From Stylophora pistillata (Eukaryota): a DNA stretch of 64,000 bases. The notes beneath the pieces were generated by a model that was given only the letters and a program-made list of their open reading frames with translations, was not told the DNA's origin and searched no databases. The position numbers and the translations under genes were made by a program. The stretch spans positions 30,458 through 94,457 of the forward strand of contig NW_019218142.1 in assembly GCF_002571385.2 (NCBI RefSeq), read 5' to 3'. Positions 1 through 64,000 of this stretch are shown in pieces (within the stretch, counting starts at the first letter, position 1; each line of letters starts with the position of its first letter).

Positions 1-715
1 ATAAAAAAATCTTGAAAATGTAGAAGGAGCGTTCCGTACTAGAAATTTCTTCCACTCAAAAATACTTTTCTTTAGTTTTACATTTAACATGGAAACGATT
101 TGTAACATTAAATGCTTCTAAACGGTAAGGGGTTTTTTTTTAGCCAAAATGGTGTGGTCGTTTGAATGAAAAATAACTCACTTCCCTCTGTGGGTAGTTT
201 TATCAAAAGTTGTAAATTTTTGTGTGTTGAAATATAGCGTTGCTTACTTTCAATTCTTCATCAAACGAACTGACGTGTTACTTATGGAAAGTAGTTTTGG
301 TTACATCTTTAATTCTAAGATAGTGGACATAACACAAGTGTCTCGACCCTTGATAAATTCCTGTAGTTTTACTTTATTTCTACAACATTCTCGCACCAGG
401 AAATTATGAAAGATTGTTTTCAATGAAAAGTGTCAATTGTTTTGCCATAGCGATTTCGGTCAAAATGGTTGCATATAAGGGTATGTTTTTCCTCGGTTGC
501 AGTAAGTCAGGTGTACCAAAATTTACGCAATTTTTAATAGCTTTCATTTCTCACCTTCAAGAGGTAAAGAATTGACAAAAACCTGAAGAAATATAAGCAG
601 TCAAAATTAGGATTGTGGGTTGCGATAACGTAAACTGGATTAGCAGTAGACAATTTCGATACGAGAGCCATTCTAACTTTTTTTTTCTAATCCTTGTTCT
701 TAATTGCTTTCGTAG

Positions 716-1872
716 GCTTCATGGAGCAAGGACTTCTTGTTCGAGATCCGAAGCAACTCCATCGTAATTACATGCGAAAAATAATTTTTAAATTAGACTG
801 CTTGTCAATAATACCTCTAGACCTGTTCTACTTTGAGGTTGGAATCAACTCGGTAGCATTGAGATTGAACCGCCTTCTGCGCCTGCATCGCATGTTAGAA
901 TTAAGAGCCACGATCGAGACCATTTCAAGATTCCCAAATTTTCTTCGTCTGTGTTCATTAATTGCTATGGTTTTGTTGATCTTTCATTGGAACGCTTGTT
1001 TTTACTTTTTATTGTCAAAATGGATCGGATTTGGATCGGACAGCTGGGTCTACCCGGACTTAACTTCACCGGGTTTCGACTCACTAACTCGACAGTATTT
1101 GTTTAGTTTGTATTGGTCTTCGAGAATGCTTACAACGGGAGAGACGGAAAACCCGCCACAGACTGACGTAGAACTCTTCTTTGTGACTGTCGATTTAACG
1201 GTTGGCTTCTTGGTGTTTGCTGCAATAGTTGGACAGTTTGGAAGCATGATAACACACATGCTGCACGTTCGAAGAGAATTCCTTGAACAAGCCGATGCTG
1301 TGAAACAGTACTTAGTTTTTCATGAGATTGACGCTGATTTGCAAAGACGGGTCGTTTCGTGGTTCAACTACATGTGGGGAACTAAAAAGTCCTCCTTGGA
1401 CCGAGATAATGTTCTCAGTAAACTGCCGCATCCGCTTAAAACTGAAATAGCTGTCCAGGTGCACTTGGAAACTTTGAAAAGGGTACAGGTATTTGCTGAT
1501 GTGGAGCCTGGTCTTTTGAAAGAGATCGTTTTGAAACTTCGCTCGCAAGTCTACTCCCCCGGTGATTTCATCTGCAAAAAGGGTGAGCCGGGAAAAGAGA
1601 TGTACGTAGTGAGTAGCGGTCGACTGCAAGTTGTGCAGGACGACCAAGAAACTGTGATCGCTACCCTGAACGAAGGGAGCTATTTCGGCGAGATAAGTAT
1701 CCTGAATTTATCCAACACTGGAAATCGTCGAACTGCAAACGTTCGCTCCGAAGGATATTCAGAACTACTGTGCTTGTCTAAAGAAGATCTACTCGAGGCT
1801 CTCACGGAATATCCCGAAGCTAGAAAGTTGCTTGAGGTTCGAGGAAGAAGGCTTCTTCGGAGATCGCGATAG
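716..1872 (+). CDS. Cyclic nucleotide-gated cation channel (CNGA-like), last coding exon; 5' exons lie upstream of the window
   Basis: Polypyrimidine tract and acceptor AG at 714-715, then GFMEQGLLVRD. S4 (LRLNRLLRLHR), HWNAC, pore helix, C-linker and CNBD (FGEISIL...RRTANVRS) are present. Stop TAG at 1870-1872; AATAAA at 2378-2383. Confidence 0.93.
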
Positions 1873-2514
1873 CTAAGAGCCGGAACTGATGCCAAGAGGT
1901 TGCCTGGCAACAAGCGGTAGTCTAACAACATCTAAATGCAGAGGTCAAGACTTAGAGATTAAGTTTTCTTTTTTTTTTTGTCCTTTTCATATCACGGTTT
2001 CTTGGATCGGTCATTATCTATCGCCGGAAGGAGAAAGAGAGAGAGAGAGAGTGAGAGAGAGGGGTAGGGGTCGTGGTCGGAAGATTTTGGTTGAGTTACG
2101 ATAAATTTAACTAATCACTGCTCTGTAATATTCTTTTGATACTCCCTTCATTTACAGTTAGTTGGCAGTCATCCTTTGCTACTACTGATCTCCCCCTCCG
2201 TTCCCCCAGAAAACCATTTGATTACCCGAAATCATCCGCCGATCCCCCACCCCCCCTCCAGGTAATAATAATGACTGGTCCCCATAGGAAATACAATTTT
2301 TTTAGTAGATCATGACCAGTGGTGCTGTAATGTTCTCTAGTTAAACTTCTTCTTTGTAAACAAGTATTATGGTTCTCAATAAATCGTATCAACATATACT
2401 AAAAGAGATCTTTGGTTTGAGAGAGATTTTCGTCAAAACAAGGAAATATTTCATGCTCGACGTTTGCGATTCCAGTTGGCTTTTGTCAAATGTATGTTAA
2501 GTATAAAAAAGCAA

Positions 2515-2614
2515 GAGGTCCTGGGTTCAAATCATACGGGTTACGCTTGAAAATAAACAGTGAGGTCCTGGGTTCAAATCATACGGGTCACGCTTGAAAA
2601 TAAACAGCGAGGTC
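2515..2614 (+). repeat. 47-bp tandem duplication of a SINE-like fragment containing a B-box-like GGTTCAAATC
   Basis: gaggtcctgggttcaaatcatacgggt(t/c)acgcttgaaaataaacag starts at 2515 and 2562. Confidence 0.6.
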
Positions 2615-3302
2615 CCCTTCTGTCAAGTCTAGATGATCTGGAGAAAATTTGACCGACTCATTAAAAATATGCCATTAATAAGAAACTGAAACCAGAACTG
2701 AATGTACAGCCGACTGATTTGTTGAATATATATACTCTGTATGTACTTGGCATGCACTGAATAATGTTTTGTTCTCCGTCCAGTCCACCCCAACCCCCTC
2801 CCCGCCCCCTACCAGAGAACACATGTTTCTATGCTGGTTTGTCCCTTACCGCCACTTACTCTTACAAGTTAGCCAGTATTATTCAACAGATTGACTGTAA
2901 TTATCATCTTTATTCTAACGAAGAGTACATCTTAGTAACTATTTACACGTCTATTTTTTGTCTGAGGAGCGCCTCTGTTGACGAAAAAGCAATTAGTTTC
3001 ACACGGATTTCCTCCATTTCGATTATTCCGCGAGGCTGATTCGTGTCATCACTGGTCCGGCAAGTCCTAGAAAATGTTTTTCAGAGATCGACACAAGATT
3101 GGATGTACTATTCAGAAAAGCTGCTCTAAACTACGACATATCACTCGAGAAAATTGATAAACTATTCGCACCGCCACTAAGACTTTTCTTTCATGTACAA
3201 CAAATTTCGTTTGGAAGAATCCCTTCTGGCGTACGGCTAAAAAAATTGCCTCGAAAGTTTGCTTTTTCAATTTCCGACAAATTTAAGGTGATATGAATAT
3301 CA

Positions 3303-6300
3303 TTAAGAGATTACACAGCATTTTTTCCCTTCATGATCCCTCTCAACAGTTAGGGCACGCTGTATGTTACACAATTCATGGTGTGTACTCCAGACATCAG
3401 CATGCTCAGGGCCAAGCTTTTTCAATCTAATGTTTAGAGCATGCTCAAAATTCTCCTTGGCCTTAACCAGGTCACCCAATTCACGCTGTACTTCACCCAA
3501 GTTATGGAGTGAAAAAGCCACATAAACGTGGTCAGGTTCAAGATTCTTCATTTGGATGCCTAAAGCACGTTCGTGAAGCTCCTTCGCCTGTTGCACGTTA
3601 TTCATCGCAAATTGTATATTACCCAAGTGATGGTATGAATTCGCCATATCAACATGGTCAGGTCCAAGATTTTTCAGGCGTATAGCCAATGCTTGTTCGT
3701 GACACTTCTTGGCCCGTTGCAGATTACCCAGTTGACTTTCTGCAACACCCAAGTGATGGTATGTATTCGCCATGTCAATATGCTCACATCCAAGATTTTT
3801 TTGGCGTATAGCCAATGCTCGTTCGTAACATTCCTTGGACTTTTGCAGATCACCCAACTGACACTGTACGTAGCCCCAGCTATGGTAAGTAGACGCGACC
3901 TCAGCATGTCCAGGTCCAAGCTTTTTCAACCTTATGTTTAGAGCACGTTCGTAATACTCTGTGGCCTTTTGCCAGTCACCTAAATCACGCTGTACATTAC
4001 CTAAGTCATCGTAAACACGCGCGACATCAACATGCTCGGGTCCAAGCTTTTTCAACATAATGTTTAGGGCACATTCCAAATGTTCCTTGGCCTGTTGCAA
4101 CTCGCCCAATTCACGCTGTAGCATACTCAAGTTATGGTGCGTGGATGCGACGTCATCATGCTCGGGGCCAAGCTTTTTCAATCTAATGTTAAGTGCAAGT
4201 TCATAATTCCCCTTGGCTTTAACCAGGTCACCTAATTCACGATGTGCACTTCCCAATCCTTCGTAGGAAAAAGCCATATAAACATGGTCACGTTCAAGAT
4301 TCTTCAACTGGACTTTTAGAGCACGCTCGTAAAGCTCCTTCGCCTGTTGCGCGTTATTCAAAGCAAATTGAACATTACCCAAATGATGGTATGAATTCGC
4401 TATATCAACATGGTCAGGTCCAAGATTCGTCAAGCGCAAAGCCAATGCTTTTTCGTGATATTCTTTGGTCTGTTTCAGGTTACCCAATTTACTCTGTACC
4501 ACGCCCATGTTAAGGTAAATAGACAGGAGATCAAAGTGCTCGGGTCCAAGCTTCTTCAGTTTAATGTTCAGAGCTCGTTCGTAATATTCCTTGGCCTGTT
4601 GCAGATGCCCCAGTTCACGTTGTACATCACCCAACTCACAGAGTGTATGTGCGACAGGAATATTCTCGGGTCCGAGCTTTTGAAAGCGAATGTCTAGAGC
4701 ACGCTCATAATACTCCTTGGCCCCTTGCAGGTCTCCCAATTCGTATTGCACAACACCCAAGTCAAAGCAGCTACGGGCGACATCAACATGCTCGTTTCCA
4801 AGCGCTTTTAACCTTATGTCCAGAGTGCGTTTAAAATGGTCCTTGGCTCGTTGTAGGTTTCCCAGTTCACTTTCCACCACACCCATGTTACTGAATGAAA
4901 ACGCCACAAAAATATGATCATCACCAAGATTCTTCCTCTGAATTTCTAAGGCACGTTTGTAATACTCCATGGCCTGTTTCAGGTCAACCGAGTTGTGCTG
5001 TACATTACCTAAATGATGATATGTATTTGCAACATCAACATGCTGGGGTCCAAGATGTTTTAGCTGAATGTCTAGAGCACGTTCATGATTCTTCTTGGAA
5101 TTTTTCAAGTCACCCAATTCACGCTGAACCAGACCCAAAACATTGTAAGTAGCCACAAGGGCAACATGTTGGGGTCCAAGTTCGCTAAAGTTAATGTCTA
5201 AAGCACGCTCACAATACACTTTTGCTTCTTGTAGTCCACCCATTTTCCATAGTATAATGCTTAACAGGCTATAGATTTCAGCATGATCTACTCCTCCAGA
5301 AGCTTCACTGTTTTCAACCAGTTTCAAAGCTGTTTCACAGTAAACTTTAGCACCTGAAAATTCACAGTGATTCCGACAGATTACAGCAAGCCTTCTGAAA
5401 TATTCTACTAGATTGGAAAATTTGAATACCTCTTTTTTGATAACTTGATATTTTTCTTCATGAAGGAAGACATTTTCAACTTCGACAGCTAACGCATTTA
5501 AGTGTGAAATGAGATGCTCGCTGTCACAAATAGAGTTTTGCTCGTTCCAAGTTTGTGGTAGGTGAGAGTCTATGAATTGGTTGAAGGACATTACAGCCAG
5601 CGCAACACTTTGACCGTGTTTATCAGTCTCCTGGCACTCGTTGATTACAGATTTGCTGACCTCATGCACAACTCGATGAGTACTGGCAAAAGTACCTTTT
5701 TCTCTTTCCTCGAACATAAAAAGTGAGTAACCTTGGATCTGAAGAGCAATTTCTTCTTTATCCAAAAACAGATTCTTGTCATTCAAAATGTAATTCATAA
5801 CAATGTCTAGATGCAGAGGTTGTGGAGAACATAGCGAAAAGAGTGTAAATGCACTTTTTACAACAGTATCATTGTCTATCGCTCTTTCAATGGCCAGCTT
5901 TGTTGCCACAGTCATGGATTTCCCGTAGCAAGGGTTGGTTTCAATGAGTTTCGTTTCAGTACGGGTTCGCATACCTCTTTCTAGTTTTTCTAAATAATCC
6001 TTCCATCCAAAGTTTCTGTGTACTTGACTTTCACGAACCTTTCTTACGTACACGCCTGCACTAGCCAGTGCGAGAGGTTGGTAATCTAATGCCTCCGCGA
6101 CTTTATCTTCCACCCCTTGTTGTCTAATCCCCGAAACCTTCTGTAAAAAAGAAGTGGCATCTGTGGGCATCATGCCTTTGCTCACTGAGATGTGAGAGAC
6201 AAAGGAGCTTTCAGAGGGGATGGATGAAGTGTTCTGCGTTGTGATAAGCAACTGGCCTTTCGTCCATGGTTCATTTCTGGGCTGAGGGAGAAAATCATTT

Positions 6301-7400
6301 ACTTCCGATAAACTTGTGACATTGTCGACCACCAAGAGCCAAGAACCATAAAGAGGAATTTTGGTTGCTAACAAATCCTTTAGATTGTTAACTTTTTCTT
6401 CAAACTGCATCTTTGTTGAGTTTAGGGTGAACATAACAGTGTGTTCATTGCACTTGATTTGTCTTGCCAAAGAAACGTACGATTCCAAAAGCGTTTTTGA
6501 ACTTTCAGCGTTCAGAGTCATTACGAATGTAGGGGTTTTGAGGTCTATGTTGGCTGCTTCGTAGAATTTCTGAGCTACTAGGCCGGCCAGTTGAGATTTA
6601 CCACTTCCAGGGTTACCGGAAATATATAAGTAACTCAAACCATTTTCATTTGCTTCCCTAAGTCTTTCAAGCTGTTTCGTTATTTTTCCAACCTCGCTCT
6701 CGCGAGGTGCGATTTCGTGCGATGGTTTGGGCGGAAGGATACAGAATGGAGAGACATTTTTAGGTACCTGCTCCTCGAGGTTACGATGATGTTCTTCAAG
6801 GAATTGGCGTTCTTCTTCAGAGATTTGTAGTTTGACATTTGTTACATGTAGTTCTTCGTAAAGGCTTTTAACGTTTTTCCAAACATTTTCCAGTTCCTCC
6901 GTCGGAAAACTTTTCTGCTTGAAGATATGTTTAATCTCAGTGGTGGAAAGACTAAGACACTGAAATGCGTACTCGACTTTACGAACGGCGAGTATGAACT
7001 GTAGATCTGGTAGCTGACCATGCGGCATGTGAGCGAACTCTTCATTGCGAAACTCTCTGAGATCATCGGCATTCGAGCGGACTGCTGCACCGAGTCCGCG
7101 GCCAATAGAATCAGAGTAAAGGATTGCAAAAAAGAGTGTAGTACAATCCCACTTCGCCCTGTTTCCGTTTCTTATCGTTTCTAGCAGACGTGCATTTCGT
7201 GTTCGGCTCCGAGCAGATTCTCTGTTGTAGAAGTCCAGTCCATTTTGAGGTGTATCTTTCCATTCTCCCAACGTTGCCTGCTAACGACTGTCCCATTCTT
7301 GTTTGAAAAGGGATCGCAGCCCTTGTGGTAGTATATCAGTGACTATATGACAAATCCTGAAGTAGTTTAGCTTCTCTCGAGTGTAGACTGGGCAGGCCAT
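3303..7400 (-). CDS. NLR-like protein: N-terminal DZIP3-like HEPN domain, STAND (NB-ARC-like) NTPase, ~16 42-aa TPR repeats, C-terminal CaaX. Interrupted by one in-frame TAG at codon 40 (7281-7283).
   Basis: ATG at 7400 reads [48 protein letters not shown], in frame with the 1322-aa ORF. HEPN motif RNEEFAH at 7029-7049. Walker A GNPGSGKS, Walker B WLLVVDN, sensor LLITTQ, GLPL-like YQPLAL. Repeats of the form LGPEHxDVAxxYxxLGxVxxxLGDL. Ends KKCCVIS. Confidence 0.88.
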
Positions 7401-8275
7401 AATTTCTCTGTCGGGGACATCCTTTTGAGCTTTTTAACCCTGTTCGAAAACGACGTGAAACCTTTTTCAATTGTATTAGGTGCATACGAACGCGGAATTT
7501 CGCACGGTTCGTAGTTTAATGTACATTTTTAAGTCAACATTATGTGTTGCTGGTTTTATTTTAGTTTTCATCGCACATCAAACATAATAGTGTCAAACGA
7601 TAAAATTGACTGTATCTTATCTAGAAGTATTATGAGAGCTTCCCTATCTTGGAGTTTAAAAAATGAATGGAAATAACATATTACCACAAGCCATTCAGTA
7701 AAATTAAAAATATAAGAAGCTAGTTAATCATTTCCTAATTTTTTTTGGTTCACTTCGCAAGTGGAGTAATTGTTATCGTTTCTTACTGCGATCGTGAATT
7801 TGACACGGAGACAGATGTTTGGTTTCTACGGCAGCTAAAATCTGTGGTAGAGTGTTTCATTTATTTTGCGACAGGCTATGCTTATCATATTTATTAGATC
7901 GATAAATAAGAGAGCAAATTTGATCTCTGGACAGGAATTTCCTGGAAATAACTCTTCTTATATTTTCAATCCCTAGTCTCTCTAGGTTGATTCATGACGA
8001 ATTCCCGATCAAGAAAATAATTCCTGAATCTTAAACTTGGCACGTTCAACACCTCTTTCTTTTAAGGTAATTAAAGGTGCAAATAATCCATACTTTTTAT
8101 CCTCCGCACTGAATTTTGTAATTAGGTAACTTGTTTCACAGCACGTTGTTCTTTTAGGGGCAGTACTCTGGGTGCGCCTTTCTTCTCCAAATTCTCTCTT
8201 TATTCTGTTGTTATGTAACAGTCTCTAAACGCTATTTTCTCTTTAGACCCCTATGCCGATAGGTTTACTATAACC

Positions 8276-9840
8276 AAACAACAAACATATGAAATACATA
8301 TATATGAACTGCGGTTATGAAACGTATATGTGCACGATCCTTCGCAGTAAAGCACTATTTAAGCAATAGTGAAAATCAGACCTGAAAAAAATTCAGGCCT
8401 GTACGGGATTCGAACCACTGACCTCTGCGATACTAGTGCAGCGCTCTACCAATTGAGCTAACAAGCCAACTGGGAGCAGGCCATCAAATTAATTCGACAT
8501 AAACCCGTAGATGATAAATCAAACAACAAACATATGAAATACATATATATGAACTGCGGTTATGAAACGTATATGTGCACGATCCTTCGCAGTAAAGCAC
8601 TATTTAAGCAATAGTGAAAATCAGACCTGAAAAAAATTCAGGCCTGTACGGGATTCGAACCACTGACCTCTGCGATACTAGTGCAGCGCTCTACCAATTG
8701 AGCTAACAAGCCAACTGGGAGCAGGCCATCAAATTAATTCGACATAAACCCGTAGATGATAAATCAAACAACAAACATATGAAATACATATATATGAACT
8801 GCGGTTATGAAACGTATATGTGCACGATCCTTCGCAGTAAAGCACTATTTAAGCAATAGTGAAAATCAGACCTGAAAAAAATTCAGGCCTGTACGGGATT
8901 CGAACCACTGACCTCTGCGATACTAGTGCAGCGCTCTACCAATTGAGCTAACAAGCCAACTGGGAGCAGGCCATCAAATTAATTCGACATAAACCCGTAG
9001 ATGATAAATCAAACAACAAACATATGAAATACATATATATGAACTGCGGTTATGAAACGTATATGTGCACGATCCTTCGCAGTAAAGCACTATTTAAGCA
9101 ATAGTGAAAATCAGACCTGAAAAAAATTCAGGCCTGTACGGGATTCGAACCACTGACCTCTGCGATACTAGTGCAGCGCTCTACCAATTGAGCTAACAAG
9201 CCAACTGGGAGCAGGCCATCAAATTAATTCGACATAAACCCGTAGATGATAAATCAAACAACAAACATATGAAATACATATATATGAACTGCGGTTATGA
9301 AACGTATATGTGCACGATCCTTCGCAGTAAAGCACTATTTAAGCAATAGTGAAAATCAGACCTGAAAAAAATTCAGGCCTGTACGGGATTCGAACCACTG
9401 ACCTCTGCGATACTAGTGCAGCGCTCTACCAATTGAGCTAACAAGCCAACTGGGAGCAGGCCATCAAATTAATTCGACATAAACCCGTAGNGCAGAGGTC
9501 AGTGGTTCGAATCCCGTACAGGCCTGAATTTTTTTCAGGTCTGATTTTCACTATTGCTTAAATAGTGCTTTACTGCGAAGGATCGTGCACATATACGTTT
9601 CATAACCGCAGTTCATATATATGTATTTCATATGTTTGTTGTTTGATTTATCATCTACGGGTTTATGTCGAATTAATTTGATGGCCTGCTCCCAGTTGGC
9701 TTTTTAGCTCAATTGGTAGAGTGCTGCACTAGTATAGCAGAGGTCAGTGGTTCGAATCCCGTACAGGCCTGAATTTTTTTCAGGTCTGATTTTCACTATT
9801 GCTTAAATAGTGCTTTACTGCGAAGGATCGTGCACATATA
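8276..9840. repeat. Array of a 245-bp tRNA-containing element: 5 tandem minus-strand units (8276-9490), one N, then ~1.4 inverted units (9492-9840)
   Basis: Unit starts at 8276, 8521, 8766, 9011, 9256. The 15-bp direct repeat ATAGGTTTACTATAA flanks the array at 8259-8273 and 9838-9852. Confidence 0.92.
8395..8467 (-). tRNA. tRNA-Thr(AGT)-like module of the repeat, probably a pseudo-tRNA. Further copies at 8640-8712, 8885-8957, 9130-9202, 9375-9447 (-) and 9698-9770, 59317-59389 (+).
   Basis: GGCTTGT-TAGCTCAATTGGTAGAGC-GCTGCA-CTAGTAT-CGCAG-AGGTC-AGTGG-TTCGAAT-CCCGT-ACAGGCC-T folds into a 73-nt cloverleaf with A and B boxes. The T stem and anticodon stem have mismatches. A T7 run follows. Confidence 0.55.
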
Positions 9841-12800
9841 GGTTTACTATAATTTTCATATTGCTAGTCTTGTATTCATTTTACCAGAACTAAACTGGAA
9901 ATAGGAAAATCACGAAGGGGAGCGAGAAACAGAGAACGAAGACGGGAAATTAAATGACTGGCCTGAAATAGAAAGGAAAAGGGAACAAAAGAGAGAAAAT
10001 GAGAATATAGAGTTAGGTTTCCGGTGCTCAACTATTTGAATGCAACTTAAAATCAGTGACCTTAATCACGGCAAAAAGTGCGATTTGTATTTACTTTGTT
10101 TTATGGAAGATAACTACCTTATCGATACTTGATTTCGTGGGTACTCAATTTTGCGATTTTGGCGAGGAAGTATTTGGCGCGCGGGGTTTCATTTTCGCGA
10201 TTTCAAAAAGGCGTTAAATTTCGCGATTCAAGCGATCCCAACTTCATTTTCTCTTTCAACAAGTCTGCAGTTTTTAAAATAACGACATAAATTGGAACAA
10301 GCAAAATGCATATTTAAAAATTGATCTTTAATTAAGTGTATTGCAACACGGATAGGCAGTCTGAGTAGCGTGATTGTGAATTGCTACATCAACCGATTAA
10401 AGACCCTAGAAATTAAGTAACGATGAAGTGCTTATTTTCCGTTTTGGGTTCCACATCTACGAGTTTGGTGTCACTCGTCAGATTTATGATGAAGCTTGCA
10501 GATAGAAGGAAACAAAAGACTTATTTCATGTCTGGCTTAATTCACGAGAATCCGCTTTACGTGGTAAAATTCATCACCATTTATGGTCGCGCAACGCAAG
10601 CGTTCGTAATCTCCATTTTTATAACTTGAATATCTCAGAGATGAACGTGAATGAACGTTTTTCTAAGGGTTCTTCAGAGTGCATGGAGAGGGTCGTGTTG
10701 TAAAAGTTATTTTCAGTTTAATGACTTTGTGTGTTTCCAGTTCGCTGTTTTAAATTTATTCGACACAGACTTTTCAATTTTGCAACTTAAGCACCTTGTT
10801 CTCGCTATGCTTGATTTGTTCGCCTCGCTAGCTTCGCTTTCCCCCAGATGACTCAATTTTCTATTGCAGCCATGGTTTACTTTACTTTACTTTAAACAAT
10901 GAGTTGAAGGTCTCAAAGCTGGTTATTATTTGCAAACGTTTCAAGAAGTTTAAGTTTCTTCTAGTAGCATCACTAATATTCATAGATTGTGGTTGTTTAT
11001 CAGTGACACTTATCATTTGCAATTTACAAGATAAATGAACCGTAAAATAAAGAACGCCGTGATATGATTACGTTATGAAATTTGGAATAAACACTGTACT
11101 TTTTCAGTGTGCTTGATAGTTTACAAATTTTTGACGAAATACTCTATTGTAAATTGACGCGTTAAAGATTGCCTCTTTCCATGCCCCCCTCGCCAACCAC
11201 GACTCCGTCGCTTGAGACATGTTTTCTCAAAATATCACGTATGTAAATATGTGTATGGCCCACCTCTTCAGTCTAGAGTGATTTTGCACCCAAATTCCTG
11301 ATTTAAAGTAAAACAGTTGTCAGGTAATCTTGATGGTTTATCATAAGGTCACTAGACACATCCAAAACACTTTTCCTTGCGGTGAAAAGCACGTCTCAAA
11401 TTCCTCCGCATTCTCAGCTTCTCGCGGGCATGACTTCAACAATGAATTGTGCTTGATATACATATGACTAAATGTGTTTCACATATTTCTGCTAGTAAAA
11501 CTTGTGGTCGCACAACAACAGAAGAATTTTTAAAGTAACCCTTACTCTTTAAGCAGCAAACAGAAGGATTACCATTGTCGAGCGGCGTGAGAGCGTTCTA
11601 GTTCTGCTTTTCTTTTAACTTGTTGTGATAACGTAGTTGTTTCTTTGGATGTGTACAACTTAATTATGACAGTGGAATAATCGATTTTATTGGAAATATT
11701 GCAACAAATGCGACGGAAATTAAACTAAGAGAAGATTCGATTGTAACAGAGATAGCGTGACGATTAAAAAATCAGTCCGATTGATTAAATATATATCTAC
11801 CAAGAAGGAATTTCAGTCAGGAATATTGCATTCCACTCCTTCGGACGAGAGATTTTGAATAGAATTCTAGATTAACTAAACTGCTCATAAACTGACGAGG
11901 TCCGCCAACAAGCACTGCTCAAGAAAACTTTACCCAAACGATGTGTTTGGTTTTTGACCTCGAAATTCAAAAATTTTCCGTGATAACTGTGGTAATGCAT
12001 TATCGCAATTTGATCATCAAGGACTACGACTTCCGATTTCGAAAGAATTTTGTCTGTATCGGTGCAATCCTTCATTCACACTCGACCAATGAAGTAAACT
12101 CGACCATTTTGAAGAGTATGTACTCACCATTTCATATCATTCTACAAATCAGCCATATTATCATCATCCGCAAGAAAAAGAAGGGAAAGTTGAAGAAAAC
12201 CAACCCAGAGTGGACCTCAAGAAACATTTGCTGTATCCCATCAATCCCTCGGGCTCACTACTATTTGACACAGGCAGGCAATACTTACAAAAGAGCTTTA
12301 AGGGTTTAAATAGGCGTCGATATTTTTGGGTGGTACTTAAGAAATTGAATTAACATACTGAAACAGGTTTTTTATAAAGACGGATTATTTTTAAAGCAAA
12401 AATCGATGAAGATCTATTTCTTGCTGTTTATAAACTCATGACGCCATTACTGGGAGCTTGTTAAGACTAACAAGGCCAATACCAGTACATGATCGAGGCT
12501 AAGGCTGAAAATTTATTTAGTATTTATATGAATAAACAAACTCTACAGTTAGGTAGACAGTTTACTGATAACTGCGCGCTTTGCAACTAAAAGGGGTCTT
12601 CTTTGAAGTGCATTTTATTGAAAACAAACGACATTGATAAAACACGCCCTCTGCCAAAGCCAGAAAGAATTGATTTTGATCAGTATAATCCTCCATCATT
12701 AGTGAGATTGCCAGACAGAGAATTTCCCTCTTGTTGAATTATGTTGCACCTCGTCTGAAATAGGTAACTGACTTATAAAAAGATAAAAAAATTTCCCTCT

Positions 12801-37499: not shown

Positions 37500-40400
37500 T
37501 TAATCCTCAAGGTAAAAATAGTTGCCTGTCTTTTTCTGCTCAGTGTCCTGTAAATGACAGAAGATTGCAGTCTCGTCAGCTCAATTTCTGTTATGTGAAA
37601 TGGGCACAACAAATTATATTGTATATCTCAAGGACTTAGACATCATTTTTCCTTCATTCTTAGGCCATTTCAAACAGACGGGCACAATTAACTCTAAACT
37701 GTTGAAATGAAGGACTGTGTAAATTGTATAAACCGAGAATAATTATCAACTGGTCTTGCACAGTCCGTTGTACCTTTAAAACCCTGGTAAACGACTATAT
37801 TTAATTTCTCTGTCCTCTAACGCTTCAACTGAAATGACTTAAATATCGCAGCGTGACTCCTATTAAGAACTTGGTGTCACTACTTTACCTTTACAGAATT
37901 CATCTTGTTGATTCGAGGCCGGAAGTTAGTCGGGTCGCGCCGGAAGGTGATTTCCAAGGACTGGAGAAACTTGTTCATACCCGTAAGAAGTGTCTGAGGA
38001 CTGGAAAACGCATGCAGATATAGAAATGACCCAAGATACATGCTTAGCTCCAAAGAAAAAAAATCAACAGCAAATCAACTGGAAGAAAGGCGATAAAGAG
38101 AAAGGATAGCACGGGGGTAGACGGCACCAAAATANNNNNNNNNNNNNNNNNNNNNNNNNNNNNNNNNNNNNNNNNNNNNNNNNNNNNNNNNNNNNNNNNN
38201 NNNNNNNNNNNNNNNNNNNNNNNNNNNNNNNNNNNNNNNNNNNNNNNNNNNNNNNNNNNNNNNNNNNNNNNNNNNNNNNNNNNNNNNNNNNNNNNNNNNN
38301 NNNNNNNNNNNNNNNNNNNNNNNNNNNNNNNNNNNNNNNNNNNNNNNNNNNNNNNNNNNNNNNNNNNNNNNNNNNNNNNNNNNNNNNNNNNNNNNNNNNN
38401 NNNNNNNNNNNNNNNNNNNNNNNNNNNNNNNNNNNNNNNNNNNNNNNNNNNNNNNNNNNNNNNNNNNNNNNNNNNNNNNNNNNNNNNNNNNNNNNNNNNN
38501 NNNNNNNNNNNNNNNNNNNNNNNNNNNNNNNNNNNNNNNNNNNNNNNNNNNNNNNNNNNNNNNNNNNNNNNNNNNNNNNNNNNNNNNNNNNNNNNNNNNN
38601 NNNNNNNNNNNNNNNNNNNNNNNNNNNNNNNNNNNNNNNNNNNNNNNNNNNNNNNNNNNNNNNNNNNNNNNNNNNNNNNNNNNNNNNNNNNNNNNNNNNN
38701 NNNNNNNNNNNNNNNNNNNNNNNNNNNNNNNNCCGAGAACGAAATTACAATGCAGCCTATACACCTCAGAAAATTATTTCATATTTCTCGAGTATTATGA
38801 CAATGCTTTGAACTACACGAATACAAACATCATTTCAAATAGCCTCAATTTGACTGTCGGTGACTCACGCCATAAGCTGCCAAGCACGATGAAAGTGGTT
38901 GCAAGGAAATTTTCAGATACTATAAACGCTTTTTTGTGTAAATCTCGGCATTACAATGGTTTCCTGATTGAGAATCGTTTTAGAGGTCTTATTCACAACA
39001 TTATTTACCTATTTGCAAGAGTCTTGACGGAGGGTTCACCTTCAAACACTACCACGCGATCAGCAAGGTACGTAGCCATAATGAAGTCGTGCTCCACAAC
39101 GAAACCAGTCTTCTTGGCGTGGAGGATGAATCTGAAGCACACAACAAAATCGAATTCTGTCAATATACAGAATGATGGTCAAAAATTAAACTCTTGAAGC
39201 GCTCACTCACCGTTTAATGACTTTGGCGGCCACAAGACGCTGTTCAGAGTCCAAGTATGCCGAAGGCTCATCAATCAAGTACACATCCGCTGGCTGAAAA
39301 ACAAAACGGTAAACAAAACCGTCCAGTTGATTTTCAGACTAAGCCAAGTGTGCCATCTTTTAGTTAACAAACAAACAGAGTAAAGATATAAGGTAACTTG
39401 GTTTTATCCACTTATATAAACTGGCCACCGTAAAGAATTTCAAAGCTGACGTTTCGAGCGTTAGCCCTTTGTCAGAGCGAATGGAGTAAGGATATACCTT
39501 TCCAAGACAAATCGTTAGCGCGACACGCTGAAGTTCACCTCCAGACAAGTTTTGAACCTGAAACGGAAACAGAACACAGGTACGTTTAAACGATTATAAA
39601 ACCAGAACCAAAAGGTAAAAGAGCAACGAATGATCTTAACAAGGACGAAAATCAAAAGAAGCAAAAACAGAACTCCAAGTAAGCTACCGGGGCGACCAAG
39701 AATGCAGGAAATCAAGAACAATCAAAACACACTTGATTTCAGTTTTGCGCTTGATTGGCTGTAAGACTGGCGCAGATTTCATTACAAATTTCATTACAGA
39801 GTGTAATGAAACAAAACAGATTCAATCCAGAAATTCAATTCAAAATTGCTCCAACAAACTTAACACTCTCGTTCTGGCAAAGGCATCATCGGGGGAGAAA
39901 AGAATGAATCTCGCACCACACATAGCGCACCTCCTGATCCATGATTTGCTCGATCTGTAGAGGCTTGATGACGTCCGCGATGAACTGAGGATGCACATAA
40001 GCGTCACGGATCTTCTCGTGTAAGAGCATACGTACGGTGTTCTACGGCGAGTAAATAGAAAAGGAAAAGTGACATCATCATACACACGAGGCGAAGAGCG
40101 CCAGCGCAGTCTCGTTCCCAGGGCTCCGATCTTTTCTGGAGCACTATCGATTGCAAGGCTCTGGGAACAAGATTGATGCTGGTAGGCAAAAACATCGAGT
40201 AACTCGTCTCTGCTCCNNNNNNNNNTACATTGTAGGTAACAGTGGCAACAATGATGGTACATTGTAGGTAATAATGGCAACAGTGATGGCACACTGTAGC
40301 CAACATTGGCAACAATGATGGCACACTGTAGGTAACAGTGGCAACAGTGATGGTACATTGTAGGTAACAGTGGCAACAATGATGGTACATTGTAGGTAAT

Positions 40401-43400
40401 AATGGCAACAGTGATGGCACACTGTAGCCAACATTGGCAACAATGATGGCACACTGTAGGTAACAGTGGCAACAATGATGGCACACTGTAGGTAACAGTG
40501 GAAACAGTGATGGTACATTGTAGGTACCAATGACAACAATGATGGTACATTGTAGGTAATGATGGTAACAGTTATGGTACATTGTAGGTAACAGTGGCAA
40601 CAATGACGGCACACTGTAGGTAACAGTGGCAACAGCGATGGTACATTGTAGGTACCAATGACAACAATGATGGTACATTGAAGGAAACTGCAGTTGAACA
40701 GAAGCGAGTAATTGTCCCCTCAGTTGAGCAATTATGTCAAAAGTCCTGTTGGAAAGGAAGCCAGTTATTCAAATGAAGAGCTTATTTGTACAAGGATAAA
40801 CAAATAAACAAAAACAATTATTCTTTACCATTCTCTCCCAGCATAACAATGATTTCAGAGTCTGTGAATTCTCCAGCATCAATACCCAAATGGAACTCCT
40901 CTGTGGAAATAAGGAGCAGTATTCAGCAATTCATAGCTCAGATACTCACAGTTGCTCATATACTGAAATTTATCCTACTTTTCTTTTCCACCATTTGAGC
41001 TCATATTTTAAGCTACAATAGGTCTAACTCCCTCTGATCAAAAACCCTACATGCAACACTTCTCCACACATACTTAGCTGTTTTTCCATCTTAGGATATT
41101 TGTATTTCCTCATTTTTCTTACTTCTTCCTCCTGCCACATGCAAAATAAAATGATAATCAGCATTTCGACTCAAATCCTTATCCTGCTATGGACAAAAGC
41201 TCAGTTAGTATGGGGCAATTGGCTCAGGTGATTAATTCATCTTTTCAGTTCCATACTTGTGACAACAAACTTTGACCACTTTTTTCCTGCAGTTTCAGGA
41301 AAAGCAGTGGCCTTAAAGTAAGATTTTGGGTCAAGAAGTCCTGAAGGCTGTTTCTTGAAGGTCTTGCTAACTTAACAGGCCTGTAAAGCAGTTCTGTTAT
41401 CTTTCAAGATGGGGGTTTAAAAGTTTTGAAAATTATACAATAAAACCGTCAGCTAAAAAAAAAAAATGGACCGGTTAAGGTAACAGAACCTGCTTTTCTA
41501 TTCTTTAAACTTTTATTTTGAAATCTGGCGTCAGGCTTGTTCAATTACAGGGTCTTTTGAGAAATGGGTACCAGGTTTGAGACCTGGACGTATCTCGAAA
41601 GGCCCTGTAACTTAACTGGCCCAAAGCCTTATATTTAAATCAAAATTTTGAGAATAGAAGAGCAGATTCTGTCACTCTGACCAGTCTAATGTGTTCTTGG
41701 ACAAAACAGTTTACTTTCACAGCGCTTCTCTCCACCCAGGAGCATAAATGGATACCAGTGAATCTTCAGGGAAGCCTGATGAAATACTAGGGTAATCTTC
41801 CGATTGTTTCGTGCTCGGGCCATAAATCTCAGCGGAACAAGCTTAAGTAGTCTGTAGCATACAGTACAGACCCCTAACTCTGTTAGTAAGAGGTGTATCC
41901 ATGACCAAGATGATTTGCATGAAGGACAACAAAGGGTCTTAAGTTTTGATGATCATGTTATGCATGTGCCACTGACTCTCTGTTAATACCTTGATCCACT
42001 CATAAAGGCAACAATGTCTTGACTAAACAAACCTTGTCTGCTGTTTCAGCCACTTTAAAAACCAAAGATGTATCCCTAAACCTCAGGTTCTCAGTAGGAA
42101 CAAAACCATCCAGAAAAATATTGATTCCTGAAAATTAAAAATGAAGCCCCAGGTGTAACACTAGCAGTGGAAGAGACAAGTGCATGTAACTTAAACAGGT
42201 TTTTTCTTTTCAACATAATTTTAAAACAGAATGAAGCATGATAAATCAAAAAGGAAATTGTCTTTTCCAATTTACAAAGAAATCTTAAATAGCTAAAAGG
42301 AAGAATCACCAATCACAGTGAGGGGGTTAGAGAGTTGATGATGGTGTAAAGTCTGAGAATGATTTCCAGCAATATGACACTTGCATATTGATACCACAAA
42401 ACACTTACCGATCATCACCAAGAAGGGATCTTATTGTCAGGGCACACTTCAGACGTTGCTTTACATCCAAGTAACTTGAAGGTTCATCAAACATGTAACT
42501 AGGATAGACAAAAAAAAACAGTCTTTAAACCTTTCCTGACTGTACTAGTACGTACTGACAACTAGATGTATCCCTAATCTTGTGATTACAATAAGAATTA
42601 AACTTTTACTTACATATCAGCTCTTTGTATGCAAACCACTGCACAAGCAAACCGTTGCAGCTCCCCTCCGGAAAGTTCATCCACATTACGATCCAGTACT
42701 GTTAATAGATCTGGGAATAACGCAGCAAATTTAAATTGATAGAAAATTCCAGAAATATCATAAGCAACTCTCTGTTGTACCATTATGACAATGGCTTTAC
42801 AGTGATAAACAAAAAAAAACCAAGCATACCAAGCTGTCTGCAGATATGTTCTTGGTTGTCCATCTCATTTTTTCTGTCAAGAATTGACTGAACACTCCCC
42901 TGAAAATAAATTGGTTAAAAAAAAGATCAAAGATGAATATAAAATGTTGTTAGTTATAAGAGTTTGATGGATTGCATCCTTTCAAATGAAGATCAACTTG
43001 ATGTTGGTTGTAGGAGATGCAGTGGCCTTGAAGTTAATCCTTTACAGCTAACATCAGTATGCATATTCTCCATACTGTGCAGAATAGGTTGCTGAATGAC
43101 TGAGAATTCTCCCTCATGAATAGATGTTTGACTGTACTAAGTATAATTTGCAATAAACATGGAAGCAATCACTAAGTTGCTCACCTTGACCGCTTTAGGA
43201 ATTTGGTCAACATACTGTGGTTTAATGATAGCCTAATAAGAGAAAATGGGATTCAAAATTGAACCTAATGGTCAACATGACGAGCTGAAACCATTTTGGT
43301 CATTATAGCAGTGAAATTTGTAATCAAAGTTACCACTTTGGCAACTTGTACTCAACACTCCTTTGACAATCTAAAAAAAAAAATGCTTCTATAACTTAAT

Positions 43401-46400
43401 TCTTACAGTCTGAGATAACAGTAAAATAAACATGTGTCATTATGGCAGTGAAATTTGTAATCAAAGTTACCACTTTGGCAACTTGTACTCAACACTCATA
43501 TGACAATCTAAAAAAAAATGCTTCTATACCTTAATTCTTACAGTCTGAGATAAGAGTAAAATAAACATCTGCCCAAAAAAAATTGAATGGTTAATTGTTA
43601 TCTCCAGGGATTTCATTCATTTCGGAAGTGGATGTATGATAGGACATAAGTAGGTGGAAGACAGTTAGGTGGTAATCGAGGCAGATTTGTCACCAGTCTT
43701 TCTCTTCTGTCCATTCAACATGGCGCCCAGTTAACCAATCGTGTTGTTGATTGTTGTTGAATTGTTAGAACTTGTTACAAAATTCCTCCAACAACCAAAA
43801 AGGACACAAAATATCAACAAAAAACACCTTTACTGATGACTGCCTTTGGAGTATATTGAATATTTTCCAAAAAACATGCAAAAACCGGGAGGTGGAATGG
43901 CCATAGCAGCCTGCTCCATTGTGGAGAGAAGCTGCTGAAATTATAAGGATTTGACATGTCATGTCAACCTCCAAAATCCTTCACCAGCCATATAGGCAAC
44001 TAATGTATAAATGGCAGGTCCAATTGGAATTCTTTTTTACTCATAAAAATAAGCCCAACTAGCCTCATCTTTAAGTTAAGGTTTTAGTGTTCCTTAGACA
44101 TACTGTAACTGACGAGACTCTCTGGTATTGTAAATTGTTGGAACATGGGGGTAACATGTGAAAGTGTGGCCTGATAGTTCAGGTGAGTGTAATCCTGAGA
44201 AGGACTGTTGCCAGTAATGGTGCTGACGTTTCAACAACCTGAGCAGAAGTCATCCGAGAGTCAGAATAGTTAGGAATAGTTGACTATTCACTTGACTCTG
44301 ATGATCAATTCCGCTCAGGTTGTCAAAACATCAATCGCCACTACCAACAATAGTCCTTCTCAGGAATACACTCGACTAGACTATCAGACCACGCTATCAC
44401 AAGACTCATTGGGCAAATCTACATGAATACAAAAGAACACTTGTGCTTATTTTAAAGATAATAATATACATGAAAAAATTTCTCAGTTCTGATTGGTTAA
44501 GATGAATGCAGTTTTCAGTTAATTCAGTGCAGAAGAGAGTTAATTCAGAGCAGAAGAGAGTTAATTCAGTGCAGAAGAGAGTTAATTCAGTGCAAAGAAA
44601 GAAACAAACCAGACATTCTGATTGGTCAGAATGATTGGTCAATGTCAATGTCAAGGTCAATGTCAATGTCAATGTCAATGTCAATGTCAAGGTCAATGTC
44701 AATGTCAATGTCAATGTCAANNNNNNNNNNNNNNNNNNNNNNNNNNNNNNNNNNNNNNNNNNNNNNNNNNNNNNNNNNNNNNNNNNNNNNNNNNNNNNNN
44801 NNNNNNNNNNNNNNNNNNNNNNNNNNNNNNNNNNNNNNNNNNNNNNNNNNNNNNNNNNNNNNNNNNNNNNNNNNNNNNNNNNNNNNNNNNNNNNNNNNNN
44901 NNNNNNNNNNNNNNNNNNNNNNNNNNNNNNNNNNNNNNNNNNNNNNNNNNNNNNNNNNNNNNNNNNNNNNNNNNNNNNNNNNNNNNNNNNNNNNNNNNNN
45001 NNNNNNNNNNNNNNNNNNNNNNNNNNNNNNNNNNNNNNNNNNNNNNNNNTGTAGGTACTGGTGCAGTACAACACGCAATACTGCACAAAGTGTTCTATCC
45101 GATTTTTTTTTCTTATGAAATTACTTCATGTTATATGGCATGAGATGGCTTAAAAAAAAAATTGAACTTCAAACCTTCTAGTACCAATTCAAACTAAATT
45201 AAATTAACCTGTCACACCCTAACATCAGTATGCATATTCTCCATACTGTTCTCTATACTTTTCTTAAGGTGCTGACAAGGGGAATTTGTTTAACAATCAA
45301 GAGCTTCTTTACTTGGCGATTATCTGCTTTTTTCTTGTGACCTTAATGTGTGATTCAGGGGTGATAATGTAAGGAGAAATTAGATGCTGGTCACTCTTAG
45401 AGCTCAAAGGGTTAAAAGTATCAAGATAAATGTAGAGGAAAAAGACAGTGTAGACATACAAGTACAGTTACGACTACTACGCACCTTCAAATCATCTTCT
45501 AAAATCTTTGTGAAGTAGTTCTGCAGCTCAGATCCTCTGAAGTGCAAAAGGATCTCCTGCCAGTCAGGTGGGTTCTGAAAAAGTATGTTTACTTTTATTA
45601 ATTTTCTCACAACAAGAGAAGTACTGTACAGATATTAAAGCACATAATATACATAATTGACCACTGTGTCTCCAGGGATATTTCTCTTAAAAGTAGCAAG
45701 TTACTAGTATGATTACTTAAAACTTACATTGAATCTTCCAAGATTTGGTTTTTGTTTTCCTGCCAAGATCTTCAGTGCTGTAGATTTTCCAATTCCATTG
45801 GTCCCTACAAGCCCTAACACCTCCCCTGGTCGGGGAATCGGCAACCTAGAAAGCCGAAAAAGATGGATAGCAACACCAACCTTTAAGTCCCATGAGTGAC
45901 CGAGACAGAATTTCTCCTAACAATCCAATCAAGCAGACAAGTAAGGAGAATAGAGAAACATATCAATTAGGGGATTATTAATTGATCCAATACAAAATTC
46001 TCGGAACTAACATCATAAGAATTATGTAGCAGACAGTAAGGAGAATTACTCATGAGACCTTCGAAGTGAAAGGATAAAGGATGTCTGCTTTTAATGAAAT
46101 TCCTTAGACATTTATTTACCAAAAGGTAATATCTATCATTCCTCCTATTGCTTTCTCTATGAGAAAATACTTTAACATTTACCTGTGGAGTTTAAAAGAG
46201 TTGGCACTGTATCTATGCGTGGTTTCCTTTTCAAGATTGCTCGGCAGATTAATGATGGTAAGAGCTTCAAATGGACATTTCTACACAAGAAAATAATTTT
46301 TTATTACTATGAATGATTTACATTTTAATATGGATGGTGTACAGTTTGCACACGCAAATGAAAACTTTTTAAAGGGTTGAGTTTGGAGACCCATGGCTTT

Positions 46401-46894
46401 CACTAGTACCAGAAATTATTTAAGGGGATCTGCCTGCTTGCCTCTTTAAGTTACATTTTCAGTAGCAAAATCTCAGAAGTAACTAAACACAAAGTCAGAA
46501 AAATGAAAAGTTTTCTTTGGTGTGTTTTCTAAATCTGTTTCAGCTTCGATTTGATTAAAAAGAAAAACAGAAATAAGCTAAAATACGATGTTAGAAACTT
46601 TAACTTTCAGAAAAAAAAGCTGAAATCTGTTTACATCGCCTGGCTTTCTTATTTAACAGCAAATGTTAAGGGAGTTATTGAAAAAACTTCTTCTAAAAAT
46701 CTATCCGGCCAAAATCTCCTCTCTTTAGGAAGTGTGGTCCTTCTTATATGTTCATACCTTGGCACAGATACCACATCCTATACAGAGTGTCTCAGAAATG
46801 CGAGCAATCTTTGACTCTGGGGTTACTTCGATACACAGTTTTCCTGTAGATAAAAGGTTCATCAGGACTATGTGATGGGTAAAGATCCAGAAAC

Positions 46895-46933
<39 letters not shown>

Positions 46934-47109
46934 AAAAACACCGCCGACCATTCAAAACACGATCTTACTTACGTACCCATTCGGACCACAGGACAAGATT
47001 TCTTGCATTGTTGATGACATCGCTTTGGTTTACACTTATCGTTACTTACTATAGCAATCCGAGTAAGTTTGTCTTGAGTTTGTTGATTCTGCAGTCCCCG
47101 TAGAGACAT
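37500..47109 (-). CDS. ABCE1: ATP-binding cassette sub-family E member 1 (RLI1, ribosome recycling factor), multi-exon
   Basis: GT-AG exons: 46977-47109, 46758-46843, 46183-46280, 45728-45845, 45485-45574, 43185-43232, 42830-42899, 42614-42710, 42409-42498, 42033-42127, 41074-41131, 40829-40900, 39931-40041, 39498-39557, 39211-39293, 39009-39131, 37889-38000, 37500-37547. Fe-S cysteines (CKPKRC..CKKSCP, CIGCGIC), [16 protein letters not shown] twice, VVEHD, C-terminus GNYFYLED. The segment from the end of the NBD2 Walker A probably lies in the gap at 40217-40225; one further exon is absent (see findings). Confidence 0.96.
39445..39479 (-). ncRNA. Penelope-type minimal hammerhead relic in an ABCE1 intron; core mutated (CTGACAA)
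   Basis: Reverse complement GCT-CTGACAA-AGGGC-TAAC-GCTC-GAAA-CGTC-AGC, same family as the copy at 13004. Confidence 0.6.
40226..40680. repeat. 32-bp minisatellite, ~14 copies, intronic, abutting a gap
   Basis: Unit tacattgtaggtaacagtggcaacaatgatgg with variants. Confidence 0.92.
43299..43568. repeat. ~137-bp tandem duplication, intronic
   Basis: gtcattat(a/g)gcagtgaaatttgtaatcaaagttacc...gtaaaataaacat occurs twice. Confidence 0.88.
44166..44392. mobile_element. Inverted pair of Penelope-like element termini with degenerate hammerhead motifs
   Basis: Arms gtggcctgatagt...tcctgagaaggactgttg...gacgtttcaacaacctgagc / ctctgatgat...gctcaggttgtcaaaacatc...agtccttctcagga...actatcagaccac. Confidence 0.6.
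44506..44720. repeat. 21-bp tandem repeat (gagttaattcagtgcagaaga) followed by a (GTCAAT)n microsatellite running into a gap
   Basis: Direct inspection. Confidence 0.9.
45204..45415. mobile_element. TTAA-flanked piggyBac-like MITE; related copy at ~54361-54567
   Basis: TTAACC...ctaacatcagtatgcatattctccatactgttctctata...AAAGGGTTAA. Confidence 0.6.
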
Positions 47110-47503
47110 CGGTAATAATTTACTGAGGAGCCAAAACTCCCGAACTTCTCGATTTTTTGGCCGGAAAATTGAAATTGATTGTGGTCACCACGTGGGAGTT
47201 GAAATGCGCGCGCACAATTTGTTCACTTCCGGTAAAAACTTCAGAGCTCTTTTTTTACAACAAAGATCTTCCTATTTAACATCTCCTTCAAAGAATTTGA
47301 AAATAAGTTATCGAATTTTGATAAAATCCGTATTTATTTTATGAGAGGCTGATTAAACTGAACAAAATCAGTGAAATTTTGTTAGCCGGGTCCGCCATAT
47401 TGAAAATGGTGCAATACTTTTTTTTTCGGACATGTAAGATAGCACGAAAATTCTCATCATGCCCAGTCCCTCTTTCTTGCGCGTATGCCATCTTGAGTTC
47501 ATT
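47110..47503. promoter_or_regulatory. Bidirectional promoter between ABCE1 and the mTERF gene
   Basis: 394 bp between divergent ATGs. NRF1-like TGCGCGCGCA at 47205-47214, ETS CACTTCCGG at 47224-47232, YY1-like CCGCCATAT at 47392-47400. Confidence 0.7.
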
Positions 47504-49120
47504 ATGGCGATCGCGTGGTTTTCTTGTAGGGAATGTTTCACTTGCACGTTATTTAGGCTAAATAGAATCTATCACCTTACTTACCGTACAGATCGCTATT
47601 TCACAACTCCCGGTCTTGGATCTGCTGTTAGCACGAAAGAGGTTAAAGTATCGGAGAAAGGTCTCAGTGTGGATGATGATAGCCAAAAGTCTATCAAGAA
47701 AGATGATCTAAAGTTTCCACGCCACTGGAAGGCAAAAACTCAACAAAAGGTGTCGAGGAGTCAACAAGAAATTCCATCTCATAAAGACTTGAACTTGTAT
47801 CGATATGTGAAGAAGCTGGAAACAACTCTAGGGCGTGGTAAAGGTTCCATTTCGAAAAGATGGTCGTACCTTTTAACAAAATACCTTAAAGCTTACAATA
47901 AGCTGACTTGTTCCACTTCTTTATTATCGGAATCACCCCGGATTCTTGGCCTAACACCAAAACTTCTCGAAGAGAGATTGAATTTCCTCTTCCAGATAGG
48001 TATCACTGGAAGGGATGCCTTGATAATAGCTCTGGAGTTTCCTGCCATTCTTTCGTGGGATTCACCCAACTTTACTGAGATGCTGAAAGTGCTCAAAGAT
48101 TTGAACTGCGATATCGTCGCCTTAATGTTTAAAACACCGTTTGTCTTCAGCCTTGATCAGAGCAGAGTTCAAGAAAATATTCACAAACTTACATCAGCTG
48201 GGATCGCGAAAAACATAATTGGCAAAATCATTTCAAATAACCCTCTCCTTCTTAGCTTCCCACTCAGAGAGCAGTCTTTGGAGATTATTTCCCTTTTGCT
48301 TGATTCGCATAAAACCCTACAATCAGAATTAACAGGCAAGGGTGTAAAGGAAGAGGAGGCGATCTTAAACTTGATCCTTCACTCTGCGGAGAAATTTAAA
48401 GAGCAAGTCGATTTTCAAGAAAATTTTAAAGAAGTCATAAGTTTTCTTGAAGAAATGGAGGTTTCGCCACTTATCATTGCAGTCACAAATCCAGTAATCT
48501 TTTCTACTGATGTTGATACTTTAAGTAACTCTGTGGCATTTTTGAGGAGCAAACCCCTTTTACTTGATATGGAGGCTGTGCAGCACCTTCTGATTACAAA
48601 GCCAGAAATATTTGTAAATTTGGACTCAGTGAAAAACAGGATCCAGTTGCTTTATGATATTGTCCAAAACCCAACAGTACTATACAGTCTTGTTAAAACA
48701 AGACAGTTTTTGTTTGACAGCAAAAATTCAACTGTGGAAGCCATTATCAAATGGTTTCAAGGTAAAGGTATCAAGAACAAAGAGATTGCTCACATCATGA
48801 CGGCAAAGAACTTCTTTTTTCTTGAGAAAGATGAATTGGATGAGAAACTGGATTATCTGTTGTCAAATGATGGGGTGGAAATTGAAGATGTCATAAAACA
48901 TCCTTCATGTCTTTTGAAACCTATTGCCTACCTTAAAGAGAGAGTCGAGTTTGTAAAAGCTGTGAAGCCAGAAGTTCTCAATAACAGAAGCCTTGATGAT
49001 GTTATGGTATCAAAGAATGAACTCTTTTCTAGTGAAGTGTGTGGATCAACACTGGAAAACTACACAAAGTTTGTTCAATCTCTGAACAAGGAGCTTGCTA
49101 AGGCTGGCAAAAAGAAGTGA
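47504..49120 (+). CDS. mTERF-family mitochondrial protein, single coding exon, ~538 aa
   Basis: Long ORF with recurring mTERF-type units (SPRILGLTPKLLEERLNFL, FPAILS, TPFVFS, NPLLLS, HPSCLL...LKERVEFV) and a basic N-terminus. The ATG at 47504 has better context than the one at 47459. Confidence 0.82.
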   Translation: MAIAWFSCRECFTCTLFRLNRIYHLTYRTDRYFTTPGLGSAVSTKEVKVSEKGLSVDDDSQKSIKKDDLKFPRHWKAKTQQKVSRSQQEIPSHKDLNLYRYVKKLETTLGRGKGSISKRWSYLLTKYLKAYNKLTCSTSLLSESPRILGLTPKLLEERLNFLFQIGITGRDALIIALEFPAILSWDSPNFTEMLKVLKDLNCDIVALMFKTPFVFSLDQSRVQENIHKLTSAGIAKNIIGKIISNNPLLLSFPLREQSLEIISLLLDSHKTLQSELTGKGVKEEEAILNLILHSAEKFKEQVDFQENFKEVISFLEEMEVSPLIIAVTNPVIFSTDVDTLSNSVAFLRSKPLLLDMEAVQHLLITKPEIFVNLDSVKNRIQLLYDIVQNPTVLYSLVKTRQFLFDSKNSTVEAIIKWFQGKGIKNKEIAHIMTAKNFFFLEKDELDEKLDYLLSNDGVEIEDVIKHPSCLLKPIAYLKERVEFVKAVKPEVLNNRSLDDVMVSKNELFSSEVCGSTLENYTKFVQSLNKELAKAGKKK

Positions 49121-50378
49121 TCAATTAAATGATTGCATCAAATACTTTCTGTGAACTACTCTATAAAAAATTTGGTGCAAAATATTGAATATGTAAATTA
49201 CTATTAAAAAACTGAGATAATTTTATAGAATGGTAACCTCTTAACTTTGCCAAATCAAAATTTTATCATCTGAGAAATCAAGGAACACTGAGATGAAAGT
49301 TTGAGTAATGCAAACTGCTGCCTTAAATGGAAGAGATGGTTCAAGGTTAAATAAATGGAGACCAAAACTTCATACTGCTATTTTTAATTTTATAAGAATC
49401 CTTACACTGAAAATGTTCAGTTTAATGATAACCATATCTGATGAGTGCAGGACGTGATGTGTATTGTGAAACCTAAAGAGGCAGTGAAATGCTAAGTTGA
49501 ATCTTCACTCTATCAAATGACCATCTCAATTATATTGGATTATTTATTTGATTGGCCACTCTCTGTTCCTATTAAATTGTTATTTGTTCTTATGGGTCTG
49601 ACTTTTGATGCAGCTCACACTGATTGAGTAAAGAGAGATCTGGCATTAGGGTATCAGTAATGGTGTACAATAATAGTAAAAATGGTATTCAGGGCTGAAC
49701 ACTAATAGTAGCCACCTAGCCACAGACTAGTGGAAATACAGTTTTGGCTAGTGGTTTTTTATTTCCACTAGCCAGTCTGGCTAGTAAACAAACAGAAATT
49801 GTTATAACATCTTAAGTTGTCACCAGCCACTTGGCTAGAAAGTTGAAAAGTTAGTGTCAAGCTGTAGATAGTATCTACTGTCTCTCGAGACAGATAAGAA
49901 GGTGGAACAAGTAAATCGCTGGTGTTTGAGTAAGACCTCAGTTGTGCATAAAAACCAATCTTGGATGCATAAACTCGCCTGCAGAGAGCGCAGGGATATG
50001 CCTCATAGGAAGGAGCAACTTACATTATCCTGTTTCTTTTATCTTTGATATCTGTAACCCCTCGCCTTCAAAGGCTTTTCTCCATCCTTTCTTAGTATGC
50101 GTGACCCTTGATGCACCCCACATTTTGGTTGAGAACAAAGGAGAAATTATCTGGGAATAAGGTAAAATTGGTCTTTTTATTTTACTTTAACACTTTGCAT
50201 GTAATGTTTCCCTCCTTTTCTCCCAACACTACCATTGATGTGTTGTAATTCTGGTTAAAAAGTTTTCTCATTCCCATAACAGACTACCTGCTAATACATT
50301 GGGTATTTTTCAATTAACCAACTGTCATAAAGCAAAAACAGCACTTGAGTGTGGAATTACAGGTTTATTTCAAATTTT

Positions 50379-53300
50379 TCATACAACAAACTCATATGGG
50401 ATTGGCTCCAAAGTTTCTGGGGTGTTTCTCTTGGTTCGCACAAAGTGTGCAGTTCGAGGTACAGCTGGCTGTAACAGACAGAAAAGAAAATTTCAAGATC
50501 TATGTTGCTTAACTGTAAAAATTACTTCTATGCCTGTTATGGTTGAAAGTCACATTTCATCTAAATTCCATGCTCTTATAGAATATGATGGGATTTATAG
50601 TAGCTTAATGGCTGTTGGATTCTGTGTGGAAGGGGATGGCAAGGTCTTTGTATTGTATTCCTGGACAAAACGCTCTACTTCCATGGTTCCACTCTCCTCT
50701 CAGGAGGATAAATGGGTACCAGTGAATTGTCAGGGAAGCCTGATGAAATATTGTGGGTAACCTTGCAATGGACTAGCATCCCTCGCAGGGGGGGGGGGGA
50801 GTAGTAATACTTCTAGCCGCTTCATATTAGAAACTGGGATCAGCTCCAGCTGGACTTGGTTTGGGTAAAGACTTTACCTTCCCTTTTCCCCTAAGGATAT
50901 GCTCTTACAAATCTATGACATTGATGAAGCCAAGGTGATATCTTACCCAAGGATGCTAGAGAATTAGTGCTTAAACAACAGGTGTGAATCACAACAAGAT
51001 ATTGTATGTACATGTTCATTGCTAGTTCCAAATTACAATGCTCAAGTGCTTTGAATATTATGAACAGCTTTTGACCGTGCTTAGTGCTTAGTTAGCTCAT
51101 GCTGTAGAGCTCTAGATTGCACTGAGGGCAGTGCTTTCAATAAGACCTGGCACCCGCCGGAGCTCCGGCGGCTATTCTGTTGCGAGTCGCCGGGTATATT
51201 TCACCGCGCTCAAGTCGCAGTCAGCACGTTAAGTCGCAATCAAGTCGCTCTCAGGCGGGTGTTGTACCGAGGTAGCCACCTATTTCAAATCTTATTGAAA
51301 GCACTGGAGGGAAGTCAAGGGGTTCAAGTCCCAGACCAGAATTAACTTGAGGTCTTCAAACAACTCAGGAGAATGTGCTGCCTTCGCTGACATCGGCAAA
51401 TAGTTAGACATTACTCTAGTCTTCTCAGATAAGGAAAATAAACCTTAGGCCCTGCCTAAATCTTCTCTATACTGGTTAACAAGGGGACGATAAGAACACA
51501 CGCTCTTCTGGCAAAGAGTAAGGAATGTAGCTCCCAGTGTTATGGTCTGGCCTTGTCAGTGTTTACACAGGCCCCCATTTAAACCAGCTTTGAGCTGAAC
51601 TGGGCCAGGCTGTGTAAATATCATAAATACATCTGTGTAAATATCATAAATACATCTGTGTAAATATCATAAATACATCTGTGTAAATATCATAAATACA
51701 TCTGTGTAAATATCATAAATACAATTGTGTAAATATCATACATACATACATACATACATACAAAGCTCTGAGATGTGTAAAAAGGTAATTACTGTAACTG
51801 AGGTATACATGAAAAAATTACAGGATGGTTTTGAAATAAACCAAAGCAGTTCAATTTTGGGTTGTTTTTCTTGACCTAATTCTAGTATAAATATCACATA
51901 ATTCAAAGTTACCAAAAGCTTTCTACATTACCTTTCTTTTGCAATCAACCTTTCCCCCACCACTTTCTTTGGCCTCCTTCTTTTTCTGTTCATTTTCCTT
52001 TACACGCCTGAATAACATAACAGCCATTTTCAAAAATTACCTAGCTATAGAAATAGGGCCTGGTATTTCATTTTGATCCCAGTAAATTAGTATCAAAATA
52101 AGTGATTCATTAAGTCAGCAGGCTGTTCAGTCAGCCACGGGTTTCATTAAAATTTGGAGCAGGAAGGCATCTGGATTTCACAGGCGGGCATCTGTCTGCA
52201 AGGCCCAAAGGGCCTTGCCTTCTTGGGGGGTCGGGGGCATGCTCCCCCTGAAATTTTTGAAATTCTACAGTTGCAGAGATGCATTTTCCACAATTTTTAA
52301 GCAAAAACTCACATCCCAAAGTTATCAGCTCTTTTTAAATTATGATTTGATGCATCAGTCAACAGACAAATTAGATTTGCTTTTGCAACATTTGGTTGCA
52401 TGGTAATGTCACTAGAAGCTGTTTTAGTAACATTACGTATTTCATTATTTGCCAAGTTCTCAGAAGGCGTTGTTTCTGTGCAGCTATCATTTGCTGGGAT
52501 CTCAGATGACACGGTTTCTGTGCAAATATAGAGTGGAATATAAGTGTAAACGATTGTTAAGTTGTTCGTTTCAGAGGGTATATGATTTCAATTAAAGTAT
52601 AAAAAACGAAAAGGAGTTGGCGTTAGATTTCTTCTATTTTCTAATCTTACTAAGATGGATCTGCTAACAAACACACGGGGTTAAAAAGTTCTTTTCTTTA
52701 CAGTTGCCGTGAACAAAAGATTTCTGTTACTACACGAGTAGAGTTTTTGCATTCCACCACAGACACAGACGAAGGAAAGTTGGCAGCTTCTACAACAAAT
52801 TGACTTTCAGTTCCCGTCGCTCGCAGAAGATTCAAATTTCAAAAGTAAATCAGAAAAGAATGGGGCTTTCGGGACAATTTTCAATCACTATAGGAGCAGC
52901 ATGTCTCTCTGAATATAACTCAAACTTTAAATTAGTGTGAATCGGTTGTACCATTTGCGTAATGATACGTCTTGAAACTCGAGCCGGCGGGGAAGAAATT
53001 GGTCACGTGCTAGGCAACCAGTTGAAAGAGCTAGCCAACTAAGATAACAATCTTAGAGAAAATAAACTTCGTGTATTTGATATTTTGATAAAAAATGGAA
53101 GAACTAATTTATTCCAAGTACTGCTATTATTTTTATGTTTTGGCTTTACTGAAGACATTTACCGCGACAAACCATGAACCGGAGATTTCTGAATCCAATG
53201 TGCTAATTTATTTTAATTTACAGCATTGGTGTGAAGGGCAAATATATGCCTAGTCTCCCTCGCAGCCGTTTTTAGTCTTGTCACGCAACGATCCTCCCCA

Positions 53301-55534
53301 CTCATCAGGCAGATTTAAATCTACCTGATGAGTGCTTAACGCACGAAACTCAGAGTTGCAGCGAACCATGTGTGTTTCTTTCTAGTCACTTAATGTTTTT
53401 TAAGTTGAAATATATTTTGTTTAGAAGACACATTAGGAAAACATAGGAAAGTAACTTTGATATTTTTCTTATGGTTGAGATGTTAAAAGCAGCCGGGCAA
53501 TGTTGTCTTCACAGCCGGTCAATTTGCCCAGTGCCCGGCCCTTAATGAAACCCCTGGTCAGCTATTACAATCTCTAAAATATCGATTATTGTAATAAGTA
53601 TCCGTACAGTCCAGAGATTTTATTGTTACCTCAAGAAGTCATCACGACATTTGGAGTGCTTGATGTGTTCAACGCGAATGTTGACTCTCTTGGGCAAGAT
53701 TTTTCCTCTGGTGGAAGAGAGAAACAGTATATGAACAACAATTTGATCAAGTTTTAGATAAGCTCTGATCTCTCACAAATGCTTGTAAAACACTCATTAA
53801 TCTGAGAAATTGATCACTATACAAAAGTAAACTACAAAGCTTGAAATGGGAATTTTCGAGCTTTTTACCCTTACAGTGAAAACATTATTTTTTCTTAGTG
53901 TAAACTGTGACCAAAGTTATCAGTTATTCTCAGAGGACAATCACAAAGCTTCAATATGTTTAAGAGTAAATGATGCTTCACTTGAAATATCAAATAATAA
54001 CACCAGCCAAGCACAAGTACTGCAAACACAATTACTGCAAGCATAAGTACTGCAAGTGAACAACAAAATTTAAGGTTTCAAAAAATGAATTACGAAGAAT
54101 TTTTCAGGAAAAACACCATTTTGTGGCCTTGTGTCTGAAATGGAAAATAAATAGGGATGCATATAATTTCTTCATGAACTCTCACTTGACTTCAGTGTTA
54201 AAGTCAACTTACTTTACTTGCTTGTTGACGACCACTCCAACAGCACGCTTTGTGACATTGAAAACACGCCCTGTTTTTCCATGGTAGACCTTGTATGGCA
54301 TGCCTTTATGAATAGCACCATTAACCTGAATATAAATTAAAAAAAAAAACAGGTTTATTCATTCTTTACACCTAACATCAGTGTGCATATTCTCCATGCT
54401 GTTCTCTATACATTTCCTATAGTGCTGACAAGGAAAATTTGTTCACCAATCAAATGGTTCTTTAGTTGGTGATTATTTCCTTTATTCTTGTGACCCAAAT
54501 GTTTGATTCAGGGGTAACATTTAAGGAGACATAACATGACAGTCACTCTTTGGGATGAAGGGGTTAATAAGTTGGAAATTCTAAGACTATTCAAGTAAAA
54601 GATATGAATACAAAATACACCTTGCTGTACACAAGGTGCACCTGGCATTAATTTTTGTTATATCATACCTTGATGTCCACAATGTCACCAACTTTGTAGC
54701 TTTTTAGGTATGTGGAGAGATGAATGACACCTAAAAAAATAAAACAATGAACTTAAAAATTGTTCTTTAACAATTTATTTACATGTTGCCTGGATCCAAA
54801 AATTACCTTCCCATACGAGGGAAAACATCAATAAAAGCCTTTCATTTAAGGAAAGGTTTTCACTTCCTTGACGTGAGGATATAAGATACTGACAAAACAT
54901 CAGTGGCTGACAACAAACAATTTCTGCAAATGACTTATTCCTGACGGTATACTTACAAATATTTATTAATTCCAACAGACTTTCTAGGATATGACAACAC
55001 TATGGCCATATTCTACTATACAGAATTGAAAAACATTCCTCTCATTATCTAACAAAAATTCTACTCGAAGAAAAAAATATGCAAGGCAAGTCTGTACATC
55101 GACTGCCTAACTATTTATACAAATATAATTATGTCAGAACGTATGACACCGTTGATCTCTCGATCGACTTATCCAACTAAATACAATTTCGTGTATCGTT
55201 TATTTTTACAGTCATGGACGGTACTTTCACCCATGGAAACGAAGGCTACAGCTGTAACAAGCTGGCCATGGAGTACACTTCGAAGGAAACTTCTGTAACT
55301 TTATAAGTAAAATCTTCGTACAAAATGGAATTTGTCTATTACATTGAGTCGTACGGCTTCGAACACGACTCAAATATATCCTCAAGATAGTAAGTTGGTA
55401 AAATAAGACGATAAAGAATGGGAAATTCTTTAAAAATATGATGAACACTGCTTTCTTAAAAACTTACCACGTTTCCTAAAATCCCGCGAGAACATGTAAC
55501 GCGTACCGCGCCTAATACCAGTTGTATTTACCAT
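50379..55534 (-). CDS. RPL21: 60S ribosomal protein L21 (eL21), 6 coding exons, 161 aa
   Basis: Exons 55468-55534, 54669-54730, 54213-54325, 53630-53707, 51932-52007, 50379-50468 (486 nt). Reads [23 protein letters not shown]...[10 protein letters not shown]...[14 protein letters not shown]...[11 protein letters not shown]...[16 protein letters not shown] at 50364-50369. Confidence 0.97.
51129..51306. mobile_element. hAT-like MITE, 17-bp perfect TIR, 5-bp TSD, inserted into a tRNA-derived SINE
   Basis: GAGGG|CAGTGCTTTCAATAAGA...TCTTATTGAAAGCACTG|GAGGG. The flanks rejoin into A-box (tagctcatgctgtagagc) and B-box (ggttcaagtccc) halves. Confidence 0.85.
51610..51762. repeat. 23-bp minisatellite (~6 copies) ending in (CATA)n
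   Basis: Unit ctgtgtaaatatcataaatacat. Confidence 0.9.
52136..53556. mobile_element. 1.4-kb non-autonomous hAT-like DNA transposon in an RPL21 intron, 6-bp TSD
   Basis: GTCAGC|CACGGGTTTCATTAA...TTAATGAAACCCCTG|GTCAGC. Confidence 0.75.
53321..53361 (+). ncRNA. Minimal type I hammerhead ribozyme (Penelope type) with an intact catalytic core
   Basis: CTAC-CTGATGA-GTGC-TTAAC-GCAC-GAAA-CTC-A-GAG-TT-GCAG. A truncated inverted copy at 53299-53316 carries the fully pairing stem I variant CTGC. Confidence 0.72.
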
Positions 55535-55629
55535 TTTTACGGTCTTCTGTAATTTAAAGTTGTCATTGTTGAATATTAGCTGAAACTGAATGGTAAAAAC
55601 GTTCAAAATCTTGACATTATTTTACTTGC

Positions 55630-55685
55630 CTTCCAACCACGTGAACAAAGATGGTGGAAACCGAGCAAGAGAACGAAAGGGAAGC
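55630..55685 (-). promoter_or_regulatory. RPL21 non-coding first exon with TCT/5'TOP-type start
   Basis: Minus strand CTTCCCTTTCGTTCTCTTG at 55684-55666; donor AAG|GCAAGT at 55630/55629; acceptor TACAG just upstream of the ATG. Confidence 0.65.
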
Positions 55686-55959
55686 AGGAATCCCATAATG
55701 CAACCCTCGTGCTGCTCTCATCACCAGTCTCCCAGCAGTTCGATGAAACTTAGCCAAATTTTACACTCGTTTTTATTGGTTCTTACTTGGAGGACAGACA
55801 CAACGAAGTTACCATTAAATTATCATATAAACAAAATAGATTCCGTGTTGCTGTGGATCTGTTCAATACCATGGTCAAAGATGAAGTCAAAAAACTCACG
55901 GAAGATTTTGTTGTATCGACCCATGTTGCCCCCCGCTGTATATTGAAGATCATTGACCG

Positions 55960-57307
55960 TGATCAATACGGTCCTATCCCCAAATCCTCCACCCTGTTCG
56001 CTCTGACCTCGATGTTTCACCACTGGTCACAAGCTACAGACGGTACAGGTGCAACCGCTGAAGTCGTGTTATTTGACTATCGCAAGGCCATTGATCTCAT
56101 CGATCATAAGATACTTGTCGCTAAGATCATCGGTCTCGACATGCCGCACAGCATCAAAATCTGGGTGACTGATTTTTTGACGAATCGACACCAAAGCGTC
56201 AAGTTGTCCTCTGACTGCTTCTCTGAGTGGGGCCCAGTCCCCGCCGGAGTTCCTCATGGGACCAAGTTCGGCTCATGGCTTTTCTTGCTCATGATCAATG
56301 ATCTCAACGTTGTCGCTCCCACGTGGAAGTATGTTGACGATACGACAATCTCCCAAACCATACCCCGCGACTCCCTGGGTGACGTACATCACGCTGTTAC
56401 TGCTGTGGAGGAATGGTCTTGGTCTCAGTGGATGCAGCTCAATGCCGACAAGTGCAAGGAGATGATTATTGACTTCAAGTAGAACCCCCATAACTTCTCC
56501 CCTCTCGAGGTAGATGGTCACGAGTTTCCTGTCACCGATCGCGCAGATATTAGGTGTTACGATATCCAGTGACTTGAAATGGAACAATCATATTGTAGAT
56601 TGCATTAAGAAAGCAAATAAGCGCCTGTATTTTATTGTTCTCTTCAAAAAGGGCCAGTGTTCCCCTTACGGGACATTGTGAACTTCTATTGTACAACGAT
56701 TAGACCTATACTAGAATACTGCGCTCCAGTGTTCCATCATGCACTCCCGGCCTATCTTAATGAGGATATTGAAAGAATTCAGAAACGTGTGCTTTCCATA
56801 ATTTCGCCTGAAATGTCATATCGGGAATGCCTTGACAGTCTAGGCCTGCCAAATTTGTATGATAGACGCATAGAACTCTGTTGTCATTTGTTCAATTCCA
56901 TCGCTAACAATCCCGAACATAAGTTGTACCATCTTCTGCCATCAAAGAAAAAATCTCGTTATAATTTAAGGCATCAATAGACATATCATTTGCCACGTTC
57001 TCACACGGAACGTTTTCGACGCTCTTTCTTTTATGCTATGTCTCAGGGCGCGCTCAATAGCTCCTAAAGTTTCAAAGAAAGTCGACTTTAATTTTAGATA
57101 TTCATACATATTCTAGATCTATTATATTAGGTTTTTACATTTATATGATGGTATTTAGCTCTATATTTTAACCAATGTTATCTGTAAAATACGCAATTCA
57201 GTTTTACGACTGCAAAGTATTATTCAATAAACGATCTATCTATCAACGATCTATCTATCTCACGATCTATCTATCTCACGATCTCTCTATCTATCTATCT
57301 ATCTATC
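55960..57307 (+). mobile_element. 5'-truncated non-LTR retrotransposon (CR1/L2-group LINE) RT remnant
   Basis: LFDYRKAIDLIDH, GVPHG, WKYVDDTT, IRPILEYCAPVFH. Stop at 56480-56482 and frameshifts. 3' AATAAA followed by a (CTAT)n tail. Confidence 0.92.
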
Positions 57308-57621
57308 AAAAGTGGCAATGATTAAGGCGGAATGACTGCGTATGCTTAATACAGGTTCAGCCGGGACAAGGGTCAAACGCAATTAATATATAAAACGCAA
57401 TTTTATGCCATAATTGATAATTCGATATAAAGTATATAAAAATATTGATAAAAATACTTTGACTTTTCGTTAATAAACAGCGGCAACAAATTGGTTGAGT
57501 AGCGTAAAAACAGTACAATATAGCAAATTACTGTAAGCGTTATTATTGTTTAATAGTATGACTTACACGCGTGATGTTCGTGCGCAATATTTTTCCTAGT
57601 ATTCCAGAGGAGATATATAAT

Positions 57622-57712
57622 TAGCCTGAGAAAAGCAGCCGTCCTTTTGCTCCCTTCGTCTCCCCGCGAAAGAAACGAAGGGAGCGAAAGGACGGCTGCT
57701 TTTCTCAGGCTA
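57622..57712. mobile_element. 91-bp hairpin MITE with 9-bp direct flanks
   Basis: ATATATAAT|TAGCCTGAGAAAAGCAGCCGTCCTTT...AAAGGACGGCTGCTTTTCTCAGGCTA|ATATATAAT. Confidence 0.85.
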
Positions 57713-57976
57713 ATATATAATTTAAACTCAGCATCTTTTGTTGTTTATGATTTCCGTAATTTGCTTTAAATGAAGCGGTACGTTGACTTTGCTTATCGCC
57801 AAAGAAAGTTGACTCAACAATTCCACATGCAATGCGTTGAGAACATTTGAACTCAGAACACTGAATATCGATTACAGGAGGTAAACATGGAAAAAATGTT
57901 ATTCGAGTGGGTCCGCTTCAAGTGACCGTTCATTACAGGTGGAGACGAAACAAACAGACCTTTGGGACTCATGAAT

Positions 57977-58013
<37 letters not shown>

Positions 58014-58590
58014 TCGTTGGGGGTCTCAGTTAAGTATGACCACGACCGCTCGATAGAGGGTAAATTTTCATTGCTTCACGGGAAAAAAATTTCGGGACTT
58101 TGACAACCAAGTGTTTGGTATAGGTGACCGCTTAATACTGAGCTGCTAAGTACAGGTTCAACTGTACAAACCATAATGAATTTTACGCAATAGTATGAAA
58201 GGACGAGTTTAACAGCGGTTGAAAAGTAAACTCACACAAGAGAAAATTTCTAGGTTATCAGTTTATTCGGCATCTTCAAAAAAAGAAAAAAAAAGAAAAG
58301 AATGGAAAAAGTTTAAAGAATCATACATCACTAGCTGAAGTCAACCAACAAGTCTACCGATTACCCGTGTATGGCCCAAAGAGGAGATAAACAATTACAC
58401 CGATTGGCGCTATAAAACTTAGTTTGCTACCCATTCATGGGAAAAAATGAAGAGGCCCATATCCATCATTTAAAAACTAATACCAAAATCTTGACAGAAA
58501 AAAGAAATGCTGAAAGAAAGTAACTCTCCACAACCTCCAGTTCCCGAGGAGCTTTTGTTGCGCTATAGAGACAAACACAAAAAAAGAAAT

Positions 58591-59138
58591 TTAACGGCAA
58601 TCTCCATTAGCATAAGAATCAAGATGTTTAAGAGATGCATTAAGAACACGGCGGAATTCGTAGTCTTGCGGATTTAAATCCACCAGGCGTGCTACTCCTA
58701 AAGCAGATCAAAAGAGAACAAAAAATTAGATAAATTTCATGGTGGAAAAAGGCAGTTGCCTTGTGCGTGTCCGATTTTCAGACCGTTAAGTGACAACGAG
58801 CATTTTCTATTCCTACCCCCTCCCCCCCCTTCCAGGTTGGTTATTTCGGCTATTACAGTTTCTTCGAGCTTCGCTCTCGGAAAATTGTTCGCTTTCCGGA
58901 AAAGATAATGTCCGCATACAAATATCTGAGCATATTTTCGCGCCAAATAGAGGCCATTGTTTATTTGTTTTTGCGCCAAATGGAGGCTGGAGGATAAAAT
59001 TCTATAACTTACCACTGTGGAGGTCCTCCCCCTCTCTAATTTTGCGCATAGCGGCTTTCTTATTAGGATCGGCTTCAAACTCTTTATCCTGTAGGTCTCC
59101 TTTGTATTGGGCTTGGGCAAAACCGAACATGAGTTCGT
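58591..59138 (-). CDS. Second copy of the last two exons of the unknown gene (59013 to the gap at 59138; 58591-58697)
   Basis: Part of a direct duplication, 58254-59138 versus 59515-60383. Splice sites and stop are conserved. Last exon reads GVARLVDLNPQDYEFRRVLNASLKHLDSYANGDCR*. Confidence 0.6.
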
Positions 59139-59262
59139 NNNNNNNNNNNNNNNNNNNNNNNNNNNNNNNNNNNNNNNNNNNNNNNNNNNNNNNNNNNNNN
59201 NNNNNNNNNNNNNNNNNNNNNNNNNNNNNNNNNNNNNNNNNNNNNNNNNNNNNNNNNNNNNN

Positions 59263-59510
59263 ATTTATCACTTTCACGGGTTTATTACGAATCAACTTAA
59301 CGGCCTGCTCCCAGTTGGCTTGTTAGCTCAATTGGTAGAGCGCTGCACTAGTATCGCAGAGGTCAGTGGTTCGAATCCCGTATAGGCCAGATTTTTTTCA
59401 GGTCTGATTTTCGCTATTGCTTAAATAGCGCTATCTACTGCGAGGATCGTGCATCATACGTATCTAATACCGCAGTTCAAAATATATGAACTTCATATAT
59501 TTCATTGTAT
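59263..59510 (+). mobile_element. Single diverged copy of the 245-bp tRNA-containing element
   Basis: Same order of leader, tRNA-like module, T-run and caggtctgattttc...ccgcagttca as in the 8276-9840 array. Confidence 0.85.
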
Positions 59511-59836
59511 CTGAGTTATCAGTTTATTCGGCATATACGAAAAAAAAGAAAAGAATGGAAAAAAGAATCATACATCACAGCTGAAGTCAACTAACAAGTC
59601 TACCAATGACCCGTGTATGGCCCAAAGAGGAGATAAACAATTACACCGATTGGCGCTAGAGAACTTAGTATGCTACCTATTCAGGGAAAGAAAATTAAGA
59701 GTCCCATATCCATCATTTAAAAGCTAATACCAAAATCTTGACAGAAAAAAAAATGTTCAAAGAAAGTAACTCCCCACAACCTCCAGTTCTCAAGGAGCTT
59801 TTGTTGCGTTATAGAGACAAACACAAAAAAAGAAAT

Positions 59837-62698
59837 TTAACACAAATCTTCCTTGGCACAAAAATCAAGATGTTCGAGAGATGCATGAAGAACATGGTAG
59901 AATTCGCCGTCTTCAAGATTTAAATTCAACAGGCGTGCTGCTCCTAAAGCAGATCAAAAGAAAATAAAAAATTAGATAAATTTCATGGCGGAAAAAGGAT
60001 AAATTTCATTGCATGTCCGATTTTCAGACCGTTAAGTGACAACGAGCATTTTCTATTCCTCCCCCCTCCCCCCCTTCCAGGTTGGCTATTTCGGCTATTA
60101 CAGTTTCTTCGAGCTTCGCTCTCGGAAAATTGTTCGCTTTTCGGAATAGATAATGTCCGCATACAAATATCTGAGCACATTTTCGCGCCAAATAGAGGCC
60201 ATTGTTTATTTGTTTTCGCGCCAAATGGAGGCTGGAGGATAAAATTTTATAACTTACCACTGTGGAGGTCCTCCCCCTCTCTAATTTTGCGCATAGCGGC
60301 TTTCTTATTAGGATGGGCTTCAAACTCTTTATCCTGTAGGTCTCCTTTGTATTGGGCTTGGGCAAAACCGAACATGAGTTCGTTCACTGTAGGTTCGTCC
60401 AAACTATACGTGATAAATGATTAAAAGAAAATTTAAGTGACCGTTTTTTTTCTGAATAAATTAACCTTCGCGGAATTAAGCAAAGGGGATCAGGCATAAT
60501 CCAACTCTAACCGGCTTTCACAGGCTCACAAGGGGAACGGGAAAACAGTGGAGCGAACGGGGAATACGACATAAAAGGGAAGCCAATCTCCTCATGGATC
60601 CCACCCTGTGACGGATCCAGGGGGAGGGTCCGGGGGGGTCTGGATCCCCCCATCAGACCTGACGCTTACAACTTTGAGACAGGATCATACATCACTTTCT
60701 AACTGGCTGACTTTTTTAATGATTCCAAGTAAACGGTAAGAGGCCAAGGAATTATAACGTGCAACCGCGACTGGTGGGAGGGGGTGTGGGGGGGTGTGGG
60801 GGAGAAGTAATTTGCCTCAAAAGAGTCCAACAGTCATTTCTGAACCAAAGTTTGGACCCCCCAATCAAAAATTCCTGGATCCGCCTCTGCCACCGATTTT
60901 GTCTCGCCTGCTCATTATGTTGTCTCACATTCTAAAGTTAATGCTCACCTGGCAGATCTTGGATCTCGTTCCCTTTCTGGAAACTTCACCGAATCTGGTT
61001 TTATCAGGACTTGTACCACATTCTTTGTGTAGGCATCGACGGAACTTGGTTTGATTTTTGCTTCTTCTCTGGCTGCTGCCCATTTCAGTGTTTTTTCCAG
61101 CAACTTCATTCTGGCTGCTCTTGTTACCTCGGGTGGAGCAAAAGTCATTTGAGCATCAAGGCAAGTGAGCTCAGCTTCTATTATGGCCGTGACCTGAAAA
61201 TAAAGCAAGTTTCGAAGAAAAGTAGAGAAAACACAAAGTTCGACAAGAATATCTTCATTTTATAAAAAGCTTGAAAAGAATTTCAACCAAAAGCTCATTA
61301 TTTTGCGAAAACTGCGTGTGGATGAAGATTGCCCGCTTTTATGGCCTATTTTTTTTTTTCAATTACAAGTCTAAGTATACGTTGTTATAAATGGAATATA
61401 GATGTCAACTGATAGATAAGCACAGTAAAAATATAGGAACACGGGCACGTTACCTGCAACAGGTACAAAGATAATTTTAATGAGGAATGAAAACACTCGA
61501 TTAGTTAAGAAAAACAGCATAAATGAAGTCAAGATAGCAAACTGCAATGAATAAATTGAATGTAATCACTGCGAAAAACTAAAAACAAAAGGCACTGAAG
61601 CCAGTCAGTCAAAAATGACAAAAAAATTAACACTGGAGTAACCCCTTCAGAGGCACTTTAGGAGTGAGAGACTCTTGTATTGGTGTATCACGTGACAGAC
61701 TAGCTAAGGAGGCCTTATAAGTCAAAAAATACTTTCCATGGCTGAGGTCTCTTAGAGCTAACTCGTTCTAATCCCTAAAACATTTTGCTTCATCCCGTGT
61801 TGCAACTCATATCAGGTTGGATTTCGTATTCCTTTTTCTTGTTTTTGATTGAGCAGAACTATTGTCATTTTTGACTGACTGGCTTCAGTGCCTTTTCTGC
61901 AACTGCAACGTATCCTTTATTCATCAATTAATTTCTTGTCACAAGCACATTTCACCCATACCTTTGAGAAATAAAAGACAGTAATTATAAGTAACGTTTT
62001 CCATTTTTCATAATGCAGCTTTGAGCTTTATCATTCAAAAGCTTCACAAAAATCCTGAAAATTTGAATTTTGACGTGTAAGAAATACGTGGAAATTAAGG
62101 GCAGTATGAAAAAGGTGTTCTTTTGTGCAAGCCAACTCCGGGAAATCAAATTGATCGAGTATCAGTAACTTACCTTGTAACGAGCGTTGCTTCTGAATCT
62201 GCTCCTGGGCCTGAGTCTGCATTTCATGATCATGCATTTCCCAATCGCCATTTCCTTCATGATATTGTACTGCAGGGTAACCTCCATGGTAATTTCCACT
62301 CGGATGACTTCCGCTATGATGTCCTGCAGAATACCCTCCAGGTTGAGGCTTCCCAGAATGACCTCCGTGGTGATATCCCCCAGAATGACCTCTGTATCCA
62401 CGACCCCCTTGGTGGTGATCCTGTGGATGACTTCCGTGTCGACTTCCTGTGGTGTTAACGCCCTGCTTATGTCCCTTCGGATGACCTCCGTGTTGATGTC
62501 CCGTGGTACTAGCTCCGTACTGATGTCCTGCGGGACTACCCCCGTGTTGGTATCCCGCACGATGACCTCCGTCGCGATATCCCGCAAGATTGCCTCCGCT
62601 GTTATGTCCCTCAGGATGCCCTCCTTGGTGATATCCTTCGGGATCACCATTTCCAGGTTTGTGGTTGTGCAAGGGCACGTTCCCTCGGTTTCTGCTAT
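59837..62698 (-). CDS. Uncharacterised multi-exon gene; exons 62174-62698 (27-bp repeat exon), 60949-61193, 60258-60403, 59837-59943. First exon not identified.
   Basis: Each block is bounded by AG/GT. The last three exons splice in compatible phases (2, then 1) into one ORF: ...MTFAPPEVTRAARMKLLEK...SLDEPTVNELMFGFAQAQYKG...GAARLLNLNLEDGEFYHVLHASLEHLDFCAKEDLC*. Confidence 0.6.
61588..61896. repeat. 34-bp inverted repeat pair (MITE-like)
   Basis: aaaggcactgaagccagtcagtcaaaaatgacaa ... ttgtcatttttgactgactggcttcagtgccttt. Confidence 0.75.
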
Positions 62699-64000
62699 CT
62701 AAGTGGTCAAAAAATAATGGTTCATATTTGTAACGTTGCTAGGAAACGAGGCTAGTCTCGCCCCAGGGCTTGGGAGAAGAAGAGCGGCAAAATCGGGTGG
62801 GCCATGTTGTTGTGTTGTTATAGTGTCGCCGCCGCTAATTGTATTAAAGGAGGTTTATTAAACGTTATATATTTAAGTGCTTTATATGAAGGGAGACTAG
62901 CTGGTTAATTGTTTCCATGTGTCAGAATCTCCGGCAGAAATAAGATTTCCGGAGATACCCTGGGAATCAGTAGCAGGAATAAAATTCTAACGGATTTTTT
63001 ACGTTGCATCAACATATCCTTGAGAAATATATGGGGACAAATGAAGATGAAACTGAGTTTAAACACACATCCAAAAATTAATGAGTCGAAGAAGCGCCAG
63101 CAGACCAAGAACAATACAAATTCCAGAACTCGTCAAAGATCCACGTACAAAATGCGAACTACAGAAACTAAGGGAAAAGCACGGAGTCCGAGCAAAAATA
63201 TGCCGAGGATCATCGATTCAACTTGTTGTTTTGAAATCCTAAAATGGTCTTAAATCTGCATGTGATTTAATTTGGAAAAATCAAGTGTTCTCACGTTGAA
63301 GAGGAATCAAAAAAACTTTTGTTTTTAACTTAAATGTCAATACAGATGATGTCACAACTATCTGATTCGCGATCGAGCAAATTCGAAGAATGGTTGAATT
63401 TTGAACCATAGCTATGTTTGAACAATGCATTTACGAAACGAAGGTGCATGAACGAACGAAACCACAATTGTTACAAATTCTGCATCAGCCTGCTCACCGT
63501 CCAGCAACACTTTTACCATACACTAACCTATCGAGACCAAGGAAAACGACAAATCTTTCGCAGTTGCTATGTAGGCTAGTAAATGTCATTCTTCAAAAAA
63601 CACGTTCTCTTCGACTTATTACAACGTAAGAACTTACGATTTGAGTGCCCCAATGATGTTCCATTTCCCTAGTCCTAAATTTTCCTACATTGTCATAAAC
63701 TGGAACATTACTGAGTTTTAAAACTGATGCGATAAATGGAAACTATATAAATATATTTCTTTTTTTCTAAGCGCTTATTCTTGATTAACATTAACAAATA
63801 GCTGGATACTTACTATACGCCATAACGTCCTGAAGCTATTGAGTGTACGTCGAGGTAGTCAGTGGATGCTTCTGCACAACTTGTACCTACGATTCAGGTA
63901 TTTATTGAAGCAACTGAACCGAAGAGGAATTTCCCTCTCCTCCTCTTGATTGACATTTAGTCACTTCCTGTCACTTAATATGCATGAAAACATTTCCCGG

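Follow-up and report, generated by a model that had tools for sequence, protein, structure and literature searches.

A spliced coral STAND receptor gene with a HEPN-like head and a predicted prenylation signal at its C-terminus

The receptor gene and its neighbours

The window analysed here is a stretch of 64,000 nucleotides from the stony coral Stylophora pistillata (contig NW_019218142.1), and lies in a genome of 397.6 Mb, labelled G000. Homologous proteins are denoted by P, genomic stretches around a family match by L, and public RNA runs by X. On the minus strand, an open frame of 1325 codons (3303-7280) ends in the residues GKKCCVIS. The start codon was placed upstream of the reading frame used in a first-pass annotation of this DNA: an ATG at 7400 (7398-7400, minus strand; MACPVY...), also used by the homologues P0002 and P0023, gives a protein of 1365 amino acids. 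Between this start and the open frame, codon 40 (7281-7283, minus strand) is an in-frame TAG found only in this assembly. RNA contigs were obtained from 8 of the 24 public runs listed. One of them, X17, had no cover at 7281, and the seven covering runs all read TAC, coding for Tyr (45 of 82 depth units in X3). The TAG therefore marks either a null allele or a mistake in the assembly, and a pseudogene reading holds for codon 40 of this assembly alone.

The 3' end of the frame had been read correctly in the first-pass annotation. GKKCCVIS lies at 3306-3329 and is followed directly by the TAA stop at 3303-3305 (minus strand). The tail is spanned by single long contigs in 4/4 runs (X3, X17, X2 and X9), and the letters in which these contigs differ (3, 5, 9 and 1, respectively) all fall outside 3303-3330. 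An artefact from a missed intron was ruled out, as the RNA contigs cross the tail without a joint. These four unchanged crossings indicate that CVIS is the real end of the expressed protein in other individuals. Upstream of the coding region, a GT-AG intron of 4688 nt (7440-12127, minus strand) interrupts the 5' UTR. Its joint, from about 7438-7440 to 12127, was present in contigs of X6, X10 and X15 (3/4 runs), demonstrating that the gene is spliced and transcribed; a loose contig end was found at 7440 in X2. The RNA contigs further define a non-coding first exon at 12128-12240 (minus strand), of which the 5' limit is loose.

The intron harbours, at about 8270-9830, a tandem array whose unit of 245 bp contains an element resembling tRNA-Thr(AGT), in five minus-strand copies and one inverted copy beyond a single N. 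Its very high depth in the contigs of the RNA runs suggests that the array is likely a tRNA-derived repeat. A single-frame cyclic-nucleotide-gated channel gene (691-1872, plus strand) converges on the receptor gene. Single-exon 7TM receptor-like frames are clustered at 13056-19133, 31082-32140 and 35925-36947 (minus strand; one confirmed 7tm_1), and an mTERF gene is located at 47438-49120 (plus strand). A second immune-type gene or cluster occupies 20217-26815 on the minus strand, consisting of a canonical DZIP3-like HEPN frame (26198-26815, E 8e-37), a TRADD-like N-terminal frame (24099-24824) and a TPR frame of 824 aa that lacks a CaaX (20217-22691); no STAND frame was seen between these parts.

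An NB-ARC-TPR protein with a HEPN-like head

The central part of the window protein is a STAND NTPase of the Apaf-1/CED-4/NB-ARC type (5661-6758, minus strand), recognized by its motifs and by a fold match. From N- to C-terminus, these motifs are a Walker A (GNPGSGKS, 6594-6617), a Walker B (LLVVDN, 6321-6338), a sensor-1 strand (LITTQ, 6234-6248), a GxP-like motif (YQPLAL, 6066-6083) and a winged-helix motif (HRVVHE, 5661-5678). Across 56 aligned sequences, the Walker A, Walker B, ITTQ strand, QPLAL and the His of the winged helix are conserved. The best folds for the structural model of P0284 (pLDDT 90) were Apaf-1, CED-4 and plant NLR NB-ARC domains, with E-values of about 1e-10 to 1e-8. 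P0284, an N-terminal fragment, belongs to the same cluster as P0002, the nearest homologue, which is 77% identical to the window protein. The C-terminal half is a TPR array (residues 705-1350; 3351-5288, minus strand), for which a 42-residue profile of our own gave about 16 repeats, i.e., 14 full or nearly full ones and a partial one at each end. Pfam searches of the window protein found TPR_12 and TPR_10 repeats and weak P-loop matches, with no match to LRR or NACHT. By its sequence, the protein is a member of the NB-ARC-TPR class of STAND proteins, not a canonical NACHT-LRR NLR. It would work like an NLR, with NB-ARC and TPRs as its domains. The ATPase fold is common to Apaf-1, CED-4 and the NB-ARC of plant CNL proteins, and bacterial PH0952-type STAND-TPR proteins were grouped with the coral protein by their likeness in ATPase and TPRs.

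The first 165 residues, which were overlooked in the first-pass annotation, form a helical, HEPN-like domain (6906-7400, minus strand) that is likely the effector. It was examined by alignment, fold search, Pfam and dimer prediction. An RN-x3-5-H motif, in keeping with the R-x4-6-H of HEPN RNases, is present in 48/56 aligned relatives and reads RNEEFAH in the window protein (7029-7049). The top two structural matches among 48,161 chains (VIA) were the HEPN RNases Csm6 (Z 7.8, rmsd 3.6, 117 aligned) and AbiF (Z 6.9, rmsd 5.7, 155 aligned), with Z below 8 in both cases and hence not decisive for helical bundles. With the head alone, Foldseek gave no match at E 0.001. Pfam searches with 33 aligned heads found HEPN_DZIP3 in 18/33 (best E 3e-5) and HEPN_Swt1 in 12/33, at low scores that lie below the HEPN_DZIP3 cut-off. 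A profile comparison between the head and the canonical DZIP3-like HEPN of the window gave a weak match (probability 1%).

HEPN RNases assemble their active site from two copies. The head of the paralogue L032 was predicted to dimerise. It scored 0.69, and the best of three controls reached 0.00; the runs agreed on at least 94% of the contacts at pLDDT 91-92. The same dimer mark was reached by 17/29 eukaryote pairs and 0/30 single chains, and the prediction for L032 may reflect solved HEPN dimers known to the model. The predicted contacts involve helix 1 and residues 123-129, in the loop next to the motif His. The window protein probably belongs to the HEPN proteins, and its head is likely an RNase effector of the HEPN type.

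The layout HEPN - NB-ARC - TPR has already been listed for corals (PMC10236652, PMC3710099, PMC8260672), and HEPN families were described in PMC3710099. The coral genes of DZIP3-like HEPN - NB-ARC - TPR type (PMC10236652, Additional files 16/17, e.g., OG0000193) share domain order and lineage with the window family, and both are expanded and contain often broken copies. The window head differs in that it falls below the Pfam cut-off for HEPN_DZIP3 and also resembles HEPN_Swt1. Within the accessible parts of PMC10236652, a C-terminal CaaX is unmentioned, and in the 12/17 supplement files searched CaaX occurs only in protease names. Coral NB-ARC-TPR genes are catalogued by the hundreds, and the literature examined gives no location, ligand or output for them.

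CaaX ends in the window protein and its family

The window protein ends in the CaaX box C-V-I-S (residues 1362-1365; 3306-3317, minus strand), with Cys fourth from the true C-terminus, an aliphatic a2 and Ser as X. CaaX boxes with X = S are substrates of farnesyltransferase, and X = L, F or I favours geranylgeranyltransferase I. The first-pass annotation had called CVIS a farnesyltransferase motif, which agrees with human ZAP-L, where the same four residues are a proven farnesylation signal (PMC8568172, accessible text). The family members P0099 and P0102 end in CTIL, identical to the geranylgeranylated end of OAS1 p46, which is necessary and sufficient for the Golgi location of that protein (PMC8357416, accessible text). 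Prenyltransferase-alpha repeats are encoded in G000, and an mCherry-CaaX reporter labelled cell membranes and, strongly, symbiosome membranes in Aiptasia (PMC6219564, accessible text). Given the proven human signals, the prenyltransferase-alpha repeats of G000 and the reporter, it is highly probable that the window protein is farnesylated, as its tail sequence predicts.

A second membrane signal, formed by the adjacent Cys and basic residues, had also been proposed for this tail. Yeast Ras2-type tails have the form CC-aliphatic-aliphatic-S, which the window protein matches, and the P0029 group ends in CCIIS. Unlike Ras2, the coral protein has no GTPase domain, and its Cys at -5 is not conserved in the nearest relatives: in the orthologue cluster, 4/5 full-length members have R at this position, and the paralogue L064 has Y. 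A conserved palmitoylatable Cys beside the CaaX, as in Ras2 or H-Ras, is accordingly absent as a fixed feature among these relatives, and a polybasic run of the K-Ras4B type is absent as well, with just KK amid acidic residues before the CaaX. The variation of the adjacent Cys (C, R or Y) makes the Ras-like two-signal reading weak.

The CaaX box itself is kept in 5/6 near-full-length members of the orthologue cluster among those listed. At the DNA level, the tails of the window, L034b and L064 form one homologous lineage, whose CaaX codons show synonymous changes or an I/V exchange and no others, and whose linkers differ by in-frame gaps of 36 and 24 nt. The short linker of the window protein (3318-3350, minus strand), which carries the Cys at -5 and KK, is 36 nt shorter than that of L034b, with the frame kept. 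The TPR DNA profile stops 41 nt before the stop codon of the gene and nothing was matched behind it, which leaves an origin of this tail from a shifted TPR repeat without support. Conservation of the motif across the C-termini of relatives, proposed as a check on the first-pass reading, was observed for the orthologue cluster and three paralogues and failed for the nearest database matches, of which 1/20 has CaaX. A 15-member Pocillopora-type group (64-71% identity) stops at HGMER/HGTER-like residues before the point from which P0002 runs on to CVIS. P0003 has a linker as in P0002, but its end looks like another reading frame. The ends of P0003, P0042, P0087 and P0376 resemble frameshifted or read-through versions of sister CaaX tails and may represent alleles or sequencing errors.

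The wider family was surveyed with 269 proteins (the query and 120 matches, then 148 further representatives), with named homologues from the stony corals Pocillopora, Stylophora, Porites, Acropora, Montipora and Oculina and also from sea anemones. Cys occupies -4 in 25 of the first 121 proteins, and CC tails occur in 8. From the full set, 186/269 proteins with at least two TPRs and no X were kept, and clustering of their last 25 residues at 60% identity left 147 distinct tails. Cys stands at -4 in 22/147 of these, whereas other positions average 2.5% (P 1.6e-11), and the Cys peak is confined to -4/-5. Of the 22 tails, 17 have I, L or V at a2, and X is L in 10 and S in 4. A strict CaaX pattern was found in 18/147 tails and in 0-3 when slid 1-15 residues inward; as truncation or frameshift of the gene model accounts for many of the non-CaaX ends, these shares may differ among intact genes. 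All strict cases belong to the 92 tails longer than 12 residues (18/92); the 55 tails that finish within a repeat or directly behind one contain no such case.

Such ends could also be unused, neutral by-products of the rapid turnover of TPR arrays through frameshifts and new stops. Shifted TPR frames are a fair null for ends made by frameshift, and strict CaaX was found there at 9/453 stops (2%), against 55/9146 ends of other reading frames (0.6%). This threefold excess over random frames means that some tails may be accidental. The observed 18/147 (12%) nevertheless exceeds the shifted-frame share with P 1.1e-9, a value to be read with the pattern having been composed after inspection of the tails, the set including the query and its orthologue, and the tails being partly dependent. 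The motif has often been lost, being absent from most family members, and sister copies carry Tyr (L043, L053) or Ser (L069) in place of Cys, as expected for neutral ends. It is, however, kept in all listed members of clusters 3 and 6 (15/15 and 15/15) and in a pair at 56% identity that retains KGCVVM and KGCTIM, and the frame-preserving deletions and synonymous changes in the tail lineage of the window protein point in the same direction. We therefore regard the by-product explanation as improbable, and prefer to see the CaaX, from these sequence comparisons, as a real, family-wide but patchy feature.

Nine terminal frames in 8/58 stretches of G000 around family matches end in Cys-x-x-x. At the DNA level, L034a, L071, L043 and L053 form a second tail lineage, and L037, L038, L040, L051 and L066 match none of the others. 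The stretches L034, L071, L043 and L053 (G000 C120, C282, C217 and C2493) have decayed TPR DNA behind a KC/KY-S-x-Q/H tail. Such decayed DNA behind the stop was seen in this CSVQ group only; it is the pattern that the by-product explanation would predict, and it suggests that the stop of this group arose inside an older TPR array. Cys and Tyr versions coexist in the group. In 20 further stretches from other TPR families of G000, no CaaX end was found, but most of them are gapped or have domains after the TPRs and are thus uninformative as a control.

In a FastTree phylogeny of 193 STAND domains, with truncated gene models blurring the labels, CaaX members are scattered over many separate branches, and the linkers of CaaX tails have a mean identity of 7%. 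Both farnesyl-type ends (CVIS, CIIS, CVVM) and geranylgeranyl-type ends (CTIL, CIIL, CQLL) occur in the family. An upstream Cys at -5 to -9 is enriched in strict CaaX tails (7/18 vs 15/125, p 0.008), and basic clusters before the CaaX are not (6/18 vs 27/125, p 0.37). A second, deeper-branching set obtained with an anemone query had strict CaaX in 4/48 distinct tails (P 0.015). The sole anemone case is Actinia P0154, a single gene model ending in CSIL; the motif is absent in 3 close paralogues and 5 other anemone proteins.

Membrane targeting and possible roles of the receptors

STAND proteins oligomerise upon ligand binding. We consider it fairly probable that this spliced coral gene encodes a STAND protein, likely farnesylated through CVIS, that is held on a membrane and acts as a ligand-switched HEPN RNase. 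Farnesylation of CVIS would hold the protein on the cytosolic face of a membrane, with the lipid fixing the tip of the TPR arm there, and the other family members with CaaX tails are likely tethered in the same manner, as predicted from their ends. The TPR arm may bind a foreign or altered protein at that membrane, candidates being the endosome, the phagosome, a viral replication membrane, the plasma membrane and the symbiosome. Binding would then lead to STAND oligomerisation, as in the bacterial Avs proteins, which likewise combine a TPR sensor with an N-terminal enzyme effector (PMC13581612, accessible text), the coral effector being HEPN-like. The oligomer would pair the HEPN heads and thereby cause local RNA cleavage or cell killing.

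Against tethering stands the weak membrane binding of a farnesyl group alone (PMC8568172, accessible text). If the tail is prenylated, its lipid may instead signal for trafficking, chaperones or turnover rather than serve membrane survey, or it may keep a dangerous RNase on membranes until its release. The second signal is weak and variable, and many paralogues manage without a tail. The ZAP study also proposes membrane assembly as an alternative to surveillance (PMC8568172, accessible text). These points fit a trafficking or parking role, but the enrichment of an upstream Cys suggests that some family members are bound stably to membranes by extra acylation, and the occurrence of both farnesyl- and geranylgeranyl-type X is expected if different compartments are addressed. 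In our judgement such a role is unlikely, and we favour membrane survey by a tethered receptor.

The identity of the membrane bears on a further proposal, in which the receptor would be an adaptation to symbiosis that watches the symbiosome membrane through a Ras2-like double anchor of farnesyl and palmitoyl. It draws on the strong reporter label of symbiosome membranes in Aiptasia, on the CC tails in 8/121 proteins, and on NLRs having been put forward as modulators of symbiosis (PMC8260672, accessible text). The -5 Cys is, however, R or Y in the nearest relatives, one CaaX member comes from Actinia tenebrosa, which we take to be a species without algal symbionts, and an RNase head is no worse a fit to antiviral defence or to cell death. 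We rate this proposal as the least probable of the explanations considered. Weighing these points, the symbiosome is plausible as one candidate membrane among several, with no pointer specific to it.

The membrane-held receptor proposed here can be compared with known membrane-bound immune proteins. The first-pass annotation held a lipid anchor to be unusual for STAND receptors, which is not so: NOD1 and NOD2 reach the plasma membrane and phagosomes through S-acylation (PMC10585062, accessible text). These are NACHT-LRR proteins with a reversible, internal S-acylation by zDHHC5, in contrast to the predicted irreversible C-terminal prenyl group of the coral NB-ARC-TPR protein. The C-terminal prenyl route looks undescribed for STAND receptors. 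In the literature searched, with few subscription papers among it, no NLR or STAND protein was found to be described as prenylated, and the terms prenyl, farnesyl and CaaX are all absent from a 2025 review of NLR acylation (PMC12326153). A connexin-NLR preprint that appeared to be a CaaX precedent was rejected, as "CaaX" is a plasmid name there. If correct, C-terminal prenylation would join the known routes by which STAND receptors reach membranes. As for the relatives in ATPase fold or TPRs, we know of no CaaX end in Apaf-1, CED-4, plant CNL, Avs or PH0952-type proteins.

Closer counterparts of the tail are found in ZAP-L (PARP13) and OAS1 p46, RNA-directed antiviral proteins that carry the same tails as the coral family and for which tailed and tailless forms coexist. 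CVIS of ZAP-L is S-farnesylated and directs the protein to intracellular vesicles and endomembranes, and its antiviral activity depends on it (PMC8568172, accessible text). These proteins are not homologous to the coral receptors. As sensors of RNA, they act through a separate nuclease, which they recruit or activate; in the coral protein, sensor, ATPase switch and likely nuclease are located in one chain. The choice of tail also differs, being made between isoforms in ZAP-L/ZAP-S and OAS1 p46/p42 and by paralogue or allele in the coral family. As the tail is gained or lost, coral paralogues that differ in their TPR arrays could be set to survey either membranes or the cytosol, much as these isoform pairs do. 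The tail, proven in human antiviral proteins, provides a direct handle on the location of the coral receptor, including the symbiosome, and the architecture would, if correct, unite membrane targeting and RNA destruction in a single chain. Tentatively, and with somewhat less than even confidence, this may be extended to a large anthozoan family of single-chain sensor-switch-RNase STAND receptors in which prenyl signals were repeatedly gained and lost. Farnesyl and geranylgeranyl types and extra Cys residues would address paralogues to different membranes, such as viral replication membranes, phagosomes or the symbiosome, TPR turnover would supply the tails, and the outcome would be a prenylated class of NLR-like receptors, convergent with ZAP-L and OAS1 p46.

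A link between this family and RNA is also seen in P0196 (2123 aa), where HEPN-like head, STAND domain and TPRs are followed by ankyrin repeats, a protein kinase and a Ribonuclease 2-5A domain. Judging from its domain order, P0196 could be an RNase L-like module on a STAND receptor, or maybe a mis-joined gene model; a fusion to the RNase L nuclease would fit an RNA-directed defence. Another family member, P0191, carries an additional N-terminal PNP_UDP_1 (nucleosidase-like) domain.
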